Source: Escherichia phage vB_EcoM_G2285. Taken from it: DNA of 64,000 nucleotides. The position numbers and the translations under genes were made by a program. Location of the stretch: the sequence record MK327933.1, one strand, 5' to 3'. The notes beneath the pieces were generated by a model. That model saw nothing but the letters and a program-made list of their open reading frames with translations. It made no database searches and was not told where the DNA came from. This document shows, one piece after another, positions 1 to 64,000 of this stretch. Every line of letters begins with the position of its first letter. Position 1 is the stretch's first letter.

Positions 1-2214
1 TTATTTGGCCGCTTCCACGGCCTTCATGAATTTAACGATTTGAGCGACCTGTTCTTTGGAAAGAGTACCACGTCGTCCCATGTAGTCTGACACAATATGA
101 TAATTGGTTTCGAATTCAATAACCATTTTATCATCATTATCGTAAGCATTATCTTTAAGCTTATCGAAAATTTTAGCACACAATTCTAACTTCTTATTCA
201 GGTCTGTATTAGTAGCACCTGCGAATCGATTCCATCCCCAACGATTATTTACTGTTGAGAGTTTTGCAAAGTCTTTACTGATTTCTTTGTTCTTAGAGCT
301 AAAATACTTACTAAGGAAGTTAAGCTCTTCATTACGAGTAATATGATTCAAATAAGGCTGTGCTCTACGACTTGGTGATACATACTCATCATAATCCACT
401 TTATCGATTAGCGTAATATAGTCATTAATTGATTTTTCGAACAAGCATTCTACTTCACCAAGTTTACGAACTTTCTTAGCAATCTGTGGACGGACTACAG
501 TGAACTCTTTAATACCTGACAAATCAGCAATACGGGTCAAGAAATTAGAGTCATAGTTCAACCAACCTTTATCTGCGTCAAGACATTCAGCATTAGAACG
601 ATTACGAACTATGGCATAACCTTGGATTTCACCAGCTTCACTCGCTGGAATAAAAAGGTCTTCTGATACCCAAACATCGTTTTCATTCTTAAAGAACCGA
701 TGAGCACTCGGCGATTTAGGACGAGGCTCATTAGTCCGTTTCCTGACTTCAATCCATGGCTTAACGATTTGTAAAAGCTCTGAAGTCTTGTACATGTTAA
801 TGTTGTCGCCATCAAAGATAACTTTAAGGCGTTCCAGAAGTTTCATTGCATCTTCGTCTGTAGGGTCAACGAATAGTACACTTTTACCAAAACCGCGTGG
901 AACTTTACCAGTTAATTTAACCTCGTCTTTAGACATTTCAATTGAATTAAGAGCTCGCATTAATGGAACGCGTCCCTTAACGTCGTCAATAACAATTTCA
1001 ACATTTTTAATGTTAATGCCAATCAGACTGTTAATTGAAATGGTTGCCGTTGAGCTACCGCTTTCACGAATACGACGAAGACGAGGGGATTCAACGATAT
1101 CATATACAACGCCAAGGTTGCACCATTCAGGTCCCATTTTAAAACGTTTGTACAACTCAGAATAAGTTAGTTGTTCTTTAGAGTATTTCAGTGATTCAAT
1201 ATTAGAACCGGCTTTTTCCATGTATTTACGAGCGGTATAGCCAAGAGAATCAATTTCACGGAACACATGACGTGGGTATTTACAATCAATCCATTTCTTA
1301 GAATCTTCAGCGAACAATTTAGCATCGATTTCTGCAACGCGTTTATGGATATTTGCTACTGTACGTTTATCAAATGACAATGCTTCACGAGACGGGGCTA
1401 CATCTAGTTCACCCATAGGGAATTTAATATAAGCTGTAGTGCATCGTGTCATCATCCATGTTTGTTCTTTAATAACACTTCCGATTGGATATACAATACC
1501 ACCGTAAACAGCCATGATATTACCGCGTTCACCCCATGGAGCTTCCTTGGCTAAATAAACATCATCGAATTCCGGGAAGTATTTGATATCTTTAACACCA
1601 CGAACTTCTGCAATATCGCCGAGAGGACGCATAACATATGCAATTTCGGATGCAAACTTTTCAAAATCTTCCGGGTTAACCGGTACGACTACTTCTACAC
1701 CCGTACGGTCATCAGGACCCATCTTATCTACAAAGGTCGGCTTAATTTGTGGACCTGTGTCATCTTGGTAGATTACGTAACCACGAACTTCACCGTTGTG
1801 ATAAGATGTAAGGTTAAACGTATCGGTATATGCTAGTGGAGCTTTAGAGCCGAGTCCGAATCCACCAATGAAATCGTTACTCGATGTTTTAGTTGAAGCA
1901 AAATATGAGTTATAGATTCCTGGCTCTTCGTCATTACCTCGAATGGTGAAATCACTCATACCAGGACCAAAGTCTCGAACTACAAAACGTGGGTCTAAAC
2001 GACCTGGAGCCTGAACAATAAACTTATCAGTGCAACCATTAAGAATTTGTCCATCGATACAGTTTGTGATTAATTCGCGTACACAAGCCAATTCTTTGTT
2101 TGTATAAAGGTCATTAGACAAAATCTTATAAACTTTACTATTGCCTTGAATAGTGAATGCTGTGCTCTTACCGCCTGAACCAATAATCGTTTCTTTAGCC
2201 GTTTCAATAATCAT
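1..2214 (-). CDS. rIIA: rIIA protein (lysis inhibition / exclusion-sensitivity), complete
   Basis: 737 aa ORF; N-terminus MIIETAKETI..ELITN matches recalled T4 rIIA (GHKL-ATPase-like); stop codon at 1-3. Confidence 0.88.
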   Translation of the reverse strand: MIIETAKETIIGSGGKSTAFTIQGNSKVYKILSNDLYTNKELACVRELITNCIDGQILNGCTDKFIVQAPGRLDPRFVVRDFGPGMSDFTIRGNDEEPGIYNSYFASTKTSSNDFIGGFGLGSKAPLAYTDTFNLTSYHNGEVRGYVIYQDDTGPQIKPTFVDKMGPDDRTGVEVVVPVNPEDFEKFASEIAYVMRPLGDIAEVRGVKDIKYFPEFDDVYLAKEAPWGERGNIMAVYGGIVYPIGSVIKEQTWMMTRCTTAYIKFPMGELDVAPSREALSFDKRTVANIHKRVAEIDAKLFAEDSKKWIDCKYPRHVFREIDSLGYTARKYMEKAGSNIESLKYSKEQLTYSELYKRFKMGPEWCNLGVVYDIVESPRLRRIRESGSSTATISINSLIGINIKNVEIVIDDVKGRVPLMRALNSIEMSKDEVKLTGKVPRGFGKSVLFVDPTDEDAMKLLERLKVIFDGDNINMYKTSELLQIVKPWIEVRKRTNEPRPKSPSAHRFFKNENDVWVSEDLFIPASEAGEIQGYAIVRNRSNAECLDADKGWLNYDSNFLTRIADLSGIKEFTVVRPQIAKKVRKLGEVECLFEKSINDYITLIDKVDYDEYVSPSRRAQPYLNHITRNEELNFLSKYFSSKNKEISKDFAKLSTVNNRWGWNRFAGATNTDLNKKLELCAKIFDKLKDNAYDNDDKMVIEFETNYHIVSDYMGRRGTLSKEQVAQIVKFMKAVEAAK

Positions 2215-2226
2215 ATTTTTCTCTCA

Positions 2227-2427
2227 TCACAAGTTACGTTTAAAAATTTCTGCTACTTCAAGAAGTTCTTCTTTAGTAGCTGTATCGGTTTGTATTTTAT
2301 ATCGAATTTCTTTAAAGCGTTCTTTAAAGGACTCTGCTGACTCAATATCAAAAAATCTTTGGATAAGCCGGAATTCCCGGAGCACTGCTTTATCAAAAAG
2401 TTCCAAGTCCACGTTATATGTTCTCAT
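2227..2427 (-). CDS. small protein, positional equivalent of T4 rIIA.1
   Basis: 66 aa ORF immediately upstream of rIIA on same strand. Confidence 0.5.
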   Translation of the reverse strand: MRTYNVDLELFDKAVLREFRLIQRFFDIESAESFKERFKEIRYKIQTDTATKEELLEVAEIFKRNL

Positions 2428-2519
2428 AATATTCTCTTCAGTAGATTCCTAGGGCACTATTACTAAAGACCATATAATCTATCATCTTATGTGTAATAGT
2501 GCCTCAGGCTATTCAGGAT

Positions 2520-3620
2520 TTACGCTGTGAAGATTTTATCCCACATCGCAACAACTGCATCTCGATTATACTTCTTCCATACTGCTTCAGCACGTTTAAC
2601 TCGAGCTTCGTATGTGTCAGTGAATTCTAATACAGCTTTTGTGTAAAGCGCAACTACTTCTTTCTTAGGAGTAGAGGAATCAATTTCTACACGCACAGTA
2701 TCTGGGTCGTATTCGAATGTCGCATGAGGATAATCCTTAAAAACTAACTGGATTACAGGGACACCTTTAGAGATGGCTTCAATAGAACTATTCTCTACTG
2801 TACCTGTGTCAGGACACGTATTAATAAGTGCTTTAGCTGTTTTAAGACGTTCCATGATTTCACTGTGTGGAGCATCAATAATAACAGGATATTTAGCTGG
2901 TGGTGCCCATTTACTAGGACAATAACCAATACCATTTTCGCCTAGTGCTTTAATCGCTTCAAGAGCAACATCAGTACGACGCATTTTAGTGTCATAACGT
3001 TGTGCACTAATAATCAGATCAGTCGCCGGAAGAACTTCAGGTTTCTCATTCAAACAAATAACCGGATAATCTTCGGCTTCAAACAACGGATTTGCTCGCC
3101 AATAATCATAATCGATTTTGTCAGTCAGACCTGAAGTCATATAACAATATTTGCGTTCAAATTCACGGAAGGCTTTAGTAGGAGCATAACTCTTACCACC
3201 ATTCTTATGAATTTGAATAGTCTGGTCCCAAATTTGAACAATGCCGCGAGATACCGGTTCAAATGGTGTTGCCATAAAATTCTTATGAACTTTAGAGAGA
3301 CCTGCGTCTTTAATTGCCTGAACGGTTAGTTTAGTCGGTTCCATAGTAACAACAAAATCGTATTCATGGATGCCGGCTAGTTCAACAATCTTACGAGCCA
3401 TAGTATAACTCATACCTAGACTGAATTTAGTCAGATGACCAACAGGATGGTGTGTAACTTTCCAGTCACCAAACGTGTCATTATCAAAGCCGATATAATC
3501 AATATCAGCACCGATGGACACAAGATATTTCAACACATTTAAATGTACTGCTTCAAGACCACCTTGTACACGGTCAGGATTAAATGGGACCGCACGAGAT
3601 GGGATAAACATAACTTTCAT
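2520..3620 (-). CDS. GT-B (GT4-like) glycosyltransferase, candidate DNA sugar transferase
   Basis: 366 aa; C-terminal E-x7-E-type motif TVENSSIEAISKGVPVI typical of GT4 donor-binding domain; N-terminal MKVMFIP..GG..A Rossmann start. Confidence 0.65.
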   Translation of the reverse strand: MKVMFIPSRAVPFNPDRVQGGLEAVHLNVLKYLVSIGADIDYIGFDNDTFGDWKVTHHPVGHLTKFSLGMSYTMARKIVELAGIHEYDFVVTMEPTKLTVQAIKDAGLSKVHKNFMATPFEPVSRGIVQIWDQTIQIHKNGGKSYAPTKAFREFERKYCYMTSGLTDKIDYDYWRANPLFEAEDYPVICLNEKPEVLPATDLIISAQRYDTKMRRTDVALEAIKALGENGIGYCPSKWAPPAKYPVIIDAPHSEIMERLKTAKALINTCPDTGTVENSSIEAISKGVPVIQLVFKDYPHATFEYDPDTVRVEIDSSTPKKEVVALYTKAVLEFTDTYEARVKRAEAVWKKYNRDAVVAMWDKIFTA

Positions 3621-3634
3621 AATTAAGCCTTATT

Positions 3635-3663
3635 AAAATTAAAATGAAGCTCCCGAAGGAGCT
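3635..3663 (-). terminator. rho-independent terminator (stem AGCTCC / GGAGCT, TTCG loop, U-rich tail)
   Basis: perfect palindrome agctcccgaaggagct overlapping gp39 stop, followed on minus strand by TCATTTTAATTTT. Confidence 0.5.
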
Positions 3664-5483
3664 TAGGACATCCATTCTTTACGAAGTTCTGAATCATCAC
3701 CCAACAACATTTCAAAGAGTTCTTTCCAATTTTCAGGAAGTTTAACTACGTCGTACACAGGGTTCTGAATCATTTCACGATACTCTGACTTTTCAAGGGA
3801 GCCTAATCCCTTGATGTATCGAATACTATGCTTAGGCAGTGTATCTTTAACTTCTTCATACTCAGCTACAGTATAAAACCATTTTTGAGTTTTGCCAATT
3901 TGTGCAATAATTACAGGTGTTTTAACAAAGCGAATACGTCCTTGTTCAAACAATTCGGGCCAATTACTAAAGAAAGCAAGCAAAGACGGATAAATACTTC
4001 CAAGACCGTCATGATCGGCATCGGTCATAATTGCAATATTACGATAGTTCGTATTCTCTGCCTTTTCACCAAGAATAAGACCTGTGATAGCACAGATATC
4101 AAAGAGCTCTTTGTTCTTCATCATATCAGCATATGACATACCCCAGCTATTCATCACCTTACCGCGTAATGGGAATCCGCCGTGTAGTTCACGGTCACGA
4201 ACATCAATGAGATAACCAATTGCCGAATCACCTTCTGTTAAGAACAATGTCGTATCTGCATCTTTACCACATTGGTTAGCTTTAATATGCTTATGAACCT
4301 TAGCTTTAGTTGCCTTTTTAGCTGCTTTAGTTTCTGCAGCCTTTTCTGCCGCCAATTTACGAGCTAATGCGGCTTCAATTATAGGCATTAAAACTGCTTC
4401 AGAATTCAAAATATTTTTTGCCAATTTTTTGGTATCTAATTTAATATGCGTCCGAATTTCGCCATAAGGACTTGTTAAACGCTCTTTGGTTTGGGAATCA
4501 AAACGAAGGTTCTTCATTCCACGAACGAACATTAAGAGAGTGAGACATTCCTTGATGCGCGCTTTAGTCACGTCGATTTTATATTTGCGTTTAATAGCCG
4601 GAATTAATTCTTCGCAAATGTCGTCCATCACACATTCAATGTGATGACCACCATTTTTAGTATGGATGTTATTCACATAAGTTAAATGACGGAAGCCATC
4701 TGGTGACCGACTAATGGCAATAGAGCATCCGTCTTGTTCTTGAATGATGGTCTCTTCATCAAATTGTTTAGCAAACTTCTTAAAGTTACCTTGAATCTTT
4801 TTGCCATTAAATTTAAATTCAATACCAGGATAAACGACTGCCAATGTTTGGAGCCGGTCTATAGTAATATCTTGGTATATTTTTTCAAATTGATTCATTT
4901 CAAAATGAGAGAAATCAGGAATAAACTCGACCTTAGTCCCGTTGTTTTTAGACGGCTTAGATTTCCAAGAAATATTATCAGCATTATTAGAACAATTAAC
5001 TGTCAATTCATTTTTACCATCTGAAGTAGTGCCAACAAAAGAGACAGAAAAAATATTTGTTAATGAAGAACCGACACCGTTTTGTCCACCCGTAACACGT
5101 TCTTTGTCGTCACCAAAGTTGCCACCGGCTTTTGTACGTGTCCACGCCGCAACTGGTCCTGGAATTTCTTCTCCTTCAGGAGTAATAACTGTTTCTTGAG
5201 GAATACCTCGACCATTATCTTCAACAGTCACTTTATTAGAATTTAAATCAATACTAACGGAAATTTTATTAGCATATTTGAAATTGGTTCGAATAGCTTC
5301 GTCTACCGAGTTGTCAATAATTTCATCAATTAATTTGAGAACACCTGCAACATATTTAACCTTTTTAAATTCACCAAATAGGAAACGTTCTTGTTCTTCA
5401 TTGGCAACACTTCCAATATACATGCCAGGACGCTTCAAACAATGCTCTTTATCAGATAGCATTTCAATTTTATTATCAATCAT
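3663..5483 (-). CDS. 39: DNA topoisomerase II large subunit (gene 39 with gene 60 fused, GyrB-like ATPase)
   Basis: HCLKRPGMYIGS GyrB-type motif; ~606 aa continuous ORF; start set at ATG 5483 (track start 5498 is TTG). Confidence 0.85.
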   Translation of the reverse strand: MIDNKIEMLSDKEHCLKRPGMYIGSVANEEQERFLFGEFKKVKYVAGVLKLIDEIIDNSVDEAIRTNFKYANKISVSIDLNSNKVTVEDNGRGIPQETVITPEGEEIPGPVAAWTRTKAGGNFGDDKERVTGGQNGVGSSLTNIFSVSFVGTTSDGKNELTVNCSNNADNISWKSKPSKNNGTKVEFIPDFSHFEMNQFEKIYQDITIDRLQTLAVVYPGIEFKFNGKKIQGNFKKFAKQFDEETIIQEQDGCSIAISRSPDGFRHLTYVNNIHTKNGGHHIECVMDDICEELIPAIKRKYKIDVTKARIKECLTLLMFVRGMKNLRFDSQTKERLTSPYGEIRTHIKLDTKKLAKNILNSEAVLMPIIEAALARKLAAEKAAETKAAKKATKAKVHKHIKANQCGKDADTTLFLTEGDSAIGYLIDVRDRELHGGFPLRGKVMNSWGMSYADMMKNKELFDICAITGLILGEKAENTNYRNIAIMTDADHDGLGSIYPSLLAFFSNWPELFEQGRIRFVKTPVIIAQIGKTQKWFYTVAEYEEVKDTLPKHSIRYIKGLGSLEKSEYREMIQNPVYDVVKLPENWKELFEMLLGDDSELRKEWMS

Positions 5484-6159
5484 TAGATTTTCTCTCAAAT
5501 TGCATGACTATATTTTTGTATGAACCTTCCGGAAATCCACGTTTAATGCTTTCTTTAGCAAATTTCCCAACCTTTGGTTTATCCAATTCTAACCATAATT
5601 TATATAAAGCAGATTCATATTCCCATACAGGACTTTTACGATTTTTAAGCCCACACTTTATAAGCGCTTCCTTTGTATGTTTCTTATTATAAAATGGATT
5701 GTTTTTGCCACTCATTGCTTTAGAATGTTCCGGGCGCTTAATTCCATACATCGGATTAAGATTGCCTTTCTTGATAATGGATTGTAGTTCAATAGTTTCT
5801 TCAGAGTGATTGTGTCCATAAAATGGATTTAACTCTTTTGAAACATCCATACCAAAACACCCATCGACTGTGGCATAAGACATGTTGAAAAATTTTTCAG
5901 ATTTAACCACATTATGCAATTTCTGGTAATACAACTCACAAAACGTCGCTTCTTCCCGTGTATCAAATTCGCCAATAATACATGAATCAAATAAATGAGG
6001 ATTATCTTTTATCTCTTTATCATAAATTTGTTTATATTTTTTCGACTTTACCGTACCATGATAGTAATTGTTTGTATGTTTATCAAGATAAGTAGACCCT
6101 ATATAAAACGGTGGCAACTTATCGCCTGTGTATATTGTTAAGTATGTTATGTATTTCAT
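5476..6159 (-). CDS. GIY-YIG homing endonuclease (Seg-like)
   Basis: N-terminal YLTIYTGDKLPPFYIGST GIY-YIG motif; NPxYG (NUMOD-like) repeats; C-terminal DNA-binding region. Confidence 0.7.
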   Translation of the reverse strand: MKYITYLTIYTGDKLPPFYIGSTYLDKHTNNYYHGTVKSKKYKQIYDKEIKDNPHLFDSCIIGEFDTREEATFCELYYQKLHNVVKSEKFFNMSYATVDGCFGMDVSKELNPFYGHNHSEETIELQSIIKKGNLNPMYGIKRPEHSKAMSGKNNPFYNKKHTKEALIKCGLKNRKSPVWEYESALYKLWLELDKPKVGKFAKESIKRGFPEGSYKNIVMQFERKSND

Positions 6160-6180
6160 AAAGGTATTCTATCGTCCGAA

Positions 6181-6208
6181 ATCTAAAGCAAAAAGGGCCG
6201 AAGCCCTT
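6181..6208 (-). terminator. rho-independent terminator
   Basis: minus strand AAGGGC-TTCG-GCCCTT followed by TTTTGCTTT; overlaps stop of upstream ORF. Confidence 0.6.
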
Positions 6209-6632
6209 ATTTAAATTTAATTTTCTGAAGTGCATCAATTGCAGCTAAACGCCCTTGTTCACTTTTAACTGTAATGACCACATCGCCTGATATGATCACC
6301 GAGCCATCAACAAATTCTATAGAGCCTTTTTTGAAATCGACAGCTGTATCTGGTTCCTGAACTTCTTCAAAGAATTTAAATTCTGCACCATAAAGCAGAA
6401 TATCGCCTTGCATACTATGAATAGTTCGGCCATAATCGCCTACGGCTTCTACAGCAATCATCGAAACGCCGTAACCAATCATCTCTTCCACAATAAAATC
6501 TTTGGACAATAAAGTAGTATGCAGATTAGTATTAAGACGTTTACCAGTCGTATTAAGAATTCTCAAGAAATTATCTTCTTGTCCTTTGATAATACGATAT
6601 TTCTTACCAACTTCAAAACCTTTAAAAGCCAT
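6207..6632 (-). CDS. hypothetical protein
   Basis: 141 aa ORF in minus-strand gene train. Confidence 0.5.
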   Translation of the reverse strand: MAFKGFEVGKKYRIIKGQEDNFLRILNTTGKRLNTNLHTTLLSKDFIVEEMIGYGVSMIAVEAVGDYGRTIHSMQGDILLYGAEFKFFEEVQEPDTAVDFKKGSIEFVDGSVIISGDVVITVKSEQGRLAAIDALQKIKFK

Positions 6633-6634
6633 AA

Positions 6635-6814
6635 TTAACCCTTCTTAAGTAAGTCGTAAAAACCACCGTTCACATGTTTAGGAGCAGAAACCCGACGAGT
6701 AGACAGACGATGACATTCAGGGCAAACATCGTTTTCTCGTTCAGAAATCCTTTTAATTTTTTCATATTCATGGCCACAATCTTCAGATTGGCATTTATAG
6801 TCGTATAACGGCAT
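6635..6814 (-). CDS. zinc-ribbon protein (FmdB-like CxxC...CxxC), 59 aa, absent from ORF track
   Basis: hand translation [59 protein letters not shown]; two CxxC pairs. Confidence 0.6.
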   Translation of the reverse strand: MPLYDYKCQSEDCGHEYEKIKRISERENDVCPECHRLSTRRVSAPKHVNGGFYDLLKKG

Positions 6815-7227
6815 TATTGTTCCTTAAAGTGAGCTTTCAACATTTGATACAAAGACCATGCCTGGTCATTATTTTCGATAGTAATAGTCATCACAGGAAA
6901 TTCAGACAATTCGCCAAGTTCACCAGAATCTTGCTCTTCAGGCGCTTGATACGGATTTTCAACTTCGTCAAAGAATTCTGCTTCATTCGTGGAGAGCCAG
7001 ATAAAGTTTTCATCAAGGATATCACCGCCTGTTGCGTATCCAACCATGCCAGTAGATGTCACAATTTTAGTAGGACGACCAAGATGGTCAACATCTAATA
7101 CTTTAAATGGTTCCATGCCAAGACGTCGTGCATAAATCCCATTATCAGTGTGGTCTTTAATAAACTCTTCTTGGGCACGTTTATCTTTAAATTGGTACCA
7201 TGAGTTAACGCGGAATTTATTAGCCAT
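6814..7227 (-). CDS. hypothetical protein
   Basis: ORF; start chosen at ATG overlapping upstream stop (TAATG). Confidence 0.45.
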
Positions 7228-7454
7228 TAGTAAGTTTCCTTCCAATAAGTTGTACCGTTTTCAGTGATTTCACGGAAGATACCATAGATAGGCATTTCAT
7301 CGCCGAGTTTTTCGTAAACGTAAACCACTTCAGTGTAGCATAAAAATTCAGCCCAGTTTTTCTGTACAACAACTAAATCAGGATTAAACAGAACATCTTC
7401 AAACTCATCGATGTTTGAATCAGTAGTTACGTTTTTAATGATTTGACGTTTCAT
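7227..7454 (-). CDS. hypothetical protein
   Basis: start set at internal ATG with SD AGAGGAGAA; track N-terminal extension runs through the promoter. Confidence 0.45.
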
Positions 7455-7482
7455 AATATTCTCCTCTTGTTTTGATAGGTCT

Positions 7483-7511
7483 ATAGTATCATAGACCATA
7501 GTTGTTGTACA
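7483..7511 (-). promoter_or_regulatory. early-type promoter (-35 TGTACA, 17 bp, -10 TACTAT)
   Basis: minus strand TGTACA-N17-TACTAT then AGACCTATCAAAACAAGAGGAG..ATG. Confidence 0.45.
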
Positions 7512-8036
7512 TCATTTTAGCAAAATAAAATCAACTTGTTCAGCCAATGAACGTCTAAACATTAATTGACAACTTCCGAGGATGAAATCAGGTGCTTCAT
7601 AGACCGCGATGTAGTATCCTTTAGCTTTCAAGAGTTCAACATCCACCTGGTCATCAAACCATGCATAAACCGCGTCAACACTTTCAAATCCAAAATAGAA
7701 CCCTTGAGCCCAATCTTCGTTCAATTCAAATGTGTGCTCAATTCTATAGTATCTTAAGATATTTTGTTCAAGGAGTTTGTCTTCATTTACTGTAGGACGA
7801 TTAGGGACATTATAGTTGTCGCCGTGATGGTAGAAGTTACCTGAGATTATTCCATGTTTATCAAGGAACTCCCATGTTTCTTCAGAGTTGTCGGTGCCCG
7901 ACCAACCGTATGGCGAGCGAGGTTCTTTATTCCAAGAGGTTTCCCAAATTCTGACGGCTTTACCGTCTTCAATAGCAATTCCTGGTAATGATTCACGTTG
8001 AGTACAAAAACTACGTTCTACGCGGTAAACTAACAT
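7512..8036 (-). CDS. hypothetical protein
   Basis: 174 aa ORF with SD GAGGAGAA upstream. Confidence 0.5.
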   Translation of the reverse strand: MLVYRVERSFCTQRESLPGIAIEDGKAVRIWETSWNKEPRSPYGWSGTDNSEETWEFLDKHGIISGNFYHHGDNYNVPNRPTVNEDKLLEQNILRYYRIEHTFELNEDWAQGFYFGFESVDAVYAWFDDQVDVELLKAKGYYIAVYEAPDFILGSCQLMFRRSLAEQVDFILLK

Positions 8037-8062
8037 ATTATTCTCCTCTGGTTGATATGGTT

Positions 8063-8091
8063 ATAATATCAAAACCAGAGGAAAAGTAAAC
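8063..8091 (-). promoter_or_regulatory. early-type promoter (-35 GTTTAC, 17 bp, -10 TATTAT) inside palindrome
   Basis: minus GTTTAC-N17-TATTAT; arms CCTCTGGTT/AACCAGAGG flank the -10. Confidence 0.5.
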
Positions 8092-8095
8092 AACT

Positions 8096-8515
8096 TTATG
8101 CAAAAGATGCTGGACAATATTTTTTGATTTGGAACTCAGGAACTACCATGAACTGTCCAGCGAAAACGATGTTATAAAGCTTAACACCATCTTCTACCCA
8201 TTGGTCCGAAATAAAACCGGCAACTTGATTCGTTGTCCATGGAGACCCGTCAGTTGCAGCAGCAATAGTAAATTCATGGTCTTTTACAACTAAAACAGAC
8301 CTGCACAGTTTCCATTTGAACGCACGTTCTTCTGGCTCAATGAACTGGCTTTTAACGTAACCAATGTTACCATCGGCGTCACGAACTTTAACTTCGTTAC
8401 GTCCAAAAACCGGATCACTCACAGAAAGAACTTCAACCAACTTCCCAGCAACTTTAGAGCGAGAAGCATCCGATACGTGTACATAATCACCTGTAGAGAG
8501 ATTCACAATATTCAT
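8096..8515 (-). CDS. hypothetical protein, tandem paralog A
   Basis: 139 aa; shares GFISDQWVEDG.KLYNIVF block with next ORF. Confidence 0.55.
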   Translation of the reverse strand: MNIVNLSTGDYVHVSDASRSKVAGKLVEVLSVSDPVFGRNEVKVRDADGNIGYVKSQFIEPEERAFKWKLCRSVLVVKDHEFTIAAATDGSPWTTNQVAGFISDQWVEDGVKLYNIVFAGQFMVVPEFQIKKYCPASFA

Positions 8516-8524
8516 AATAATTCC

Positions 8525-8980
8525 TTAAGCTTTACGAGGAGACACATAGCGAGTGATTTCAGATTCTTTAACAACTCGGAAGTCACCTAAGAATACGATA
8601 TTGTATAACTTTTCACCATCTTCAACCCATTGGTCACTAATGAAGCCACACATGGTATCAGTTGTGCTTGGATAACCGTATTCATCGATGAAGTCAAATT
8701 CTTTATCAGTCTGGAATTCAACACCTTTACACAAGGCCCATTTGAACTGTACATTAGGTTCAGTAGAAGCAGATGGAGCGCTCACACGAGTTTCCAGGAA
8801 TTTAGGACTTACGTAAGCGTACTGAGTATCCTGACGTCCAAAACTAGGAATGATTCGAACTTTAACTTCTTTAATACGTCCCATGCCATTTGTGCGAAGT
8901 CCGACAACTTCAACCAGACGACCTGCGGCTTTAGACCGGGATGCAGTTGATACAAGAAGGATTTCACCAATAGTAATCAT
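8525..8980 (-). CDS. hypothetical protein, tandem paralog B
   Basis: paralog of 8096-8515; start set at internal ATG because track extension overlaps promoter -10. Confidence 0.55.
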   Translation of the reverse strand: MITIGEILLVSTASRSKAAGRLVEVVGLRTNGMGRIKEVKVRIIPSFGRQDTQYAYVSPKFLETRVSAPSASTEPNVQFKWALCKGVEFQTDKEFDFIDEYGYPSTTDTMCGFISDQWVEDGEKLYNIVFLGDFRVVKESEITRYVSPRKA

Positions 8981-9001
8981 ATTTTTTCTCTCTTTGTTTA
9001 A

Positions 9002-9031
9002 GTTGAATTCATTATACTCCATCCATCCTTG
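9002..9031 (-). promoter_or_regulatory. early-type promoter (-35 GTTTAC, -10 TATAAT with TGGAG extension)
   Basis: minus GTTTAC-N18-TATAAT; spacer holds palindrome CATCCAAGGATG. Confidence 0.5.
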
Positions 9032-9045
9032 GATGTAAACTGGTT

Positions 9046-9723
9046 TTATCGCTGTTTTACACTTAACGGGTCAGGATTCTCAGGGACATCTTCAAGGCCA
9101 AGCGCATAACGCTGAGCATATTTTAACATCAAAATATCTTTAGCACAATCATGAATACTATCATGGGCAACGAATCCTTTTAGCGTACCCATCGGTAATG
9201 GACATATACTTAATCCTCGTGTCAACGAGTAAGCTTCGATTGCCGTACGAATATCACGTTGAGCCCAGAATTTAACCGGTTCTAATTTATCAGTATCAAT
9301 ATCTGGTTCAAGAACACCTTCATCACGATAGAGGTCACGAATCAAATCGACCAAGATCGGGAAGTCAAAGCTCATACCACGGCACCACATCTGTGATTTC
9401 CATTGGTCAACTTTATTAGCTCGGCAATAATCTAAAAAGATTTTAATGCCTTCAAGCGTAGTGACATCGTCTTCAGACGGAGCCAAGTTTTTACGTGCTT
9501 CAGTCGATTGTTCTTTCCACCATTTCATAGTGGATTTAGCGAAAACTCGCTTCCCTTTCTGAGAAGCTAAATTAAATTTAATTCGCTTACCTCGTTGAAC
9601 AAGTTCTTCAAATGATTCAACAACTTCAGGGTCGGAATTATATGCAATAACCGCAAGGTCAATAACAGCCGCTTTTGATGTATTGCCGAATGTTTCAAAA
9701 TCTATAATAACATCAGTGCTCAT
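9046..9723 (-). CDS. dexA: exonuclease A
   Basis: 225 aa; MSTDVIIDFETFG..AVIDLAVIA..CRGMSFDFPILVDLIRD matches recalled T4 DexA. Confidence 0.88.
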   Translation of the reverse strand: MSTDVIIDFETFGNTSKAAVIDLAVIAYNSDPEVVESFEELVQRGKRIKFNLASQKGKRVFAKSTMKWWKEQSTEARKNLAPSEDDVTTLEGIKIFLDYCRANKVDQWKSQMWCRGMSFDFPILVDLIRDLYRDEGVLEPDIDTDKLEPVKFWAQRDIRTAIEAYSLTRGLSICPLPMGTLKGFVAHDSIHDCAKDILMLKYAQRYALGLEDVPENPDPLSVKQR

Positions 9724-9732
9724 AATTTTCTC

Positions 9733-11046
9733 TCAAATAAAATGGACGTCAAAACGACCACGAGTTGTGCCGACATATAGTAATTGTTTGGCTAATTCTG
9801 AATCGGCATAATGGATACACGGTGTATAAACAAAGGCCGTGTCAACAGACATACCCTGGGCCTTATGGAAGGTTGATACTGGTAATGCCTTCACCTTAGT
9901 GAACATACGTTTAGCATCCCAGAATTCGCTCCACGGGGCTTTACCACCTTTATTCCAGAATTTGTATGTTTCTGCGGTCTTAGCCAAAAACAAATTGAAT
10001 TTATAAAGCTCTTCTTCAGAAGAAATAACCTTTATATCCTCGCGGACGTATTCTTCATCATCCCCATATGTTTCTACTGTAAGATTCCAGTATCGTATCA
10101 TATATTCGCCTGAAACACCACGTGCTTTAACGAATGTAGACGTTTCTACAGCATCTCGAATACGAACGAATTGTCCGTTATTGAAAAGCATTTCAGTCAT
10201 ATTTTTGCCATCTAGCTTGTACGTCTTAGTAAACGGCTCTTGTAGAACAATGACTTCGTCTTTAATAAATGGTTTTTCTGTTTCAAGAAGTTTTCGGCGA
10301 ATAATTGAATTTAACTTGTCCACTGACTTATTTGTGAATGCCATCATTCGATTTTCGAAAAGGTCTTCAGGAGTTTTAACGACGTTAAAATAGTTCATCA
10401 TATACGATTTAAGGTCGGTATATCCGTGAACACCGTGTCCATCAACTACTTTATCGTAAATCCATTTGCCATTACGAATATCAGTCGCAACATCAATAAT
10501 TGGTGCATTGCTACGTTTAACTTCTGTAAGGTTGCATTGCACGAAGTCTTTGTGAGTGAAGAAAGGACTTAGATACGCAGTTGATTCGCCTGGGTCTACC
10601 GGACGAATCTGACATCGGTCGCCGATTCCAATTACTGTACACCATTTAGGGATACTAGCTAACATTATTTTAAAAAGAGAACGGTCGCACATTGACGCTT
10701 CATCAAATAACAGTACACGGCACAAGGCTAAGTCGGGAACCTTTTTCTGTTCAAACAATACGTTTTCTTCGTATGTAGTTGGGTTGATTTTAAGAATGCT
10801 ATGAATAGTCGATGCTTCTTGACCCGCAAGTTTGCTTAGAACCTTTTTAGCAGCATGTGTAGGGGCTGCTAAAATAATACCTGATTCTCCAGAAGAAATA
10901 AGGGCTTCAACGATGAATCTAGTAAGGGTTGTTTTACCTGTACCAGCAGGCCCATTAATAGTTACGTGTTGTTTCTTTTCTTTAATAGCGTTCATAACAA
11001 CGTTGAAGGCGTTTTTCTGGCCTTCAGTCAAATCATCAAATGTCAT
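9733..11046 (-). CDS. dda: Dda DNA helicase (SF1B)
   Basis: 437 aa; MTFDDLTEGQKNAFN..INGPAGTGKTT Walker A; near-colinear with recalled T4 Dda. Confidence 0.93.
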   Translation of the reverse strand: MTFDDLTEGQKNAFNVVMNAIKEKKQHVTINGPAGTGKTTLTRFIVEALISSGESGIILAAPTHAAKKVLSKLAGQEASTIHSILKINPTTYEENVLFEQKKVPDLALCRVLLFDEASMCDRSLFKIMLASIPKWCTVIGIGDRCQIRPVDPGESTAYLSPFFTHKDFVQCNLTEVKRSNAPIIDVATDIRNGKWIYDKVVDGHGVHGYTDLKSYMMNYFNVVKTPEDLFENRMMAFTNKSVDKLNSIIRRKLLETEKPFIKDEVIVLQEPFTKTYKLDGKNMTEMLFNNGQFVRIRDAVETSTFVKARGVSGEYMIRYWNLTVETYGDDEEYVREDIKVISSEEELYKFNLFLAKTAETYKFWNKGGKAPWSEFWDAKRMFTKVKALPVSTFHKAQGMSVDTAFVYTPCIHYADSELAKQLLYVGTTRGRFDVHFI

Positions 11047-11354
11047 CGTAAAGTCCCTGCAATTGGAATACTAACAATACGGCCTGTGTCCAGGATTCGT
11101 TGATACAATTTTTGCGTCTCCGCATCTAGTTTAACGTGTTTCATTTCAAGCTTATTAAACCAGAACTTACGCGGAGTTTCGACCATTCTTAGAACTCCCA
11201 TTTTTAAATCTGTTTTATACTGTGTTTTCAAAGTATCGAAAACTTTATCTGCAATATCCTTTCTAAAAAATACTGCAGGACGATGCTCATCAAGTGGAAC
11301 CGGGGCAGTAAATCCTTCCATATCTCGATAAACTATTGCATATACATAAACCAT
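11043..11354 (-). CDS. hypothetical protein (dda.1 position)
   Basis: 103 aa ORF overlapping dda start by 4 nt. Confidence 0.5.
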   Translation of the reverse strand: MVYVYAIVYRDMEGFTAPVPLDEHRPAVFFRKDIADKVFDTLKTQYKTDLKMGVLRMVETPRKFWFNKLEMKHVKLDAETQKLYQRILDTGRIVSIPIAGTLR

Positions 11355-11356
11355 AA

Positions 11357-12103
11357 TTAACCTTTAATCAGTTGGAATAATGATGCGCTAAGCGGTAAGC
11401 CACGTTTCAATTTTAATTTACCAATGAAACCAATCTTTTCAAAACGTTGCAGACCTTGGATAACTTTATCATATGTGTCGAAAAGCGATTCAGCGTCAGT
11501 TAATTTAGTTTTAGTTTTCCAGTCAGAGCCTTTAAGAAGAACGTTGAGTTTAGTAAGTTCATGGCCTTCTGCTTGATGTGAGCCATTAATGCGTGCTTTC
11601 AAAGCAACAATTCTAAGTTTAGATTCGTTAGATAAAGGTTGATTTTTCATCATGTTCGCCATATGCTTAACACGATTTTCACGTTTTGCTCGGATTTTTA
11701 AAATAGTACCATAAACATTTTTAATTTGAGCCCATTTCTTCTCGTCGAGATTAAGTTTCTCTACTTTACGGGCAGAAGGATTAGCGATACGTCTTGCAAT
11801 GGCATCACGTTTCTCAATAAGTTCTTCTAATGACAAATCAGAACGAGCCGTGTTATATTTTTTCTTAACTGGGATAACATTACCTTTAATGTAGCCGATA
11901 TCGTTATTAAAACGTTCTAAGGATAATTTCTCACCTTCAACAGAGTTATTAAAGGATTCACCTGAGTAAGCGCAGACCTTTTGATCAAGAATGTTTTTAA
12001 GGTAATTAAAGTCTAAGTTAAAATCCTTAGAGCGTCTCTTCGCAGAAGCTCTGGTGTGGTCAAGACGACGATTGATTTTGTTAATTTTATTATTTGATAA
12101 CAT
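11357..12103 (-). CDS. hypothetical protein, positional equivalent of T4 srd
   Basis: 248 aa basic protein between dda.1 and the ADP-ribosyltransferase gene; identity to Srd not verified. Confidence 0.4.
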   Translation of the reverse strand: MLSNNKINKINRRLDHTRASAKRRSKDFNLDFNYLKNILDQKVCAYSGESFNNSVEGEKLSLERFNNDIGYIKGNVIPVKKKYNTARSDLSLEELIEKRDAIARRIANPSARKVEKLNLDEKKWAQIKNVYGTILKIRAKRENRVKHMANMMKNQPLSNESKLRIVALKARINGSHQAEGHELTKLNVLLKGSDWKTKTKLTDAESLFDTYDKVIQGLQRFEKIGFIGKLKLKRGLPLSASLFQLIKG

Positions 12104-12255
12104 AATATTTTCCTCTGTCTTACGGACGTTAGGTCATTTAGCTGATAAGCTTATAATATCATGCCCTCAGGTAGTGTACACTCTTTTTTCATAAAATGCT
12201 TTAATTTTTTATGTGTTATAATGGTTCTGAGTTCCATCCGGTTATTCCAATTCAG

Positions 12256-12864
12256 TCAGTAACTGACAATAGACAGATTCCAGATTGTATAATTTCCATC
12301 TTGAATAATAGAATCTACACGCAGTGTAGTCCCTATAGGGAGCATAAATTCACATTCGTCAGATATAAGTCTAGCATTAGACCGTCTTGTCGCTTCAGGG
12401 AAAGCTCCATTGAACTCACAAGATGGCGCAGCCAGAATCATGTTAAGCATATGTTCACGGAAGTTGAAAGCAAATGGTGCATCTTTGATGCAGAACATAT
12501 TAAATGTTCCGTAAAAATTATACGAAGCAAAGTTACGTGCTACACCGAACACTGGACTGAAGCTCATTACTCTGTCAAATTTAATAATACTACCAATGCC
12601 TTTATCATCGAGTGTGGCCATAGTTTTCTTAGAGATTCCACGATACATTGTCTCAGGAACAGAAGACGACCAATTTCTACGAACAATTGCACTTAAATCT
12701 TGTTGGATGCTATCGGGCTTGTTTTCCATACACTGCCACAGTACACTTTGTTCAATGTCACTGAATTGCTCATCGATTTTGTACTGAAGCATATCTTGAT
12801 ATTCAGGGCATTGAGCACGACGAACCATTTCTTCAATTTCACACTCGTTATACGGCATAAACAT
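12256..12864 (-). CDS. ADP-ribosyltransferase (ModA/ModB-like, R-S-E class)
   Basis: 202 aa; YRG (Arg), SFS (STS-like) and ECEF (ExE-like) motifs in the expected order. Confidence 0.55.
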   Translation of the reverse strand: MFMPYNECEIEEMVRRAQCPEYQDMLQYKIDEQFSDIEQSVLWQCMENKPDSIQQDLSAIVRRNWSSSVPETMYRGISKKTMATLDDKGIGSIIKFDRVMSFSPVFGVARNFASYNFYGTFNMFCIKDAPFAFNFREHMLNMILAAPSCEFNGAFPEATRRSNARLISDECEFMLPIGTTLRVDSIIQDGNYTIWNLSIVSY

Positions 12865-12891
12865 TTAGGTTTCTCCTGTGGTTGATAAAAG

Positions 12892-12921
12892 TATAGTATC
12901 ATCGTCTGTAGAGTTTGTAAA
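12892..12921 (-). promoter_or_regulatory. early-type promoter (-35 GTTTAC, 18 bp, -10 TACTAT)
   Basis: minus GTTTAC-N18-TACTAT then ATCAACCACAGGAGAAACCTAAATG. Confidence 0.5.
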
Positions 12922-13274
12922 CTAAAAATTCAACATTTTTAAATGAATGATTTTGTATAATCGAGATAAAGGGGTCATATTCTAAGTCTTCAATTTCCAC
13001 AATCTCAAATCTAGAGATACCTGAGACCATGTACTCTTGTTCAAATTGACATGTCATGATAGAACCTCCATTTAAAGATAAGCCTATCATAACACGAGAG
13101 GAGGGAATGTAAACTACTTTTTAAGCTTTCCTACTAAAGGACCATCAGGACCAGGTTGTTCTAACATGAATAACGATGCTTTAAAAAGCAATGTCAACCC
13201 TTTCACCATTCGATACCATATCTCAAAGTCTTTTTCCTTGATTTCTAGTAAGAATTTCTCTTTAAATTTCTCTT

Positions 13275-13463
13275 TCATTTCCAAGGACTCCATGGTGGAG
13301 GGTCATCATAATAAGACGCTAGGTCTTTCAGGACTTCTAACGGTAAACTAAAGCCGTGTCGTTGTATAATACTATCTAGTTCATCAACAAGTTCACTACG
13401 ATGCACTTTAGGAGCCTCAACTTCAGGCTCGTCAAACATACTCATAAGGTCCATATTATTCAC
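13275..13463 (-). CDS. hypothetical small protein
   Basis: 62 aa ORF in tight minus-strand array. Confidence 0.4.
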   Translation of the reverse strand: MNNMDLMSMFDEPEVEAPKVHRSELVDELDSIIQRHGFSLPLEVLKDLASYYDDPPPWSPWK

Positions 13464-13920
13464 CTAAATAAAAACTAGGCTGCTCGGAGAATGTTTCTAG
13501 CGCTACACCTTTTGTCTTAAAAAATTTCCAAATAGCTCGTTGCAAATGGATTAAATCTGCTAATGATGTAATAAAGTATTTTTTGGCAAAATACTTATGG
13601 TCTCGCTTTTCAAACAAGTCTAAACGCTTTTCAGGATTCACATAAACGGCATTTTCCGTAGATTCATAACCTAAGTCCTTTATGCCTTCTTCAAGACTAA
13701 ACGGAGAATTTTTAGAATGAGTAATAGCTCCAACTCGCTCTACACGAATTTTGTAACCTTTAGGAATCTGCAATTTGCAGAATTCTTCTACGATATATTG
13801 CGGATTATTTAGACTTTTGTTAATGAGAATAGCTATTTCTAGTGGAGTCTTATCTTCTACTGGTATATGTTTAAATGACTTGGCTTCAAGCAAATACATT
13901 TTAAATAACATAGCATCCAT
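13456..13920 (-). CDS. hypothetical protein
   Basis: 154 aa ORF. Confidence 0.5.
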   Translation of the reverse strand: MDAMLFKMYLLEAKSFKHIPVEDKTPLEIAILINKSLNNPQYIVEEFCKLQIPKGYKIRVERVGAITHSKNSPFSLEEGIKDLGYESTENAVYVNPEKRLDLFEKRDHKYFAKKYFITSLADLIHLQRAIWKFFKTKGVALETFSEQPSFYLGE

Positions 13921-14126
13921 TATAATTTCCTCGATGGTTCACCCATATAAAGTTTTACAATACGTTCGCCTTCATCTTCGATGAGCTTTTCTTCATGTTT
14001 CTGGAATTCTTTAGCCATATTCTCTTCAAGAACATCCAGCCAATCTTCTGGACCGACACCATCATTCAAGCTTTTAAACCATTTTACTATTCTGTTCATT
14101 CGCAGCTCCCTGAGCTTGAACCACAA
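13920..14126 (-). CDS. hypothetical small protein
   Basis: 68 aa ORF, start overlaps downstream gene. Confidence 0.4.
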   Translation of the reverse strand: MWFKLRELRMNRIVKWFKSLNDGVGPEDWLDVLEENMAKEFQKHEEKLIEDEGERIVKLYMGEPSRKL

Positions 14127-14419
14127 TCAGAATAACTTGACCCAGAATCACCAGGCCAAGACGATACGTATGAATGATTATAACTTGAAGAGCTTGAAGC
14201 ATTCGCCTGGTTTGTTTTTAGACGAACAACTTCTTCCATCATTCCATCACCAATATATTCCCAACTTTTTTCATGTGTATCAGGAATAGGCATCATCCCT
14301 TCGCCTGGATTAACAGCAAACAACTTCTTCAGCATCGTAAGCATTAATTGTTCCTCGAACAAAACGAACACCACCATCATCCCAACGGATTTCGGCATTA
14401 AATTTGACGTCTTCACCAT
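14096..14419 (-). CDS. hypothetical protein (true start probably internal)
   Basis: 107 aa track ORF overlaps next ORF by 110 nt; Ser-rich C-terminus. Confidence 0.3.
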   Translation of the reverse strand: MVKTSNLMPKSVGMMVVFVLFEEQLMLTMLKKLFAVNPGEGMMPIPDTHEKSWEYIGDGMMEEVVRLKTNQANASSSSSYNHSYVSSWPGDSGSSYSDCGSSSGSCE

Positions 14420-14537
14420 CCATCATGAATGAGTGTACGACTACGTCATCATAATATCCAAGACCGTATTTCAACGAAACTTCTTGTGCAATCAAAGCGC
14501 CTAATGTGTTATTAGGTTTAATCCAACGATTTAACAT
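14310..14537 (-). CDS. hypothetical small protein
   Basis: 75 aa ORF. Confidence 0.4.
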   Translation of the reverse strand: MLNRWIKPNNTLGALIAQEVSLKYGLGYYDDVVVHSFMMDGEDVKFNAEIRWDDGGVRFVRGTINAYDAEEVVCC

Positions 14538-14600
14538 AATGTTCTCCTCTTGAGTAAGTAAGAATATCTTAACATAGTTTTTAGTGGATGTAAACTCTAG

Positions 14601-14630
14601 AAACGAAAAAAGGAATCCCGAAGGATTCCT
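14601..14630 (-). terminator. rho-independent terminator after soc
   Basis: minus AGGAATCC-TTCG-GGATTCCT followed by TTTTTCGTTT. Confidence 0.65.
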
Positions 14631-14638
14631 TAAATTAT

Positions 14639-14875
14639 TTAACCACTTACCGGTGTAGGGGTAAACATTGCAGCGTTCTTAGTTTTCCAGTCGGCGGCAT
14701 CAGTTACTACAGTAGTGTAAGCAGCTTTTTCAGATGGGAAAGTCTGATAATGAGCATCAGCAATCCGATGTTCGTTTGAATAAATCTCAAACGGTACAGA
14801 AACTTCCATACCTTTAACTTCTTTACCTTCACCCGCAGGATGCGTAAAGGTTTTGATGTTTACATAACCACCCAT
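14639..14875 (-). CDS. soc: small outer capsid protein
   Basis: 78 aa; GYVNIKTF..AHYQTFPSEKAAY matches recalled T4 Soc. Confidence 0.88.
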   Translation of the reverse strand: MGGYVNIKTFTHPAGEGKEVKGMEVSVPFEIYSNEHRIADAHYQTFPSEKAAYTTVVTDAADWKTKNAAMFTPTPVSG

Positions 14876-14906
14876 AATTAACTCCTTTGTTGTTTAATTA
14901 CAGGTG

Positions 14907-14914
14907 TATTTATA
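14907..14914 (-). promoter_or_regulatory. T4-type late promoter TATAAATA
   Basis: plus-strand tatttata about 35 nt upstream of soc start. Confidence 0.5.
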
Positions 14915-14920
14915 ACTTAA

Positions 14921-15442
14921 TCAGTAACCATTATCCTGGCGTTCAAAGTTGTGTTGGTTTTTCAAGTAATACAGTTTAAAGATTTCTTCAGCAGAAAGAC
15001 CTAGACCTTGGAACATATTCAGAACAAAGTGGAGGATATCAATCATCTCGAATTTAATTTCAAGCTGGTCTTCAGGGGACAGTTCATCGATACGACGATT
15101 ACGATATTCAGCATGTTGTGCTTTCCATGGCTTCCATACAGAGCTAGCGGCTTTTTCACCATTGCTCATACCACCAAGTGAAGTCAGCAGTTCACGGAAT
15201 TCATCATCAATATAATCTTTCTGATTACGCAACCAATCAACAACATCACCAGCAGTGGCCAATTCATCAGGATGTTTGTTATGTTCAGGCTTGTCATTTG
15301 CCAGACGAACCTGTAAAGATTTCTGCATATCAAGCATTACCTGCAGTGGGTCTTTATCTTCGTGAATCAGAGCATTAAAATAAGCTTCTTCTGCTTTATC
15401 AACACCAGAAATAAGTTGTGAACATTCGTTAAAGTGCGCCAT
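14921..15442 (-). CDS. 56: dCTP pyrophosphatase (dCTPase/dUTPase, MazG-like)
   Basis: MAHFNECSQ.. and C-terminal LYYLKNQHNFERQDNGY resemble T4 gp56. Confidence 0.8.
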   Translation of the reverse strand: MAHFNECSQLISGVDKAEEAYFNALIHEDKDPLQVMLDMQKSLQVRLANDKPEHNKHPDELATAGDVVDWLRNQKDYIDDEFRELLTSLGGMSNGEKAASSVWKPWKAQHAEYRNRRIDELSPEDQLEIKFEMIDILHFVLNMFQGLGLSAEEIFKLYYLKNQHNFERQDNGY

Positions 15443-15531
15443 TATTTTTCCTTTCAATTCAGTATAAGAGAGTTAATTCTAACATTAATTTTATAAAGCG
15501 TAATAAATAATAAGGTAACTAAGGAGATATT

Positions 15532-15729
15532 ATGTTTAAACTTCCATCGTTAATCAACGCTATTAAAGGCAATAAAAAGAAAACTGCTATCGCTGCAATA
15601 GTTGTAGGTGGCATTATTTCATGGAACTTCGGGATTGCACCATTGTTAGTTGCCCATGGTGTTATGGTTCCTTCTGTTCCATTGGATACTGTAGTTGACC
15701 TAGCTTTTGCTGTTATAGGGCTGGTCTAA
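15532..15729 (+). CDS. small hydrophobic membrane protein
   Basis: 65 aa plus-strand ORF with strong SD AAGGAGATATTATG; two hydrophobic segments. Confidence 0.45.
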   Translation: MFKLPSLINAIKGNKKKTAIAAIVVGGIISWNFGIAPLLVAHGVMVPSVPLDTVVDLAFAVIGLV

Positions 15730-16748
15730 ATTTTAGAATACTGAGATAATCTCATTTTAGCATGCAACCCACTTGAAATATTCTGTTTCATATATTCTAA
15801 AATTTCTTGTGGTGTTGCATTTTCTTTCATTACCATATCATTCACATCCTTTGATCTCCATGGAGCTCTATCCCAGAACATGACACGTTCGCCTGCATCA
15901 ACTAATCGCTTCATGCGAGCTATAGTATCCGGATGCCTAGGTTCATTATCCATTACCCATACCCGACGTTCTTTAAATGGTACCACATCTAAATCTATTG
16001 AGCCGCCTGTAATAGCGATTGCATTGGGTATGAATAAACTATCAATAGGGCCTTCCATTACCCAGACGTCTCCTTCCTTAACACGTTCAACACCATAAAT
16101 TTTTGTTGCAGACTCAAACGCTTTAATAGTGATATATTTCTGAGGAGCATCTTTACGAAGTGCACGTCCTTGGAATGACTCGGCCTTCCCGTCTTTATTA
16201 AAAATAGGAATCACTAAACGTGGTTCGGGAATCTCTTTCTTATACGTACCAGGTTGAATCTTGTTGACCAATTTGGGCCATTCTAATGTGAACCATAATC
16301 TGTTCCATGATTCTTTAGGAATGCATCGAGACTTAACATATTTCACAATAGGATGCTCTTCAGGCAGCTTGTCCAGACGAGAACAAGACGGCAAAGAATT
16401 TATAGTCTTTTTCTCTGGCTCCGGCTTGGCTTCAGGAACCTTTTCAATCTTTGGTTCCATTCTAGCTTTTTCTTTACGAACTTCCATTAGATATTCGCGA
16501 TAAAGCTCTTCATCATACTCTTTTAAGTATCCGGAAATTGTATTGTGGTATTGACAGTTATAGCAATGTACATTGCCAGGAGTACCGCCATAATACCATC
16601 CACGAGCTTTCATTGCATCTGTCTGGGAGTCGCCACAAACTGGACATCGAAATGTTAATTTAAATGTGCTTGAATTATTGATTTGTCTAAAACGAGGTAG
16701 GTGAGAAAACGCACGATAAGCAAATTCATTATCTATCCATTCAGCCAT
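15726..16748 (-). CDS. 61: DNA primase
   Basis: 340 aa; zinc ribbon CPVCGDS..CYNC and colinearity with recalled T4 gp61. Confidence 0.93.
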   Translation of the reverse strand: MAEWIDNEFAYRAFSHLPRFRQINNSSTFKLTFRCPVCGDSQTDAMKARGWYYGGTPGNVHCYNCQYHNTISGYLKEYDEELYREYLMEVRKEKARMEPKIEKVPEAKPEPEKKTINSLPSCSRLDKLPEEHPIVKYVKSRCIPKESWNRLWFTLEWPKLVNKIQPGTYKKEIPEPRLVIPIFNKDGKAESFQGRALRKDAPQKYITIKAFESATKIYGVERVKEGDVWVMEGPIDSLFIPNAIAITGGSIDLDVVPFKERRVWVMDNEPRHPDTIARMKRLVDAGERVMFWDRAPWRSKDVNDMVMKENATPQEILEYMKQNISSGLHAKMRLSQYSKI

Positions 16749-16787
16749 AGTATTCTCCAGAGGCCTTAAATTAATAAGGCCATCTTA

Positions 16788-17282
16788 TCACAACTTATTA
16801 ATATTTACTTTAATTCGCTTTCTTTTCTTGGAAGGAATTTGTTCTGGACCTTTATTTACAATTGCACCCGTAGTAGTTCCTGATGCAATAGCTTGAGGAC
16901 TGCCGTCTGAATCACCAGCAACCATATCCTCAAATAAAGGGAGTTCTTTAAATATTTCTTTCTGTTGTTCTTCCGTAATGTTATAGCGTGAAGCTACAGC
17001 ACTCCAGGCAGACATCATTGAGGCCATTCCATTAAGACCTGGAACAGTGCTCATCATTCGCTTCATTGAACGAACTGAAGCATGAAAAGGTGTATACGCA
17101 GCTTTCTCTTCGGGAGTAGAAGGACGTTTAAGAACACTCCCACGTTCATCGATGATTTTGGCTTCATACGCTTTCCATTCGGTAAAAGGTTTTTGCATTA
17201 GTCGAATAAACTTATATGCGTAAACAGAATCTATTGCAGTGTTAATAATACCCATAGGTACCTCCTGAGTATATTTAATCAA
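16788..17282 (-). CDS. hypothetical protein (61.1 position)
   Basis: 164 aa ORF. Confidence 0.5.
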   Translation of the reverse strand: MIKYTQEVPMGIINTAIDSVYAYKFIRLMQKPFTEWKAYEAKIIDERGSVLKRPSTPEEKAAYTPFHASVRSMKRMMSTVPGLNGMASMMSAWSAVASRYNITEEQQKEIFKELPLFEDMVAGDSDGSPQAIASGTTTGAIVNKGPEQIPSKKRKRIKVNINKL

Positions 17283-17472
17283 TTACAAAGATTGCTTTGT
17301 CACCATTTATATCTGTGACTTCATATGTAGTGCCTTCATACTGTGGAATATTCCAAATTACACCATCATTAGCTTTTACGCTAATATGGTATTGGTGTTT
17401 TGAAACAACTTCATAATCTTCAAAACTTGTAAAAACACTAATTTTAGAACCAGTGCAAATTGCAGTAGTCAT
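17275..17472 (-). CDS. hypothetical small protein
   Basis: 65 aa ORF. Confidence 0.45.
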   Translation of the reverse strand: MTTAICTGSKISVFTSFEDYEVVSKHQYHISVKANDGVIWNIPQYEGTTYEVTDINGDKAIFVID

Positions 17473-17473
17473 T

Positions 17474-18133
17474 TTAACCTCGATTCATAAATGCATTAAA
17501 TATTTGGTCATCAACAGAAATTTCTAATTCAACTTCAATTGCTTCAGCCTTTTCTTCAGGTGGTAATTCGTATCCACACACTACAATTTTTTCATCGATA
17601 TCAAAATATACAGAAGCAATACGATTAATGTTATTTTCAGTTAAGTCTAAATCAACATCAACATCTTTTTGACCTACACTTAAAGGATAACTAATACGGG
17701 TTATTTTATTATCTTTAACAAAGAGTCCACCAACATACTCTGTACTACGTTTGAAGTTTACACGTTTCCGAAATGAAAGATATGATGCATCTTTACCATG
17801 AGCCCTGCTCATAGGACATAATGAATAACTAGAATAAGAGATGTCAAATCCTACACCTTCAATATGAGCCAACGTGTCATGATTAAACCAATTATAATCA
17901 TATGCCAAATCCATTATATTGTAATATGTGAAAGGCACAGGATTAACATCATATGTTGTACCTTTAAAATCTGCCCAGGCAACGATTTCGTTATCTTTAA
18001 CAATTACAAAAATTACACCGAGATGGTATCCGTTATTATTTTCATTCGGCGTTATATTATAACATTGTGCATTAGGAAATTTACCATATTTAAATGGCGC
18101 ATTTTTGTGCATATAATAAATCATATTATTCAC
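17474..18133 (-). CDS. hypothetical protein
   Basis: 219 aa ORF. Confidence 0.5.
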   Translation of the reverse strand: MNNMIYYMHKNAPFKYGKFPNAQCYNITPNENNNGYHLGVIFVIVKDNEIVAWADFKGTTYDVNPVPFTYYNIMDLAYDYNWFNHDTLAHIEGVGFDISYSSYSLCPMSRAHGKDASYLSFRKRVNFKRSTEYVGGLFVKDNKITRISYPLSVGQKDVDVDLDLTENNINRIASVYFDIDEKIVVCGYELPPEEKAEAIEVELEISVDDQIFNAFMNRG

Positions 18134-18419
18134 CTGTGATTTCGGTTACGATATCTTTGTTATCGAAATTAGGGTCACAATACAAAACATAGTTGTACTG
18201 CATGATACCGCCAGACTTAAGTTGTTCAACAACTTTATTAACCATATTAGGACGGTCTCGTTTAGTGATGTTCATGATATCAGAGAAGATTTGTTGTTCA
18301 ACATCTTCTTGATTTGCAGTCATTGACCACTCACAGAGGTCTTTATCATAACCTGCCGTAACTGGAGCTGGTGCACATGATACTGCAAGTAAGATTGCTG
18401 CCAATGATAACTTTTTCAT
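18126..18419 (-). CDS. sp: Spackle periplasmic protein (lysozyme inhibitor, superinfection exclusion)
   Basis: 97 aa; signal peptide, GYDKDLCEWSMTA..GGIMQYNYVLYCD matches recalled T4 Sp. Confidence 0.85.
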   Translation of the reverse strand: MKKLSLAAILLAVSCAPAPVTAGYDKDLCEWSMTANQEDVEQQIFSDIMNITKRDRPNMVNKVVEQLKSGGIMQYNYVLYCDPNFDNKDIVTEITGE

Positions 18420-18448
18420 TTTAACTCCTTAGTTGATTTGATAGGACT

Positions 18449-18478
18449 ACTATACTATAGTCCATCTATAATGTAAAC
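18449..18478 (-). promoter_or_regulatory. early-type promoter (-35 GTTTAC, -10 TATAGT in palindrome GGACTA..TAGTCC)
   Basis: minus GTTTAC-N18-TATAGT then CAAATCAACTAAGGAGTTAAAATG. Confidence 0.5.
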
Positions 18479-18482
18479 AAGT

Positions 18483-18731
18483 TTATTCTTTTTCGCGAAT
18501 AATAATTACTTGTTGAGGCTGCTGAGCAGATTTCTTTTCGGCAACGATAGACCAAATTAAAGTTCCAATCCAACCAATCATCGTCCAGTTAAAGAGTAAA
18601 GATACAAAGAAGATTGCTGTTGTGCTTTTTGTGCCACGAATAAGTGTTATTACCCAAGGCAACATGTAAATGATGATTGAACCAATACCTGCGATTAAAA
18701 CTGCTACTGAACTAGCTACGAATAATTCCAT
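18483..18731 (-). CDS. superinfection-immunity-family membrane protein (Imm-like)
   Basis: 82 aa, two TM segments, PWVITLIRG..NWTMIGWIGTLIWSI pattern typical of Imm family. Confidence 0.5.
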   Translation of the reverse strand: MELFVASSVAVLIAGIGSIIIYMLPWVITLIRGTKSTTAIFFVSLLFNWTMIGWIGTLIWSIVAEKKSAQQPQQVIIIREKE

Positions 18732-18792
18732 GTTAATTTCCTCTTGATTTGTTATGTTTATAGTATCTTGTTTTAACTTTGGTGTAAACCAA

Positions 18793-19161
18793 TTAATTAA
18801 ATTTGTTTAAACGTTCAATACACTGGACGTAGTTATTCGCGATTTGTTTCTGGGTAGGCTCTTTACCAGTTGTTTCAACATAGCGAATGAATGCGATTTC
18901 AGTAGCCCGTAAGCAATGTTCTTTAACGCGTTGTTCTTTTGACAATGCTACAGTATCAGAGTCACGATAACGTTGAGCACGGGCATCAGCTTGAATCATT
19001 CGATTACCTACAGTAACCGGGTCTTCCACTTCAACTTTAGGTTGTTCATATTGTTTAACATTCGGATTGTAAATCAGTTGGCCAACATTATTAGGGATAA
19101 AGCCATGAGCACCACATCCGGTTAATCCAAATACCATTGCTAAAGCGATTAATTTTTTCAT
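18793..19161 (-). CDS. lipoprotein
   Basis: 122 aa; signal peptide with lipobox LTGC. Confidence 0.6.
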   Translation of the reverse strand: MKKLIALAMVFGLTGCGAHGFIPNNVGQLIYNPNVKQYEQPKVEVEDPVTVGNRMIQADARAQRYRDSDTVALSKEQRVKEHCLRATEIAFIRYVETTGKEPTQKQIANNYVQCIERLNKFN

Positions 19162-19232
19162 TTCAATTTCCTCTGTAGTTGATAGAAAGATAGTAACACA
19201 GTATGTGGGGCTTGTAAACAGTTATTTTAAAA

Positions 19233-19421
19233 TTATCGAAAATCTGCTTCGAAAACTTTCTCGTCATTAATAAATGCTTTAACTAATGCATTGTTCACTT
19301 CAGCAAGTTGTACCGTAACCCACTCGATTTCTTCGCGATCACCTGATAACATGATATCTTTAGTGAACATCTCACCGCTTTTAAACCAACCGATAAAAGT
19401 AACTTTAGTTAATTTGCTCAT
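19233..19421 (-). CDS. dmd: Dmd antitoxin (discriminator of mRNA degradation)
   Basis: MSKLTKVTFIGWFK..MFTKDI..YAEVNNALVKAFINDEKV matches recalled T4 Dmd; start set at internal ATG. Confidence 0.82.
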   Translation of the reverse strand: MSKLTKVTFIGWFKSGEMFTKDIMLSGDREEIEWVTVQLAEVNNALVKAFINDEKVFEADFR

Positions 19422-19735
19422 ATTTCCTCGCAAAATGCCCATTCAGCATGATAAACTGTAGCGCCTTTAGTATTATTCATTTGAACTACGTCTACCGGAG
19501 AAATTACTCGATAGAGACGTGGTTCACCTCCATAAGAGCGTGCTGCTCGTCCTGCATAAATCTTTGCTAAACCGATATCTTCAGTAAAGAATACACGATC
19601 CAAGTTTTTCTTACGTCCAGTTTCAGACAGAACTCCTGTTTCTTCAGGAGGACAAAGCATGTTTTCGATGTTAGCTGAACTACTTGAACCGTGATAAAAA
19701 ATCTTAAATTCTGCTTTACAATCGATGGTTTTCAT
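19418..19735 (-). CDS. Arr-like ADP-ribosyltransferase-fold protein (candidate)
   Basis: 105 aa; FYHGSSS.. (HG[ST] motif), VFFTED, YRVISP blocks align to recalled Arr rifampin ADP-ribosyltransferase. Confidence 0.45.
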   Translation of the reverse strand: MKTIDCKAEFKIFYHGSSSSANIENMLCPPEETGVLSETGRKKNLDRVFFTEDIGLAKIYAGRAARSYGGEPRLYRVISPVDVVQMNNTKGATVYHAEWAFCEEI

Positions 19736-19761
19736 TTTGTTCTCCAGTAGTTGATAGGTCT

Positions 19762-19790
19762 ATAATAACACAACTACTGGAGAAGTAAAC
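19762..19790 (-). promoter_or_regulatory. early-type promoter embedded in 14-bp-arm palindrome (arms 19740-19753 / 19771-19784)
   Basis: minus GTTTAC-N17-TATTAT; downstream arm CAACTACTGGAGAA contains the SD. Confidence 0.55.
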
Positions 19791-20165
19791 TTAAAAATGT
19801 AATTTAGATATATCTGCGTTGATTTCGTTTTGGTTTGCGTCATATGCAATTAAACGAACCGCTTTAGATGGGTCATTCAATGCATAGAAATGATGGAACA
19901 TTGCTCGAACGATATCACCATTTACGAGTTCTACCTGGATAGGAGAACCTTTTTCGAGTTGGAAATGTTCATAAGCTTTGATGGTTCGTAGATAATCAAG
20001 TTTTTGATTTCCAGCTCCAACTATTTGTACGATACGTTTGCCTGTGTTTTCCATACGAGATACAATAGATTTAGGAGCAAGAATAACGTAGGTTGCCAGC
20101 GGAGAAACTACTTCAACAGTTGTGTTTTCGGTGATTGCAGTAAAAATTGCTTGAGACATATTCAT
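19791..20165 (-). CDS. hypothetical protein
   Basis: 124 aa ORF between gp41 and dmd, not in the T4 backbone as recalled. Confidence 0.5.
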   Translation of the reverse strand: MNMSQAIFTAITENTTVEVVSPLATYVILAPKSIVSRMENTGKRIVQIVGAGNQKLDYLRTIKAYEHFQLEKGSPIQVELVNGDIVRAMFHHFYALNDPSKAVRLIAYDANQNEINADISKLHF

Positions 20166-20194
20166 AATGTTTTCCTCTTGGTTGGTGTAAGTAC

Positions 20195-20224
20195 ATCATA
20201 TCATGCCTAGAGGAAGATGTAAAC
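20195..20224 (-). promoter_or_regulatory. early-type promoter (-35 GTTTAC, 18 bp, -10 TATGAT)
   Basis: minus GTTTAC-N18-TATGAT then CAACCAAGAGGAAAACATTATG. Confidence 0.4.
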
Positions 20225-20230
20225 CCCGAA

Positions 20231-20250
20231 AGGAGACCGAAGTCTCCTTT
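20231..20250 (-). terminator. hairpin terminator after gene 41 (T-run stronger on plus strand)
   Basis: AGGAGAC-CGAA-GTCTCCT with TTTTT on plus strand; TTCGGGGTTT on minus. Confidence 0.45.
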
Positions 20251-20253
20251 TTA

Positions 20254-21696
20254 TTAAAATTTTAACTCGTTGGCTAAGCTATCTAGGTCAGCACGTGTTG
20301 CTTTGGCTTTACCTACGCGTTCCGTACGATTCATCTCTGCCTGACGCATCTGAGCACCTGCGTTTTCATTTACTGTGTTAGGTGTGTTCATGCCTTCTTG
20401 CTCAATCTCAACCCATTTCTGGTTGCCTTTACGTACACCCATCAGGAATTTATTCCACTTATTCTTATCACCATATCGTGATTTGATTTGTTTGATAAGT
20501 TGTTGTTCAGCTTGTGCAAGTTCTTCGGTTTCAATTACGGCCAACATGAAATCTGCCGTTGCTGGTAAACCTGCTGATTCTGCAATATCACTCATGTTCA
20601 TGTCTGAAGCATCCCATGCTGCACGTCCTACTTGAGCTGCAGTCCATAGAACTGTTTCAGATTCTACTGCTAATGCACGAAGTTCTTCTGCGATAGCTTT
20701 AACTAATGTGTAGCTATTTTCAGTGTAAACTCTGATACGACAAGACCCACAAATACCTAAGTAATCAACCATGATTACAGATGGTACAAAGTTCTTCTTA
20801 AGTTTTAACTCATTAAGCAATGCACGGAATGTATTAGCGTTAGCTCCGCCAGTAGGATACTGTTTAACTACTAAACGTCCTAATGTGGATTTTGAACGCC
20901 ATTTTTCCATCTTGGCTTTATATTCAGCATAAGATACGTTACCATCATCGATATCATCGAGTGATACGTCAAGCATGTTTGCATCTATACGCTTAGCACA
21001 AACTTCTTCAGCCATTTCCATGGAAATATAAAGAACGTTATGACCTGTTTGAAGATAATCTGCAGCAAGTGAACAAAGGCCTAAAGATTTACCGACGTTA
21101 ACACCAGCCATTAAAACGTTTAGTGTACCGGTTTCTGCGCCGCCTTTGGTGATTTTATTCAAAATGTTTAATTTGAACGGGACCTTACGTGCTTTATTTA
21201 GATAAGAAAGCCAGCGTGCTTCGTAGTCTTCCATCCAGTCGTGTCCAACATAACTATCGAACGAAATTGAAAGTGCTTGACGCATAATATCAGGAATAGC
21301 TCCTACGTCAGGCATTTTCTTGTTACGTTGTTCTGGAGGTAGTTCAGCATTAGACTGAATCTCAATGATTTTGGATGTAGCATTATACATCGCTTTTTGC
21401 TGGACATATTTCTCAGTTTCTTTAACCAACCACTCATGGTCTTCAGGAGTATCAGCCAATTTTTCAATTAGGTCTGAAGTTCCTTTATATTCGGCTTCAG
21501 TTAAAGAACTGTTATCTAAAGCCACCTTTAACGCATTGATAGATGGCATTGCATTATATTCGTTAACGTGGCTCTTTATAATTTTAAAGACATTTTTTGC
21601 CGGTCCACGCTCAAAATACTCAGAATCCATATAAGGCCAGACCTTAGAAAAATAAGCCTGGTCGTATACTAGATGAGACAAAATAATTTCTACCAC
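20254..21696 (-). CDS. 41: replicative DNA helicase (DnaB-like)
   Basis: 480 aa; MVEIILSHLVYDQAYFSKVWPYMDSEYF and near-colinear with recalled T4 gp41. Confidence 0.95.
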   Translation of the reverse strand: MVEIILSHLVYDQAYFSKVWPYMDSEYFERGPAKNVFKIIKSHVNEYNAMPSINALKVALDNSSLTEAEYKGTSDLIEKLADTPEDHEWLVKETEKYVQQKAMYNATSKIIEIQSNAELPPEQRNKKMPDVGAIPDIMRQALSISFDSYVGHDWMEDYEARWLSYLNKARKVPFKLNILNKITKGGAETGTLNVLMAGVNVGKSLGLCSLAADYLQTGHNVLYISMEMAEEVCAKRIDANMLDVSLDDIDDGNVSYAEYKAKMEKWRSKSTLGRLVVKQYPTGGANANTFRALLNELKLKKNFVPSVIMVDYLGICGSCRIRVYTENSYTLVKAIAEELRALAVESETVLWTAAQVGRAAWDASDMNMSDIAESAGLPATADFMLAVIETEELAQAEQQLIKQIKSRYGDKNKWNKFLMGVRKGNQKWVEIEQEGMNTPNTVNENAGAQMRQAEMNRTERVGKAKATRADLDSLANELKF

Positions 21697-21705
21697 GATA
21701 ACTCC

Positions 21706-22047
21706 TTAAAAGAATTTAAATTTTTTCTTGGTTCGTTCATTAAAAGCTTGTTGTACTTGCATTGTAACACATTTTTCAACGTGTGGTGCAAGTTCTGCTT
21801 TTCTGTCCTGGTCAAGAACTGCAAAGTCCATTACGATTTTACCATCATCCCAGTCTAGTTTTGTAATATAGACTATATGATGGGAACCGTCTTCAAGTGT
21901 AATCAGAATCTCTTGAATGACATTTTCCATTGCTGAACGGACAATTTTAAGAGATTCATTAAACACTCGTTCTTTGCGAATGTCCTCCCCTTCCGAAGAA
22001 GGGGAGTCATCAACGATTTCTAGATTTAAATCATCGAGATTATTCAT
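21706..22047 (-). CDS. 40: gp40-like protein (head vertex assembly chaperone position)
   Basis: about 113 aa between uvsX and gene 41; positional call. Confidence 0.5.
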   Translation of the reverse strand: MNNLDDLNLEIVDDSPSSEGEDIRKERVFNESLKIVRSAMENVIQEILITLEDGSHHIVYITKLDWDDGKIVMDFAVLDQDRKAELAPHVEKCVTMQVQQAFNERTKKKFKFF

Positions 22048-23212
22048 CGAAATCTTCCATTTCGTCAAGGTCGTTTTCTATATCTGCTGCAGACGGAGCA
22101 TCAGAAGTTTTAACCGGAACTTTAGTTGTTGCTTTGCAATTAATAAGGTCATTAACAGCGTCATCAACTTCTTTAATAGAAGAGATAGCACCTAGTTTAT
22201 ATTTAGTTTCAATTGCATCTCGGAAAGGTTTGTGTTTAAACAACGGCCCCCAGAATTCTACACAATCAGTAGCTTTAGCACGCCATGATTTTTCTTCACG
22301 AATCATTTCGCCTGTTTCTTCGTCAAGGAATTCACGAGCATACCACCCGGCTTTAGGCTTAACTACAAAACCAATTTCAGTTGCCATTTCTAACAAGCCG
22401 CTGAATGGGTCGATACCACCATCGAAATTAACCGTGATCGGGAAAGTAGATTTTTCTTTAACAGTACGAGATTTTTCTGCTTTCAACGTGAAGTCATAAC
22501 CGGTCAATTCTGTACCTTCTTTAACCTGACGTTTAGAGATAAAGAATACAGTGTTAGCAGAGTAAAGAATACCTGTACCACCACCCATAATCTCTTTAGG
22601 ATATAGTCCGCCGATTTCCATTGCGGTATGGTTAATTGCAACACACGGAATATCTTTAATAGTCAGATACGGGGTCACAATGCGGAACAGAGATTTAAGT
22701 GCCTTAGCACGAGACATATCACCTACAACTTTCTCGTTCAACGCATCTTCGGTTTCTTTCTTAGATGCAGTATTACCGATTGAATCGATAAAGATAATAA
22801 CTTTATCACCCCGTTCAATCGCGTCAAGCTGATTAGTCATATCAACTTTAAGTTGTTCGACGGATTGAATCGGAGTATGAACTACACGGTCTAAATCAAC
22901 ACCCATTGAACGAAAATAAGATTCTGAAGCACCGAATTCTGAGTCATAAAACAAACAGATTGCATCTTTATATTTCTTCATATATGCTGCAACCATAGTT
23001 AGTCCAAACAGTGTTTTAAAATGTTTAGAAGGTGCAGCAAAAATAGTTAAGCCTGATTGCAACCCGGCATTCAGTGCACCACCTAATGCAATATTCAACA
23101 TCGGAATACGAGTAGGGACTTCATCACGATTATTAAACAGCTTAGACTTAGTCAAGTCTGCAGTCATTTTAGAAGTAGAAGCTTTAATCAGACGAGATTT
23201 TAAATCAGACAT
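22040..23212 (-). CDS. uvsX: UvsX recombinase (RecA-like)
   Basis: 390 aa; MSDLKSRLIKASTSK.., GPSKHFKT Walker A; colinear with recalled T4 UvsX. Confidence 0.95.
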   Translation of the reverse strand: MSDLKSRLIKASTSKMTADLTKSKLFNNRDEVPTRIPMLNIALGGALNAGLQSGLTIFAAPSKHFKTLFGLTMVAAYMKKYKDAICLFYDSEFGASESYFRSMGVDLDRVVHTPIQSVEQLKVDMTNQLDAIERGDKVIIFIDSIGNTASKKETEDALNEKVVGDMSRAKALKSLFRIVTPYLTIKDIPCVAINHTAMEIGGLYPKEIMGGGTGILYSANTVFFISKRQVKEGTELTGYDFTLKAEKSRTVKEKSTFPITVNFDGGIDPFSGLLEMATEIGFVVKPKAGWYAREFLDEETGEMIREEKSWRAKATDCVEFWGPLFKHKPFRDAIETKYKLGAISSIKEVDDAVNDLINCKATTKVPVKTSDAPSAADIENDLDEMEDFDE

Positions 23213-23310
23213 TGTATTTTTCCATAGGCATCATTATATTTTACTCATGTTTAAAAGATAAGATGATTATATACTAAGGGTTATACAGCATTTAAAACTT
23301 TAAATGGCTC

Positions 23311-23859
23311 TTAACGAGCCCATTTGATGATTTCTGTAATCAAATCATTACGTTCGCTTGCATTAAATCCTATAACTTTGTTAGCACCATCATGATTAAG
23401 TAATTGATACGTTTGGATTTCGTTATGAATTGCAAACTCTTCAAAATATGAAATGACTGTATTAAAACCGAATGAAGACAAAGTAATAAGGTCGTCTTCA
23501 AAACTTTCAGTCATTTCGTTACGTGTTAAAATAATTGTGAACACATCATGGTTTTGGCAAAGACGAACATAATCCTGTTCATAAACGTCAAGAACCGAGT
23601 CCGCATCTTGTCGAATACGTCCATAAACCCAGTTACTAATATATCCACGGTCTAACAGATAAATCTTAGTAGGGTCTAAATAATTCAACATCGTTTCGAA
23701 ACAACCAACTTCATTTCGAGACTTAACATCGAAACGTCCATCAACTGTTCGTTTAGGGAAATCAATCTTTACATATCTTTCACTAATTTCCATTATGTCA
23801 TTAATGAAAGTTGTTTTACCAGCATTATCCGGGCCATCTACTAAAATAATTTTAGCCAT
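23311..23859 (-). CDS. P-loop nucleotide kinase-like protein (dNMP/thymidylate-kinase fold)
   Basis: 182 aa; Walker A VDGPDNAGKTT, downstream LLDRGY (DRY-like) motif. Confidence 0.5.
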   Translation of the reverse strand: MAKIILVDGPDNAGKTTFINDIMEISERYVKIDFPKRTVDGRFDVKSRNEVGCFETMLNYLDPTKIYLLDRGYISNWVYGRIRQDADSVLDVYEQDYVRLCQNHDVFTIILTRNEMTESFEDDLITLSSFGFNTVISYFEEFAIHNEIQTYQLLNHDGANKVIGFNASERNDLITEIIKWAR

Positions 23860-23860
23860 T

Positions 23861-24760
23861 TTATTCCTCGATTACGACATCTTCATATTTAGGTATATTA
23901 TACGGTGAAGAAATTAAAGCATTAAAGTAGATGAACTCACCAAGACCTGGATGGAATACTTCTTCAGGATTTTCGAAATATTGAATCTTCGGACGTCCTT
24001 TAAGAATTTGATAGTACTCAGTTTTAGTTGGTTTAAAAATTCGAATCAGCGCTTCTTCAGGATACTTATTTCTGTCGAAGCTATTATTTGGATCGGTTAT
24101 ATAAAGCGGTTGACCTAATTGAATTGCACATTCAACCACTTGTTCAAAACGATAGCATGGGTCACTAATTCGAAACGGATGAAAAATACCATCTAGATGA
24201 ATAGGAGCCAAATCACCTACAAGACGCTGCATGATGGAAGGACGTATAACTTTCTGCGTTACGATAATCTTATTACCATCGGCACCAGCGTTAACCAGCA
24301 CTTCTTTTTGACGTTCATTCAACACAGTAGTTTGAAGTGAACGATTAACCGACAACATGTCGGTTTTTAAGAATTCGTCAATATAAAAACGTGGTTTATT
24401 AGGGTCTGCCGTGATATTGAAATTGAATTCCACATCAAAAGCGCCGTCATATCCAGTGATATCTGTGATTAGAAAATCACAATCATAATAAGCAATTAAT
24501 GAATCAACCACAAATTCATTTTCAGACCAGAAATATTTACGAGTGTTATACGCGTTATCTTTATACCATAATGGAACAAACTTAAATTCCGGGAAAAGAC
24601 GTTCGCATTCTTTAATATCAGATGCATTACGTGGATATGTAATCACATCACCTGGATTAGCACGGTGCAAATGAAGTTGGAAGTTGCCATCCTTAAGGAT
24701 AGCATACTGTCCAGTTTCATAAGACCGCATACTCAAGATTGGTACGCGGAAAATAGCCAT
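23861..24760 (-). CDS. hypothetical protein in the position of T4 beta-glucosyltransferase
   Basis: 299 aa; tightly coupled to flanking genes; no recognised motif. Confidence 0.5.
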   Translation of the reverse strand: MAIFRVPILSMRSYETGQYAILKDGNFQLHLHRANPGDVITYPRNASDIKECERLFPEFKFVPLWYKDNAYNTRKYFWSENEFVVDSLIAYYDCDFLITDITGYDGAFDVEFNFNITADPNKPRFYIDEFLKTDMLSVNRSLQTTVLNERQKEVLVNAGADGNKIIVTQKVIRPSIMQRLVGDLAPIHLDGIFHPFRISDPCYRFEQVVECAIQLGQPLYITDPNNSFDRNKYPEEALIRIFKPTKTEYYQILKGRPKIQYFENPEEVFHPGLGEFIYFNALISSPYNIPKYEDVVIEE

Positions 24761-25476
24761 TAGTCAAGGAATCCTTTAACATAATCAAAATCACGTTCAA
24801 ACACATGGGCACTTACCATGGTATGAGTATAATCACCAACTTCTACACCACATTCGTTAGCGATATAATGAAGTAATTTTCCTTGGAGATAAAAATCCAA
24901 CTGCATAACAACAGCACAGTTCTGGGAACGCATATGACAGTGGGTATAAAGCTTACCATCACGAATATAATAAGTCACTGAGTCAGTACATGGATATTCA
25001 AGCGTTTCGTCCGAATCAAGCAAAGCCTGATCAGAACTTTCTAGAATTTGGAACACAACTCTTCGAGAGTTAGGCTTCTCTTTAAGTTCTTTTAGAAGAG
25101 CTGGTAATTGGGCCGCAATGCGAGGACCATAGAAAGTGTTGAAGTTTGCCGGCAAAACATCTGATTTTGGTTTAGAAATAAATTTAGCGACATTAGGATA
25201 TGCCTTAAACGCTTCTTCTGCGTTGGTACCACCAGAAATCATAAACTTCCAGAAGTCTTCGGCATATTCATAAGAGATGCGGTTAATACGTGGGTCGGTC
25301 ATTTTGAATGATGATGGAGTGTCAACAACTACTGTCATAGACCCAATTTCATTACAACGTCCAATACGAGAATCAGTTACGAATTCCGGGTTTTCTAAAA
25401 TTTCACGATTGACTGCTTTAAAGGCGGTTTGAAAATCTGCGGCTTTGATATATTTCATTGTGTTATGTTTTCCCAT
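24760..25476 (-). CDS. thymidylate-synthase-family pyrimidine hydroxymethylase (gp42-like, divergent)
   Basis: 238 aa; NSRR, YPCTDS (catalytic Cys), HMRSQN blocks of TS/dCMP-hydroxymethylase fold; N-terminal half unlike recalled T4 gp42. Confidence 0.6.
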   Translation of the reverse strand: MGKHNTMKYIKAADFQTAFKAVNREILENPEFVTDSRIGRCNEIGSMTVVVDTPSSFKMTDPRINRISYEYAEDFWKFMISGGTNAEEAFKAYPNVAKFISKPKSDVLPANFNTFYGPRIAAQLPALLKELKEKPNSRRVVFQILESSDQALLDSDETLEYPCTDSVTYYIRDGKLYTHCHMRSQNCAVVMQLDFYLQGKLLHYIANECGVEVGDYTHTMVSAHVFERDFDYVKGFLD

Positions 25477-25505
25477 GTTTACCTCAATACAATTTATTAT
25501 ATACT

Positions 25506-25530
25506 CAATTCATAAAGCTTATTTGAATTT
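25506..25530 (-). promoter_or_regulatory. middle-promoter-like element (MotA-box-like AAGCTTTA, 11 bp, -10 TATAAT)
   Basis: minus AAGCTTTA-TGAATTGAGTA-TATAAT then GAGGTAAACATGG. Confidence 0.4.
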
Positions 25531-25653
25531 CTTAGCGATGTTGATATAACGTAAAGCTTCAGCATCAATACTTCCAAGAACACTATGAAGAAATGCATCA
25601 GCGTAGTATTACAATTGAACAGGTTCTTTAATCACTTTAGCCGCTTTGGTTTT

Positions 25654-25677
25654 AAAAAGGCCCATCAGGGCCTTTTT
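25654..25677. terminator. bidirectional rho-independent terminator
   Basis: perfect palindrome AAAAAGGCCC-ATCA-GGGCCTTTTT, T-runs on both strands. Confidence 0.7.
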
Positions 25678-25754
25678 AAGAATTTGTTCGTTAGTGTTCA
25701 GTTTCGTAGTCAAAATCTCTTCATTAAGTTGGTGGTTAAAAGTTTTTCTAGAAA

Positions 25755-26915
25755 TCATTCCGGGTACCTCAAAGCGTCATCAGAGTTAGTTATATCAATA
25801 ATAGATATAGAGTTTTCTGCTAACCCGGTTTTAGATAATTGACGTTTATAATATCTTTCACAATATGTACACGTCGTCCCGCAGATTTCATTAGCACAAT
25901 CGAAATCTGGATGTCTGAACCACCTTTTTTCTAAAAAGCCATCTAACAAAGAGGTTTCAATATTTACTGTATGTGAAAACTCTGTCTCATTTTCAAGAGT
26001 GAAAATGGTCTCTAAAGGCTTCCACAGTTCTAACAAATTACCTTCAAACTTTTCAGAAGCATAAGCTTCAAGAACTTTCAAAATGTAGTCTGTGCTACCT
26101 GTACGTCCTGAAACTTTGAATTGAGTGATACCAATATCATTATAAAGTTTCAAATCTTGAGGACGAACAAAACGAGTTCTCAACCAGTTAAATGGATCTG
26201 TATCACGAGCTTTAATACAGTGCTGCATTGGATATCCATTTAAAGATTTGGCATCATCAGCTGTAACATCAGTACTATGGAAAATATAGCAAGAGTCACG
26301 ATAACTACAATGTGTTGTATACCCTTTACCAGCATTAGAACAGAACTCATTTACAAGAACTTCAAATATTATATTGTTCTTATTGCAAAACTCTGCTGCA
26401 CGCTTCAGGAAAGAAACTGAACGGTTCTTATGAATTCCACAGCAGACCTTTTTGATATTATATTGGTCATGCAAGTATTTGATTTGAGTTACAGCATCGA
26501 CATGTAGAATTGTTGAAACTTCAATCTCAATATCTTTATTGACTTCACGAACAATTTCCATAACAACAGGGTTAGCGATAGTAATACGCCATACGCCTAT
26601 TGACCAAAGATACTGAACATAATCCTGAATAGCTTTCTTCTTCCACTCAACTAGTTCTCTTTTTGAACCAGGATTTATCGTGTTGAGTGTATAGTTAAAG
26701 CAAATACCTAATTCGTTACAACGTTTAACGTAATCTTCTAACATCTTTTTGTCAACGTCAGGAAGCCTAAAATCAGGTCTGGCTGCTACAAAAGCCATTT
26801 CTCTTGTAGAGCCGTATACTTCGTTTATCAAGCTATTAGGATAAGTTTTATTGAGCTCTACGATTTTATCAAGAAGAGCTAAATCAAAATTCGTTCCGAT
26901 TTTAAAAGTATTCAT
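25755..26915 (-). CDS. Cys-rich enzyme of unknown function (weak peptidase-U32-like resemblance)
   Basis: 386 aa; C-terminal C-x4-C-x3-C-x2-C cluster plus VCCG, CSNAG, HCSYRDSC. Confidence 0.5.
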   Translation of the reverse strand: MNTFKIGTNFDLALLDKIVELNKTYPNSLINEVYGSTREMAFVAARPDFRLPDVDKKMLEDYVKRCNELGICFNYTLNTINPGSKRELVEWKKKAIQDYVQYLWSIGVWRITIANPVVMEIVREVNKDIEIEVSTILHVDAVTQIKYLHDQYNIKKVCCGIHKNRSVSFLKRAAEFCNKNNIIFEVLVNEFCSNAGKGYTTHCSYRDSCYIFHSTDVTADDAKSLNGYPMQHCIKARDTDPFNWLRTRFVRPQDLKLYNDIGITQFKVSGRTGSTDYILKVLEAYASEKFEGNLLELWKPLETIFTLENETEFSHTVNIETSLLDGFLEKRWFRHPDFDCANEICGTTCTYCERYYKRQLSKTGLAENSISIIDITNSDDALRYPE

Positions 26916-26972
26916 TTTTTTTGCATCTCACGTTAATTGACGCGATGGTTTTTGCAGGTCTTACTTAAATTA

Positions 26973-27374
26973 TTATAGATTCGGTTTATACGATTTAAAT
27001 GTTTCGAATTCGCCTTTATTCATAAGAGCTTTGAATTCGTCAGGACGCATAGCTTTGTCGTCGATAATCCAATCATATACTGGTTTATGTGTTAGCAAAT
27101 TATGGTACTTCAAACCAATGTTTTCCAAGTTCTGAATCAGACTTGGGAGAATGTCAATTGCTATACGACCAGGACCTACTGACTTCATACCGCGAGCAGT
27201 GTAAAGCGTTATGGTATGCCCTGCATCATACAGGGCATTAATGGCAGACACCATTTCGACGTCAGGTTTGAAGTTCACGTAATCACGATTGTTATTCCAC
27301 TCTGTTATACAATCATCGACATCAAAACAAAGATTAAGCATGTTTTCTACACGGTGCATTAGATTCGTTCCCAT
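26973..27374 (-). CDS. HAD-superfamily phosphatase
   Basis: 133 aa; motif I LCFDVDDCIT (DxDx[TV]) near N-terminus; alternative start 27359 overlaps upstream stop. Confidence 0.6.
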   Translation of the reverse strand: MGTNLMHRVENMLNLCFDVDDCITEWNNNRDYVNFKPDVEMVSAINALYDAGHTITLYTARGMKSVGPGRIAIDILPSLIQNLENIGLKYHNLLTHKPVYDWIIDDKAMRPDEFKALMNKGEFETFKSYKPNL

Positions 27375-29044
27375 TGATGAGTGATATCGCCACCGATTGG
27401 ACGATAGGAAACACCAGTTTCTTTATCAGTTAGTACCCATTTACCAGGATTTTTTGTAATCAGAGTAGCCGTTACAGGTTCTGCTACGTCATAACTAATA
27501 GAGCCGTCCTGAAGTACACGGCCCATATTACGTAATTGCTTAGTCAGAAGTTCCATACCTTTATAATATGCGGCTACCGCTTTAAGTGGATTATTCTTAA
27601 AATAACCACCTAATGCAATCCAGATAATTGCCACTGCCAAATGATGATACTCGTTAAATGAACTCATCTTTCCATATTTGTAAACTAATGGATTGATGTT
27701 AATAGTCACATTACAAGTTGTTTCATCAATAGTAAACTGGCCCCAGGTCGGATTAGCGTTGAATTCATCATAACCTGAAACAGCATAAAGCACTTTAGCT
27801 TCATCATACAATTTTGGCCCGTAAATCTTGGTTTCGCCAAAATATCCACGAGGGTCGATAAACTTGACTTCGCCGTTATCAGTAATCATAGTATTACTGA
27901 AGTTCGGGTCACCATGAATAACAGAGTACTGTCCCTGAGAACGGTTATGATAGCGAATAAGATGTTCTAAAGCTTGTTTCAGCATTGGCTTCAGACGTCC
28001 AATCTTAGTGTAGTTCACATGTGTGATTTTACCAAATGAATCAATCAATGGTTGAATGCTTTCACAACGATCAATAACTTTCGTATAGAATTCTTTAGTG
28101 AAATCACGACGAACAGTTTCAGGACTTACAAAATAAGTGTCTGTGCTGAATTTCAGTGCATCTAAAATTGCATCAACAATTTGTGGACGAGCAAGACTTG
28201 ATTTGGATTTAATATATTCAAATGCCGGCTTACCTTTAATGCGTTCCATTTCAAAGTTATTTTCATTAACAGAAACTAACTGAGGAACTGAATCTGATTT
28301 CACTTTAAGATACCATGAAATCTCATCTTTCTGAAGAGCTCGACCTTGTTCGGTTAATGCGAATTTAGTTACAGTTTCTTCACCAATTTCAACTGCATTA
28401 AAACTACGATTAAGTTCACGAACTTCATGGGCCTTTTCAAGTTTAGGCATATCACCAAGGTCGATGATATTCATAAGCTCTGATTTATTGAATGCGCCGC
28501 TGTAAAGGAATTCTACGAAATCACGTCCTTTGCAGTATTCATGAATTTCCTCATCAGTAGAACCCATGTAGAATTCCCAGTCTTTGAACTGATAAATTCC
28601 TACAACATTACCACCTGTTGAACCTACGTTAGTGATATTTTCACCGTCGAAATTATATCGACATTCGTCACCCTTAACATAGATTGCGTTAACATTCCAA
28701 GACCATGAACCAAAATCTGGAATAATATCACACCAGTTAACAATTACGTTATGGCCGTCTAAATCTTTGTGTAATTTAGCAAGAGCATAAGCAGAACCAT
28801 ACGCTTCATCAACTGTACGAATAGTCACATTGAACCCTTCTTGCTCACAATAAGCTCGAACAGTTTCAGCAAATTTTGAATGAACTACTACAATAATTTC
28901 ATCTGCGCCAAGGTCAGAATAAATTGTATACAAATTGCTCAGAATAGTGTCTTGTTTATAGTTAACAAGCACCTTGGGAATATGATGCGTTATTGGATAT
29001 AAACGAGTTGCCAGACCAGCACCAAGAATAACAGCTTTTTTCAT
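27359..29044 (-). CDS. bifunctional sugar-phosphate nucleotidyltransferase / APH-like kinase
   Basis: 561 aa; N-terminal ILGAGLATRL NTP-transferase motif; C-terminal VIHGDPNFSN..IDPRG kinase catalytic-loop-like motif. Confidence 0.6.
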   Translation of the reverse strand: MKKAVILGAGLATRLYPITHHIPKVLVNYKQDTILSNLYTIYSDLGADEIIVVVHSKFAETVRAYCEQEGFNVTIRTVDEAYGSAYALAKLHKDLDGHNVIVNWCDIIPDFGSWSWNVNAIYVKGDECRYNFDGENITNVGSTGGNVVGIYQFKDWEFYMGSTDEEIHEYCKGRDFVEFLYSGAFNKSELMNIIDLGDMPKLEKAHEVRELNRSFNAVEIGEETVTKFALTEQGRALQKDEISWYLKVKSDSVPQLVSVNENNFEMERIKGKPAFEYIKSKSSLARPQIVDAILDALKFSTDTYFVSPETVRRDFTKEFYTKVIDRCESIQPLIDSFGKITHVNYTKIGRLKPMLKQALEHLIRYHNRSQGQYSVIHGDPNFSNTMITDNGEVKFIDPRGYFGETKIYGPKLYDEAKVLYAVSGYDEFNANPTWGQFTIDETTCNVTININPLVYKYGKMSSFNEYHHLAVAIIWIALGGYFKNNPLKAVAAYYKGMELLTKQLRNMGRVLQDGSISYDVAEPVTATLITKNPGKWVLTDKETGVSYRPIGGDITHQWERI

Positions 29045-29085
29045 GTTGAAGTCCTCATTGGTAAGTAGGAGTATTGTACACTATT

Positions 29086-29229
29086 CTAGTTAAAGCATTC
29101 ATACTTTGCTTGTAGTCCAATCATAATCCATCCAATCACAAGTGTTGGAATCATTACCGGAGCCGTTAAGCTCCAGTAGATAGTCATGAAAAGCATCAAT
29201 AGTAAAAGTCCTATTGTTATTGCTTTCAT
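29086..29229 (-). CDS. 47 aa hydrophobic membrane peptide, absent from ORF track
   Basis: hand translation MKAITIGLLLLMLFMTIYWSLTAPVMIPTLVIGWIMIGLQAKYECFN; ATGA overlap with upstream stop. Confidence 0.4.
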   Translation of the reverse strand: MKAITIGLLLLMLFMTIYWSLTAPVMIPTLVIGWIMIGLQAKYECFN

Positions 29230-29861
29230 TGTTCGCCTCGTAACATGGCACCTAGTGCACCGCCTGGATGGAACTTAAGGAAGTCATTAGAGGTAAATCC
29301 ACGTTCAGACGAAAGGTTGATAGCAAACGTATCGATAAGCGCTAACAACAATGTAGTTGACATCGTCGGAGCTAAAGAGTTCTCGTCAACTTCTACCGCG
29401 ATACCGGTACAGAACGTATAATCAAAAAGAGCTTCGTATTCTTGTGGAATGTCTGGGTTACAATGCAACAGAATCTGTTTGACGTTCGGACGAATCATTT
29501 TAAGATGCTTAGCCACGCCTATCATTTCTTCAGTCTTACCAGAACGACTGATGTGAACTAATACATCATTAGGTGCAATAAATCCTGCATCACCGTGAGA
29601 ATAATGCCCAGTGTTCAAGTACATACTCGGGATACCGAGTGAAGCAAATGTCTCAGAAGCTTTAGTTGCGATATTAGCATTCTTACCAACACCTGTAATA
29701 ATTACTCGGCTTTCATAATTACTAAGTCCAGGGCGTCGAAGAGTTTCTAGAATAGCATTATAACGAGCAGGGTTTTGACTAATTACTTCGGCCATAGTGG
29801 CCAAAGAAGAAGCTTGTTTTATGATTGCGTCAATAGCGATAGTAATAGGAGTAGTTTTCAT
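29226..29861 (-). CDS. SIS-domain sugar-phosphate isomerase (arabinose-5-phosphate isomerase-like)
   Basis: 211 aa; ITGVGKNANIATK, HGDAGFI, ISRSGKTEE, APTMSTT, FHPGGALG match KdsD/GutQ SIS-domain blocks. Confidence 0.7.
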   Translation of the reverse strand: MKTTPITIAIDAIIKQASSLATMAEVISQNPARYNAILETLRRPGLSNYESRVIITGVGKNANIATKASETFASLGIPSMYLNTGHYSHGDAGFIAPNDVLVHISRSGKTEEMIGVAKHLKMIRPNVKQILLHCNPDIPQEYEALFDYTFCTGIAVEVDENSLAPTMSTTLLLALIDTFAINLSSERGFTSNDFLKFHPGGALGAMLRGEQ

Positions 29862-29901
29862 ATTTCTCTCATTTAATTAGTTTACCGTCCATGGCATTAT
29901 A

Positions 29902-30905
29902 TCAAAAATCGAACATATCGAACAGAGATGCTTTCTTCTCGTAATCGAGTTTCGCTGCTGATGTGAATCCTTCAAGTGGTTTAATAAATGTCTTCTCAAG
30001 GAGAACAGTGTAGTCCATCCAATGAAGTACATCGTCTTTAATTAAATCTGTGATTTCAGTACCAGAAGGCCATGCGATACATTTATCACCGAATGGGTTT
30101 CCTTCACGTAAAGGCAGAACATATACTTTTTCACCTTCTACAACTTGCGGTGCATCGATATTACCTTTGATAGCCCGGTTATACGTCAGAATTCCACGAA
30201 TATGGAACGGGCATTTAGGACCAGGGAATCCACCGACGTCATATTTAGCAATGTTATTCGCAGAAGATACCGACGCGATGCTAATATAATTCAATTGACG
30301 GAATTCTTTTTCAAACTCTTTAAAATATTCTTGTAATGATTCTTCGCCTTCCTGAAGCATACGACGAATACATTCCTTAAGAGCTTTCTGTACTGCTTTA
30401 GGAGTCGAAGATTTCTGAGTCTCTAGACCCATGATTTTAAGCTTAGGTTCAGCGTATCTGGTTCCTTCCATATCCCACACGTTTAATGCATAACGTTTCT
30501 TACCAGTCCAGAATCCACCAATACCTTTAGAACCAAGCGGAGGACCAGCAATAGCTTCTCGGTCCATGAACATCAAATGTTGTTTATTGTTCATGTATTC
30601 ACACATTTCACGGAAACCTCTATCAATAGCTGGTTCCATACGTTCACGTGCAAACTTATCTAAGAAGTCTACCCAATGGTTGGTATCACGGAATTTAGAT
30701 TCACCAACCTTATCAATAATTTTATCTGCAGATACGTAAATGGAGTCTGTATCACCATAAAGAACGAAAGCTTCACCTTCTGTACCACAAACTTCATTCA
30801 GATATTCATTAACTTTACGTTCAATCCACTGTAAAGCCATTTGACCAAATGTTGTGATTGCAGTAGCATTACGCAAATCGTAATAACGGAACCAAACGTT
30901 ACCCA
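29902..30905 (-). CDS. 43: DNA polymerase gp43, cistron B exon 2 (palm/thumb, YGDTDS)
   Basis: translation from GNVWFRYYDLRNATAIT through YGDTDS to ..FDMFDF matches recalled RB69/T4 gp43 C-terminus; 5' boundary set at inferred splice site. Confidence 0.85.
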
Positions 30906-31137
30906 CATTATGTTCGACTGAGGTCGTTAATCTCAGCCCGGAATTATATCCAGCTGCATGTCGCCATGCAGAGCAGACTATATCATCATCTTTATAGATG
31001 CTATGCGCTTCCACCCACTTGGGCGTACTCCTTTCGGATAGTCGTTGCACGTTCCTCATAGAGGCTTCGCTCAGGATTGTCTACTAGAGATGTCCCCTGA
31101 ATTCACATAGTTTAAAGTGCGCCGAGTTATTTGGTTA
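30906..31137 (-). ncRNA. group I intron (td/nrdD-like, ORF-less, 232 nt) in gene 43
   Basis: interrupts motif B codons (..LYGAL | GNVWF..); core elements CTCTAGTAGACAATCC and GATATAGTCTGCTCTGCATGGCGACATGCAGC; starts TAA after exon U, ends ..CATAATG. Confidence 0.75.
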
Positions 31138-31306
31138 ACGCACCATACAGACTATTAATAAGCAATTTACGGTTAATCTGAGCCGTATTACCTGCTACTT
31201 CAGCCAATTCGCAGTTTTTAAGATGTTGTTCTAAATCAGCTTTGCTTAAGGACTTGAGATAAGAAATTTCATCTTGTGAAAAGTCTTGAGTGTATGTTAA
31301 ATTCAT
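31138..31306 (-). CDS. 43: DNA polymerase gp43, cistron B exon 1 (motif B)
   Basis: ATG overlapping HEG stop (TAATG); encodes MNLTYTQDF..NTAQINRKLLINSLYGA, the polymerase K-x3-NSxYG region. Confidence 0.7.
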
Positions 31307-32127
31307 TATATTTTATTCCTACAGTTATCAAAGTGCCAACGTTTCATACCAGATAATATACCTTCTTTACCACAGTGCGGACACGTTGCTTTAATCTCTT
31401 TAGCTTTAGCCCAGTATTCTTTCTTAGAGTCTGAAAGGGCCTTATTATGGGCTTCCGAATTGGTTTTGCCTAATCTTGTTTTAACTATATTAGGATTCTC
31501 TGAAATTCTTTGCTTCATCCTAGAAGACTGTTTAGAACGTTGTTCTTTCGACCAGCCATCAGATAAAACTTTCTTTTGTTCTTCAGTTTTGGTTGTACCG
31601 AAGAGATGGGATTTATTTTTAGAATAGTATTCTTTGAGACCTATAGATTGTTTTAACGAAGTTTCAGCAGAATGCTTTGTTCCTATTTTATTTTTACTTG
31701 CTACAGCCCAATTGGCTGCTGCTATGGCTTTATACTTTTCAGGATTTTTGGCTATAGTGATTTTAATAGAATCTGAAACCTTTTTAGCAATCTCTTGGGA
31801 CTTCATAGGATTTGGTAGATTTAAAGAATTTACATAATCCCAACCGCCTTTACCACCAGGATTAAGATTATATGTATCATTTCTTTTTACAAAATCTTTA
31901 TCTACAATTTTAGCTTCAAGGGCATAAGCTTCATCTTCATTATCGAATACTTCCAAAATGGTCTTTTGGAGATTTTCTATACCGTATTTTTCAACGGCTG
32001 CTTTAACAACAGGTCCAGAACCGCGGTAAATATCGTTTTGATTAGACTCATCACACTTATGAACACCTACATAAATTTTACCATTAACGACATTAGTAAT
32101 TTGGTAAACAGTATAAACAGTTTTCAT
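31306..32127 (-). CDS. GIY-YIG homing endonuclease inserted within gene 43
   Basis: VYQITNVVNGKIYVGV GIY-YIG motif; C-terminal CPHCG..MKRWHFDNC zinc finger; start set at ATG with SD GGAGG. Confidence 0.75.
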   Translation of the reverse strand: MKTVYTVYQITNVVNGKIYVGVHKCDESNQNDIYRGSGPVVKAAVEKYGIENLQKTILEVFDNEDEAYALEAKIVDKDFVKRNDTYNLNPGGKGGWDYVNSLNLPNPMKSQEIAKKVSDSIKITIAKNPEKYKAIAAANWAVASKNKIGTKHSAETSLKQSIGLKEYYSKNKSHLFGTTKTEEQKKVLSDGWSKEQRSKQSSRMKQRISENPNIVKTRLGKTNSEAHNKALSDSKKEYWAKAKEIKATCPHCGKEGILSGMKRWHFDNCRNKI

Positions 32128-32153
32128 AATATCCTCCATTAGTTGATAAGACT

Positions 32154-32183
32154 ATAATACCACATCCTTGTGGTATTGTAAAC
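32154..32183 (-). promoter_or_regulatory. early-type promoter for the intragenic endonuclease
   Basis: minus GTTTAC-N18-TATTAT then AGTCTTATCAACTAATGGAGGATATTATG. Confidence 0.45.
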
Positions 32184-33703
32184 TATTTTGAAGCCAAAAT
32201 CTCTTTAATTATTTCAGCATTTCGCTGTGCAGCCAACATGTAGCGCTTATGTTCTTTACGCTGCAAGAATACCTTAGTGATTTCTGTTGGAATCACACCA
32301 TCACGGTCTTTATAATACATCATGCCGTTAGGAGAGCAACTGTACACATCTGAAGGACGTTCGGCGATTGCGTTAATATACTCATGCAGTGGAGCTACTT
32401 TAAACGTTCCTGCTATTGTTTCCGGGCTAATATTCACTTGGCGAATAATACTTGGATACAGAGATGTAAGGTCGAAACTCATTACATATTTGTATCGATT
32501 TGGAATAGGTTCCTTAACAAAAGCGCCAGGATAAGGTTGAACCGGGTGAGAACGACCTTGTGGAATCACCTTGTTCTGCTCTTTAAGGCTATTAAAAATA
32601 ATAGCATCCCATGTTTTAATTGGGCTAAACACAGATTGAATCTGTATCTTAGCATAATAACCCATGTCCAAGCTCAAGTTGATGAACTGACGCTTAGCAT
32701 CAATTTGCAATACACGATACACGTCGATAATGTTATAAGAAATATATCGTTGGTGATTGCTTTCACGAAGCTTAGAAATAGGGCCGTCATATTTCAGTTT
32801 ACCAACGTTCAATTCAAATTCTGAAATGTAATCCAGAGAATATGACGGTTGATTGGTAAAAGAGAATTTTTTGTAAAGGTCAATGTAATCAAGAACAGAG
32901 ATACCGAACAATGTAATGATTTCACGAGAACCATACATGTTTTCGATAACTTTAACACGAGTTTTACGATGTGGTGACAACCGTTTTGCTGTGGATTCGC
33001 CAAAAATATTCTTGATTCGGTTATACACATATGGAATATCAAATGACTCAACGTTCCATCCAGTCAAAATGACAGGAGTTTTCTGTTGCCAGAAGTTGAG
33101 ATATTCCATCAACAATTCTTTTTCGTTATCGAACGGCATATAAATGATTTTATCGATAATTTCAGATGGAACTTCATCACCGCCTTGTTCTTGAAGCTTA
33201 GCAGCGATTTCAATAGACCATTCTTCTACATTACCATACGGAGAATTCAATAGATCAAATACATAGAACCTGTCGTCAATTGAGTCATAATGGGTGATAG
33301 CATCAATCGGATGTTTTGCTTGTGACGGCTCAGGGAACCCATCCGGAGATGTTACTTCGATGTCGAAGTTAGCCACACGAATTTTTGTATGGTCGTATTT
33401 GATTTCATAGTTATAAGTGTCAGACAAATACGCCAATTTGAAATCGTCCATGCCAAGTGCTTCAAGTCCGATATCTTCCATGCGTTTAATCCATTGGGAG
33501 GCATCACGCATATTAGCGAACAGCTTACGAGTACACGGCTTACCGTAGATATCGAAATATTTCGTAGCCTGACTTTCTGGACAATGAGCAAACAGTGATG
33601 GTTTATATTCTACTTCACGAGTACGTTCACGGCCATTAGAATCGATGTAACGTTCAAAAATTGAATCACCAATCTGTTCAACCGTTAAGTAAAATTCTTT
33701 CAT
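32183..33703 (-). CDS. 43: DNA polymerase gp43, cistron A (N-terminal and 3'-5' exonuclease domains, motif A)
   Basis: 506 aa; MKEFYLTVEQIGDSIFERYID..FDIEV..YNIIDV..DLTSLYPSII matches recalled RB69 gp43 N-terminal half; ends at in-frame stop. Confidence 0.9.
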   Translation of the reverse strand: MKEFYLTVEQIGDSIFERYIDSNGRERTREVEYKPSLFAHCPESQATKYFDIYGKPCTRKLFANMRDASQWIKRMEDIGLEALGMDDFKLAYLSDTYNYEIKYDHTKIRVANFDIEVTSPDGFPEPSQAKHPIDAITHYDSIDDRFYVFDLLNSPYGNVEEWSIEIAAKLQEQGGDEVPSEIIDKIIYMPFDNEKELLMEYLNFWQQKTPVILTGWNVESFDIPYVYNRIKNIFGESTAKRLSPHRKTRVKVIENMYGSREIITLFGISVLDYIDLYKKFSFTNQPSYSLDYISEFELNVGKLKYDGPISKLRESNHQRYISYNIIDVYRVLQIDAKRQFINLSLDMGYYAKIQIQSVFSPIKTWDAIIFNSLKEQNKVIPQGRSHPVQPYPGAFVKEPIPNRYKYVMSFDLTSLYPSIIRQVNISPETIAGTFKVAPLHEYINAIAERPSDVYSCSPNGMMYYKDRDGVIPTEITKVFLQRKEHKRYMLAAQRNAEIIKEILASK

Positions 33704-33715
33704 TTAATTTCCTTT

Positions 33716-33731
33716 AGACGAGTTATTGTCT
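33716..33731 (-). promoter_or_regulatory. gene 43 translational operator-like hairpin
   Basis: minus AGAC-AAUAACUC-GUCU 15 nt upstream of ATG; loop matches the recalled T4 gp43 operator loop. Confidence 0.45.
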
Positions 33732-33762
33732 TTTGTTTGTTGATGAACTTATTATACTCCAA

Positions 33763-33780
33763 ATGGGACCGAAGTCCCAT
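33763..33780 (-). terminator. hairpin after regA (ATGGGAC-TTCG-GTCCCAT), followed by TGGAGTATAAT promoter-like -10
   Basis: perfect 7-bp stem with TTCG loop; weak U-tail. Confidence 0.4.
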
Positions 33781-33784
33781 TGCT

Positions 33785-34153
33785 TTAATTACCAATTGTA
33801 TATTTTGCTTTCAAAGTCCAGTCATCTTTCTGTTTAAAAGAGATAACACGGAAGTTATTAGTCAGGCCAAACAGATCTTCACGAGCAGAGTCTTCAATAA
33901 CAATCAAGCCCCAGTCTTCAAGCAACTGAGCAATCGAATCACGTCGCTGATAGTCTTCACCATCAATATCAACCTGACGTCCGTCCATACGCAACATTTC
34001 TTTAAAGTGGACGATGTAGTATTTACCTTGCTTTTGGAGGATATGACAGGACTGATAAAGAACTTTATCCTTGTTATTAGCGATGCCCATACGGGTCAAA
34101 GTCTCTTTGACTTTCAGAAAATCTTCAGGGTTCTTCAATTTAATTTCAATCAT
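33785..34153 (-). CDS. regA: RegA translational repressor
   Basis: MIEIKLKNPEDFLKVKETLTRMGIANNKDKVLYQSCHILQK matches recalled T4 RegA. Confidence 0.9.
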   Translation of the reverse strand: MIEIKLKNPEDFLKVKETLTRMGIANNKDKVLYQSCHILQKQGKYYIVHFKEMLRMDGRQVDIDGEDYQRRDSIAQLLEDWGLIVIEDSAREDLFGLTNNFRVISFKQKDDWTLKAKYTIGN

Positions 34154-34155
34154 TT

Positions 34156-34719
34156 TTACCATTCCAATGCTAATTTTTTAAATTGTTTTTGTTCTTTCAC
34201 ATTTTTTGTAACTTCTTTGAGAAACTCATCAGTGACCATGGCCTTCAGTTCTTTAAGGACTATTGGCAACTTGTTATTTTTTTCAAGGAGCCGCTTATAC
34301 TCGGTAGCATCATTCATGTTGATTGTGTAATGTTTCATCAACAGTTTGATAACTAGTAACTCTGAAGTGTCTTCGACTAGTTTAGCCCATTTAGAGAATC
34401 GACGACCACGCGGAATTGCTGCCATCATATAGTTGAAGTGCGCTTCATCACTTAATTCAGAACCGACTAAGTTCATCATGTAAACAGCTGGCATACATTC
34501 TGGGAACTGGGATAATGAGTTCTCAACCATAAATTTTGAGTAGTCGACCTGAGCAATTGACATAGATTTCTTTTCATTAATAGCATTAATGATTTTAAAG
34601 AATTCATTCTCAGGTTTTTCTTTAAACATATCAGCACATTTTTGAATCGCATCAGCATCATTAGACTTCCATGCAATTTGGTGCTCGTTAAGTTGGACGT
34701 CATCATCAAATAAGTTCAT
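34156..34719 (-). CDS. 62: clamp loader small subunit
   Basis: 187 aa; position and length match T4 gp62. Confidence 0.8.
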
Positions 34720-34720
34720 A

Positions 34721-35683
34721 TTATTTCCAAGTCAGTTCGCAGGTCAGTTGAAGAAGCATATACATAACATGTAATTCAATATTACTTGCTAATCCATGAA
34801 ACTTATTATTTTCGCCTGCAATTTCATAAAGCGAAATAATACTTTTACCTGGTGCAACTTTGTCATAACACTCAGAAACTAATTTATCGATGAACCATGA
34901 ATAATCAGCGGCATATTTTGGAGCTAACGCACGAAGCTGTTTGATATCTTTATTTTTCATTGCTTCTATGACATCATCTACCGTGCCACGATCATTGGTT
35001 ACAATCGACAAAATACCTGCATCAAGAACACCTTTAGACGAGTACTGGTCTAATTGACCAATTGTACGTCGAAAGTCCGGGAAGTTCTTTTTAACCAGAG
35101 CTGCAACAACTTTCATATCAGCGATTTCGATATTTTCGTTCTTACAGATTTCAACCATGCGATGAATCATTTTCTTCATCATTGAGATTTTATCTTCTTC
35201 GGTTGGACGTCCGAATTCGATAACTCGACAACGACTACGTAACGGTTCGATAATTCCATCGATGTTGTTGGCAGTAATAATAATAGAACAGTTACTAGAG
35301 AATTCTTCCATGAATGTACGAAGGTGACGTTGTGATTCAGCGAGGCCACTACGGTCAAATTCATCAATAACAATAACTTTAGGCTTGCCTTCCATTGAGA
35401 CTGAACGAGCGAATGCAGTTAATGGGCCACGCACAAAATCAATCTTACAATCAGAACCGTTGACGAACATCATTTCGGCATTGATATCATTACATAATGC
35501 TTTTGCTACGGTTGTTTTACCTGTACCAGGAGAAGGAGAGTGTAAAATAATATGAGGAAGTTTTCCTTTAGATACTAAAGACTTGAATGTTTCATGGTCA
35601 TACGCAGGCAGAATACATTCGTCAATGGAAGAAGGACGATATTTCTGTTCTAGAATGTGTTCTTTGGAATTGATAGTAATCAT
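34721..35683 (-). CDS. 44: clamp loader large subunit (AAA+)
   Basis: 320 aa; Walker [11 protein letters not shown], Walker B VIVIDEFD. Confidence 0.92.
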
Positions 35684-35758
35684 GTAATTTTCCTCATTAT
35701 CATTAAACTGGAGGATTTCTCCTCCATAATCGTATCACAATAAACGTAAAGCTTTGAC

Positions 35759-36445
35759 TTAGAAGTCGTGAGTAGAATCGGCTTCCATCGCAATAACATA
35801 ACTTACTTGAGAGCTTTCAAACTTAGCTGCAACTTTATCACCAGCTCCCCACAACATTACTTTATAGTTACCTGGCTGGATTTTCATATTAGCCATATTG
35901 ATTACGAAGTTAAAGTTGTTAGAACCATCATAATCGGTAAGAGTCAAAGAATACTTAGGACGAGTTAGTCCGGAATCTTCAACTTTATTATAGCCATTGA
36001 TAACAATTTTACCATCTTTATTTGTAATAGCAATTGTATCAATCTGAAGACCACGTGAAACTCGAAGCAATTGTTGAAGGTCTTCGGCTTTAATTTCAGT
36101 AATCACAGAAGCCACTGGGAATTGAATTGGCTTATTAGGAAAAACAATGGTGCTCTTGTCAGCGGCAGGCCAATAAACTGTGGAACGTGTATCTGCAATT
36201 TTAATATTACCATCAGTGTGCATTGAAATTTCAGCATCGTCAGACACTAGACTCAAAATGCTTAAGAAGCTATTCAAATCATAAAGTGCTACGTCAAAAT
36301 CAATTTCATCAGAGATATTTGCTTCCGCATAAGTGGTGCCATTAACTGCACGAGTCATAATAAATTTACCTTGACTCAGCAGAATGCCAGAGTTAATAGA
36401 AGCGAAGTTTTTCAGAATATTTACGGTTTCACGGCTAAGTTTCAT
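35759..36445 (-). CDS. 45: sliding clamp
   Basis: 228 aa; MKLSRETVNILKNFASINSGILLSQGKFIMTRAVNGTTYAEANISD matches recalled T4 gp45. Confidence 0.93.
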   Translation of the reverse strand: MKLSRETVNILKNFASINSGILLSQGKFIMTRAVNGTTYAEANISDEIDFDVALYDLNSFLSILSLVSDDAEISMHTDGNIKIADTRSTVYWPAADKSTIVFPNKPIQFPVASVITEIKAEDLQQLLRVSRGLQIDTIAITNKDGKIVINGYNKVEDSGLTRPKYSLTLTDYDGSNNFNFVINMANMKIQPGNYKVMLWGAGDKVAAKFESSQVSYVIAMEADSTHDF

Positions 36446-37340
36446 TTAGGTTTCCTATTAGCATAATAATTTGTCCAAGACCGGATAGCACCTTGGTATG
36501 ATTCATCATTAAAACCATGCTGAATTGCATGTTTTCTAAATGTAATATAACTTGGTTTTCCTAAAGCAATCCACAATTCCTTTAATTTTTGTTCATGAAA
36601 TATCCATGTACCTCTAGCTTTAGATTTTCTGAATTTATCCTTAAATTCTTTGGTTGCATTTCTTTTCGAAGCTGCGATAGAGGCCTTTGCTCTATTTTCA
36701 GGTTTAGACCAATACAATGTTTTAGATATTTTTATTTTATCTTTAACATTAGGAGAATTCATTATATCTTTAAATTTTAAAGCAAAATCTCTATCGCTAA
36801 ACATTTTTTAGAACGAATAGAAACTTTCTCTCTTCGTTCTTTGGTCCAATATGTTTTTTGAAATTCTCTAATTGCGTTTAAATGATTCTCCGACAATTTG
36901 CAATTTTTTCTAACACCGACGTAATCTTCATTTATTTCGTTTTTAGAAAGTTTTACTATTTTGCCTGTTTTTAAATTTTTATACGGTGCGTATCCTTTAG
37001 CTGATATTCTAGACTTCTCGTTAGCATAAGCCTTATTAAAATATTTTTCATTTGAAACGGCTTTAACATTGAGTTGGAATAGTCTTTCTATTCTTCTAGG
37101 GTCTAATGTGGTTTCGCCTAAAATTTTTACAGAATATTCGCCTTGGTCTATTAATCTGTTATATAAAGGAGAATACGAGGAATTAACACTACCGGTATAT
37201 ATTTTACCGGTAGAATCTTCAATAATATCCTTTCCATTAAAATGACACGAAACTTTAGAACCTATATAATAACACGGGTATTCATTTTTAATCTCACGAT
37301 TATAAAAGGTTATAAGATATATTAAATTCATAATTATCAA
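36442..37340 (-). pseudogene. Seg-like GIY-YIG homing endonuclease split into two overlapping ORFs (36777-37340 catalytic domain; 36442-36804 DNA-binding domain)
   Basis: N-terminal ORF has YLITFYNREIKNEYPCYYIGSK GIY-YIG motif; C-terminal ORF aligns to C-terminus of the 5476-6159 endonuclease (W..L..LW..L.KP..F.K..I..GF..SY); frames differ. Confidence 0.5.
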
Positions 37341-37753
37341 GCAGCAACCATTTGCTTTTTAATAGCTTCAGGCAGTGATTCAATATATTCTGGAATTTTA
37401 GAAGCAACAATTTCGCCAGCTGCAATTAGTTGTTCGTCGGCATCAACACAGTAAAAATCTTCAAGGCGTTCAGAACCGTCTTTATCAAGAACGATTTTAG
37501 CACCTGCTTCGATAGAATCTTTATAGTGCTTACGCATCAAATGAATCCACATATCAGACACATCGTTATCAATAAAACCATAAATCATGAAACGAGTTTC
37601 TTGTGGAAGAGATTGAAGCTTTTTAGCACTTGCGTCATCACAATGCAGGACCCATGCTTTACGAACACGATTATGGTTATGTGGGTTAGCGTCAGTACGG
37701 ATAGAAGTAACTTTCAGATCAGCAGCAGTGAAACCTTTAGCAGTAGTAAACAT
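37337..37753 (-). CDS. hypothetical protein
   Basis: 138 aa ORF. Confidence 0.5.
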   Translation of the reverse strand: MFTTAKGFTAADLKVTSIRTDANPHNHNRVRKAWVLHCDDASAKKLQSLPQETRFMIYGFIDNDVSDMWIHLMRKHYKDSIEAGAKIVLDKDGSERLEDFYCVDADEQLIAAGEIVASKIPEYIESLPEAIKKQMVAA

Positions 37754-37765
37754 ATTATTTCTCTC

Positions 37766-37957
37766 TTATTCGTAGAAGTCGGTAACTGTCCATGCGGAAT
37801 TGCGATTAGACATTATTTTATTATACTCATCTTTAAAAGCAGATTCGAGCATTTGTTCAGTAACAATATGTTCTTCACCTGAAAACGTATTGGTCAAAAC
37901 ATATTTTTTAATTTCAGGGACAACAAGAAGATGTTGACCAGTTGAATACTCCGCCAT
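37766..37957 (-). CDS. hypothetical small protein
   Basis: 63 aa ORF. Confidence 0.4.
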   Translation of the reverse strand: MAEYSTGQHLLVVPEIKKYVLTNTFSGEEHIVTEQMLESAFKDEYNKIMSNRNSAWTVTDFYE

Positions 37958-38034
37958 TATAAATCTCCGAGATTAAAGCAATATAAATAGGTTTATCAAT
38001 TTATCTGTTGCTGTATCAAATAAGGATTTAGTAA

Positions 38035-38751
38035 ATGAATTATAACTCAATATACGAAAAGCTTATCACCAATGCTAAATCAAGAAGTTTAGATGGTTAT
38101 ACAGAACGTCATCACATTATACCACAATGTTTAGGTGGAAGTGATGATGCTTTAAACTTAGTAGACTTAACACCGGAAGAACATTATTTGGCACATCAAC
38201 TGTTGGTAAAAATCCATCCAGATAATGCCTCTTTAATATATGCTGCTCGTATGATGACTATCTCATCTCCTAAAGCAGATAGAAGCAAAAACAAATTATT
38301 TGGATGGCTTCGACGTAAGAATCAAGAAGTTCAAAAGAACAAAGAATTCACTGCTGAAACTCGTAAGAAAATGTCCGAGTCGGCAAAAAATAAACCAAAG
38401 ATTACATGTCCACACTGCGGTTTAACCGGCACTGAAGGAAACATGAGACGTTGGCATTTTGATAACTGTAAACAAGGCCCTACGCCTAAAATAGTAAAAC
38501 TTGATCAAGAAACAAAGGATAAAATAATTAAAACCATGGCCACGAAAATTTGGAAAGAAGATTCTTGCCCGTTTTGTGGCTTAACTACTAAGTTATCGGC
38601 GTTAAAGCCGCATATAAAATTCTGTAAATCAAATCCTAACAGAAAGAAAAAAGAGGACAAGAAAATTAAATGTCCTCATTGCGATAAAATAGGGATCCCT
38701 GCTAATATGCGTCGTTGGCATTTTGATAACTGTAAACATAAGCCTCATTAA
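38035..38751 (+). CDS. HNH homing endonuclease (Mob-like) with three zinc-finger repeats
   Basis: ERHHIIPQCLGGSDDALNLVDLTPEEHYLAH HNH motif; three CPHCG/CPFCG..MRRWHFDNCK repeats; plus strand among minus genes. Confidence 0.8.
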   Translation: MNYNSIYEKLITNAKSRSLDGYTERHHIIPQCLGGSDDALNLVDLTPEEHYLAHQLLVKIHPDNASLIYAARMMTISSPKADRSKNKLFGWLRRKNQEVQKNKEFTAETRKKMSESAKNKPKITCPHCGLTGTEGNMRRWHFDNCKQGPTPKIVKLDQETKDKIIKTMATKIWKEDSCPFCGLTTKLSALKPHIKFCKSNPNRKKKEDKKIKCPHCDKIGIPANMRRWHFDNCKHKPH

Positions 38752-40436
38752 GAGGCTTTCATTACAGTAAATCGTCCAACTTTGCTCATTTGCAAATGCT
38801 GTCCATAAGCTTGTGGGTCATGGTCTCTGTGACTAATTATAAACACGTTTGCATCGGTTAGAGAGTTAAGAATTGTTGAAATAGCTTTAATACCTTCAGA
38901 ATCAGTCGCGGAATCCATGACTTCGTCCATAATTAATGTATTGATTCTAACACCAGAGACCTTTTCAGCAATATCTCGCCATGTAAACAACAACGCGATA
39001 TCAATACGTGCTTTTTCACCTTGACTAAATGAAGCATAACTGAACTCTTCACGGCCACGTGATTTTATAGATTCGTTGAATTCTTCGTCAATAGAAAACA
39101 CGTAATCAGCTTCCATGATTTTAAGATAATGGTTAATCTGCTTGTTGAACAGAGGCACATATTTTTTAATGATAGCACCTTTAATACCAGAATCTTTTAA
39201 CATATCTGTAATAATACCACGATGGTATTTTTCAAGAACGATATCTGATTTTGTTTTAATGATTTTATCAAGTTCTTTTTGAAGCAAAGCTATCTCATCG
39301 GCATGGTCGATAAATTCTGCTGAGGCTTGCTCTATTGCAGCTTTAACTTTCTTAGCTTTATCAATAGTGGCAATCATTGCTTGTTTCTTGGTACGAATAT
39401 CAGATGCAAGGTCCTGTTTAGTCTTAACATTAGCTCTATATTCGTCCACTAGGACACTCAGATTATCTCTGTGACATGTAAGTTGCTCGAATGAGTGATT
39501 ACATTCATGAAGCTTATCGGTAATCTTAGAGACAATAGGATCACCCTGGTGCAACTGTGATGCACAAGTAGGACATGTGCCACCGTCATGATACATCTTA
39601 ATAACTTTGTTATATGAGTCGATTTTAGATTTAATCAAGAATGCTTCTTGTCCTATCTTGTTGAATGCCTCAGTAGGGTCTTCGTCAAGAACGATATTAA
39701 GTAGACGCTCGTTAGCTTCTTCAATTTCTGCTTTTAATGAACGAGCTTCTTTGGCTAGGTCGTCATACATATTCTGTAGACGCGCTACATTATCACCAGA
39801 TAATTTCTTTTGACGTTCGATATTCTCGTTATAAATCTTAATTTGTTGGATAACACCATCTTTCTTGGCATCGAGAACTTGTCCCTGGGAATTAAGTTCT
39901 CGAACTTGAGACTTATTGATTTTATCCATTTCAGCGAGTGTGCCGACTTCTAAAAGGTCTTCGACAAGTTTTCTACGAGCAGGGGTGCTAAGAGCCATGA
40001 AAGGGGTATACCCTGCCGTCCCAAGCACAACGATCTGTTTAAAAGACGCGTATGACATTCCGATGCTACGTTCAAATTCTTCTTGGAAGTCACGACTGCT
40101 GGCAGATTCATCAAGACGAACACCGTCAACGGAGATTTCGAAAATATTGGGCTTTTGGCCACGTCTAATGAAGTATTTTTTATCATCGAATTCCATCCAA
40201 AGCTCAACTAAGAGCTCTTTCTTGTTCGTGCTATTAATGATTTGTCCTTTCTTAACATCACGAAATGGTTTACCGAAAAGTCCGAAAGTAATGGCTTCTA
40301 ACATCGTAGATTTACCACCGCCATTTTTACCTGTGATTAAGGTCTTTTGGACTTTATCTAATTGGATATCGATAAAATTTTGCCCAACAGACATTATATT
40401 TTTATAACGAACACGATTTAATTTAAATGTTTTCAT
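38748..40436 (-). CDS. 46: recombination endonuclease subunit (Rad50/SbcC-like)
   Basis: 562 aa; Walker A GKNGGGKST, coiled-coil middle, C-terminal D-loop region LIMDEVMDS. Confidence 0.9.
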   Translation of the reverse strand: MKTFKLNRVRYKNIMSVGQNFIDIQLDKVQKTLITGKNGGGKSTMLEAITFGLFGKPFRDVKKGQIINSTNKKELLVELWMEFDDKKYFIRRGQKPNIFEISVDGVRLDESASSRDFQEEFERSIGMSYASFKQIVVLGTAGYTPFMALSTPARRKLVEDLLEVGTLAEMDKINKSQVRELNSQGQVLDAKKDGVIQQIKIYNENIERQKKLSGDNVARLQNMYDDLAKEARSLKAEIEEANERLLNIVLDEDPTEAFNKIGQEAFLIKSKIDSYNKVIKMYHDGGTCPTCASQLHQGDPIVSKITDKLHECNHSFEQLTCHRDNLSVLVDEYRANVKTKQDLASDIRTKKQAMIATIDKAKKVKAAIEQASAEFIDHADEIALLQKELDKIIKTKSDIVLEKYHRGIITDMLKDSGIKGAIIKKYVPLFNKQINHYLKIMEADYVFSIDEEFNESIKSRGREEFSYASFSQGEKARIDIALLFTWRDIAEKVSGVRINTLIMDEVMDSATDSEGIKAISTILNSLTDANVFIISHRDHDPQAYGQHLQMSKVGRFTVMKAS

Positions 40437-40681
40437 ATGTATTCTCTTCGAATGAAGTCCTCTACATATTTTAACATGTCATCTCTATCAGCAAAATATT
40501 CATCTAGTTCTGCATACATAACAACACCTGGTGCGTACTCACAGGTAACATACATTGTTCCAAAGAAACGAGGAGTTGATTCCTCGTAATTCTCGGTCCA
40601 TTCAACAATACCAATATAACCGTCACCAATACTAAATTCATGACGATGGATTTCATAATCAGTCTTCGTCATTATACGCAT
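40433..40681 (-). CDS. hypothetical small protein
   Basis: 82 aa ORF. Confidence 0.45.
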   Translation of the reverse strand: MRIMTKTDYEIHRHEFSIGDGYIGIVEWTENYEESTPRFFGTMYVTCEYAPGVVMYAELDEYFADRDDMLKYVEDFIRREYI

Positions 40682-40916
40682 CCTCGATACACGCTTCAGC
40701 CATTTTAAGAATAGAACCAGGAGTATCGTTGTCCATTATATTAAAGCTAAATTCAATAGCCCAGTCGGTGCAGACATGAACTGCTTTAACTTCATTGCCT
40801 TCAACGCGTAATGGCTCAATCCAATACTTAATAGTGTTCTCGAATCCATCATCATCTTTAACGTCCATTTCAACTTCAAGCCTGAGTCCAGCATTGTTAA
40901 ATTCATCTAAAGTCAT
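40659..40916 (-). CDS. hypothetical small protein
   Basis: 85 aa acidic ORF. Confidence 0.45.
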   Translation of the reverse strand: MTLDEFNNAGLRLEVEMDVKDDDGFENTIKYWIEPLRVEGNEVKAVHVCTDWAIEFSFNIMDNDTPGSILKMAEACIEDAYNDED

Positions 40917-41932
40917 TGTGTTGCCTCAATATAAAGTTCGTTGGAATATTTGACCAGCGCTTCTCTGTCTTCGTCTGAGATATCTGGAATCGCGTCAATA
41001 TATTCTTTAATGATATCTTGAAGTGATTTAATCTCGATTTCCTGGTCGTCATCAGATTCAACACTGTTATCAACTTTAGAAACCATACGAAGAGAGTGAA
41101 CTACTTTTTCAAGTTCAGATTCAAACTTAGTCAACTCTGAATCAATTTCTGATACTATAACACGTACGGCTAGATTAGTATAATCAGAATAATTGATTTT
41201 GCCTTTAAACGGATAAGTGATTCGTCGATGCCATGTTGTTTCGTTAGGAATAAATTCCATACGTTCAACATCAGTGTCAAATACCCAGAATCCGCGCGGG
41301 TCGTTCTCATCACCTGCAGTAAGGGTCCACGGTGTCCCAATATATTTGACGTTAGCAGCTTCAGAGATTGTGTGGAAGTGGCCGGACCAGACTTGTTTAT
41401 AGGTCTTTAAGAAATCAGGTTCAAGCCCATGAGACTTCATTCCTTTATAGAAATAAAAGCCATTCAGTTCCCAGTGCCCAACACAATACGCTGCGGAAGA
41501 AGTCTTGATGTGCTCTAAGATTTCACCTGTATTTTCTTCACACATCCATGGAACGATATCAATCAGACATCCGTCAAAATCTACAGTAGTTGGATGTTCA
41601 TAAATAGTAAAGTTTTCAAATTGAGTTAACAATTCAGAAACAGTGTTAGGTGTTATTGTATTCTTAAACGCCATGTCATGGTTTCCTATCGTGACATGAA
41701 CGTGAATGCCTGCTTTAGAAATCATACCAACGATTTCACGATTGAATTCCATTGTACGATGTGTTATTGCTTTACGGACGTCAAACCAATCGCCGTACTG
41801 AATCCAAGTTTTAATCCCGTGTTTCTTAGAGTATTCAATTGCTTGACGAATACCATCACGTTGAATATCTTGAACCCATGGGTCGTCTTGTTTGACTCCG
41901 ATATGGAAGTCGCCTAAGTGCAAAATTTTCAT
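40913..41932 (-). CDS. 47: recombination endonuclease subunit (Mre11/SbcD-like)
   Basis: 339 aa; MKILHLGDFHIG phosphoesterase motif I, GNHD motif. Confidence 0.92.
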   Translation of the reverse strand: MKILHLGDFHIGVKQDDPWVQDIQRDGIRQAIEYSKKHGIKTWIQYGDWFDVRKAITHRTMEFNREIVGMISKAGIHVHVTIGNHDMAFKNTITPNTVSELLTQFENFTIYEHPTTVDFDGCLIDIVPWMCEENTGEILEHIKTSSAAYCVGHWELNGFYFYKGMKSHGLEPDFLKTYKQVWSGHFHTISEAANVKYIGTPWTLTAGDENDPRGFWVFDTDVERMEFIPNETTWHRRITYPFKGKINYSDYTNLAVRVIVSEIDSELTKFESELEKVVHSLRMVSKVDNSVESDDDQEIEIKSLQDIIKEYIDAIPDISDEDREALVKYSNELYIEATQ

Positions 41933-41974
41933 ATTATTTCCTCATTAGTTAATTCATTCTATCATCCGTTTATA

Positions 41975-42002
41975 AAGCAAAAAAGGAACTCCGAAGAGTT
42001 CC
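41975..42002 (-). terminator. rho-independent terminator
   Basis: minus GGAACTC-TTCG-GAGTTCC followed by TTTTTTGCTT. Confidence 0.7.
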
Positions 42003-42175
42003 TATCCACATAGTACACCGTACAGAGGCTCATTTGAACTTTTAAATCGAATGGGCTTGTATGTAATAGTTCCTTCGGCTTTAGCTTTATCATAAGACTC
42101 TTTAAAACGTCTCATTCTTTCTGCTTTGCCTTTACGGATTTTATCGAAATTTTCAGAAGTCGGGATGTTCGTCAT
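42002..42175 (-). CDS. 57 aa basic protein, absent from ORF track
   Basis: hand translation MTNIPTSENFDKIRKGKAERMRRFKESYDKAKAEGTITYKPIRFKSSNEPLYGVLCG. Confidence 0.4.
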   Translation of the reverse strand: MTNIPTSENFDKIRKGKAERMRRFKESYDKAKAEGTITYKPIRFKSSNEPLYGVLCG

Positions 42176-42214
42176 GCATAAGCACCTCTCAGAAAATACC
42201 TAAATCGATTTCTC

Positions 42215-42436
42215 TCATCGTTTCCACCATTTCTTAACTTGAAATGAATCGACCCACACGAGTTGTTTTGGGTCTGCCTTTACAATAGGCGGACAAATTT
42301 CTGTAATAGAACCGTCGTGATATTCCTTTTCAGAAATTTTAACACAAAGAGGACCTCCCAATTTAAGGGTGAACCCGGCGTTCAGCTTCAGACGTTTAAA
42401 CTTTGTTTGAACTAGCGCCATTAATGATGTCCTCAA
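42215..42436 (-). CDS. hypothetical small protein
   Basis: 73 aa ORF in the slot where T4 has alpha-glucosyltransferase. Confidence 0.4.
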   Translation of the reverse strand: MRTSLMALVQTKFKRLKLNAGFTLKLGGPLCVKISEKEYHDGSITEICPPIVKADPKQLVWVDSFQVKKWWKR

Positions 42437-42719
42437 TAGCCTGACGAGTAGTAACCCACTGGATTTTAATTAACTTGTCATTGTATGGTTGTCGTAGAAT
42501 ATCCCGAGATTTCTTAATAGCATATTCGTAAGCTTCGAAGTTGTTTTGAATTGCTGCTTCTTGAGCATGAGCATAAAGACGGTTTAGTTCAAAACGATTC
42601 TTTTTAAGAATCTTTTCGGATTTTTTACGTGCTTCAGCTTCATTTTTCTTTTGGATTTCTTGTAGCATTTTAGCTACTGCATCTTCTGCTTCTTTATTTT
42701 CAATAATCTCGGTAGTCAT
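42396..42719 (-). CDS. hypothetical protein
   Basis: 107 aa ORF. Confidence 0.45.
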   Translation of the reverse strand: MTTEIIENKEAEDAVAKMLQEIQKKNEAEARKKSEKILKKNRFELNRLYAHAQEAAIQNNFEAYEYAIKKSRDILRQPYNDKLIKIQWVTTRQAIEDIINGASSNKV

Positions 42720-42720
42720 A

Positions 42721-42936
42721 TTATCTCATTAAATTAAAATAAAAACGTCCATCCTCTTCAATACAGAACTCATACTCAACCGGAGTCCCATTTATCGAAA
42801 ATGACACGTCATGTGGGTTCAAAGGGTCGATGTCAAAATTAATTTTAAATTCACGACCCAACAGTTTTACCAAATAAGGGATTGCTTCGTCAAAAGGTTC
42901 TTCTAAGTAGTTAGAGATGTCAATTGTCATCCTCAT
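42721..42936 (-). CDS. hypothetical small protein
   Basis: start set at internal Met to avoid overlap with gp55. Confidence 0.4.
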
Positions 42937-43495
42937 ATAAAAAATCCAAACTAGGCGAATCGCTAACAACTTCCTTCTTTTCAGCCCCAGGAGCTTTATA
43001 AGCGGATTCTTCATAATGCGTCATTTTATCGTAGATGTCTTGAATAAACGTTTCATCTACCAACGCTACCATATCATCGTCATGACTGTCGTAGACATTA
43101 TGAACGAAGTAACTATATTTCTTTGCAACTTCCTTACGTTCTTTTTTGATACGTTGGACAAAAGCATTAAAACAAGCTCGAGTTATGTATGCATGTGGGT
43201 TATTGTACTTAGTTTCGTCGAAATTATGAAGTCCCTTAATAGAGGCTTCAATCCCATCTGCAATCATCTCCTGCTTCCAAGACTGGGTATATCCTGAAAA
43301 GTTGAAACGTTTGGACAGGCCTTCGGCGATAAGCATAATTGCTAAACCGATGGTATCATTCTGACGAATAATTTTGTTTGGGTCTTTATTATTTAAGAGC
43401 TCCTTTTTCCACTCGATTATGGCGGCGAGAAGCTCTTTATTATTCACATAGTTATTTTTAGGTTTTTGTTCAGTCATAAGTACCTCTTGGCTCAA
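42920..43495 (-). CDS. 55: late-transcription sigma factor
   Basis: [43 protein letters not shown] matches recalled T4 gp55. Confidence 0.92.
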
Positions 43496-43632
43496 TTCAT
43501 AGGTCTATTATATCATAATATTTAGAGACCTATCTTAAAGCACGAGATACTATCAAAGATACGTGACTTTCATAAAGTTGTCGACTTAAAATTCGCCCGG
43601 CTTTTCTTCAGTTATACTGATTCGAGTTAATT

Positions 43633-43860
43633 TCATTCTAGTTCCTTTGCTGCTTCAAGAGCAGCATCCAACGAATCAAATTGGTCAACGAAATCAATAT
43701 TCAACGCATCGTCAACCGTAGCATATAACCACCATTGTTTGAATTCGTATTCTAGAATAAATCCAGGACCTTCAATCTGAGGAAGACCTAGACTATTTGT
43801 ACCAACTTCGTAACCAGCTAGACGCAGGTCATTAATCAAAGTTTCTGTTAATACGCTCAT
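43633..43860 (-). CDS. hypothetical small protein
   Basis: 75 aa acidic ORF. Confidence 0.45.
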   Translation of the reverse strand: MSVLTETLINDLRLAGYEVGTNSLGLPQIEGPGFILEYEFKQWWLYATVDDALNIDFVDQFDSLDAALEAAKELE

Positions 43861-44189
43861 TTTACCGCCTTAACAATTTTAAGGTCAACGAATTTTTTCT
43901 TACGTTGATTTTTCATACGACGGATAGTCTTTTCAGAGATTTCATGTTTCTGATAAGCTTTAGATTCAACACCAAATGCAGCAACGTCAAATTCAGAAAG
44001 AATATATTGTACTAGAATTTCACGAATAGAATTACGTCCAATTTTCTGGTCGTGTTTTTGCATGATTTCATAAAGACGGAATTCCCACGCATCAAGAACT
44101 TGAGGAGTAACAATATTGCCAGATTCCAGAAGAGCAACAACTTTATCGAAAGCGAAAGAATTAACTACGTTTTTGATTTTAGTAGACAT
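43857..44189 (-). CDS. hypothetical protein
   Basis: start set at ATG with SD GAGGAAAA. Confidence 0.45.
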   Translation of the reverse strand: MSTKIKNVVNSFAFDKVVALLESGNIVTPQVLDAWEFRLYEIMQKHDQKIGRNSIREILVQYILSEFDVAAFGVESKAYQKHEISEKTIRRMKNQRKKKFVDLKIVKAVK

Positions 44190-44258
44190 ATTATTTTCCT
44201 CGGTTATTTTATTATCCAATGAGAGCATTATACTCTGCTCTCAAGAGTTTGTAAATCG

Positions 44259-44471
44259 TTATCCGAACTTTTTAGCGCCTTTCCAGCCTTCGTACATAAC
44301 TGCACAAGTCAGTAGTACAGCGTGCTGGCATTCTTTGTATTTGTAAATCCAGAACCAGCGTAAGAAGTCTTCATCCTCAACGCCGTTGAGTTTCATATTG
44401 GCAAAGAATTCGGCACGTTCTTCACGAAGCTTTTGCGATAACATAGATTCAGGATTCATTTTGTGTTCCAC
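44259..44471 (-). CDS. hypothetical small protein
   Basis: 70 aa ORF. Confidence 0.4.
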   Translation of the reverse strand: MEHKMNPESMLSQKLREERAEFFANMKLNGVEDEDFLRWFWIYKYKECQHAVLLTCAVMYEGWKGAKKFG

Positions 44472-44683
44472 ACCCCATTTTCATCGATGAACTTAATCCA
44501 GTCATTTACAGACCATTTAGTTGTATCGCCCTTTGGATTAACATTTAAAGTATATAATCCCTGCTTAAAAAGCATTCGTTTGATATTCATAATTTCCTCA
44601 ACTGTAACGATAACATTCGTTAGCTTTACGTTTGGCTTCAGTATGAGAAGTATTATAATCATACTCTTCTTTACTGTAAACAT
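44456..44683 (-). CDS. hypothetical small protein
   Basis: 75 aa ORF. Confidence 0.4.
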   Translation of the reverse strand: MFTVKKSMIIILLILKPNVKLTNVIVTVEEIMNIKRMLFKQGLYTLNVNPKGDTTKWSVNDWIKFIDENGVWNTK

Positions 44684-44918
44684 CTTTTTTCAACTTACGA
44701 ACTTCTTTGCGGAGTTGTCGATTCATTTCATTCTTGACTTCAGAATCAACGCCTTTCATACGTTTCCATTTATCTGAGCGGAAAATGTTTTCAACCATGT
44801 CTTTGTGGCTAACACCGTCAGGAGCTTTACGTTTACCAAAATAGTCATAATCACGAACTTTCAAATCTTTACGACGATACGTTTTACCCATAGCTACCTC
44901 AGAGGTTGATTGATACAA
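44598..44918 (-). CDS. hypothetical basic protein (start probably internal)
   Basis: 106 aa track ORF overlaps previous ORF. Confidence 0.35.
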   Translation of the reverse strand: MYQSTSEVAMGKTYRRKDLKVRDYDYFGKRKAPDGVSHKDMVENIFRSDKWKRMKGVDSEVKNEMNRQLRKEVRKLKKDVYSKEEYDYNTSHTEAKRKANECYRYS

Positions 44919-45309
44919 CGCGTTTGATAAAATTCACTTCACTTACTGAAAGGTCTTTAAGACCGATTGATTCTAAACGCTGAATAAAAGTCAACATTGG
45001 GATATAGTCCCAATGTGTTTTAGACGTTTGATAAGTACGGACGCCATTAGCAATTTCAACGTTCAAATCGGAAATGGTAATGAATATCGGACGTTCGTTA
45101 TTTACATTAAGAGATAGAACAACTTTCTTCGAATTCAGACTAATCATTTTGTTTTCCTCTGTAGTAGATGATGCTAATCTTAACATATCTATCGAGGATG
45201 TAAACTGTTTTATGAAAATATTTTTGATTTGAGAGGGGCACAAGGAGATAGTGAAGTGAAGATTCCAATGGATTATATTAGAAATGAGATAAAGAAGACC
45301 AGGCGGCAC
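44899..45309 (-). CDS. hypothetical protein
   Basis: 136 aa ORF. Confidence 0.45.
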   Translation of the reverse strand: MPPGLLYLISNIIHWNLHFTISLCPSQIKNIFIKQFTSSIDMLRLASSTTEENKMISLNSKKVVLSLNVNNERPIFITISDLNVEIANGVRTYQTSKTHWDYIPMLTFIQRLESIGLKDLSVSEVNFIKRVVSINL

Positions 45310-45313
45310 CTGG

Positions 45314-45622
45314 TCAATCTTCTATGATATCAGAGTCATATCCTAATGAAATCAAGGACTTTTTAAACTCTGCAATATTCTTTTGTTTCTTATCATTTAA
45401 AAATATGACAGGATAACGAATATTAAGTGAAGTGAATCCAGCACGTTTAGCAAGAGATACGATTAAAGGACGGTCATATTCAATCTTACCATTATTAGTG
45501 AGGACTTTATAAAATGTATAAGGAGCATTGAGCTCCTTTAAAAGTTTTGTAACAGTATAACATCCTGGACAACGTCCAACTTCTTCAGGGATGCCATAGA
45601 TTTCAATCTTGTTGTGTTCCAC
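45314..45622 (-). CDS. nrdH: glutaredoxin-like protein NrdH
   Basis: 102 aa; CPGC redox motif near N-terminus; adjacent to nrdG/nrdD. Confidence 0.75.
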   Translation of the reverse strand: MEHNKIEIYGIPEEVGRCPGCYTVTKLLKELNAPYTFYKVLTNNGKIEYDRPLIVSLAKRAGFTSLNIRYPVIFLNDKKQKNIAEFKKSLISLGYDSDIIED

Positions 45623-45624
45623 AA

Positions 45625-45837
45625 TTATTCCTTGCCAAGAACAGAATTCAGTTTATTAGTAATTTTGTCCAAACGTTCATTGAATTCGCTGGAGGATAAA
45701 CCCTTTTCCGGAGAAATTAAACTAATCACGAAAAATACAACAGTAAAAGGAATAAGAAAAATAGCTCCAACTGCCATAAACAAAAAGAACGTTACAGTTG
45801 TAAGAAAATCAGCTAAACCTTTACGAAATTTATACAT
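45625..45837 (-). CDS. small membrane protein
   Basis: 70 aa, two hydrophobic segments. Confidence 0.45.
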   Translation of the reverse strand: MYKFRKGLADFLTTVTFFLFMAVGAIFLIPFTVVFFVISLISPEKGLSSSEFNERLDKITNKLNSVLGKE

Positions 45838-45947
45838 ATTTACCCTTAATTAACTAAGCATTGATAAGCACTAAACTATATTGCGAATAAAATTCTGGAC
45901 CAAAACGAAAAATCATATCATTTATAGTATCCATAATGTAATTCAAT

Positions 45948-46418
45948 TTAATCATGTTTCCACACCCCATTGGTATTTAACCAAAGTCGCTGATTATCTG
46001 ATCCTCGCCACAGCTTTTTAGTCGGAAGATTTTTCTCATACTTCCCATCAATAATAACATCAACATATTTAAGCATTTCTAGCTGTTTAATATCTTCAAA
46101 CTTATATCCTGTCCACAACCAAATGCTTTTATTGGGATAAAGATTTTTTACTGTTTGAACAATGCAATGAATAACATCTCGGTTATCAGGATAGAGAGGG
46201 TCACCTCCGGTTATAGTCAATCCTTCTATATAATCATTATTCAAACATTCAATTAATTGTTCTAGTGTTTCACCAGTGAATGGAATACCATTTCTAGCAT
46301 TCCATGTTGATTTATTATAACACCCTTCACATTTATGCAAACAACCTGTAACGAAAAGAACGACCCTGCAACCAGGGCCATTCACAAAATCGCAAGGATA
46401 AAATCTATCATAATTCAT
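45948..46418 (-). CDS. nrdG: anaerobic ribonucleotide reductase activating protein (radical SAM)
   Basis: 156 aa; C-x3-C-x2-C motif TGCLHKCEGCYN. Confidence 0.88.
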   Translation of the reverse strand: MNYDRFYPCDFVNGPGCRVVLFVTGCLHKCEGCYNKSTWNARNGIPFTGETLEQLIECLNNDYIEGLTITGGDPLYPDNRDVIHCIVQTVKNLYPNKSIWLWTGYKFEDIKQLEMLKYVDVIIDGKYEKNLPTKKLWRGSDNQRLWLNTNGVWKHD

Positions 46419-47694
46419 TGGTGTTTAACCCTATGCATTATTTCTTTATTTTTACCGAGATTAAATCCGCGTTCGTTCGGATTTCCCAAATAACCGCATG
46501 TTCTTCTTATGGTGTTCATCTTTTTAGGATCAGTTTCTCCGCAAACTGAACAAACAAATCCGTTTTCAGTAGGAGTCATTTCATGGGTACTTCCGCATGT
46601 AAAACATTTATCTACTGGCATATTAACACCAAAATAATCTAAATGTTGTGCAGCATAATCCCATACGGCCTCAAGACCTTTTAAGTTATTTTTCATATCA
46701 GGAAGTTCAACATAAGAAATGTGGCCACCTGTCGCAATGAAATGATATGGTGCTTCACGAGAAATCTTTTCAAACGGAGTAATATTTTCTTCTACTGAAA
46801 CATGGAAACTATTAGTGTACCAGCCTTTATCAGTGACATCCTTTACACTTCCATATTTTTCTGTATCAAGTTTACAGAAGCGATAACAAAGGTTTTCAGC
46901 AGGAGTCGAATATAAACTAAAAGCAAACCCAGTTCTTTCAGTCCACTGTTTAAGATGAGCATTCATTTTAGTTAAAATTTCCTGTCCAATATCACGACCG
47001 ACAAGAATATTCAATTCATGAATACCAATGTATCCTAGGGACACTGAACTTCTACCGTTTTTAAATAACTCAATTATGTCGTCATCAGGTTTAAGACGAA
47101 CCCCGAATGCACCTTCTTGGTAAAGAATAGGAGCAACAGTCGCTTTAACTCCTTTTAAGGAACTAATTCTACACATCAAAGCTTCAAAACACAAATCCAT
47201 TCGTTCATTGAATAATTCAACAAATTTCTGTTCATTGAACTGTGTTCCAATATAAGAATCTAACGCGATGCGAGGAAGATTCAATGTTACAACACCAAGA
47301 TTATTACGTCCATCAAGAATTTCATTACCAGTCGAATCTTTCCATACGCTCAAGAAACTACGGCAGCCCATTGGAGAAACTGGAACTGAAGAACCGGTAA
47401 TAGCTTTATTATTCTTAACCGAAATAATGTCAGGATACATTCTTTTGCTTGCACATTCTAACGCAAGTTGTTTAATATCATAGTTCGGATCATCTTTATA
47501 AAGATTAACACCTTCTTCAACAAACATAACAAGCTTAGGGAAAATAGGAGTTATCCCATCACGACCAAGACCTTTAATCCGATTTTTCAGAATTGCTTTC
47601 TGAATCATTCGTTCAGTCCAGTCAGTTCCAGTACCAAATGTAATTGTTACAAAAGGCGTTTGTCCATTTGAACTGAAAAGTGTATTTACTTCAT
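46415..47694 (-). CDS. nrdD: anaerobic ribonucleotide reductase NrdD, exon 2
   Basis: glycyl radical motif RRTCGYLG and C-terminal zinc ribbon; 5' boundary at inferred 3' splice site so the join reads ..AYE-YEVNTLF.. Confidence 0.85.
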
Positions 47695-47720
47695 CATTAT
47701 ATTCAGCATGAGTCGCAAAT

Positions 47721-48491
47721 TCATGCTCGTTTATATGAAACAACAAAATTTGGATAGTCCATAGATATGCAACGTTCTTTTATAGTGCTAGGATGAAAAT
47801 TTAGCGCTTTAGCTGCTTCTATATAAGACGTATACTTAATACCGTCAACAACCACATATTCAGGAACTTTATGAATAGTAGTCTTAATACTCAAAACAAG
47901 AGGATGAGTTTCGACTTCACTTTCAGTGCAATTTAAATATTCCGCTGCTTTTTTAAAACTTCTAAAAGTTTTATTTTTAAGCTTTATCGATACTTGTTTT
48001 TTACTTTTTCGACTATTGATATTATTTTGCACATGTTCCTTAGATCTTCCGTTTTTAGCATAATATTCAGCTACAGAAGATTTTATATTGTTTTTATGAG
48101 ATTCGGATAACACTTTACCCTTATGAGCATCTCTTAATTTTTGAATATGTTCTTCAGTATCCGGATGCTTATAAAACTTTTTACCGCCTATGGATTTATT
48201 TAAACATTTTTTGCTATAAAAATATTTACGTATGACCTCTTCTTCATGTTTTAATGCATCTTTATAACTATCAAATGTTTTTAAAATTATCCATTTAGTA
48301 GGTGTATCAGTTTTTAAGCGTTCATTTATATACTTAGATGACGTTGTGTAAGTTTTCCAGTTTGTGGGCTTGTTTTTAATTGTTCTAAATTTTTTATAAC
48401 CGATATAAATGTCGCCATTAGAAAACTTAACTAAGTATGTAAATGCGTCTTTATCTTTTATTTTAGTACAACGTCTTTTTATCCATTTCAT
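47721..48491 (-). CDS. intron-encoded GIY-YIG homing endonuclease (I-TevII-like)
   Basis: 256 aa; YLVKFSNGDIYIGYKK GIY-YIG motif; lies in 3' part of the nrdD intron. Confidence 0.8.
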   Translation of the reverse strand: MKWIKRRCTKIKDKDAFTYLVKFSNGDIYIGYKKFRTIKNKPTNWKTYTTSSKYINERLKTDTPTKWIILKTFDSYKDALKHEEEVIRKYFYSKKCLNKSIGGKKFYKHPDTEEHIQKLRDAHKGKVLSESHKNNIKSSVAEYYAKNGRSKEHVQNNINSRKSKKQVSIKLKNKTFRSFKKAAEYLNCTESEVETHPLVLSIKTTIHKVPEYVVVDGIKYTSYIEAAKALNFHPSTIKERCISMDYPNFVVSYKRA

Positions 48492-48520
48492 TGTTTCACC
48501 TCGTATTCATAAGATAATCT

Positions 48521-48528
48521 TATTTATA
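48521..48528 (-). promoter_or_regulatory. T4-type late promoter TATAAATA inside intron
   Basis: about 30 nt upstream of endonuclease start, followed by SD GAGGTG. Confidence 0.5.
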
Positions 48529-48739
48529 CAAGATGACTGCTGCATGTCGCCATGCAGATTAGACTATATCTTCATCTTTCGATGCCGGCCGTTTCGAATA
48601 GCATTAGCTTCTATTCTACACCGCTACATTCATCACGGTTAGTCGTTAGGCATTTAGTTCAAAAGAACATTTAGCACGGGATTGTCTACTAGAGAGGTTC
48701 CCCGTTTAGACCGGTTTTACATGAGCCTGAATTAAATTA

Positions 48740-49277
48740 ACTCATACGCCTGGAATGCATCGTATACGTCTTTTTCTGTTTTAGATTGAGCATAATTCAA
48801 CGCATCAGCGATTTGCCATTTTTCTGCATCTTCAATATGTTTAGCATATGTGCGTTTAACATAAGGAGAAAGTACTTTATCTACATTCGCAAATGTAGTT
48901 CCGCCATACTGGTGTGAAGCAACTTGCGCGGTAATTTGTGCCATAATTGCAGTAGCAACACCGATTGATTTAGGAGTTTCAATCTGTGCATTACCTAGCT
49001 TAAATCCGTTTTCAAGCATTCCTTTTAAATCTACTAAACAACAATTAGTAAATGGAAGAGCAGGGGAATAATCAATATCGTGCACGTGAATAATTCCGCT
49101 TTCATGCGCTTTCATAATAAAAGACGGGACTATATTTTTGGCAATGTGTTTAGACACAATACCAGCCATAAGGTCCCGTTGAGTTGGAAAAACACGAGAA
49201 TCTTTATTAGCATTCTCGTTTAAAAGGTCTTTATTAGTTTTATGAATCAATCCTTCAATTTCTTTTTCAATTGTCAT
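48740..49277 (-). CDS. nrdD: anaerobic ribonucleotide reductase NrdD, exon 1
   Basis: MTIEKEIEGLIHKTNKDLL.. matches recalled T4 NrdD N-terminus; exon1+exon2 = 605 codons. Confidence 0.85.
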
Positions 49278-49747
49278 TTTAAACTCTTTCTAAGCTGCTT
49301 CTTAAATGAAGCTATTAACTGTGTTTTGGTGTCAGATTCATTATATTCAAATCCTCTTTGAAGCATCTCAGCCATCATTTCCTCTTTTCCTAAACGAGAA
49401 AATTCCTTTGATTTATCTCCAACAAAATTAGGATGGATATTATTATCAGAATAATCTTGTTTCAAATAAGCAAGAAGAGATTCAAGCCATTCGAGGTAGT
49501 CGACATCACGACCTTTAAGACCAGAACGGTTGAACTTATGCTTCATTTGACCTTCTGCTGCGTTGCACAGATTACAGAGTAATCCACGAACTCTACCGGC
49601 TTTTGGCCCGTTTAATTCATGGTCGTGGTCAAGATGGTTACCTTGAACATCAGGGTCTAATTCACGGTGGCAAATAGGACACTTACCGTTCTGTGCATCA
49701 TAAAATTTTTGTTTTTCTTCTTTATATTTTGCGCCTGATAATAACAT
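49274..49747 (-). CDS. 49: endonuclease VII (Holliday junction resolvase)
   Basis: 157 aa; near-colinear with recalled T4 gp49 incl. CPICHRELDPDVQGNHLDHDHELNGPKAGRVRGLLCNLCN. Confidence 0.93.
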   Translation of the reverse strand: MLLSGAKYKEEKQKFYDAQNGKCPICHRELDPDVQGNHLDHDHELNGPKAGRVRGLLCNLCNAAEGQMKHKFNRSGLKGRDVDYLEWLESLLAYLKQDYSDNNIHPNFVGDKSKEFSRLGKEEMMAEMLQRGFEYNESDTKTQLIASFKKQLRKSLK

Positions 49748-49786
49748 GATAAACCCTTACCTTAAATAGATAAGGGTATTTATAAT

Positions 49787-49966
49787 TTAGTAAACGTTAT
49801 AAAAGTCTCGATGAAAACGTTTATATTGGCGAATCATTTTCTTAGTAGGACGTGTTACTGAAATAATTGAAGTAGCCATAGTCGGATTGTTTGGAGCACC
49901 AGTCATAACAAATTTCCAGGTCTTCTCCCCGTTTTTTCTTTCAGTATAAATCGTTTCTGTTCTCAT
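49787..49966 (-). CDS. 59 aa protein, absent from ORF track
   Basis: hand translation MRTETIYTERKNGEKTWKFVMTGAPNNPTMATSIISVTRPTKKMIRQYKRFHRDFYNVY. Confidence 0.35.
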   Translation of the reverse strand: MRTETIYTERKNGEKTWKFVMTGAPNNPTMATSIISVTRPTKKMIRQYKRFHRDFYNVY

Positions 49967-49975
49967 AATAAGCCT

Positions 49976-50407
49976 TTAACTTAAACATCTTTCTAAATAT
50001 TCGATGTATTCCGCTGCAGCTTGCATCAGATTACCTTCATAACCGTCATTATTTTCTTGACCAGCTAATTTAGCTAAAGCATAAGAAATACGTTCACCTT
50101 CGAATTCGCCAAGTCCACCATCACAAACTACTTGGTCAATTTCTTCGAGTTCATCTATTGAATGGGATTCCCAGAAGCACCAAAGAGAAGTATCACGGTC
50201 ATAGATGCAAAGTTTCTCACCTGTGTTCAACATCACTTCGATAATGCCATGGTCGCCATACCCATCTTCGGTAGTAGTACCAATTACCTTGATGATTGTA
50301 TCTTTCTTTAATTCAGGAAACTTATCTTGGAGTTCTTCATCTTCTTTAACAATCTTGAACCATTTACCGCGAGTTTCAGAAATATTCATAACCATACTCC
50401 ATATCAA
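49976..50407 (-). CDS. hypothetical protein (pin/49.x position)
   Basis: 143 aa acidic ORF. Confidence 0.45.
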   Translation of the reverse strand: MIWSMVMNISETRGKWFKIVKEDEELQDKFPELKKDTIIKVIGTTTEDGYGDHGIIEVMLNTGEKLCIYDRDTSLWCFWESHSIDELEEIDQVVCDGGLGEFEGERISYALAKLAGQENNDGYEGNLMQAAAEYIEYLERCLS

Positions 50408-50508
50408 TTAATTCATTTATTGAAGGTTCATCATAACATGGTTCTTCGTCGTTGTAAACTGTTTCGACGTCTGGCTCAACAGTCTCCCATCGAGCCGAAT
50501 ACCATGGT

Positions 50509-50844
50509 TTAACCGCGGAACTTATTGAGCTCTTCATAATCAATCCAGGATTCTAGTCTGGATGGCAAAGCAGATTCAATGTTCCACAGAAGATCTTCGA
50601 TGGCTTGTAGGCGATTATATTCTTCAACAGTAATAGTAACCATTGTTTCAGGCTTTTTAACCATCATGTCATTCATCAGAATGTACAGGTCTTCACAAAC
50701 AGCCAGGTCGTCCCATGTCCATATTTCAGCATCTCGAACCAATGAAGTCGGAATCGAATTTAAAACTTCAAGCTTAGTAGGAGCGTCAGGGCCGAGAAGA
50801 GTTGCTACAAATTTATATGCTTTGGCGAAATCAATATCGTTCAT
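50509..50844 (-). CDS. hypothetical protein
   Basis: 111 aa ORF. Confidence 0.45.
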   Translation of the reverse strand: MNDIDFAKAYKFVATLLGPDAPTKLEVLNSIPTSLVRDAEIWTWDDLAVCEDLYILMNDMMVKKPETMVTITVEEYNRLQAIEDLLWNIESALPSRLESWIDYEELNKFRG

Positions 50845-51104
50845 TTAAAATATTCTCGCAGTTGGTCAAATCCGCCAATGTGACTTCCGTCAGGAGCAAA
50901 CACTTGAGGCATAGTCAATCCGACTTGCGATTCACGTCCAAGCTTAACAAGAAGCTCAGTAATTTTCTCATCATCGAACACACCTTTTTCCGGCATAACA
51001 TTAATGAATTCGAATGGTTGTTTCTTAACAGTCAGCAATCGTTTCGCATTATCACAATAAATGCATTTATGAATAGTAGAGTCATACCCATACACTTTAA
51101 ACAT
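50841..51104 (-). CDS. nrdC: thioredoxin NrdC
   Basis: MFKVYGYDSTIHKCIYCDNAKRLL.. matches recalled T4 NrdC; CxxC redox motif. Confidence 0.9.
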   Translation of the reverse strand: MFKVYGYDSTIHKCIYCDNAKRLLTVKKQPFEFINVMPEKGVFDDEKITELLVKLGRESQVGLTMPQVFAPDGSHIGGFDQLREYFK

Positions 51105-51510
51105 TATTTTTCCTTTCATCGATTAAATATGCAATGCCAAATACAATACATGTAATAAAACCTGTGATACAGATAGAAACCAACAACACTGTACCAAAGA
51201 ACCAAATCAAGTTATCTTTAGTAGTTTGTTTGATATCCATCTCACGAATTTCTATAGCTATCGTATCACCTTTATTCAGAAGCGTATAAAACGATGGCGA
51301 TACACGCCTGTCAAAAACTCGTCCTTGTTCATCTTTATAGACTGCAATAAATTCTAATTTAGAATATTTTCCTGTAGATTGACCTGAGATTAATTCCACT
51401 ACCTCCACAGGAATTACTTTAGTTTCCATGTAAGTATTCTGGCTGCTCCAAATGAATGGAATAATGGCAAAAACTAAAGCTGTGATAAAACAACGAAGGC
51501 TATATCTCAT
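51097..51510 (-). CDS. membrane protein
   Basis: 137 aa, N- and C-terminal TM segments. Confidence 0.5.
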   Translation of the reverse strand: MRYSLRCFITALVFAIIPFIWSSQNTYMETKVIPVEVVELISGQSTGKYSKLEFIAVYKDEQGRVFDRRVSPSFYTLLNKGDTIAIEIREMDIKQTTKDNLIWFFGTVLLVSICITGFITCIVFGIAYLIDERKNNV

Positions 51511-51785
51511 TATAATGTTCTCTCAAATTTGTGGAAGCATTTACGGCATTTCAATTTCAGGTTATCAGTGGTCCAGTTAACCAGTTGGACTTGGATAGTT
51601 CCACATTCCGGACATGGATGTTTTGCTGCCGATTTGGCAGCATTTTCACGTCGTTCAACCATTTTCATGATTTCGTTCCATGCCGGAGGAACGAACTCTT
51701 CTTCACCGTGGATTTTATCTTGCTGAACAAATTCAATCTTTGAACTATCGTCAATAAACTTAACCAAGCGGTGATTAGTGCTCAT
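51510..51785 (-). CDS. zinc-ribbon protein
   Basis: C-terminal CPECG..CRKC; start set at internal Met. Confidence 0.45.
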   Translation of the reverse strand: MSTNHRLVKFIDDSSKIEFVQQDKIHGEEEFVPPAWNEIMKMVERRENAAKSAAKHPCPECGTIQVQLVNWTTDNLKLKCRKCFHKFERTL

Positions 51786-51814
51786 ATCAATATCCTCTAA
51801 AAGACGTAGTTTCA

Positions 51815-52765
51815 TTATAAAACCTCAATGGCATTTCGTAAACCATCCGCTTTCGCATTCAGAGCTTTTAACGATTTAGTTTGTTCTGCAATCTGGGCTT
51901 CGACTTCTTTCAGACGAGATTTGAGATATTCGCGTTCTTCTCTTAAGTTATCAACTTTTTCTGCTTTAGGTTCTTTAATAGGCTTAGGTTTATACGTATT
52001 AGGGTTCTTCAGTTTAATTTGAATGCGTGAACTGTATAACATTGAACCATTATCTTCGGTTTCATCATACATTTCTACTACATCCATAGTCTGTAACATC
52101 GTACAAAGTTTATAAGACAGCGAACGAACGGTTTTGTTGTGCTTATTAATTTCTTCGGCTTTCATGATACCGAGATTACGTGAGTAATAATAAGGAACCT
52201 GGATATCAATTGACAATGATGCGTTACCATTACCGGTTGGTTTGAATACTGCAGTAACCCAATCTTTAACATGAACTTTATTTGTACGACCGTCGCCGCC
52301 TGTGAATAATTTACGTGAATGTTTAAAAAGCATGTTCACTTGGTTATTGAATTCACAAGCAAATTTATCAGCAAATTTAGTTTCAGGAATGGTAGATAAC
52401 CAATCAGCCAAATGGGTCTTTTTAACATCGTTAATAATAGTAAATTCAACTAAATCAGTTTTAGATGTCACAGATTTAATAAAGCTCGGCTTCATAAAGT
52501 TTTTAATGTTATCGCGAGCTACAGTAGAAGATAATAAACGAGAACGTTTGAACCATTGAAGCAGCGTCCCTAATGAATGAGAATACGCATTCTGTGTATC
52601 TTTACAGATATGATTTTCTTGACCTGTGTATGTACAAAAATCGCGAAGAATACCACTTACTACATCTCGGTGTGGAATATCAAATCCTAGTGCACCAGCA
52701 GCGCGCTGAGCATGAACGTTAGCGATAAGACCGGCAAAGTATTCAATGTAATGTGAACGTGTCAT
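51815..52765 (-). CDS. hypothetical protein with C-terminal coiled coil
   Basis: 316 aa ORF. Confidence 0.5.
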   Translation of the reverse strand: MTRSHYIEYFAGLIANVHAQRAAGALGFDIPHRDVVSGILRDFCTYTGQENHICKDTQNAYSHSLGTLLQWFKRSRLLSSTVARDNIKNFMKPSFIKSVTSKTDLVEFTIINDVKKTHLADWLSTIPETKFADKFACEFNNQVNMLFKHSRKLFTGGDGRTNKVHVKDWVTAVFKPTGNGNASLSIDIQVPYYYSRNLGIMKAEEINKHNKTVRSLSYKLCTMLQTMDVVEMYDETEDNGSMLYSSRIQIKLKNPNTYKPKPIKEPKAEKVDNLREEREYLKSRLKEVEAQIAEQTKSLKALNAKADGLRNAIEVL

Positions 52766-52793
52766 AATATTTTCCTCTCGTTAAGATAGGTTC

Positions 52794-52822
52794 ATTATAC
52801 TCCAACCATCCTTGGTTGTACA
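52794..52822 (-). promoter_or_regulatory. early-type promoter (-35 TGTACA, 17 bp, TGGAG-TATAAT)
   Basis: minus TGTACA-ACCAAGGATGGTTGGAG-TATAAT. Confidence 0.45.
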
Positions 52823-53818
52823 TCATTCCTTAAGAAGTTTTACTACCTGAATAAGATTAGCTCGTTCTGTTTTATTTTTACCATTTAAGCCTGCTAATCG
52901 TGAGATTTCATCGTCAGTCTGTTGAATAGTTACATTAAGTTCGTTAATCAAAGCTTCAAAGTATTTGATTTGCTCAGCATGTTTTGATTCAAATTTCTGA
53001 ACCGGAATAACGTCTTGGTTTAGTTCATCAATAAGGTCTTTAAGAGCATCTTCTTGGTTGATATCATATTCAACTTCTTTTATTTCTTCAACGAGCTCGT
53101 CTTTATATCTAACGTCTTTTAGTCCTGGTGCTGGTCCTGAAATCTCTTCTTTAAGAGTACAAACATATCCAATACGGTATCCAATGCCGTCTCGCTTGAT
53201 ATCAACTTCGTCGATAAATCCACAATGTTTAAGACCAGAGCCGATTAGGTTAAAATATCCTTGACGTCGTCCTTCAAACGTTACACGAACTACTAAGACA
53301 GTTTTGCCACCAACCTTTTGAAGCTCACATTTATAAAAGTCCGTTGAACCTGAATAACGTGGGTGAGTTTTAAAGTTCATCTGACGATCTAGGCCCATTT
53401 GTAAACGTGCTGTTACGGCCAGAAAACGTGTTTGGTTCTCGTTAAGATGAGCAACAATCCGTTTCAAAGGCATTTTACACTGTTCACGACCGAACAAATC
53501 AGTACGTCCTAGATTACGCAGGATATTGTTAGAGTTAATCATCGACAGAACGTTAAGTTTATTCAGCGCGCTGAAGATTCCATCAGCCATTGATTTTCCA
53601 TAACCTTTACACGCTTTAATAAGTGCTCGCGGCAGATTAGTATAGATTTCAGACGGCATATGAAAATCAAATTTACTAGTCAGTAATTGATGAACTTGGA
53701 TAGCAATTTGCTCATAATTAAGTGCTCTGCGATCGTTATGGTCTTTAAACCACACTTTAATCTGTGAAGCACATAAACCGTTAATTTCATGTTTTACCGC
53801 ATCAGATGTAATGCTCAT
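52823..53818 (-). CDS. hypothetical protein with C-terminal coiled coil
   Basis: 331 aa ORF. Confidence 0.5.
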   Translation of the reverse strand: MSITSDAVKHEINGLCASQIKVWFKDHNDRRALNYEQIAIQVHQLLTSKFDFHMPSEIYTNLPRALIKACKGYGKSMADGIFSALNKLNVLSMINSNNILRNLGRTDLFGREQCKMPLKRIVAHLNENQTRFLAVTARLQMGLDRQMNFKTHPRYSGSTDFYKCELQKVGGKTVLVVRVTFEGRRQGYFNLIGSGLKHCGFIDEVDIKRDGIGYRIGYVCTLKEEISGPAPGLKDVRYKDELVEEIKEVEYDINQEDALKDLIDELNQDVIPVQKFESKHAEQIKYFEALINELNVTIQQTDDEISRLAGLNGKNKTERANLIQVVKLLKE

Positions 53819-53880
53819 AACTATTTCCTCAGATTGAATTGGAACTCAAAACCATTATAACCCGTCCTTGGGTAAAGCGT

Positions 53881-54408
53881 TTATGCGTGAACCGTCTTTA
53901 AACGTTCTTCAAATTTCCGAAGAGTACTAATACGTTCTGCTTTCTGTTTTGTATAGTTTGCAATACGTTCTGAAGTGAGAGCGTATCGTTCGTTTACTGT
54001 TTCTTTCATGAAGTCAGGGATTTCACGAGAAGCTTTAATTTCATCAAACTTATCGAGTACTGCCTGGTCTTCAGCGATTAAATTTTCGTACATCTCGATA
54101 TCTTTCTTGATAAACTCGATATCTTCCTGGGTTACTTTGGATAAACGAGATGCTTTATCCTTTTTGTACTGCTCGTTAGTTTCACGAGACCAGAATAATG
54201 TACGTTTTTTGTTAGTGTTTTTGTAGACTTCCACAATTCCAACCGAATCGATGATAACAATCCAATTCCAGCGAGATTTGAAAATCTGACCTCCGTCCAC
54301 GGTAATCTCGTTACCATAAGCAATGTCATTAAAGAACTTACTTTGTGCTTCAGATTTAAATTTACCGTCGTTATAATTTACCAGGTTGAAAATATCTTTA
54401 GCGTTCAT
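53881..54408 (-). CDS. hypothetical protein
   Basis: 175 aa; SD GGAGGTAAAAC before ATG. Confidence 0.5.
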   Translation of the reverse strand: MNAKDIFNLVNYNDGKFKSEAQSKFFNDIAYGNEITVDGGQIFKSRWNWIVIIDSVGIVEVYKNTNKKRTLFWSRETNEQYKKDKASRLSKVTQEDIEFIKKDIEMYENLIAEDQAVLDKFDEIKASREIPDFMKETVNERYALTSERIANYTKQKAERISTLRKFEERLKTVHA

Positions 54409-54435
54409 GTTTTACCTCCAGTAGTTGATAGGTCT

Positions 54436-54464
54436 ATAATAACATAACCATAGACCTTGTAAAC
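54436..54464 (-). promoter_or_regulatory. early-type promoter (-35 GTTTAC, 17 bp, -10 TATTAT)
   Basis: minus GTTTAC-N17-TATTAT-AGACCTATCAACTACTGGAGG. Confidence 0.5.
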
Positions 54465-54466
54465 AA

Positions 54467-54754
54467 CTAAAAGAAACTTTTTTCGGTATTTTTTCCACTG
54501 AACCAAACAGACTTCGGGATTTTTTGTAATTTTTCAGATTTAAGTTTCTCTTCCTGTTCTTTCTTATATACACCCTTGTCGTACTGGAGCATCTCTATGG
54601 CATTCTTTTGCAAACGATCTAAGGTAATTAAGGCTTTAGTTTTTCCTTTCAAGGAAGAGTCCTGGCGAACCTCCTCGCTATATTGCATCGTAGAACTAAC
54701 CATACGATGAGCATAGAGTTCGACTGCGGCTTTAATTTTTTGCATAAAATCCAT
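54467..54754 (-). CDS. hypothetical small protein
   Basis: 95 aa ORF. Confidence 0.4.
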   Translation of the reverse strand: MDFMQKIKAAVELYAHRMVSSTMQYSEEVRQDSSLKGKTKALITLDRLQKNAIEMLQYDKGVYKKEQEEKLKSEKLQKIPKSVWFSGKNTEKSFF

Positions 54755-54892
54755 AACATATCCTCTTTGATTTGTACATCATTATTTTTAAATATTTCTA
54801 TGCCCTCAGTAGGTTCCTGGTGTCCTTATTTGAGGTAAGCCATATGATTATTCATCTTTATGGCTTTTGTTACCTCAGAACTTCCTATAAGC

Positions 54893-55873
54893 TTATTTCA
54901 GTAAAGTTACTTCAGAGATTTCCTCCCAACCATCTTTGTCAGTTGAAATAAAATCTGCTACATAAAGAGCCGTACGTAATGATACATTGCGAAGACGAGA
55001 TACGTTAGCCTTCATCCAGGACAATGCTTTGTACGTTTCTGCATCAGTCAGACCACGTTTCTGCATCATGTCAGTAGATAATATTACATCTTCAACTCGA
55101 ACCATAATCTCTTCATTAGAGTGTACTCCAAGGTCGAGATACACTGAACGAGATACTAAAGCTTGAAGGTGAGGAGCAAGTTTCGAACCACGTTCTAACT
55201 CTTTATCGATATCAACGTTTGTAATGAAAACGATAGTACCTTCAAACTCAAATTCTTTATCGATACCCTTATCATCAAGATAAGATGATGCAGTGCTCCA
55301 GCAAACTTTGCGTTTATCACCGGTATCTAATGCTGCTTTAAGAAGGTTCAAGATGTCCATATCTGAGAATACGTCAACGTCGTCGATTAAGAGAACGCTG
55401 TCTGCATCACGGTTGAGCCAAAGTTGTTCGTAAAGGCCAATACCAGAGATTTTACCATTAATGCTTTTGTATTTGATGAAACCATTATCATTAGCATTAT
55501 TAAGTGCTTTATCCAGAGAATACGTCTTACCAATACCGGCTGCACCTGAAATAATGAGTGAACGAATTTTGCCATCGATAATGCCATTCGTCATCATGTT
55601 CATTACTTTAAAGCGTTTGTTGATACGAGTTTTCATATCTTCAGTGCTTTCAACAACTGCAACTGGTGATGTCTCAACTCCTTCCATTACGATGTCTGAT
55701 TTGAAGACCCATACTCCACGTTCAGAACCATCAATCATAACGAAAATTTTACCATCACCTAAGTGGGAACATTCAGGATTAAGCTTTGCCGGGAACCAGG
55801 TCTTTGTGGCAACATAAGAACCAGAGATTTCGTTATTACGATAGATACCTTTTTTGATTTGAACATTGAACAT
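54893..55873 (-). CDS. P-loop ATPase
   Basis: Walker A GAAGIGKTYS and Walker B VLLIDDVD; start set at ATG with SD GGAG. Confidence 0.55.
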   Translation of the reverse strand: MFNVQIKKGIYRNNEISGSYVATKTWFPAKLNPECSHLGDGKIFVMIDGSERGVWVFKSDIVMEGVETSPVAVVESTEDMKTRINKRFKVMNMMTNGIIDGKIRSLIISGAAGIGKTYSLDKALNNANDNGFIKYKSINGKISGIGLYEQLWLNRDADSVLLIDDVDVFSDMDILNLLKAALDTGDKRKVCWSTASSYLDDKGIDKEFEFEGTIVFITNVDIDKELERGSKLAPHLQALVSRSVYLDLGVHSNEEIMVRVEDVILSTDMMQKRGLTDAETYKALSWMKANVSRLRNVSLRTALYVADFISTDKDGWEEISEVTLLK

Positions 55874-55911
55874 TTTATTCTCCAATTTACTCATTTCGTT
55901 TCGATAGGTCT

Positions 55912-55940
55912 ATAGTATCATATCCTAAAAGCATGTACAC
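55912..55940 (-). promoter_or_regulatory. early-type promoter (-35 TGTACA, 17 bp, -10 TACTAT)
   Basis: minus TGTACA-N17-TACTAT-AGACCTATC. Confidence 0.45.
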
Positions 55941-55992
55941 TACTTTTTTAAAAATATTTTAACCCCCTAAAGGGACCCGAAGGTCCCCACAT

Positions 55993-56259
55993 TTACTTAT
56001 CGCACTTAGCAACATAATTAGGCATATCACAGAATACGGAGCGAGTAACTACTCGGCCCTTTGACCATGCTTCAGTTGCTTGTCCGGCCGTGCTATTAAT
56101 ATAGCTTGATCTAATGTTCTCAATACCCTGAGAATGTGATGCATTTACCGAACCGTTAGAAGGCCCAGAAGACTGGTTACCACCAGCTCCTGCGCCCGTG
56201 GTAGCACCAACAGAGAATGCCATCATTACTGCGAATAAACCAATTACTAATTTTTTCAT
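55993..56259 (-). CDS. secreted small protein
   Basis: 88 aa with signal peptide MKKLVIGLFAVMMAFSVGA. Confidence 0.5.
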   Translation of the reverse strand: MKKLVIGLFAVMMAFSVGATTGAGAGGNQSSGPSNGSVNASHSQGIENIRSSYINSTAGQATEAWSKGRVVTRSVFCDMPNYVAKCDK

Positions 56260-56286
56260 ATTTACCTCAAGTTAATGGTTATTTAT

Positions 56287-57276
56287 CTATTTATAGTAAG
56301 AATTATGATTTTCGAGATAGACTTGCTCAAGGAAGTCGTCCCAGAAACTCATATCTACTTTTTGTTGCATACCGTTCTTAGCGGCTTGTTCTGACGCATG
56401 TTCAACTTGGTCAACGATATCTTCTAGGAATTCTTGTACAGTTTTAAATGTATGTTTACCAAGCTTAACATCGAGAATAAATGGAGCATCCTGAAGTGGG
56501 TAAACCAGGTCGCCGGTTTTGTAAATTTCCAATAGTTGAAGTCCACCACGACATGCATGACTCAATGCTTTCCAGTCAATACCTTCGTTGGCTTCGGCCT
56601 TACGAGCACGTTCACCATAGTTCTCTTCCAGTTTAACCAGGATGGCATTGAACTCTTTATTGGTTAACGTGTCTTGGAATTTACGGTCTAACAGATTATA
56701 GAATGTTTGCTTACCTGTTTTCTCGTTTTCGGTTTCAACCCACGAAGCAAATTCACCTACAGGCAGAACATTCTTCATATGTGATAAACGAATTACTGCA
56801 CCATTATCAAAGTATTGTCCCCATTCATTAGAACGTTTAAGGGCTTGACGAAGAACAGCCAGTCGAGAACCCTTGACACCGTATTTAGAAGCTTGCTTAC
56901 GGACATACCCTAAATAAGATTTCATGTTAGTGGTATAGAAACGAGACCTGTTATCTTGAATATACTTCCATACATCAGGCAAATCAGATTTAACTACTAG
57001 ACTTGGTGGAGTGTGAAGCATATCTAATGCGACGGTTTCACCATCCGCAGCTAGTTTAAAGAAATATTTGAGACTATACAACTCATGGTCTACGTCGTCT
57101 TTTGTGTTCTTAGAAGATGTGTTATTCGTGTTCTTGCTCATGTGTTCTTTAACGTTACCGGTCAAGATATCACGAGCATGAGGGACATAAATTTCTTTAA
57201 AATCGACATCAGATTCAGGAGTAGACGTTCCATAAAGGTGGCTACCAAAGTAGCTTTTCATAATTGTTTTCATCAT
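56287..57276 (-). CDS. pol-beta-superfamily nucleotidyltransferase, function unknown
   Basis: 329 aa; FGSHLYGTSTPESDVDF = GS-x10-DxD minimal NTase signature. Confidence 0.55.
   Translation of the reverse strand: MMKTIMKSYFGSHLYGTSTPESDVDFKEIYVPHARDILTGNVKEHMSKNTNNTSSKNTKDDVDHELYSLKYFFKLAADGETVALDMLHTPPSLVVKSDLPDVWKYIQDNRSRFYTTNMKSYLGYVRKQASKYGVKGSRLAVLRQALKRSNEWGQYFDNGAVIRLSHMKNVLPVGEFASWVETENEKTGKQTFYNLLDRKFQDTLTNKEFNAILVKLEENYGERARKAEANEGIDWKALSHACRGGLQLLEIYKTGDLVYPLQDAPFILDVKLGKHTFKTVQEFLEDIVDQVEHASEQAAKNGMQQKVDMSFWDDFLEQVYLENHNSYYK
56288..56295 (-). promoter_or_regulatory. T4-type late promoter TATAAATA
   Basis: about 30 nt upstream of the secreted-protein ORF. Confidence 0.45.
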
Positions 57277-57746
57277 TTAGCCTTATATTCAAGAGTAAGA
57301 CAGACTTTTTCTTTACGAGCTTTAAGGTATTCACCTATTAATGATTTCTTACGTTCAATAGGCTCAAGTCCATTTTTAATTCGTTCTTGGTTTTGCGCAA
57401 TGAGCTCAATTTCTTTATAATATTTTCTGTCGTTATATTTGTCTAACAACCAAGACGGACCAATTACTAACCCGGTAGCAATAAAAGCCATGACTGCTAC
57501 AATTAAAATGCCTACACCAATTGAGGCTGGAACTAATGTCCATAGACTGCTAAAAACAAAGAATTTAGTTAAAATTTCCTGGCCAACGATTGTGACTGCT
57601 GCTAAAATCGCAAATCCAATAATTGAAACAGCCAATACCGGGATTAACGTTTTCCAAAAATAAGCACACAACGTTTTCGGACGATTCCATGTACTATTGA
57701 ACGCGGCATAAATTTTAAAGTGCCAAGAGTTTTCATTGATAATCAT
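57273..57746 (-). CDS. membrane protein
   Basis: 157 aa, multiple TM segments. Confidence 0.5.
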   Translation of the reverse strand: MIINENSWHFKIYAAFNSTWNRPKTLCAYFWKTLIPVLAVSIIGFAILAAVTIVGQEILTKFFVFSSLWTLVPASIGVGILIVAVMAFIATGLVIGPSWLLDKYNDRKYYKEIELIAQNQERIKNGLEPIERKKSLIGEYLKARKEKVCLTLEYKAK

Positions 57747-57755
57747 AATAATTCC

Positions 57756-58286
57756 TTATTTCAAAGTTGGGATAATAGAATCGAGATAAGCTTTAAGAGC
57801 AACTGCCTCATCTTTGTCTAATGTAATGATATGTTGACGAAGGTCATCAATTTGGCGAATAACTACGACATCACCATCTTCATAAGAAGGATTAACGCCT
57901 AGGACTGTTGTATAGTCAGGGCGGTCCTGATTTGTAATAAAAGCATTACGGCATTTAGCCCATTGAAGTTTGGCCTTTTTGGCTGTTTCAGATTCCATTA
58001 ATTCTTTCACCTTAGTGACGAATGTTTTCCAATTATTAATAGAAAAACATTCATCTTCGGTTTCGATATTAACCCCACTATAAAGTCCGTGATAAAAACG
58101 AACTTGAAGGTCTTCATCAATGTTAATTACAGATGCATGACCGGGTGGATTGAGTTTCAAAATCTTGTCTAGTTCCATAGGAAGAATAGTAGCAGCATCA
58201 TCTTCTTGTGTCAGAACATACACATAACCACGTTTTTCGATACATAAATCACCGAACAACTCGGTTGTTTCAATTACAGTTTTCAT
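57756..58286 (-). CDS. hypothetical protein
   Basis: start set at first ATG (track start is TTG). Confidence 0.5.
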   Translation of the reverse strand: MKTVIETTELFGDLCIEKRGYVYVLTQEDDAATILPMELDKILKLNPPGHASVINIDEDLQVRFYHGLYSGVNIETEDECFSINNWKTFVTKVKELMESETAKKAKLQWAKCRNAFITNQDRPDYTTVLGVNPSYEDGDVVVIRQIDDLRQHIITLDKDEAVALKAYLDSIIPTLK

Positions 58287-58287
58287 A

Positions 58288-58467
58288 TTATTCACCAATT
58301 AAAGTTTCAACAAAATTCACCAAAGCATTCTGGCACGCATCAACCTGATTTTCATAAAAGTCTCCGGTATCATTTACCGCATGGTAAGCTACATCATTCA
58401 AATCTGAATCGGCTTCACGTAAGTCACGGATAAGGTCCATCAATTTTTCAGCTTGTTCACGGGTCAT
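58288..58467 (-). CDS. 59 aa acidic protein, absent from ORF track
   Basis: hand translation MTREQAEKLMDLIRDLREADSDLNDVAYHAVNDTGDFYENQVDACQNALVNFVETLIGE. Confidence 0.35.
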   Translation of the reverse strand: MTREQAEKLMDLIRDLREADSDLNDVAYHAVNDTGDFYENQVDACQNALVNFVETLIGE

Positions 58468-58602
58468 TTTACCATACTCGCTTCAATAAGATTCATTACA
58501 CCATTTACCATGTTATAGGTAAACATCGGATAATTGTATTGTACTACAACATAAGCGATAAGCAAAAGTTTCATTTTGTTCTCCATTTGTTTTGGTAGGA
58601 CT

Positions 58603-58632
58603 ACTATAACATAATCCTACCAAGTTGTAAAC
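58603..58632 (-). promoter_or_regulatory. early-type promoter (-35 GTTTAC, -10 TATAGT in palindrome TTGGTAGGA..TCCTACCAA)
   Basis: minus GTTTAC-N18-TATAGT. Confidence 0.45.
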
Positions 58633-58865
58633 TACCGATTGTGTTTTAAATGTTGATAAAGTTCTTCAACTTGTTTAGGGTCCAAAACAATTAAGTCATT
58701 TTCTTGACGAAGATAAATCCATCCCTTATCCCCAGGGCCATTTTTACAAAACATCACCACCATATCATCATCTTCAGCGCTTTCAGGTAAAAGTTCAAGT
58801 ACACCGTCTTCAGATTTTCCAGTATAATCGTAAAGCATAATATCCTCACATAATCTCGTTAACAT
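58632..58865 (-). CDS. hypothetical small protein
   Basis: 77 aa ORF. Confidence 0.45.
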   Translation of the reverse strand: MLTRLCEDIMLYDYTGKSEDGVLELLPESAEDDDMVVMFCKNGPGDKGWIYLRQENDLIVLDPKQVEELYQHLKHNR

Positions 58866-59025
58866 ACATTTGCAATTCGGTGTGGGCTTCGGCCATCTTT
58901 TTCATAGCTCTGTTAATGTCGATGTCTCCATCTTCGCAACCATGAGCATTTTCCCAATCAGATACCGCATTAGCGTACTCTTCAATCAAAAACATCAACT
59001 TAGAAATTTTTTCTTTACGTGACAT
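58846..59025 (-). CDS. hypothetical small protein
   Basis: start set at ATG after SD AGAGGAGAA. Confidence 0.4.
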   Translation of the reverse strand: MSRKEKISKLMFLIEEYANAVSDWENAHGCEDGDIDINRAMKKMAEAHTELQMYVNEIM

Positions 59026-59052
59026 AACGTTCTCCTCTAGTAAGTAAGGTTT

Positions 59053-59081
59053 ACTATAACACAACCTGAGGAGAAGTAAAC
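59053..59081 (-). promoter_or_regulatory. early-type promoter (-35 GTTTAC, 17 bp, -10 TATAGT)
   Basis: minus GTTTAC-N17-TATAGT then ..CTAGAGGAGAACGTTATG. Confidence 0.45.
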
Positions 59082-59126
59082 TGCTAAATGCAAAAAAGCC
59101 CCAACCGTAAGGAAGGGGCTAGTAAA

Positions 59127-59429
59127 TTAGATAGATGTAGGCTCTAATTTTATTTTCATGAACTCGGCAAATTGTCTGGCAGTTTTTATGCCTTGTTCAT
59201 GACATTCAAATGCATCATCACAGGGGCTATTTTTGTAATGCTTTGCCATATACTTATAGAATTTTTCAGAATTCTCGACATTTTGAATTTCAAACAAAGT
59301 ATATACGTTTTTAATCCCTGATTCCATAAAGTTATCAAAATATGGGTCGATATATGCAGTACCAACGATAGGAGTTGTTGCTGCAAAAAACCCCAGCATC
59401 GCCATGACAGCTATCGCTCTTAAGGCCAT
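59127..59429 (-). CDS. rI: lysis inhibition regulator RI
   Basis: 100 aa; MALRAIAVMAMLG.. signal-anchor, DPYFDNFMESGIKNVYTLFE.., KNSPCDDAFEC match recalled T4 RI. Confidence 0.85.
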   Translation of the reverse strand: MALRAIAVMAMLGFFAATTPIVGTAYIDPYFDNFMESGIKNVYTLFEIQNVENSEKFYKYMAKHYKNSPCDDAFECHEQGIKTARQFAEFMKIKLEPTSI

Positions 59430-59441
59430 ATAGGCCTCCTG

Positions 59442-59675
59442 TTAATTTTGGCCAGTATTTATTTTTCGCCTTTGGACGGCCTTAACATCTGTGAGGTATT
59501 TTTCCAGCTTGCGCTTGCGTGTATAATCAGCTTTAGAACCAGTTTGACGGATATCCTCGTTTAAATGAGAAATAGAATGTCCTAATTCTCTTCGGATTTC
59601 ATCTAATTGGGTTACAGTAAGATTACGAAGTTGTCTTTCGTTTAATTGCTGCATATATACCTCTTGGTTAGACAT
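59442..59675 (-). CDS. hypothetical small protein
   Basis: 77 aa ORF. Confidence 0.45.
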
Positions 59676-59681
59676 TAGTAT

Positions 59682-60263
59682 TTATAACAACCCTGTCAAA
59701 TCATTCCAATGCTTCCGGCATAATGACACATATCTATCAGTATCACCAATTTCAATTTGACTGCCATCTGTAATTGGAAGTCCGTCTTCCGTGACTCTAG
59801 CTACCATTGTGGCCTTTTTACCGCAATGACAGACACCTTTAAGTTCAACAAGCTTATCGGCAATAGCCATTAATGCTTGAGAACCTTCAAATAGATTACC
59901 TTTAAAATCTGTTCGTAGTCCATATGCCATTACCGGCACATTGTATACGTCAACAATACGACTAAGTTGATACACCTTTTCAGTAGTTAAGAACTGAGCT
60001 TCGTCAACAAATACGCAGTGAATATCCTTTTGTGCTGCAGCCCATTTATAAAATTCAAAGATATCCATGTCTTTTGTAATTATATTGGCGTCCTGACGAA
60101 TACCAATACGAGAGACTATTTCACCTTTTGAATCGCGAGTATCAATAGCCGGTTTAAGAACTAATACACCCATGCCACGTTCTTTATAGTTATGTGCGGC
60201 AGTAAGTAATGAAGCAGACTTACCAGCGTTCATAGCGGCATAGGTAAAAATTAAACTAGCCAT
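59682..60263 (-). CDS. tk: thymidine kinase
   Basis: 193 aa; Walker A AAMNAGKS, VDEAQF, C-terminal zinc ribbon CHCG..C. Confidence 0.92.
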   Translation of the reverse strand: MASLIFTYAAMNAGKSASLLTAAHNYKERGMGVLVLKPAIDTRDSKGEIVSRIGIRQDANIITKDMDIFEFYKWAAAQKDIHCVFVDEAQFLTTEKVYQLSRIVDVYNVPVMAYGLRTDFKGNLFEGSQALMAIADKLVELKGVCHCGKKATMVARVTEDGLPITDGSQIEIGDTDRYVSLCRKHWNDLTGLL

Positions 60264-60272
60264 AAGAGTCCC

Positions 60273-60455
60273 TTATAGTGAATTCACGTAGTCAATGAGT
60301 TCTTGTTCTTTCCTGTCAAATGATTCCAACAATGCTTGATATTCTTCGACCGTCAAAGGAGCATATTCATCATACGCATTGGTGGCTGCTTGTTCATCTA
60401 ATAGGTCATGGATAAGTTCGAACAGTTTAGCTTTCTCTTCTTTAGTTAATTTCAT
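60273..60455 (-). CDS. hypothetical small protein
   Basis: 60 aa acidic ORF. Confidence 0.4.
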   Translation of the reverse strand: MKLTKEEKAKLFELIHDLLDEQAATNAYDEYAPLTVEEYQALLESFDRKEQELIDYVNSL

Positions 60456-60946
60456 TTAGGTTCCCAATCAACAATCACAATTTCTAGTTTAGTGGAATAC
60501 GTATCTAAAATCTCTTCGATGACATCCCAGTTTCCACCACCAATACCTGCACCAATTCTTGGCATATAAATTACAGGCTTTGTTATCTTATTCTTTCCGA
60601 ATTCATTTAATTCTATTATACAATTCATTAAAGCATAGTACTCAAAATTAGGTCCCGGCTCAAACTGCGTATAAAGATTAAAGCAATAAGCTTTATGGGT
60701 CTTAAAATATTTTTCATAAACCGAATAAGTCCCGAGTTTAGACTCGTCTCCGAATTCGGTTTGAAGTTTATCGGCTTCTAAAATTTTTGGATAAGCCTTT
60801 GCTAATTGACCTGCCACACCGGCGCCCATTGTATGAAAACAATTACACCCATGAGCTATATTATTACCTTTAGAAAACAGGGCGACAATATCGCCCTTGA
60901 TATAGTTTTTAATCACTTGCTGCAAGTCCTCTAGTATAAGAGTCAA
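60452..60946 (-). CDS. macro-like / Rossmann-type nucleotide-processing domain protein
   Basis: 164 aa; HGCNCFHTMGAGVAGQLAKA and PRIGAGIGGG glycine-rich loops resembling macro (or LOG/SLOG) domains. Confidence 0.45.
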   Translation of the reverse strand: MTLILEDLQQVIKNYIKGDIVALFSKGNNIAHGCNCFHTMGAGVAGQLAKAYPKILEADKLQTEFGDESKLGTYSVYEKYFKTHKAYCFNLYTQFEPGPNFEYYALMNCIIELNEFGKNKITKPVIYMPRIGAGIGGGNWDVIEEILDTYSTKLEIVIVDWEPK

Positions 60947-61256
60947 CTAGACGGTCCACCATAGAATTGCATGCTGCCTTATCTTTAGGTTCCGCCACCG
61001 AGCATTCTAATATTTGCCATTTTTTATAGTATCTTTTAATTAAGGTAGACGCCTTGAACCTACTAGACGCCCCATCTTTTTCTCCGTCTTTATACGCATA
61101 TAACAATTTTTGTGAAAAATCTACTTTACACTCTTGACTTTTACCGCAATAATCAGACGCTGTTCTGTTTGTATACTCCGTTACATCGGTATATGTAGTA
61201 TTAGCAAGAGCATTAAATGAAACCAAGCCAACTATTAAAGCCAACATTTTGGTCAT
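60909..61256 (-). CDS. secreted protein (vs position)
   Basis: 115 aa with signal peptide. Confidence 0.45.
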   Translation of the reverse strand: MTKMLALIVGLVSFNALANTTYTDVTEYTNRTASDYCGKSQECKVDFSQKLLYAYKDGEKDGASSRFKASTLIKRYYKKWQILECSVAEPKDKAACNSMVDRLVDSYTRGLAASD

Positions 61257-61795
61257 TCTTTTATTTCCAGTAGTTTATTTGATTTAAGGTAATTAGCCTT
61301 TTCTAGGACTTCAGAAGCATATTTACTTCCAGCACTTGTCTTCCATCCCGCATTATATGAGGATATAGCTTTTCTTATATCCCCGTTATGTATATTTAAC
61401 CAATAAGAAAATTCGATATAAGCCCATCTGGCTGAATTAGACCGCTTAGATAGCATTTTCTTAATTTGGGCATCAGTCATATTATAACCAAGCTGGTTAA
61501 TTCTTGCCCTCATTGTTGGTAGATAATTTTGGAACATTCCATACGCATGGTGACCTTTCTTATCTTTAAGATTAATACCGGCAGATGATTCCTGCCATAG
61601 TATTGCGGCCATTATGTATCCAAGTCCTTTCTTATGCATATTTTCATGCGTTTTAAATTTTCCATCCTTAGAAAACTGTTCCCCAAACTGATAAGCATAA
61701 TTCAAGTTATCGAGTTGGACATTACTAAAAGTATGCTCGGAGCTATGTGCTGATAACGAAAGAGCAAATAGACCAGCGAGTAGTGCTTTTCTCAT
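61253..61795 (-). CDS. lytic transglycosylase-like protein
   Basis: 180 aa; signal peptide; ILWQESSAG ... YGMFQ SLT-type catalytic Glu-Ser and GxMQ motifs. Confidence 0.6.
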   Translation of the reverse strand: MRKALLAGLFALSLSAHSSEHTFSNVQLDNLNYAYQFGEQFSKDGKFKTHENMHKKGLGYIMAAILWQESSAGINLKDKKGHHAYGMFQNYLPTMRARINQLGYNMTDAQIKKMLSKRSNSARWAYIEFSYWLNIHNGDIRKAISSYNAGWKTSAGSKYASEVLEKANYLKSNKLLEIKE

Positions 61796-61803
61796 GTTTA
61801 CCT

Positions 61804-62262
61804 CTAGATTTTAATCACTGCTTTAGAAGCTTTTCCTGGTAGTCGTTTACTGTTAATAATAGCCATTCTACATTGAAGAGTCTTCATTTTGAATGCTGGA
61901 TTTTCGCGACAAACTGTAAGTCCTAACCAAAGATTTCCATCAGTTATTTCTAAACGGCCCGGGCGATATTCGACACCTTCGACAAAATCTTCATCAACAT
62001 CTGGACGTGCCGGCATTGATAAAAATTCTGCAACTTCTTTAACATGATTTTTTACTTTATGAAATAATTCAAAAACGTAATTCTCATCTATTTCTCTCTG
62101 GATGGCACGATCTAAGAGATGTTGAGAATACTTGATATGAAAGCCTGGTAGTCCAAGAGACTTTGCAGCATCTTTTATACCGGCATTTATTTTGCGGAAC
62201 TCCGTTTCAAAGATTCGACGGAGTTTATTACGGCGGATAAAAACGTCTGAATTGATAGTCAT
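61804..62262 (-). CDS. regB: RegB site-specific endoribonuclease
   Basis: MTINSDVFIRRNKLRR..YSQHLLDRAIQREIDE..GVEYRPGRLEITDGNLWLG matches recalled T4 RegB. Confidence 0.92.
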   Translation of the reverse strand: MTINSDVFIRRNKLRRIFETEFRKINAGIKDAAKSLGLPGFHIKYSQHLLDRAIQREIDENYVFELFHKVKNHVKEVAEFLSMPARPDVDEDFVEGVEYRPGRLEITDGNLWLGLTVCRENPAFKMKTLQCRMAIINSKRLPGKASKAVIKI

Positions 62263-62290
62263 TTTGATTTCTCCTCTAGTTGACAGGTCT

Positions 62291-62319
62291 ATAGTAACAC
62301 AACTAGAGGAGAAGTAAAC
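62291..62319 (-). promoter_or_regulatory. early-type promoter embedded in 12-bp-arm palindrome (arms 62271-62282 / 62300-62311)
   Basis: minus GTTTAC-N17-TACTAT; downstream arm CAACTAGAGGAG contains the SD. Confidence 0.55.
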
Positions 62320-62323
62320 TACT

Positions 62324-62581
62324 TTATTGATAAAATGGAGTTAAAGCCCAAGATTCTTTAGATACCATATTGGCGAAATGCCTCATCTCTTCGATTTGGC
62401 GACGACGCTGGTCAGCATAGTCTTCTTCGCCTTCTTCCTTACAATCTTCAAGGTCTTCTTCAAGATACTTTAAGTATTCACTACAAATTTTGTTGACCTT
62501 TTCTTGAAAGTCCAATAACCCAGTAATAGTAGAAGCCATTAGTATTTTTCCTCGGGTCGAAATACCGCACGACATGCCCAC
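62324..62581 (-). CDS. hypothetical small protein
   Basis: 85 aa ORF. Confidence 0.4.
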   Translation of the reverse strand: MGMSCGISTRGKILMASTITGLLDFQEKVNKICSEYLKYLEEDLEDCKEEGEEDYADQRRRQIEEMRHFANMVSKESWALTPFYQ

Positions 62582-62973
62582 ATGCTGGCTTCTTTTAGAT
62601 GTTGCTTAGCATACTTAAGAGCCTGCACTGCATCCATATCTTCTTTGGTTTGTTGCTCTGTTTCATTTTCTTTCAAGATATATGCTTCTTCAATCAGAGC
62701 ATCAAACAACAATCCAAGACGGACTTCAGCATCTTTAATAGCGTTCACTTTACCGATTTTATCATCGGTATGCGGCTTGTAGCCTTTGATGTCTTCAATC
62801 GACATAAGGAATTTCCTCATCTGTGGCAAGGTCATATTCGACCAATTGGATAGGCTCATTAATACCATATCCACGTACAGTGATATCAGTTGTCGGATAG
62901 TTTCCAGTAATATCACCCGTTCTAAATGCTTCAATGAATGATTGCTCGCCTGAGCAACTAAACCAGGCGGCAA
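62539..62973 (-). CDS. hypothetical protein (true start probably internal)
   Basis: 144 aa track ORF overlaps neighbours at both ends. Confidence 0.35.
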   Translation of the reverse strand: MPPGLVAQASNHSLKHLERVILLETIRQLISLYVDMVLMSLSNWSNMTLPQMRKFLMSIEDIKGYKPHTDDKIGKVNAIKDAEVRLGLLFDALIEEAYILKENETEQQTKEDMDAVQALKYAKQHLKEASMWACRAVFRPEEKY

Positions 62974-63019
62974 AACATTTTAAAACATCTTCAGACCCTT
63001 CTATAATCAATTTAGCCAT
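62795..63019 (-). CDS. hypothetical small protein
   Basis: 74 aa ORF. Confidence 0.4.
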   Translation of the reverse strand: MAKLIIEGSEDVLKCFAAWFSCSGEQSFIEAFRTGDITGNYPTTDITVRGYGINEPIQLVEYDLATDEEIPYVD

Positions 63020-63381
63020 TATAGACTTTCAGTAAAGGTACGAGCGATAACGTCGCGCTGCTGTTCCGGAGTCAGAGAGTTAAAGCGAACTGCATAACCA
63101 GATACACGGATGGTCAGCTGCGGATATTTTTCCGGATGCTTAACTGCATCTTCCAGAGTTTCACGACGCAGAACGTTAACGTTCAGATGTTGACCACCTT
63201 CAATTTTAACTTTAGGTTGATGTTCAATTTCAATTTCACGGGCATTCAAACCGTAGAAAATTTCCGGGTCTACAATAGCGTCTTCTTTAAAAGTCTTAGA
63301 GACAATAATCCGGGCTTGAGTACCGTCTTCAAAATAAATAGTGCCTTTATGTGCACCTTCAAGAATTTGATATGCTTTCAT
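63019..63381 (-). CDS. GrcA/YfiD-like autonomous glycyl radical cofactor
   Basis: 120 aa; C-terminal [60 protein letters not shown] with RVSGY glycyl-radical motif. Confidence 0.7.
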
Positions 63382-63387
63382 ATAACC

Positions 63388-63696
63388 TCAATTAGAAAAT
63401 AAATTTATCCAAGTTTTTTCTTTAATCAAAAATGGGTCGGAATTAAACGCCATTAAACTTTGAGTGATTAATCCCTTAAATGGCCCATCAATAAATTCCA
63501 TTTTGAAATGCGGAATACTAGTCATCAACCGTGCATTAGGAGCAGTACAAAGAACCTGCTGCCCTGCGAACGGACCTTTAGTCAAACGATATCGTTTAGG
63601 TTTAAAATGGTAAATCTCATAATTTTCTACAAGAGCCCTTTTATTGCATACTGGGCTGTTATAACAATACTCAAAAACTTCAATAGTGGTCATCAT
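63388..63696 (-). CDS. hypothetical protein
   Basis: start set at ATG overlapping upstream stop. Confidence 0.4.
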   Translation of the reverse strand: MMTTIEVFEYCYNSPVCNKRALVENYEIYHFKPKRYRLTKGPFAGQQVLCTAPNARLMTSIPHFKMEFIDGPFKGLITQSLMAFNSDPFLIKEKTWINLFSN

Positions 63697-64000
63697 TGCA
63701 TTCCAATCACAAAAAATTGAGGACGAGCAATACCGCCGATGCAATATTTGCTTTTGCAGCAGTGCTGTACTGATTTAATATGGACATTGTAAATCTTATC
63801 CATATCAGGAGCTTTAATAGGCTCGTCAATTATATACAGAATACGAGAAAGCGTTAATCCACGGAATTTAGAACCTTCATTGCCAATAAAACTACGAACA
63901 GAATCAGTAAATAAACGGAATCGAATATCATCGCTAGAATAACGAGAAAATTCTTTTTTAATGTTGCCAACAGAAATTTTAGCATAAGCTGAAGTATTAG
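63693..64000 (-). CDS. hypothetical protein, partial (N-terminus beyond window end)
   Basis: open frame running to the window edge, ending ..FFVIGMQ at TGA 63693-63695. Confidence 0.4.
   Translation of the reverse strand, partial: NTSAYAKISVGNIKKEFSRYSSDDIRFRLFTDSVRSFIGNEGSKFRGLTLSRILYIIDEPIKAPDMDKIYNVHIKSVQHCCKSKYCIGGIARPQFFVIGMQ

Follow-up and report, generated by a model that had tools for sequence, protein, structure and literature searches.

The 366-aa GT-B protein encoded beside rIIA in an RB69-like Escherichia phage is probably a second, chain-extending DNA arabinofuranosyltransferase

A gene for a 366-aa protein with the appearance of a glycosyltransferase lies beside rIIA in the genome of Escherichia phage vB_EcoM_G2285, and the locus raises the question of what this protein attaches a sugar to and at which step of DNA decoration it acts. 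The window, i.e., the whole stretch of 64,000 nucleotides analysed here (MK327933.1), covers the left end of an RB69-like Mosigvirus genome. The proposal of a transferase at this locus is not new: arabinose was detected in RB69 DNA, and ORF003c was put forward as the arabinosyltransferase on the basis of HHpred and Phyre2 (Thomas et al., Viruses 2018), and the structure of such a protein was released in 2025. The RB69 cytosine carries beta-D-Araf-(1->3)-alpha-D-Araf ether-linked to 5-hydroxycytosine (Lee et al., NAR 2026); the initial annotation, which was made from the sequence alone, had named hmC as the acceptor, whereas the 2025-2026 papers give 5-hydroxycytosine, not hmC, for RB69-type DNA. 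Furthermore, the ThyA homolog was identified as a flavin-dependent 5-hydroxy-dCMP synthase, UDP-Araf was found to be the product of the sugar-nucleotide island, RB69 gp46:47 and gp3 were proposed as the first and the second transferase, respectively, and RB69p003 was entered as 'beta-arabinosyltransferase 2' (Lee et al., NAR 2026). In vitro activity was reported only for DLP3 gp76 and gp77, a pair that jointly uses UDP-Araf to attach a third Araf to the DNA of RB69 (Lee et al., NAR 2026). Singly, no DLP3 enzyme was active, and plain 5hoC DNA was not a substrate for any of them (Lee et al., NAR 2026), so the order of the transfer steps is still a model. A 2026 AEM paper described two putative arabinosyltransferases in Mosigvirus: the cluster encodes one of them, and the gene for the other lies between rIIA and the topoisomerase gene.

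The ORF (2520..3620, minus strand), which corresponds to RB69 ORF003c/gp3 and to the HY126 glycosyltransferase, starts with ATG and has an AAGG ribosome-binding site 9 nt 5′ of it; the reading frame called by the initial annotation is therefore real. On one side it is followed by rIIA.1 (66 aa, 2227-2427) and rIIA (a 737-aa ORF at 1-2214, with the RIIA label taken from related records), and on the other side lies the gene for the GyrB-like large subunit of topoisomerase II (611 aa, 3663-5498). The RB69 protein (NP_861693.1) is 99.2% identical over 366 residues with few substitutions and is likewise encoded between rIIA.1 and the topoisomerase gene; the coordinates of the gene are identical to those of RB69ORF003c in RB69 and several relatives. 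A GC-rich hairpin followed by a T-run (3647..3664, minus strand; a consensus match only) lies between the topoisomerase stop and the transferase start, and may be terminator-like or RNA-stabilising. No sigma-70-like promoter was found by consensus matching between this hairpin and the transferase ATG. Directly downstream of the topoisomerase gene, a 227-aa ORF (5476-6159, minus strand) has NUMOD3 motifs and a GIY-YIG-like N-terminus, as in a Seg-type homing endonuclease; among the 149 Mosigvirus records with a match to this segment, only 9 have the ORF in full length, and the related phage RPN187 lacks it at this site.

The fold of the 366-aa protein is GT-B and GT4-like. The AlphaFold (AF2) model, built on a 9-sequence family alignment, comprises two Rossmann-like domains with an inter-domain cleft (pLDDT 90.6, pTM 0.87), and it superposes with a TM of 0.96 (9IR0) on the crystal structures of 'phage HY126 glycosyltransferase' (PDB 9IQZ, apo, and 9IR0, with UDP; released 2025-07-16). 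The HY126 protein is 99% identical to the 366-aa protein, with four substitutions in the alignment (Y158H, G163A, I231V, and S315F), so that nucleotide(-sugar) binding is documented, if indirectly, by the UDP complex 9IR0. The HY126 enzyme is presumably the subject of an article by He et al. in Nat Chem Biol (2026). The nearest solved structures outside its own family belong to GT4, i.e., BshA, PimA, PimB', WaaG, WaaB, PglA, SPS, and tll1591; structure prediction and fold search thus bear out the GT-B assignment first made from the sequence. By contrast, the protein is hardly a 'recognisable' glycosyltransferase for family models. Scans of Pfam, even at E<=10, and of NCBIfam each returned zero families, Pfam Glyco_transf_4 and Glycos_transf_1 were not matched at the curated threshold, and the sole PHROG match is PHROG 8302, labelled 'unknown function'. 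PF13439/PF00534 are carried only by distant relatives of the family, at 15-20% identity.

The comparison with characterised enzymes defines what is shared with GT4 and what is not. The bacterial retaining GT4 enzymes (BshA, PimA, WaaG, and sucrose-phosphate synthase) have in common with the 366-aa protein the GT-B architecture, the N-terminal GG-x-E loop, the Arg/Lys phosphate-binding pair, and the second Glu of the E-x7-E helix. The 366-aa protein differs from them in its low identity (10-15%) and absence of a Pfam hit, in the replacement of the first Glu of E-x7-E by an invariant TGTVE276N, and in its proposed substrates, a furanose donor and a DNA-bound sugar acceptor. An enzyme of the T4 agt/bgt type is ruled out: the protein shares no sequence similarity with T4 agt or bgt, and the T4 alpha-glucosyltransferase (PDB 1XV5/1Y6F) and beta-glucosyltransferase are structurally farther from it than bacterial GT4. 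The T4 enzymes transfer glucose onto 5-hmC, whereas the pathway of the 366-aa protein places arabinofuranose on 5-hydroxycytosine, and unlike the T4 enzymes the 366-aa protein probably acts on a sugar and not on the base.

The donor-binding helix motif, TVENSSIEAISKGVPVI (codons T274-I290; 2775..2825, minus strand; located by family alignments), sits in the most conserved block of the 9-sequence family alignment. N267-T268-C269, T272-G273-T274-V275-E276, E281-A282-I283-S284, G286, and P288-V289 are invariant in the family. The peptide pointed out in the initial annotation is thus present and conserved, although its description as E-x7-E is incorrect, the real spacing of the two glutamates being E276-x4-E281. 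In the alignment with Pfam-GT4 relatives that have a true E-x7-E (e.g., KE-TFGISNF-EA), the column of the canonical first Glu is occupied by T272/G273, the invariant E276 lies three residues further on, and E281 is the canonical second Glu, after which the EA[IM]SxGxPV helix is retained. The N-terminal GGLE20-23 loop, R208, R214, and E281 align with the residues of these relatives, and the donor-binding residues are all invariant across the 366-aa family. E281 was previously aligned with the ribose-contacting E311 of T4 alpha-GT (Thomas et al. 2018).

The sugar-nucleotide island of the window lies between uvsX and the DNA polymerase gene. On the minus strand it encodes a 182-aa thymidylate-kinase-like nucleotide kinase (23311..23859), which is the immediate neighbour of the gp3 homologs in Acinetobacter phages; a 299-aa protein (23861..24760), which is the intact form of RB69 gp46:47 and the counterpart of DLP3 gp79 and Thanatos TH1_063; a 238-aa ThyA homolog (24760..25476; Pfam Thymidylat_synt), near-identical to PDB 9IQC/9IR2/9IQU, the function of which as 5-hydroxy-dCMP synthase is taken from the literature; and a 386-aa protein of the Peptidase_U32 family in Pfam (25755..26915; RB69 gp50). 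Three further minus-strand genes, identified by Pfam/PHROG and assigned to UDP-arabinofuranose supply from the published pathway, encode a HAD-like phosphatase (26973-27374), a bifunctional nucleotidyltransferase (NTP-transferase)/kinase fusion (27359-29044), and a SIS-domain arabinose-5-phosphate isomerase (29226-29861). The window genome therefore encodes, at 23311-29861, the 5hodCMP synthase, the genes for UDP-Araf synthesis, and a first-transferase candidate.

This candidate is the 299-aa protein, the ORF of which is single and intact here, whereas the RB69 record (AY303349.1 24600-25497) splits it into ORF046c and ORF047c. RB69 gp46:47 was reported to be one ORF split by a sequencing error in the RB69 record, and to be the candidate for the first (alpha) arabinosyltransferase, modelled as GT-B-like (Lee et al., NAR 2026). 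The intact ORF fits the sequencing-error explanation, and the published candidacy for the first transfer contradicts the earlier view that the 366-aa protein is the only glycosyltransferase and only candidate in 64 kb. The 299-aa protein has no sequence link with the 366-aa family (hhalign probability 0.1%) and no meaningful sequence match among PDB chains; its GT-B nature is a candidate assignment from the published model. The Thanatos homolog was reported as a UDP-xylose pyrophosphorylase in vitro (Thanatos paper), and if that report is right, the first arabinose step is left without an assigned enzyme, in conflict with the first-transferase model. The initial annotation had also suggested the 299-aa and 386-aa island proteins as additional transferases; the former suggestion agrees with the published model, whereas the 386-aa ORF is rejected as a transferase by its Peptidase_U32 membership. 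In the literature, the 386-aa protein is listed as a reductase, possibly of a sugar or a heterocycle (Lee et al., NAR 2026).

Beyond the island, the gp43 DNA polymerase of the window is split (29902-33703, minus strand) into a 506-aa N-terminal ORF (32183-33703), comprising the exonuclease domain and the first part of the polymerase domain, and a C-terminal ORF of 385 aa (29902-31059). The halves are about 1.1 kb apart, and the spacer holds a 277-aa GIY-YIG/SegE-like endonuclease ORF (31306-32139), the closest protein relatives of which (41-44% identity) are the GIY-YIG endonucleases splitting the DNA polymerase of Aeromonas phages 25, phiAS4, and Aes508. Past the first 144 nt of the insert, none of 50,697 phage records contains a near-identical DNA sequence. 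In RPN187, gp43 is a single CDS.

The 366-aa family is small and phage-restricted. Word-indexed searching of 5.8 billion clusters yielded 5 members at first and 10 subsequently. In an exhaustive HMMER profile search, 25 proteins among 1.84 billion representatives scored E<=0.001, 8 of them at E<=1e-30, with a weak tail of generic GT4 proteins at 14-22% identity. Whichever member serves as the query, the family is found in 210-211 of the 50,697 phage records, with one copy in Mosigvirus-type Escherichia/Shigella phages and two copies in Acinetobacter T4-like phages; apart from generic GT4 matches at about 15-20% identity, no bacterial members were found. A single record places one member under the organism name Tegunavirus. 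Labels in GenBank are inconsistent and mostly read 'hypothetical protein', although one E. coli phage record has 'putative GDP-mannose-dependent alpha-(1-2)-phosphatidylinositol mannosyltransferase' and several Acinetobacter phage records have 'putative DNA alpha-glucosyltransferase'. Shigella phage JK45 (NC_054940.1 2520-4123) has a full-length transferase and, directly downstream, a 136-aa, 100%-identical copy of its 3′ end, which is either an artefact of assembly or the result of a tandem duplication (about 500 bp).

The members in Acinetobacter phages, DLP3 gp77/gp76 and Maestro 078/077, are 41-43% identical to the 366-aa protein over 99% of its length and keep the invariant motifs. They differ from it in that they are two tandem paralogs inside the island, whereas the window phage has one copy outside it, and in that both DLP3 paralogs are required for a third sugar (beta-1,5), whereas the window phage stops at two. 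In Maestro and DLP3, the gene order of the island is as in the window, the two homologs follow directly after the kinase, and they share the island with this kinase, the 299-aa-type protein, and the ThyA homolog. Relatives thus show the physical linkage that the window lacks, and the tie that had been drawn between the 366-aa protein and an island 20 kb away is strengthened. In an NJ tree (a distance tree without support values), the gp76/gp77 duplication falls within the Acinetobacter lineage with the RB69-type protein outside, which is therefore co-orthologous to both paralogs, and the same tree does not support a specific orthology of RB69 gp3 to DLP3 gp77. The duplication would accordingly appear, from sequence comparison, to be younger than the split from the RB69 lineage. 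Divergent members occur in further surroundings: on JGI metagenome contig Ga0489998_000752 (3040-4224), one adjoins a DNA ligase gene and a DsbA-like gene (dsbA), and in Logan SRR26937416_16191 (450-2482), another is followed immediately by a 299-aa-family gene at 48% identity. Evidently, the gene changes its place among T4-like genomes.

The distribution of the two families bears on the question of which step the 366-aa protein catalyses. The 299-aa family is found in 348 phage records of many genera, spanning Mosigvirus, Dhakavirus, and phages of Klebsiella, Edwardsiella, Yersinia, Pectobacterium, Serratia, Proteus, Providencia, Shewanella, and Acinetobacter. Among its carriers, the 366-aa family is confined to two groups, the Mosigvirus-type coliphages and the Acinetobacter phages. 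All phages with a determined decoration that were compared have the 299-aa homolog, and the copy number of the gp3 family rises with the number of sugars on cytosine: there is no copy in LC53 (one arabinose; 299-aa homolog at 60% identity) or Thanatos (one pentose), one copy in RB69, NP, Bas46, and Bas47 (two arabinoses), and two copies in DLP3 (three arabinoses). The 366-aa protein is read as a chain extender because of this nested copy-number pattern and the DNA-directed, UDP-Araf-dependent activity of the DLP3 paralogs, and it is homologous over its full length to the chain-extending members of the family (RB69 gp3, the HY126 glycosyltransferase, and DLP3 gp76-77). It is therefore probably the second, chain-extending DNA arabinofuranosyltransferase of RB69-like cytosine arabinosylation, a UDP-dependent GT-B enzyme of a small, phage-restricted, GT4-derived family; where the initial annotation had proposed sugar transfer onto hydroxymethylated DNA, the phyletic pattern indicates extension of a DNA-bound arabinose instead.

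Briefly, the island enzymes would make 5-hydroxy-dCMP and UDP-D-arabinofuranose, and a first transferase, proposed to be the 299-aa protein, would set alpha-D-Araf on O5 of 5-hydroxycytosine. The 366-aa enzyme would then bind UDP-Araf in its C-terminal Rossmann domain via the E276/E281 helix, R208, and R214, and transfer a second Araf to O3 of the DNA-bound arabinose, yielding beta-D-Araf-(1->3)-alpha-D-Araf-5-hydroxy-dC. Transfer of Araf from UDP-Araf to arabinosylated DNA by the 366-aa protein is proposed from the activity of DLP3 gp76 and gp77 together with the copy-number correlation; that the protein makes the second transfer by itself, and with which acceptor, linkage, and stereochemical course, is what we infer. 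From a GT4-like scaffold, which is normally retaining, the beta linkage credited to gp3 would be expected only with the beta anomer as donor: such a scaffold predicts retention, and the beta product would then require UDP-beta-D-Araf.

The view of Thomas et al. 2018, to which the initial annotation also inclined, is that the 366-aa protein is the primary transferase, which sets the first arabinose directly onto the modified cytosine, with the 299-aa protein acting elsewhere, e.g., in sugar activation. We consider this unlikely, although no protein of the pathway other than the 366-aa protein has an experimental glycosyltransferase structure with UDP, the 299-aa family has no sequence-detectable glycosyltransferase signature, its Thanatos member was reported as a pyrophosphorylase, and DLP3 gp79 was inactive on 5hoC DNA. 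LC53 and Thanatos make a single arabinose or pentose without the 366-aa family, yet keep the 299-aa protein, and divergent copies are unlikely to have been missed, since the profile search of 1.84 billion representatives gave only 25 relatives; moreover, the copy number climbs with the sugar number, and the DLP3 paralogs use DNA that is already arabinosylated. The requirement for both DLP3 paralogs, neither of which is active alone, in tri-arabinosylation, and the absence of the catalytic first Glu of E-x7-E, could alternatively be explained if the 366-aa protein worked only in a complex, with the 299-aa transferase or as an obligate oligomer, and served as a scaffold or for processivity instead of catalysing the second step independently. 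Such a role would be quite improbable, as the gene is a single copy in RB69-type phages, 20 kb from the island, the donor-binding residues are invariant throughout the family, and the HY126 protein crystallised with UDP by itself. A target other than DNA, such as a host envelope lipid or glycan or a phage protein, as for PimA, WaaG, and BshA, is hardly credible: the best structural neighbours do use lipids, LPS, or small molecules, and one GenBank record names a phosphatidylinositol mannosyltransferase, but the family strictly co-occurs with the arabinosylation island, its Acinetobacter homologs lie inside that island, the DLP3 paralogs modify DNA in vitro, and bacteria have only generic GT4 matches at about 15-20% identity.

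With the 366-aa protein taken as the chain-extending transferase, a more far-reaching proposal may tentatively be advanced, which we regard as doubtful in its entirety: the variant TGTVE276N-x3-E281 may be an adaptation to a furanose donor, the enzyme may be a retaining UDP-beta-D-arabinofuranose:DNA-glycan beta-1,3-arabinofuranosyltransferase, and it may have founded a CAZy-level family of its own, with a single origin from a GT4 ancestor in T4-like phages, that serves as a detachable 'add-one-more-sugar' module, placed in the island in Acinetobacter phages, next to rIIA in Mosigvirus, and next to DNA ligase and dsbA on one metagenomic contig.

As the role was already proposed (2018, 2025-2026) and the structure is solved, the analysis offers no new biology; of practical use is the corrected annotation of a gene labelled 'hypothetical protein' in most GenBank records. 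Whether a phage evades or sets off a given restriction, CRISPR, or glycosylase defence depends on the sugars on its cytosines, and the number of arabinoses matters; in RB69-like therapeutic coliphages, the gene for the 366-aa protein is likely to act as the switch from mono- to di-arabinosylated DNA.

What the first reader, a model, noticed from the sequence alone, without database searches (positions are those of the whole stretch)
8096..8980. Tandem paralogs upstream of dexA
Two adjacent ORFs share a conserved C-terminal block (GFISDQWVEDG[VE]KLYNIVF[AL]G[QD]F) and similar N-terminal [ST]ASRSK[VA]AG[KR]LVEV segments, indicating a local duplication with divergence; each has its own promoter. 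Function unknown; the pattern is typical of rapidly evolving host-interaction genes.
Basis: seen in the sequence. Interest (0 to 1): 0.4.

Follow-up and report, generated by a model that had tools for sequence, protein, structure and literature searches.

The report
Tandem motB and motB-like phage genes
The two adjacent genes are real, anciently duplicated copies of the T4-type phage gene motB (a DNA-coating, H-NS-counteracting host-takeover protein); the pair is already annotated in RB69-like phages, so the finding is correct but ordinary.

Summary
Two minus-strand ORFs, 8525-8980 (151 aa) and 8096-8515 (139 aa), share 45% identity over 145 aa (E 2e-33), including both quoted blocks. Their function is not unknown: both pass the Pfam gathering score for PF17613 (motB) and match PHROG 1671.

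The window is a Mosigvirus (RB69/JS09-like, 97% nt). In RefSeq these two genes are already "MotB-like transcriptional regulator" x2, and Patterson-West et al. 2021 noted that RB69 has two motB copies.

Three parts of the interpretation need correcting:
- The genes lie downstream of dexA in the direction of transcription.
- Only the first has a promoter (TTTACA-17-TATAAT, 9039-9011). The second starts 9 nt after the first one's stop, behind an invariant Shine-Dalgarno, so the pair looks like one operon.
- The duplication is ancient. Synonymous sites are saturated (pS 0.73), and the short copy forms a 100%-bootstrap clade that falls outside all coliphage motB (69%).

Both copies are under purifying selection (dN/dS 0.23 and 0.14).

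The pair travels as a cassette, found in about 200 of about 770 MotB-carrying phage records, including some Tequatrovirus. The short copy lacks the interdomain linker and the net positive charge of T4 MotB, so its exact role is untested.

The parts
9011..9039 (-). Sigma70/T4-early-type promoter of the motB/motB-like pair: TTTACA-17 nt-TATAAT, with a small palindrome (ATCCA..TGGAT) in the spacer
   Evidence: It matches 11 of 12 consensus positions and is the best site in the region. It is conserved upstream of motB in 10 or more related phages. It is a hybrid of the two promoters that flank motB.1 in JS09. A near-identical copy lies at 52794-52822(-). Function is inferred from sequence and was not measured.
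8981..9010 (-). 5' leader of motB with a purine-rich Shine-Dalgarno (AAAGAGAGAAAAAAT before the ATG)
   Evidence: Read directly from the sequence and conserved in relatives.
8525..8980 (-). motB (RB69 type), 151 aa plus stop; ortholog of RB69p011 / JS09_0169
   Evidence: Pfam PF17613 4.3e-36. PHROG 1671 2.7e-63. 97% identical to JS09 MotB and 47% to T4 MotB. The start at 8980 aligns with the T4 MotB start (MIINIGE / MITIGE). dN/dS 0.23.
8792..8980 (-). motB N-terminal beta-barrel domain (aa 1-63; KOW/SH3-like; basic; contains GEIxxVSxASRSKAAGRLVEV and VKVR)
   Evidence: The AF2 model shows strands 7-10, 22-30, 36-43 and 53-57. Invariant columns are listed. The part before FKW has net charge +5. 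The KOW assignment comes from HHpred in PMC7827196.
8747..8791 (-). motB interdomain linker (aa 64-78), predicted disordered and hypervariable in length among relatives
   Evidence: pLDDT is below 50 for residues 65-75. Relatives carry insertions of up to about 50 aa here. Local pN/pS is 0.65, the highest of the three segments.
8528..8746 (-). motB C-terminal beta-barrel domain (aa 79-151; FKW ... GFISDQWVEDGEKLYNIVFLGDF core)
   Evidence: AF2 strands 86-146 have pLDDT of about 90. Invariant columns F79 K80 W81 D116 W118 V119 E120 G122 K124 L125 Y126 N127. pN/pS 0.18.
8516..8527 (-). Junction: motB stop codon TAA overlapping the Shine-Dalgarno of motB-like (TAAGGAATTATT, then ATG)
   Evidence: The 24-nt junction is identical in 12 of 13 phages (Sf24 has one extra ATT), even though dS in the adjoining coding sequence is about 0.34. 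There is no room for a promoter. Co-transcription and coupled translation are inferred.
8096..8515 (-). motB-like paralog, 139 aa plus stop; ortholog of RB69p010 (RB69ORF010c) / JS09_0170
   Evidence: Pfam PF17613 7.1e-24. PHROG 1671 5.3e-52. 45% identical to the neighbouring motB and 40% to T4 MotB. Orthologs at 80% identity or more occur in 207 phage records. dN/dS 0.14. AF2 mean pLDDT 84.7.
8336..8515 (-). motB-like N-terminal barrel (aa 1-60); lacks the 6-residue IIPxxG loop and is not basic
   Evidence: Alignment. AF2 strands 11-14, 26-31, 41-45 and 51-55. Net charge -2.
8099..8320 (-). motB-like C-terminal barrel (aa 66-139), joined to the N-terminal domain by only about 5 residues (no linker)
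   Evidence: Alignment. AF2 strands 73-133. pN/pS 0.17.

Best explanation
The locus is a two-gene early operon of an RB69-like T-even phage (Mosigvirus). It lies immediately downstream of dexA on the minus strand and encodes two ancient paralogs of the MotB family.

One strong sigma70-type early promoter (9039-9011) drives motB (8980-8525, 151 aa). The second gene, motB-like (8515-8096, 139 aa), starts 9 nt after the motB stop codon, behind an invariant Shine-Dalgarno that overlaps that stop. It is therefore most likely co-transcribed with motB and translated in step with it.

Each protein consists of two small beta-barrel domains. The N-terminal domain is KOW/SH3-like and carries the SRSK and VKVR motifs. 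The C-terminal domain carries the FKW and DQWVEDGxKLYNxVF core.

By homology to T4 MotB, the pair most likely acts early in infection as phage-encoded nucleoid-associated proteins. T4 MotB has been shown experimentally to bind DNA without sequence specificity, to co-purify with H-NS and StpA, to override the H-NS footprint, to be toxic to E. coli, and to double the burst size. The inferred mechanism here is that the proteins bind DNA and remodel or displace H-NS-type silencing.

What is shown: homology, family membership, gene order, fold prediction, purifying selection, and conservation of the junction.

What is inferred: promoter use, co-transcription, DNA binding, and any effect on H-NS.

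The short paralog has no interdomain linker and no net positive charge. It probably does something related but not identical, for example acting as a partner or modulator of MotB or recognising a different target.
For: Homology and family:
- Paralogy: 45% identity over 145 aa, E 2e-33.
- Pfam PF17613 at 124.6 and 84.9 bits against a cutoff of 25; PHROG 1671.
- 47% and 40% identity to T4 MotB.
- Near-identical genes are annotated as MotB / MotB-like in JS09, RB69, SF and others.

Operon structure:
- Promoter matching 11 of 12 positions, conserved in relatives.
- Invariant TAAGGAATTATTATG junction.

Selection and age:
- Both copies are under purifying selection (dN/dS 0.23 and 0.14) and have constant length in 13 phages.
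- Ancient split: pS 0.73; the motB-like clade has 100% bootstrap and sits outside all coliphage motB at 69%.

Fold:
- AF2 gives two beta-barrel domains at pLDDT 82-85.
- There is weak but consistent Foldseek similarity to tandem Tudor, KOW6-KOW7 and eIF5A, and to phage MotB and 'KOW domain' proteins.

Biochemistry of T4 MotB: PMC6070864 (abstract) and PMC7827196. Son et al. 2021, NAR 49:9229, is known to me only by its title, as cited.
Against: - No experiment exists on either RB69-type protein.
- T4 MotB is basic (pI 9.2, net +6). The window's MotB is neutral overall (pI 6.35; N-terminal part +5, C-terminal part -5). The motB-like protein is slightly acidic (pI 5.7, net -2). Histone-like DNA coating may therefore not transfer, especially to motB-like.
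- Identity to T4 MotB is only 40-47%.
- The fold-search hits have low TM-scores (0.3-0.4) because the relative orientation of the two domains is uncertain.
- Promoter use and co-transcription are sequence inferences only.
- The promoter-like scan as a whole is not enriched over shuffles (13 found versus 12.4 expected). The promoter call rests on the match quality of this one site and its conservation.
Confidence: 0.8

Rival explanations
1. One reading: a recent local tandem duplication, now diverging fast under positive (arms-race) selection, with each copy independently transcribed.
For: The genes are adjacent and homologous. The cassette is 3-4 times more divergent among Mosigviruses than dexA, ORF174, cef or goF. 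The motB linker has a relaxed pN/pS of 0.65.
Against: - Synonymous sites between the copies are saturated (pS 0.73), and the longest shared nucleotide run is 14 nt.
- The short copy is a separate 100%-bootstrap clade, placed outside all coliphage motB types.
- The same pair, with the same 9-nt spacer, occurs in two genera.
- dN/dS is 0.14-0.23 overall and below 0.35 in every folded domain.
- No promoter was found for the second gene.
Confidence: 0.07
2. The short copy has taken on a different function. It keeps the MotB fold but no longer coats DNA. Instead it might act as a partner or modulator of MotB, bind a host protein such as H-NS or StpA directly, or bind RNA, as many KOW, OB and Tudor-like barrels do.
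For: - It lacks the whole interdomain linker and a 6-residue loop of the N-terminal domain.
- Its net charge is -2 and its N-terminal domain is acidic, against +6 for T4 MotB.
- Selection on it is strict (dN/dS 0.14).
- It co-occurs almost one-to-one with RB69-type motB (207 versus 202 records).
- An invariant coupling junction suggests stoichiometric co-expression.
Against: - The residues invariant across the family are all retained in both copies: SRSK, VKVR, FKW and DxWVExGxKLYN. That argues for a shared core activity.
- Natural hybrids that join a motB N-terminal half to a motB-like C-terminal half exist as single genes. The C-terminal domains therefore seem interchangeable.
- There are no interaction data.
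Confidence: 0.3
3. The second copy did not arise by duplication in place. It is a motB allele from a distant T-even lineage that was inserted next to the resident motB by recombination.
For: - The region is a recombination hotspot. motB.1 is present or absent through promoter-promoter exchange and ORF174 is present or absent.
- motB genes themselves are mosaic (LF82-1).
- The pair is shared between genera at 78-91% identity, while the flanking ORF174/MotB.2 is only about 40% identical.
- The motB-like clade branches outside all coliphage motB.
Against: - No phage in the collections searched was seen carrying a motB-like type gene as its only motB. tblastn identities fall straight from 84% or more to about 43%.
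- The tight 9-nt junction with coupled signals looks like an old, co-adapted unit.
- The tree is neighbour-joining, and the decisive node has 69% support.
Confidence: 0.15
4. The short copy is a decaying, non-functional remnant.
For: It is shorter (139 aa) and has lost the linker. T4 manages with one motB.
Against: dN/dS is 0.14. It has an intact 139-codon frame in all 13 genomes examined and in 207 phage records. Its ribosome-binding site is invariant. The fold prediction is confident (pLDDT 84.7).
Confidence: 0.02

Closest known systems
Bacteriophage T4 MotB (gene motB, NP_049626; Pfam PF17613)
   Same: Same family. Same two-domain plan with a KOW-like N-terminal barrel and a C-terminal barrel carrying the DQWVEDGVKLYN core. 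Same early, non-essential dexA-cef region of the genome. The 151-aa gene starts at the homologous methionine.
   Different: Only 47% (motB) and 40% (motB-like) identical. T4 has a single copy (one tblastn place). T4 MotB is strongly basic (pI 9.2), whereas the window's proteins have pI 6.35 and 5.7. The linker differs in sequence and length. The gene order around it also differs: T4 has dexA-motB.2-motB.1-motB-cef, while here it is dexA-motB-motB-like-ORF174 (the motB.2 homolog)-cef.
RB69 motB (RB69p011) and RB69ORF010c (RB69p010); JS09_0169 / JS09_0170
   Same: These are direct orthologs: 91-97% amino-acid identity, the same order and the same 9-nt spacer. They are already annotated as 'MotB-like transcriptional regulator' x2. 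The two motB copies in RB69 were noted in PMC7827196.
   Different: RB69, JS09 and most relatives also carry motB.1 between dexA and motB. It is intact in JS09 and frameshifted in RB69. This window has lost it cleanly, as have AV115, AV118 and PNJ-9.
T4 MotB.1 and its homologs (LSm-like N-terminal domain plus MotB-type C-terminal core)
   Same: Shares the C-terminal core GWVTDQWIEDGVELLNVVHAGDFSVVP (62% identity over 29 aa to motB-like) and the same genomic neighbourhood.
   Different: The N-terminal domain is unrelated: an LSm-like fold shared with GoF and Frd.2 (PMC12152347). Neither window protein has it. motB.1 is absent from this window.
Tandem Tudor (53BP1), Spt5/DSIF KOW6-KOW7, archaeal eIF5A (structural resemblance only)
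   Same: Two consecutive small SH3-like beta-barrels. These are the best Foldseek PDB hits for both models (E 1e-4 to 1e-2). eIF5A and KOW were also the HHpred hits reported for T4 MotB.
   Different: Sequence identity is 13-18% and TM-scores are 0.3-0.4. There is no evidence of shared ancestry or of methyl-lysine, RNA polymerase or ribosome binding. A sequence profile search of the PDB finds nothing.
Other phage antagonists of H-NS (T7 gp5.5; T4 Arn) - functional analogy, cited from my own knowledge
   Same: Early phage proteins that interfere with H-NS-mediated silencing.
   Different: They are unrelated in sequence and mechanism. gp5.5 binds H-NS directly and Arn is a DNA mimic, whereas MotB binds DNA itself. 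This comparison was not tested here.

Membership tests
MotB family (Pfam PF17613 / PHROG 1671) | Whole-protein score above Pfam's gathering cutoff (25 bits) | tested here: met
   151/165-aa protein: 124.6 bits, covering profile positions 2-157 of 162. 139-aa protein: 84.9 bits in 2 stretches. PHROG 1671: 2.7e-63 and 5.3e-52, both full length.
MotB family (Pfam PF17613 / PHROG 1671) | MotB-type N-terminal domain (GEIxRVSxxSRSKAAGxLVEV ... VKVR; KOW-like barrel) | tested here: met
   G, S, SRSK, G, VE and VKVR are invariant across 43 family members including both window proteins. AF2 predicts a 4-5-stranded barrel. Pfam's own KOW model gives no hit at E up to 1. The KOW label rests on HHpred in PMC7827196 and on weak Foldseek hits to KOW6-7.
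MotB family (Pfam PF17613 / PHROG 1671) | C-terminal core FKW ... DQWVEDGxKLYNxVFxG | tested here: met
   These columns are invariant in both proteins. The AF2 C-terminal barrel has pLDDT of about 90.
MotB family (Pfam PF17613 / PHROG 1671) | Flexible interdomain linker between the two barrels | tested here: inconclusive
   Present in the 151-aa protein (residues 64-78, pLDDT below 50). Absent from the 139-aa protein, where about 5 residues join the domains. The linker is not a curated defining feature, but it is present in every motB proper that was aligned.
MotB family (Pfam PF17613 / PHROG 1671) | Location in the early, non-essential dda-dexA-...-cef-goF region of a Tevenvirinae genome | tested here: met
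   The gene order on the minus strand is dda, dexA, motB, motB-like, ORF174, cef, goF.
MotB function (as shown for T4 MotB) | Tight, sequence-nonspecific DNA binding and nucleoid compaction | not testable with these tools
   Known only for T4 MotB (PMC6070864, PMC7827196). An indirect indicator is not met: net charge is 0 and -2 here against +6 for T4 MotB.
MotB function (as shown for T4 MotB) | Co-purification with H-NS and StpA, alteration of the H-NS footprint, toxicity to E. coli, roughly 2-fold burst-size benefit | not testable with these tools
   Biochemical and genetic properties of T4 MotB only.
MotB function (as shown for T4 MotB) | Early expression from a sigma70-type early promoter | tested here: inconclusive
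   A strong, conserved promoter-like site precedes motB. No expression data are available. No separate site was found for motB-like.
MotB.1 group (Categories 2-4 of PMC7827196; LSm-like family of PMC12152347) | LSm-like N-terminal domain homologous to MotB.1, GoF and Frd.2 | tested here: not met
   BLASTP of both window proteins against T4 MotB.1 and JS09 MotB.1 aligns only the C-terminal core of 29-36 aa. The N-terminal domains are of the MotB type. Neither gene is therefore a motB.1.

The most novel reading that the evidence does not exclude
The linker-less, non-basic motB-like protein may be a distinct and so far uncharacterised subfamily rather than a redundant second MotB. It appears to have been co-inherited and co-translated with RB69-type MotB since before the coliphage MotB types diverged. 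It might work as an obligate partner or regulator of MotB (for example capping or tuning MotB-DNA filaments), or it might target a different host nucleoid protein. On this reading the RB69-type phages use a two-component nucleoid-remodelling system where T4 uses one protein.
Probability: 0.25. Interest if true: 0.4.

Novelty: already known. Interest (0 to 1): 0.15.

Why it matters
It matters little for discovery. The genes, their family and even the existence of two motB copies in RB69-type phages are already in RefSeq annotations and in the literature.

What this analysis adds is modest:
- The second copy is an ancient, separately conserved clade, present in about a quarter of MotB-carrying phage genomes. 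It is under stronger purifying selection than motB itself.
- It lacks the linker and the basic charge of the only characterised family member.
- It is apparently translationally coupled to motB.

This gives people who study phage nucleoid-associated proteins and H-NS counter-silencing a natural experiment, one-protein versus two-protein versions of the system. It also warns against transferring the T4 MotB biochemistry uncritically to every gene annotated 'MotB-like transcriptional regulator'.

Tried and rejected
- Gene conversion as the cause of the conserved C-terminal block: rejected. Synonymous positions inside the block differ, and the longest identical nucleotide run anywhere is 14 nt.
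- A separate sigma70 or MotA-box (middle) promoter for the second gene: none found. The two TGCTT matches on the minus strand have the wrong spacing or position.
- The 165-aa reading of the first ORF: rejected. Its ATG (9022) lies upstream of the -10 hexamer, and the T4 and RB69 proteins start at the homologous internal Met. Several public annotations and metagenome gene calls nevertheless use longer forms.
- Sequence search of solved structures, with a single sequence and with a profile: nothing significant.
- Rfam scan of 7000-10000: only a sub-threshold S15-leader hit (21 bits against 39.5), taken as chance.
- IMG/VR locus search: only 2 loci carrying the short paralog, so it was not useful for population analysis. 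Annotated phage records were used instead.
- Antisense ORFs on the plus strand, such as 8630-8950 (106 aa): they lie wholly inside the motB coding region (8525-8980) on the opposite strand. They were not examined further, and I treated them as not genes.
- Son et al. 2021 (NAR, PMC8450097) could not be opened in the library. It is cited by title only.

Full report
WHAT IS THERE

The finding covers two ORFs on the minus strand:
- 8096-8515, 139 aa.
- 8525-9022, 165 aa as a mechanical ORF.

BLASTP of the two proteins gives 65/145 identities (45%), E 2e-33.

WHAT IT IS

Both proteins belong to the MotB family.
- Pfam PF17613 scores 124.6 and 84.9 bits against a gathering score of 25.
- PHROG 1671, 'MotB-like transcriptional regulator', matches at 2.7e-63 and 5.3e-52.

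The surrounding DNA is 95-97% identical to Mosigvirus genomes (RB69-like T-even phages such as mogra, JS09 and AV110-118). In those records the same two genes are already annotated as 'MotB modifier of transcription' and 'MotB-like protein'.

All genes here are on the minus strand, in the order dda (9733-11046), dexA (9046-9723), motB, motB-like, ORF174 (7512-8036, a homolog of T4 MotB.2 at 34% identity), cef, goF. The pair therefore lies downstream of dexA in the direction of transcription, not upstream.

The 151-aa protein is 47% identical to T4 MotB and the 139-aa protein 40%. T4 itself has a single motB.

Patterson-West et al. [quoted passage not shown]

TRANSCRIPTION AND TRANSLATION SIGNALS

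The best sigma70-type site in the region is TTTACA-17-TATAAT at 9039-9011(-), matching 11 of 12 positions. It is conserved upstream of motB in the relatives. Its -10 hexamer lies downstream of the ATG at 9022, and T4 and RB69 MotB start at the methionine homologous to 8980. The 14-residue extension of the 165-aa ORF is therefore an artefact.

Only 9 nt separate the motB stop from the motB-like ATG (TAAGGAATTATTATG), with AAGGA as a Shine-Dalgarno overlapping the stop codon. This junction is identical in 12 of 13 phages, with one extra ATT in the thirteenth, even though synonymous divergence in the adjoining coding sequence is about 0.34.

No minus-strand promoter-like site and no correctly spaced MotA box precedes the second gene. 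I infer one operon with coupled translation.

AGE AND MODE OF EVOLUTION

Divergence between the two paralogs:
- pN is 0.36 and pS is 0.73, which is saturation.
- Only 39 of 67 identical residues use the same codon.
- The longest identical nucleotide run is 14 nt.

The duplication is therefore ancient. The conserved blocks are held by selection on the protein, not by gene conversion.

In a neighbour-joining tree of 54 family members, rooted on Klebsiella-phage homologs, the motB-like sequences form a 100%-bootstrap clade. It lies outside a 69%-supported group containing all coliphage motB types: RB69-type, T4-type and long-linker types.

The same pair, with the same 9-nt spacer, occurs in Mosigvirus and in some Tequatrovirus (ime09, Sf24). 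There motB is 78-83% and motB-like 90-91% identical to the window's proteins, while the neighbouring MotB.2 homolog is only about 40% identical. The pair therefore behaves as a mobile cassette.

Across the phage collection, motB-like orthologs at 80% identity or more are in 207 records, and RB69-type motB at 60% or more in 202, out of about 770 MotB-carrying records.

SELECTION

Pairwise Nei-Gojobori estimates over 13 phages give dN/dS of 0.23 for motB and 0.14 for motB-like.

By segment, pN/pS for motB is 0.33 in the N-terminal domain, 0.65 in the linker and 0.18 in the C-terminal domain. For motB-like it is 0.15 in the N-terminal and 0.17 in the C-terminal domain.

Within Mosigvirus, dS of both genes is about 0.34, against 0.08-0.13 for dexA, ORF174, cef and goF. 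The excess divergence is mostly synonymous. That is what one expects of old alleles shuffled by recombination, not of an arms race. Both copies are clearly functional.

STRUCTURE

AlphaFold2 with a 43-sequence alignment gives mean pLDDT of 84.7 for motB-like and 81.7 for motB. Each model has two all-beta domains. Only the motB linker (residues 65-75) is disordered.

Foldseek against the PDB returns tandem Tudor domains of 53BP1, KOW6-KOW7 of DSIF and eIF5A. E-values are 1e-4 to 1e-2 but TM-scores are only 0.3-0.4. Against viral models it returns MotB homologs and 'KOW domain' proteins of other T4-like phages. This agrees broadly with the published HHpred assignment of a KOW-like N-terminal domain plus an OB-like C-terminal domain. 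No relative has a solved structure by sequence search.

Compared with motB, motB-like lacks a 6-residue loop in the N-terminal domain and the entire interdomain linker.

MECHANISM

T4 MotB has been shown to bind DNA tightly and nonspecifically, modified or not. It co-purifies with H-NS and StpA, dominates the H-NS footprint on proV, up-regulates H-NS-repressed host genes when overexpressed, is toxic to E. coli, and doubles the burst size (PMC6070864; PMC7827196).

By homology, the most likely role of the window's pair is the same kind of early nucleoid remodelling and H-NS counter-silencing. This step is inference.

One caution is specific to this locus. T4 MotB is basic (pI 9.2, net +6). The window's MotB is neutral overall, with a basic N-terminal part (+5) and an acidic C-terminal part (-5). 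The motB-like protein is slightly acidic (pI 5.7). The family-invariant basic residues (R and K of SRSK, K and R of VKVR, K of FKW, K of GxKLYN) are kept in both copies. Histone-like coating is nevertheless less certain here, particularly for motB-like, which may have a modulatory or partner role.

SURROUNDINGS AND SIDE OBSERVATIONS

Loss of motB.1. Most relatives carry a third MotB-related gene, motB.1 (164 aa; an LSm-like N-terminal domain plus the MotB C-terminal core), between dexA and motB. It is missing from this window. In JS09, motB.1 is flanked by two near-identical early promoters. The window has a single hybrid promoter whose left part matches the upstream copy and whose right part matches the downstream copy. 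The gene was therefore lost by promoter-to-promoter recombination. This is the mechanism described for PeSL cassettes in T4-type phages (PMC2839356). I did not test whether these repeats meet the PeSL definition, which requires a terminator stem-loop. A further copy of the promoter repeat lies at 52794-52822(-).

RB69 motB.1. It is frameshifted. The 29-aa 'Category 3' peptide of the 2021 paper is simply its C-terminal remnant.

Natural hybrids. Single genes that join a motB N-terminal half to a motB-like C-terminal half, at FKW or at DQWVEDG, occur in several independent assemblies (P0027, P0029, P0031). LF82-1 motB has a T4-type N-terminal domain on an RB69-type C-terminal domain. Domains of this family recombine.

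VERDICT

The interpretation needs correcting on function, age, promoter and orientation. The object is a known, annotated gene pair of a characterised family. Novelty: already known. Interest: low (0.15).

The only open point is the specific role of the conserved, linker-less, non-basic paralog.

Noticed in passing
window 9011-9045 (compare L001:3981-4605): Relatives such as JS09 carry a 164-aa motB.1 gene between dexA and motB. It is absent here. The window's single promoter is a hybrid of the two near-identical promoters that flank motB.1 in JS09, so the gene was lost by promoter-to-promoter recombination (PeSL-like modular shuffling).
   Followed up: yes
window 8981-9022: The mechanical 165-aa ORF begins at an ATG that lies upstream of the -10 hexamer of the promoter. 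Several public annotations (PNJ-9, ATK47) and many metagenome gene calls (MLYIQGWMEYNEFNLNKERKNM...) use such over-extended starts. The homologous start is the ATG at 8980.
   Followed up: yes
L026:3001-3492, L027-L029, L030:1373-1894 (proteins P0029, P0027, P0031): Natural single-gene hybrids consist of a motB N-terminal domain and linker (T4-type or RB69-type) fused at FKW or DQWVEDG to the motB-like C-terminal domain. P0029 was seen in 5 contigs from several samples. This indicates recombination between the tandem paralogs or between their alleles.
   Followed up: partly
L022:1443-1991 (phage LF82-1): The motB of LF82-1 is a mosaic, with a T4-type N-terminal domain (…VVSIQLKEGVKDEDSEVKVR…) joined to an RB69-type C-terminal domain. 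The annotated start also looks over-extended.
   Followed up: no
L018:982-1478 (RB69): RB69 motB.1 is frameshifted into a 132-aa ORF plus a 29-aa ORF. The 29-aa 'Category 3' peptide discussed in Patterson-West 2021 is the C-terminal remnant of that gene.
   Followed up: partly
window 7512-8036 (-); L023 (PNJ-9); L003 (T4): ORF174 is the homolog of T4 MotB.2 (34% identity). It sits on the cef side of the motB genes here, but on the dexA side in T4 and ime09. It is missing altogether from PNJ-9. The whole dexA-cef interval is a hotspot of gene gain, loss and rearrangement.
   Followed up: partly
window 52794-52822 (-): A second copy of the motB-type early promoter repeat (TGTACAACCAAGGATGGTTGGAGTATAAT, 1 mismatch to the search pattern) lies 44 kb away. 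With up to 3 mismatches allowed, the promoter pattern gave 6 matches in the window in all, against 1.2 expected by chance.
   Followed up: no
window 8096-8980 versus flanks 6814-8036 and 9046-9723: Among Mosigviruses, synonymous divergence of motB and motB-like (dS about 0.34) is 3-4 times that of the flanking dexA, ORF174, cef and goF (0.08-0.13). The motB-like alignment shows two haplotype blocks in mosaic combinations. This suggests long-lived alleles exchanged by recombination.
   Followed up: partly
window 8063-8090 (-): A weak promoter-like site (TTTACT-16-TATTAT with an upstream TG, 9 of 12 positions) lies in the 59-nt gap after motB-like and before ORF174. It may start a separate transcript for ORF174.
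   Followed up: no
window 7227-7499 (-): cef is a 90-aa mechanical ORF, but it is annotated as 75 aa (228 nt) in JS09 and RB69 and as 273 nt in AV115. The start codon is unresolved.
   Followed up: no

Follow-up and report, generated by a model that had tools for sequence, protein, structure and literature searches.

Genes sp, imm and imm.1 lie side by side in a Mosigvirus, very probably through relocation of an imm.1-imm pair

The genes sp, imm and imm.1 are immediate neighbours in Escherichia phage vB_EcoM_G2285 (MK327933.1), of which we analysed a stretch of 64,000 nucleotides, hereafter the window (Table 1). They form three consecutive open reading frames (ORFs) on the minus strand between positions 18126 and 19161, where a sequence-only reading of the same DNA had placed an envelope-targeted trio. 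Spacers of 61 nt (imm.1-imm) and 63 nt (imm-sp) separate them, and a GAGG or GGAG ribosome-binding site precedes each start codon. These are genuine genes rather than chance ORFs; the plus-strand ORFs that lie within them were rejected as genes, being antisense, short and without family matches. The window is 98.7% identical to Mosigvirus genomes and its phage is a Mosigvirus, an RB69-like T-even phage; the 2.9-kb stretch with the trio is 98-99% identical across about 150 Mosigvirus records. Searches of NCBIfam and PADLOC returned no match for Sp, Imm or Imm.1, and Rfam returned no RNA family in the trio region, its sole match in the window being a group I intron elsewhere.

Table 1 Features of the trio region and of the interval between genes 43 and 42 (positions in the window)
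Feature	Position	Strand	Description and evidence
61.2/adfA, anti-DarT factor A	17474-18133	minus	Downstream neighbour; PF23813, E 1.1e-120; 66% identical to T4 gp61.2
sp (Spackle)	18126-18419	minus	97 aa; PF25676, phrog_1586, T4 Sp alignment
Hairpin GGACTATAGTATAGTAGTCC	18444-18463		Overlaps -10 box of sp site; fold -15 kcal/mol, z -2.7
Early-promoter-like site before sp	18449-18478	minus	GTTTACA-N17-TATAGT
imm	18483-18731	minus	82 aa, two hydrophobic segments; PF14373, phrog_1039
Early-promoter-like site before imm	18760-18789	minus	GTTTACA-N17-TACTAT
imm.1 lipoprotein	18793-19161	minus	122 aa; PF17578, phrog_1754
Early-promoter-like site before imm.1	19190-19219	minus	GTTTACA-N17-TACTAT
61.4 remnant TTTTAAAATAA	19222-19232	minus	3' end of gene 61.4; pairwise alignment with RB69
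dmd, antitoxin-like discriminator of mRNA degradation	19233-19421	minus	Upstream neighbour; PF17587, E 1.4e-20, phrog_2102; NBG1 and RB69 annotation
T4 42.1 homologue	29086-29229	minus	47-aa membrane ORF; tblastn 52% identity, E 1.3e-13

The identification of the sp product as Spackle is borne out by a match to PF25676 (T4_Spackle) over residues 1-96 of 96 profile positions (E 1.1e-42, 145 bits, cut-off 27), by phrog_1586 (E 2.9e-42) and by a gap-free alignment to T4 Sp at 66% identity. The protein also matches PDB entries 6x6o and 7cn6 ('Protein spackle'). Its N terminus consists of MKK and a hydrophobic run, followed by VTA/GYDKD, and the mature crystallised chain of 7cn6 aligns to residues 23-97; the signal peptide is predicted to be cleaved before G23, leaving a mature protein of 75 residues that starts with GYDKD. 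T4 Spackle acts in the periplasm by binding and inhibiting the gp5 tail lysozyme, with a Cys29-Cys81 disulfide pair and contacts to the gp5 lysozyme at S32-M33-T34-A35, Q37 and N76 (PMC7677548). All of these residues are identical in the window protein, which by its likeness to T4 Spackle is predicted to be secreted into the periplasm and to inhibit the gp5 tail lysozyme there.

The second gene had been described as encoding a two-transmembrane protein of the Imm family, with a profile search proposed as the means of refuting that assignment. Run against Pfam, this search favours Imm: the protein covers all 42 positions of PF14373 (Imm_superinfect; E 3.1e-14, 53 bits, cut-off 27.9), and it matches phrog_1039, 'immunity to superinfection' (E 1.3e-29). 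Its hydropathy profile agrees with two membrane segments, with hydrophobic stretches at about residues 3-31 and 38-64 (hydropathy windows 1-33 and 38-64) around a short basic loop, R32-G-T-K35. The family label, correct as it was, understated the case. PF14373 is a broad family that is found also in unrelated phages, and the 82-aa protein could on that ground be a generic paralogue, with the true imm elsewhere or absent. This is effectively refuted by 64% identity to full-length T4 Imm (83 residues, first to last, E 1e-36), the C-terminal QVIIIREKE tail included; by the single copy of imm, which gives one tblastn match in the window and occupies one place per record across 1017 phage records; and by the company of the gene, which travels with an imm.1 orthologue. 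A second imm near gene 42 was considered and rejected, as tblastn found none there in the window. Judged by its sequence, the protein is the T4 Imm orthologue, relocated, and not an extra member of the family; its product is a putative inner-membrane superinfection-immunity protein. The gene lies between dmd and sp and not in the T4-type position between genes 43 and 42. What truly sets the window apart from T4 is this map position, a synteny trait that does not define the Imm family. The roles of T4 Imm and Sp in superinfection exclusion have been described elsewhere (PMC6832632).

The third protein, read earlier as a lipoprotein, indeed has a lipobox, L-T-G-C at residues 13-16 (Cys16), after MKK and a hydrophobic run, with Gly at +2. 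It matches PF17578 (DUF5481; E 3.1e-9, 37.6 bits, cut-off 27), phrog_1754 (E 4.9e-28) and T4 Imm.1 (33% identity, E 7e-19), which is itself in the same Pfam and PHROG families; homology makes it the T4 Imm.1 orthologue and not a new partner. Homology to T4 61.4 was rejected, as T4 61.4 belongs to PF23945/phrog_2375 and its gene is deleted in the window. In family alignments, six genera share G15, C16 and C83 without exception, and C114 is conserved in nearly all of 29 sequences. The AlphaFold2 model has a low-confidence N-terminal part and then a helical hairpin with Cys83 and Cys114 (residues ~75-120, pLDDT >90). We predict that Imm.1 is lipid-modified at Cys16 and probably sorted to the outer membrane, the latter because Asp at +2 is absent in every family member examined (by the E. 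coli +2 rule alone). Between T4 and the window Imm.1 has diverged to 33% identity, compared with 58-86% for 13 neighbouring orthologues, and it is the fastest-diverging protein of the region. Searched against 1.84 billion representatives, the single sequence gave only 7 matches; a word-indexed single-protein search gave 3, and the 26 matches of a profile search were all phage-type lipoproteins. The alignment profile found no match among PDB sequences, and fold searches with the AlphaFold model against the PDB and BFVD returned its own family and noise, with no functional clue. Many public records call imm.1 'immunity protein', 'iduronate sulfatase' or 'hypothetical', and no test here supports those names.

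Each of the three genes is directly preceded by a match to the early-promoter motif, 29-30 nt from the start codon. The window has 11 matches to this motif where 0.35 would be expected, and every one of them is on the minus strand. The sites before imm and imm.1 fit the T4/PST consensus TTTACW-N17-TAYWAT (PMC4122927) exactly, and the -10 box of the sp site (TATAGT) is off at one position. A terminator scan found no terminator-like site in 18126-19232; of the three spacers, the one between imm and sp is alone in folding better than shuffles, into a stem-loop without a T-run. The promoter before imm.1 looks chimeric. Its upstream half agrees with the T4 61.4-end/P_sp region at 22/25 positions versus ~15/20 with T4 P_imm.1 (hand counts); T4 61.4 ends in ATTTTAAAATAA. 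Its downstream half matches T4 P_imm.1 at ~64% versus ~52% for T4 P_sp, a modest discrimination by hand counts, and it shares an 11-nt run, CTATCAACTAC, with the T4 imm.1 leader.

The arrangement of these genes varies among T4-like phages. T4 imm maps near gene 42, as the sequence-only reading stated: imm lies at 26373-26624 of the T4 map and the imm.1-imm pair at 26373-27013, between genes 43 and 42, with sp at 19758-20051, ~6 kb from imm. The 43-42 interval holds imm and an adjoining phrog_1754 lipoprotein gene in Tequatrovirus, Gelderlandvirus, Dhakavirus (order reversed), Muldoonvirus and Jiaodavirus. In Tequatrovirus, Dhakavirus and Jiaodavirus, sp and imm are at separate loci, and in the latter two sp has no imm beside it. 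Throughout the genus Mosigvirus, the imm.1-imm pair sits instead between dmd/61.4 and sp. An Imm.1-family gene adjoins imm in all T4-like phages sampled (six GenBank genera), the window pair being on the same strand, and a survey of IMG/VR found an adjoining Imm.1-family ORF at 19/19 T4-like Imm loci versus 0/61 other Imm-family loci. T4 gene 42.1 overlaps the imm stop codon, and its homologue in the window is still in the 43-42 interval, beside SIS and nucleotidyl-transferase genes. The same interval encodes a 561-aa protein equal in length to RB69 ORF53_52c, a likeness by length alone; ORF53_52c is an arabinosylation candidate (PMC6024577). We take 42.1 as a footprint that marks the ancestral imm locus, in an interval that in Mosigvirus now carries sugar-modification genes.

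The trio therefore very probably consists of the T4 sp, imm and imm.1 orthologues, with the imm.1-imm pair relocated beside sp in Mosigvirus. The pair would have moved as a unit into the variable region between genes 61 and 41. Given the chimeric look of the promoter before imm.1, recombination at an early promoter, or close to one, was probably involved. The window lineage would later have lost 61.4 by a clean deletion. Parsimony over six genera, rather than a rooted tree, suggests that the move was into the sp region and not out of it in the other genera. Shuffling of promoter-stem-loop (PeSL) cassettes is a plausible route.

The co-localisation of two exclusion functions with a lipoprotein had been taken to suggest a consolidated exclusion module. 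The adjacency is real, and there is something to be said for a module held together by selection, through co-regulation or through the whole exclusion function moving as one cassette: the genes are contiguous with spacers of 61-63 nt, conserved at 98-99% in the ~150 Mosigvirus records, all three products are envelope-targeted, and the same type of early-promoter-like site stands at the same distance from each start codon. We nevertheless consider such a module clearly unlikely. The adjacency occurs in one genus, where one relocation suffices to account for it; sp and imm are apart in the three genera named above, and imm is also in the 43-42 interval in Gelderlandvirus and Muldoonvirus; and the 61-41 interval is variable, with 61.4 and other ORFs gained or lost among close relatives. 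The genes of the trio could be co-expressed without being neighbours, because a promoter-like site stands before each of them. Most simply, the neighbourhood of sp and imm is a by-product of one relocation and not a functional fusion.

Three readings of the role of Imm.1 were weighed. It is quite possible, if not what we would expect, that Imm.1 has no part in exclusion and is a small envelope protein with another role, kept beside imm only by common descent in a region that rearranges slowly. A literature search on imm.1 and DUF5481 returned no relevant paper and no reported function, and fold searches with the predicted structure, a simple helical hairpin, yielded nothing informative. Cloned T4 imm by itself is reportedly sufficient for exclusion (Lu and Henning, 1989). 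Against a role unrelated to exclusion stands the persistence of the adjacency in three arrangements, with imm.1 upstream of imm (T4-type), downstream of it (Dhakavirus) or moved with it (Mosigvirus). The two genes also nearly abut or overlap in several genera (the gap is 11 nt in T4, where imm.1 is upstream, and 10 nt in KP185, and in PS2 the genes overlap by 4 nt), which points to co-expression. Because its linkage to imm survived three different arrangements, Imm.1 is a candidate third exclusion factor of T-even phages. As we picture it, it would be anchored in the outer membrane and have a flexible tether and a helical hairpin stapled by a disulfide; it would work with Imm in the inner membrane, for example at the point of contact between the envelope and the arriving tail tube. 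This specific proposal is tentative and rather doubtful; the linkage through the Dhakavirus inversion and the Mosigvirus relocation would support it, as would the position of Imm.1 as the fastest-diverging orthologue of the region.

Very unlikely, in our view, is that Imm.1 masks a receptor in the manner of the outer-membrane lipoproteins Llp of T5 and Cor of T1 and phi80, blocking adsorption independently of Imm. The lipobox and the lack of Asp at +2 in the members examined do predict outer-membrane sorting, fast divergence is expected of a protein that tracks a variable partner, and one family member weakly matches the Cor PHROG (E 8e-4), in the signal-peptide region only. However, T-even exclusion acts after adsorption: infected cells keep adsorbing secondary phages, and lysis inhibition depends on this secondary adsorption (PMC6832632). 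Imm.1 has no sequence or fold likeness to Llp or Cor past the signal peptide, and receptor masking leaves the strict linkage to imm unexplained.

Under the relocation account, the course of events in an infected cell would be as follows. Right after infection, host RNA polymerase would begin to transcribe each gene from its own early promoter, the three promoters lying close together. Sp would be exported, cleaved before G23 and bound to the gp5 tail lysozyme of later phages, stopping their digestion of the cell wall, as established for T4. Imm would insert in the inner membrane and block the crossing of incoming DNA, a function established genetically for T4. Imm.1 would be lipidated at Cys16 and probably carried to the outer membrane; because of its conserved linkage to imm, it would most likely assist Imm-type exclusion or help to protect the envelope from secondary adsorption.

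In itself the window is of little consequence: it carries textbook T-even exclusion functions in a layout present in the RB69 annotation. It does offer a clean, datable example of a two-gene cassette that very probably went from one variable region of a T4-type genome to another, with 42.1 left as a footprint and sugar-modification genes now at the old site. The pairing with imm makes Imm.1 a candidate, inexpensive to test, for a part in the poorly understood mechanism of Imm, and if Imm.1 is a third component, the exclusion genes of Mosigvirus would make up one compact, early-expressed cassette of three genes.

Compared with known systems, the trio consists of the ordinary T4 exclusion genes sp and imm and their usual neighbour imm.1, and its sole difference from T4 is position. 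The closest counterpart is RB69, whose record AY303349 annotates dmd, 61.4, imm.1, imm and sp gene by gene; at 18654-19689 it has the same three genes with the same order, orientation, spacers, promoter-like sites and names. By visual count, few substitutions separate the two phages from imm.1 through imm into the start of sp, and Sp is 99% identical. In RB69 the 213 nt of 61.4 still stand between dmd and imm.1, whereas the window has a clean deletion of ~206 bp that leaves the last 11 nt. The longer form with 61.4 is found in 13 of the 30 best matches, so that both variants occur among close relatives.

T4 Spackle (gp61.3; PDB 6x6o, 6xc0, 6xc1 and 7cn6) has, like the window protein, 97 aa, a signal peptide of equal length and the mature N terminus GYDKD, and its gene is just upstream of 61.2 in both phages. 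The upstream neighbour of sp is 61.4 in T4 but imm in the window, and between the -35 box and the start codon the promoter region of the window gene cannot be aligned with that of T4. The T4 imm.1-imm pair comprises the same two genes with imm.1 first, and the lipobox and two cysteines of Imm.1 are conserved; the window pair is next to sp, whereas that of T4 is between genes 43 and 42. The T4 spacer of 11 nt has no promoter-like site, in contrast to the 61-nt spacer of the window with a site of its own, and 42.1, which adjoins imm in T4, was left behind in the 43-42 interval of the window. The PeSL cassettes shuffled in T4-type phages (Arbiol et al. 2010, PMC2839356; Comeau et al. 2014, PMC4122927) resemble the relocated pair in having borders at early-promoter-like sites, in lying in a variable region and in the chimeric-looking promoter at the left border, but two of the three borders of the trio show no evident stem-loop terminator. 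With the lipoprotein exclusion factors Llp of T5 and Cor of T1 and phi80, Imm.1 has in common that it is a small lipoprotein predicted to be in the outer membrane, and nothing more; past the signal peptide there is no detectable homology, and T-even exclusion leaves adsorption unblocked.

The sequence-only reading had placed Spackle, an Imm-family membrane protein and a lipoprotein at 18126–19161. This is exact: three minus-strand ORFs in a row (97, 82 and 122 aa), each with an ATG start and a GAGG/GGAG ribosome-binding site 5′ of it, occupy the interval, and the observation is confirmed because they match the Spackle, Imm and lipobox-lipoprotein families. The trio is flanked by T4-type genes 61, 61.1, 61.2 (AdfA), dmd and 41, and the 2.9-kb stretch that carries it matches some 150 Mosigvirus (RB69-like) genomes at 98–99% identity. 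Counter-defence genes surround it on both sides (Table).

The 97-aa ORF is Spackle (PF25676, 145 bits versus a cut-off of 27); it aligns ungapped with T4 Sp at 66% identity, matches the solved chains 6x6o and 7cn6, and retains the Cys29/Cys81 pair; it also retains S32–A35, Q37 and N76, which are gp5-lysozyme contacts in the crystal structure (PMC7677548). T4 Sp is an exported protein that inhibits the tail lysozyme of phages arriving later (PMC7677548); by orthology, the window protein would likewise be made by early transcription and act in this way. Profile searches bore out the assignment of the 82-aa protein to the Imm family (PF14373 Imm_superinfect above threshold; phrog_1039). It has two hydrophobic segments linked by R32-G-T-K35 and aligns with T4 Imm at 64% identity from residue 1 through the C-terminal QVIIIREKE. 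Because tblastn locates imm at one place per record in 1,017 phage records, with a single match in the window, the gene is, on sequence grounds, the imm orthologue and not an additional paralogue. T4 Imm is a plasma-membrane protein that stops secondary DNA entry without blocking adsorption (PMC6832632), and its orthologue would be expected to be early transcribed too and to act in the same way.

The 122-aa protein carries a canonical LTGC lipobox with Cys16 and matches PF17578/DUF5481 and phrog_1754, families that also include T4 Imm.1, to which it is 33% identical (E 7e-19). Judged by family and alignment, it is the orthologue of T4 Imm.1, and the most diverged orthologue of the region (33% identity versus 58–86% for 13 neighbours). 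A lipoprotein does lie beside imm, as first described, but not as a new partner: T4 imm.1 already adjoins imm, 11 nt upstream of it and between genes 43 and 42, and the lipoprotein is therefore a normal imm neighbour. Imm.1 is predicted to be lipid-modified. In Escherichia coli, the Lol sorting rule makes the residue at +2 govern lipoprotein destination, proteins without Asp going to the outer membrane; because none of the Imm.1 family members examined has Asp at this position, Imm.1 should be bound for the outer membrane. Its AlphaFold model combines a low-confidence N-terminal part (pLDDT <50 for most of residues 1–38) with a confident helical hairpin (residues 75–120) that bears both conserved Cys. 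What interest remains concerns Imm.1 and what it does: fold searches yielded no clue to function, and literature searches found no paper on it. Orthologues in public records are named 'iduronate sulfatase' (T4 RefSeq included), 'immunity protein', 'Imm', 'membrane protein' or 'hypothetical'; nothing seen in this analysis supports the sulfatase or immunity names.

Pairing of imm with imm.1 extends beyond this genus. Gelderlandvirus STML-198, Jiaodavirus KP185 and Muldoonvirus PS2 encode a phrog_1754 lipobox protein of about 148 aa immediately upstream of imm, the pair sitting in the 43–42 interval, and the order in Dhakavirus is reversed (43, imm, lipoprotein). The Imm.1 alignment was also turned into an HMM and run on 80 IMG/VR loci of the Imm family: an Imm.1-family ORF is the immediate same-strand neighbour of imm in 19 of 19 T4-like loci and in 0 of the 61 others (smaller phages and prophages). 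Found in T4-type, Dhakavirus and Mosigvirus layouts, the adjacency has thus outlasted three arrangements: T4 type, inversion and relocation. Whether the trio is more than neighbours is a separate question. A consolidated exclusion module, as the sequence-only reading had it, found no support beyond adjacency in anything tested, and a shared function of that kind is improbable: each gene has its own promoter-like site, the layout is confined to one genus, one event accounts for it, and these genes occupy separate loci in other genera.

Against an expectation of 0.35, the window holds 11 copies of the promoter-like motif (GTTTACA-N17-TAnnnT), all of them on the minus strand, and 3 of the 11 lie 29–30 nt upstream of the three trio start codons. 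The motif conforms to the T4/PST early-promoter consensus, with the −10 box of the sp site (TATAGT) one position off; that consensus is tied to promoter-stem-loop cassettes mediating modular shuffling (PMC4122927; PMC2839356). Upstream of its −35, the imm.1 site agrees with the T4 61.4-end/sp promoter in 22 of 25 positions, and its downstream part has an 11-nt run in common with the T4 imm.1 leader. Because one part is sp-promoter-like and the other imm.1-leader-like, the site suggests a recombination joint, with modest discrimination. Promoter-stem-loop shuffling is a plausible route for the move of imm.1–imm, although only one trio spacer has a hairpin; this 76-nt spacer (−15 kcal/mol, z −2.7) holds GGACTATAGTATAGTAGTCC, and the hairpin has no T-run.

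Features in and around the trio, the 42–43 interval and gene 43
Feature	Coordinates	Strand	Remarks
AdfA/61.2 (anti-DarT)	17474–18133	minus	PF23813, E 1e-120; downstream of trio
Hairpin within GGACTATAGTATAGTAGTCC	18444–18463	minus	perfect 6-bp stem; overlaps −10 box of sp promoter-like site
61.4 deletion site	19220–19235		versus RB69 L009:1486–1698; pairwise comparison
dmd, then 105-aa ORF (phrog_2110) and 124-aa ORF (phrog_10668)	19233–20165	minus	both ORFs conserved; upstream of trio
42–43 interval	24760–29861	minus	SIS-domain protein, 211 aa; nucleotidyl-transferase-domain protein, 561 aa; 133-aa protein without family; peptidase-U32-like protein, 386 aa
42.1 homologue	29086–29229	minus	47-aa membrane ORF; 52% identity to T4 42.1
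gp43 residues 562–903	30930–29905	minus	98% identity to intact NBG1 gp43
Group I intron	30954–31170		Rfam, 83.6 bits; between gp43 parts
59-aa ORF	31127–31306		gp43 residues about 514–570, only 53% identity
GIY-YIG (SegE-like) ORF	31306–32139		between gp43 parts
Early-promoter-like site	32154–32183		between gp43 parts
gp43 residues 1–503	33703–32195	minus	98% identity to intact NBG1 gp43

At the old imm site, 42.1, which is without annotation in the T4 RefSeq record, is still present, and SIS, nucleotidyl-transferase and other genes are now there too. The 42.1 start codon and the stop of the SIS gene upstream share an ATGA, comparable to the overlap of 42.1 with the imm stop codon in T4. The 561-aa protein is exactly as long as RB69 ORF53_52c, which has a proposed role in arabinosyl-hmC synthesis (PMC6024577). 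The gene at the gene 42 position is only 25% identical to T4 gp42. Such content is consistent with the arabinosyl-hmC pathway of RB69-like phages.

DNA polymerase gene 43 is split (29902–33703, minus strand): a stop codon, the early-promoter-like site and the GIY-YIG ORF separate its two parts, followed by the 59-aa ORF and the group I intron (Table). Of 50,697 phage genomes, none spans 80% or more of the insert, and only Dhakavirus PSD2002, with a split polymerase annotation, shares its last 304 nt (94%). Possibly, the insert is an uncommon or novel combination of a mobile intron and a homing endonuclease.

Position is the sole difference between the trio and its T4 counterparts. Ahead of sp, Dhakavirus QL01 and Jiaodavirus pKp20 have small genes, 61.4-like or other, in place of imm; in Mosigvirus the genes run dmd, 61.4, imm.1, imm, sp, 61.2. 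Relative to RB69, the window has lost 61.4 by a clean ~206-bp deletion that leaves its last 11 nt. Presence of 61.4 is polymorphic among near-identical Mosigvirus genomes, 13 of the best 30 matches having the longer form; a weak 61.4 paralogue lies at 49808–49972 (33% identity, E 0.001). The trio arrangement is a known one with public annotation: the RB69 GenBank record gives the Mosigvirus order under exactly those gene names.

Follow-up and report, generated by a model that had tools for sequence, protein, structure and literature searches.

The minus-strand gene at 19418..19735, lying between gene 41 and dmd in Escherichia phage vB_EcoM_G2285, encodes a stand-alone protein of 105 amino acids that almost certainly has the ADP-ribosyltransferase (ART) fold and whose nearest family by sequence is Arr. 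The positions refer to the window, the whole 64,000-nucleotide stretch of sequence record MK327933.1 that we analysed. Judging from sequence and context, we lean towards reading the protein as an immediate-early, NAD-dependent enzyme of host takeover or counter-defence that would act independently of Dmd. The ART prediction itself was already present in several GenBank records, and the pairing of the ART with Dmd is described in a 2022 survey (PMC9503650). The present analysis adds the link to Arr-ms by transitive profiles, the replacement of the Arr tyrosine by phenylalanine, the lack of a conserved acidic residue, a conserved early promoter-like site, the existence of relatives embedded in virion proteins and an argument from distribution against a toxin-antitoxin pair. 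Our literature search found no experimental report on the 105-residue protein. The available text of a preprint on the Mosigvirus AV110 does not mention dmd, and by term counts its mentions of ADP-ribosylation apparently concern ModA or Alt.

The gene, its neighbours and its fold

The first-pass annotation had singled out this ORF for three sequence blocks and named no strand. The ORF starts with ATG on the minus strand, and all three blocks are present as quoted: FYHGSSS at residues 13-19, VFFTED at residues 48-53 and YRVISPVD at residues 75-82. It is a genuine gene and no chance reading frame, because PHROG 2110, a family of unknown function, matches the protein end to end (E 6.9e-60), because homologues occur in 609 phage records and because synonymous-only changes are in excess when it is compared with its Dhakavirus counterpart. 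Mosigvirus (RB69-like) phages, JK42 and mar005P1 among them, share 98.5% identity with the window, and their records label the ORF "hypothetical protein"; in a few deposited phage records, the homologue is called "putative ADP-ribosyl transferase".

Upstream, the landmark is gene 41, encoding the replicative helicase (20254..21696, minus strand; identified from the ORF list and the annotation of the 98.5%-identical JK42). Downstream lies dmd (19233..19421, minus strand), encoding the antitoxin against RnlA/LsoA, which is recognized by Pfam PF17587 (E 9.5e-21) and PHROG 2102. It had been claimed that the ART gene and a neighbouring ORF of 124 codons are foreign to the dmd-gene 41 interval of T4, and the T4 genome (NC_000866) agrees: dmd follows gene 41 after 58 bp, with nothing between them. 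Within Tevenvirinae, gene 41 is immediately followed by the ART, and then by dmd in those loci that have it.

The 124-residue ORF, between gene 41 and the ART (19791..20165, minus strand; PHROG 10668), gave no informative family match. It was found in 134 phage records, almost all of them Mosigvirus at 95% identity or more; the outliers are a 35%-identical match in a Salmonella phage and one other match below 60%. An early-type promoter-like site of its own is present at 20195-20223. We considered this protein as a possible partner of the ART and rejected it, given its near confinement to Mosigvirus and its absence from loci of Dhakavirus, Kanagawavirus and a Yersinia phage in which gene 41 and the ART are direct neighbours.

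Other neighbours deserve mention in their own right. Between dmd and an imm-like gene, positions 18793-19161 (minus strand) encode a 122-residue protein with a lipoprotein-type signal (MKKLIALAMVFGLTGC...), which has no counterpart in the T4 interval and no family match. Further along, a homologue of gp61.2/AdfA (anti-DarT factor A; 17474-18133, minus strand) carries an arginine (NINRIAS) where T4 has a histidine (IINHIAS), and the RB69-like Arg allele has been reported to be unable to neutralise DarT1 (PMC11825919). In two phages of distant genera, Slopekvirus VAC13 (locus L002, 1593-2462) and Tulanevirus phiAS4 (locus L004, 1683-2441), related proteins of 289 and 252 residues are encoded directly 5' of the ART. 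They fall in PHROG 7439 and PHROG 7204, which match each other, and have no obvious equivalent in the window; this upstream protein could be a conserved neighbour of the ART.

The fold was assessed with an AlphaFold2 model, computed from an alignment of 30 sequences, which has a mean pLDDT of 84 and a pTM of 0.76. Its elements follow the order strand, short helix, strand, long helix and four strands. The first 10 residues average a pLDDT of 53, and the only segment below 50 is formed by residues 38-40, within a conserved loop. The model structurally matches KptA, Arr and other ARTs, Arr being retrieved by Foldseek at TM 0.63-0.64 with probability 1.0. In a viral structure library, the two best ranks were taken by a near-identical protein and a 74%-identical protein, and the third by a phage protein of 94 residues whose UniProt name refers to Arr-ms. 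The predicted structure thus agrees with a split beta-sheet ART fold with an NAD+ pocket. The outcome that would have spoken against the fold, no ART match in searches and an unrelated predicted structure, was checked for and did not occur.

Kinship with Arr and departures from it

On its own, the 105-residue protein has no Pfam match even at E<=10 and no match to an NCBIfam or PADLOC model; no match among PDB sequences was obtained with phmmer or with a narrow profile of the T4-like proteins (A1). A search of 1.84 billion representative proteins with the family profile retrieved 231 representatives. Among 50 distant relatives sampled, 30 matched the Pfam family Arr-ms (PF12120), with a best E of 5.6e-9 and several scores above the 25-bit gathering score, and these 50 sequences matched no other family. 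When a broad profile built from these 50 relatives (A2) was run against the PDB, it returned three sequences, all of them Arr (2HW2/9IAF, E 4e-4; Arr-2, E 7.5e-4). Because the distant relatives match Arr-ms, a transitive and not a direct match, the sequence comparisons support Arr as the nearest family and make "Arr-like" a fair description at the level of homology. The profile search that the first-pass annotation had proposed reaches Arr with the broadened profile only, and the window protein itself has no direct model match.

In the alignment between A2 and Arr, H19-G20-T21 of Arr is paired with H15-G16-S17 of the window protein, the loop E40-x-G-R43 with E38-x-G40-R41, Y49 with F49 (I-Y49-I-T against V-F49-F-T), A57 with A57, and the strand V-E-P-x-G with residues 77-81. 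The key residues of the protein are H15-G16-S17, the loop P29-P30...E38-x-G40-R41-K42-K43-N44-L45, F49-F50-T51, A57 and Y60. The broad alignment of relatives shows no variation at H15, G16 and Y60; residue 17 is always S or T, so that the H-G-[ST] motif is found in 99/99 relatives, and E38, R41, K43, F49, T51 and A57 are conserved in at least 90%. The loop, which reads L-P-P...S-E-K-G-R-K-K-N-L-D, is highly conserved in the family and is the counterpart of an Arr segment that was named the D-loop in an inhibitor preprint (10.1101/2025.02.20.639278).

The catalytic motif of Arr is H-Y-D, formed in Arr-ms by H19, Y49 and D84 (10.1101/2025.02.20.639278). The family keeps the histidine; the tyrosine position is occupied by phenylalanine in 96/99 relatives and by tyrosine in 3/99. 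The alignment with Arr covers only Arr residues 13-82 and ends before D84, for which the family has no conserved equivalent. Indeed, no acidic residue is conserved throughout the C-terminal half of the 99 relatives: the position of D82 is D or E in 54/99, position 84 carries E in 53 of the 99 but V in the window protein, at position 93 the counts are 52 for T, 18 for E and 14 for S among the 99, the window protein having T, and E103 is invariant within the T4-like subfamily only. The claim that the protein is an Arr-type enzyme of the H-Y-[ED] class thus has to be divided: the ART fold and the kinship with Arr stand, whereas the H-Y-[ED] triad does not, owing to the Tyr-to-Phe change and the lack of a conserved C-terminal acid. 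The glutamate that opens strand 5 in ARTs of the H-Y-E type (PARP, diphtheria toxin) is also lacking, the start of strand 5 (residues 93-94) being taken from predicted secondary structure and not from a superposition.

Other differences set the protein apart from Arr. Arr proteins (PF12120 Arr-ms; PDB 2HW2, 9IAF, 9IBA) have about 140-150 residues, with solved chains of 143-151, against 105 here, and their C-terminal third (about 35-40 residues) has no counterpart in the window protein. Tyr60, invariant in the phage family, faces a glycine in Arr-ms. Against the NCBIfam model rifampin_ARR, the relatives reach about 26 bits, far from the 130-bit equivalog cut-off, and align with positions 2-70 of the 131 in the model; for the window protein there is no match to it. 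Moreover, Arr is a resistance gene, whereas the window gene is a probable early gene of a phage. If hydroxyls are ignored, the resulting H-[F/Y]-x pattern would lie between the arrangements of Arr and KptA and fits an NAD pocket. Such a protein could use a base-free mechanism, with a phosphate or carboxylate acceptor or with assistance from the substrate, or it could merely bind a ligand.

T4-like phages are the classic viral system of ADP-ribosylation, by virtue of Alt, ModA and ModB. Like the window protein, these three are ARTs of T4-like phages, and they act early on host targets; however, they are much larger and belong to the R-S-E clade, whereas strand 1 of the window ART is of the H type, and no sequence match connects them. 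The R-S-E signature (R ... S-T-S ... E-x-E, as in Alt, ModA, ModB and the cholera-toxin type) is absent from the window protein. The likeness to KptA/Tpt1 is structural only and concerns the NAD+-binding lobe: KptA has two lobes and an R-H-R-R tetrad, whereas the window protein is a single domain of 105 residues without the N-terminal RNA-binding lobe. Moreover, H15 is preceded by an aromatic residue (Y, F or W) and never by Arg among the 99 relatives, and the KptA chains of the PDB were not matched in sequence by phmmer, A1 or A2. Another small ART, AcrF11, which ADP-ribosylates the type I-F Cascade (PDB 6KYF), has no detectable sequence similarity to the window protein and differs from it in host range and context.

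Conservation, distribution and expression

Homologues of the ART were detected by tblastn in 609 phage records from many T4-like genera, with identities mostly between 60 and 100%. By host, these records comprise Escherichia (215), Klebsiella (116), Acinetobacter (68), Aeromonas (62), Enterobacter (29), Shigella (17), Cronobacter (14), Vibrio (14) and others. Codon comparisons argue that the family is under strong purifying selection, with 34 synonymous-only against 12 non-synonymous codon differences between the Mosigvirus and Dhakavirus genes. Between these two lineages the ART is 88.6% identical in amino acids, as compared to 69% for gp41, the adjacent essential helicase, which reflects either unusually strong constraint or a recent exchange between lineages.

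Many distant relatives are not small proteins and instead form domains within proteins of 270 to 3,900 residues. Their companion domains include the lambda-type portal, minor-tail/tape-measure (PhageMin_Tail), ART-PolyVal, NUDIX, 2H/Acb1-like phosphoesterase, GNAT and Toprim domains. Architectures of this kind have been described as virion-delivered "polyvalent" effectors (Iyer et al. 2017 and 2022); they are seen in the relatives only, the window protein being stand-alone. In cellular genomes the family is scarce: a scan at the species level gave five ART loci, of which two fall on contigs of 167 and 178 kb, another two on contigs that are short, and the fifth, a stand-alone copy beside a likely transposase ORF, in a Kaiserbacteria MAG. 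Embedding in virion proteins and scarcity in cells together point to an action that hits the host as soon as infection begins. The two large contigs, one of 178 kb in a Flagellimonas marina assembly (L013) and one of 167 kb in a bacterial bin (L014), encode ARTs of 63-70% identity; both match T4-like phage genomes in length and probably represent phage DNA that was binned with bacterial assemblies. Distant stand-alone relatives lie on contigs shorter than 1 kb.

Just upstream of the ART, a consensus scan found a site resembling T4 early promoters of the sigma-70 type (19762..19789, minus strand), with a -35 element TTTACT, a 16-nt spacer, a TG and a -10 element TATTAT. An upstream alignment (A3) placed a (G)TTTAC...TG-n-TAT-n-AT element before the ART start in seven T4-like lineages: Mosigvirus, Dhakavirus, a Yersinia phage, Kanagawavirus, Slopekvirus, Tulanevirus and Lazarusvirus. 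Going by these matches to the promoter consensus, the ART seems to be the first gene of an early transcription unit in each of the seven. In two of them, a GC-rich hairpin followed by a T-run stands at the end of gene 41, before the promoter-like element. On the downstream side, the ART stop and the dmd start overlap as had been noted, TGA and ATG sharing bases as ATGA. Together with the early-type promoter-like site, this overlap is consistent with the proposed co-expression of ART and dmd, in one tightly packed early transcription unit. A terminator-like site inside the ART ORF (19650-19633) was dismissed as chance, one such site having been found against 0.8 expected.

The same upstream region is predicted to form an RNA hairpin with a 14-bp stem (19740..19784, minus strand), with a minimum free energy of -22.1 kcal/mol and a z-score of -5.46; 0/200 shuffled sequences folded as well. 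The Shine-Dalgarno sequence of the ART, GGAG (19745-19742), lies in its 3' arm and the -10 element of the promoter-like site in its loop. On transcripts reading through from gene 41, the hairpin would hide the ribosome-binding site and keep the ART silent, while transcripts started at the local promoter would lack the 5' arm and leave the site free. A similar arrangement is known from some T4 genes, e and soc being examples. Since the Dhakavirus copy does not share the hairpin, it is a local feature, not one of the family.

Proposed role and rival explanations

The fold, the kinship with Arr, the conservation, the context and the distribution are results of this analysis, whereas the catalytic activity, the timing of expression, the type of target and the biological role are inferred. 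The protein would be a minimal, single-domain ART from a phage-specific branch of the Arr family, made right after infection from its own early promoter and in one transcription unit with dmd. NAD+ would be bound in the predicted pocket formed by H15-G16-S17, F49-T51, A57 and Y60, and ADP-ribose would be transferred to a conserved target, either of the host or specific to infection. The modification would serve host takeover or counter-defence and would not require Dmd. Two kinds of acceptor seem more plausible than the Arg or Cys of classical ARTs: a non-protein group, either a small molecule or the phosphate end of a nucleic acid, or an acidic residue modified with help from the substrate. 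We base this on the nearest relatives, Arr and KptA, which act on a hydroxyl of a small molecule and on a phosphate of RNA, on the missing canonical catalytic Glu and on the fusion of some relatives to enzymes for the processing of ADP-ribose-phosphate products. The narrower proposal, that the T4-like mini-ART is active and that its acceptor is a nucleic-acid phosphate end or a small molecule, be it an immune signal or a metabolite, and neither a protein side chain nor a rifamycin, is speculative and we give it only a modest chance.

The adjacency to dmd invites another explanation, in which the ART is the toxin and Dmd the antitoxin of a phage type II toxin-antitoxin pair; we regard this as quite unlikely. 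It is the contextual prediction published by Iyer, Burroughs, Anantharaman and Aravind, who read a "p0068-family ART + Dmd" pair from phages of Escherichia, Shigella and Salmonella in this way and place the p0068 ART in an H-Y-[EDQ] clade (Iyer et al. 2022, Viruses 14:1977, PMC9503650). Their family is presumably the one studied here; the ART-dmd gene pairing is the same, so the association as such is already published. In favour of a pair also count the status of Dmd as a proven antitoxin for RnlA/LsoA (as cited in PMC9503650), the ATGA overlap and the ART-dmd order, which is kept in Mosigvirus, Dhakavirus and a Yersinia phage. The overlap, however, is not evidence of a functional link, because several neighbouring gene pairs in the annotated loci overlap likewise and because the distributions of the two genes are largely independent. 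Dmd was found in 798 records, essentially all of them phages of Escherichia, Shigella, Yersinia, Salmonella and Citrobacter; the genus table of these records contains no Klebsiella, Acinetobacter, Aeromonas, Enterobacter, Cronobacter or Vibrio, whereas more than 300 ART records come from genera outside that table. Conversely, most phages that carry dmd lack the ART: dmd occurs in 596 Escherichia phage records against 215 for the ART, and in T4 itself dmd stands alone. The gene downstream of the ART is unrelated to Dmd or lies on the opposite strand in Slopekvirus, Lazarusvirus, Tulanevirus, Kanagawavirus and a Vibrio phage; the neighbours in phages without detectable Dmd include a 58-residue membrane-like protein, a 46-residue Cys-rich protein and proteins of 81 and 30 residues. 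These small ORFs were considered as analogues of Dmd and rejected, since they belong to different PHROGs, are unrelated in sequence and do not match the Pfam family of Dmd. The two genes are adjacent only in phages of Escherichia and relatives, and such distributions speak against an obligate pair. The adjacency is also accounted for by the synteny that these loci share just past gene 41, and a toxin-first order behind an early promoter fits the ordinary packing of T4 early genes no less.

The departures from the Arr motif open a different possibility, that of an inactive ART-fold protein serving as a sponge or binder of NAD+, ADP-ribose or a derived immune signal (e.g. of the Thoeris type), or as a stoichiometric inhibitor of a host protein. 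Because the tyrosine has become phenylalanine and no C-terminal acid is conserved, the protein might bind NAD or ADP-ribose without any transfer: the residues of the NAD pocket are kept, yet the tyrosine hydroxyl is lost at F49, and this small protein is probably produced in abundance early on. Small phage sponges against nucleotide signals are known, such as Tad1/Tad2 and Acb2. Against this, H-G-[ST] is invariant in 99/99 relatives, the same domain stands among enzymatic effector domains in virion-delivered multidomain proteins, as befits an enzyme, and ARTs without the Glu can still be active, as in KptA and the H-Y-[I/L/Y] human ARTs (10.1101/2025.02.20.639278); we consider an inactive binder unlikely. 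A KptA/Tpt1-like transfer of ADP-ribose to a terminal or 2'-phosphate of RNA, for repair or end-capping in the RNA-cleavage conflicts in which Dmd also takes part, overlaps in part with our main explanation. This version is very unlikely, as the RNA-binding lobe is absent, aromatic residues before H15 leave no R-H-R-R tetrad, the profile matches Arr and not KptA by sequence, and the stand-alone proteins of T4-like phages have a median pI of 7.3, close to neutral. Lastly, a true Arr orthologue would inactivate rifamycins and so shield the host RNA polymerase that the phage needs. Arr is the only family detected by sequence; however, the low scores against rifampin_ARR with no match for the window protein, an alignment that leaves out the C-terminal third, and the changed Y49 make such an orthologue highly improbable.

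The reading we favour, an early ART of host takeover or counter-defence that does not depend on Dmd, bears on several questions. The distribution data give a concrete reason to doubt the published toxin-antitoxin interpretation of the ART-Dmd pair. If active, the window protein would be a fourth, unrelated type of ART in T4-like phages. Rifamycins are still the sole known substrates of Arr-type enzymes (10.1101/2025.02.20.639278), and a phage branch of Arr, for which antibiotic resistance is implausible, offers a direct route to other substrates. The hosts concerned (Escherichia, Klebsiella, Acinetobacter, Aeromonas and Vibrio) are those of phages that include therapy phages, and the small size of the protein and the availability of genetically tractable phages (RB69 and the BASEL relatives Bas46 and Bas47) make the question readily testable. 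Should the protein prove to modify the phosphate end of a nucleic acid, or a small molecule that serves as immune signal or metabolite, it would be the first Arr-family enzyme with a physiological substrate, and the immediate-early counter-defence of phages would gain a new type that has no relation to Alt, ModA or ModB.
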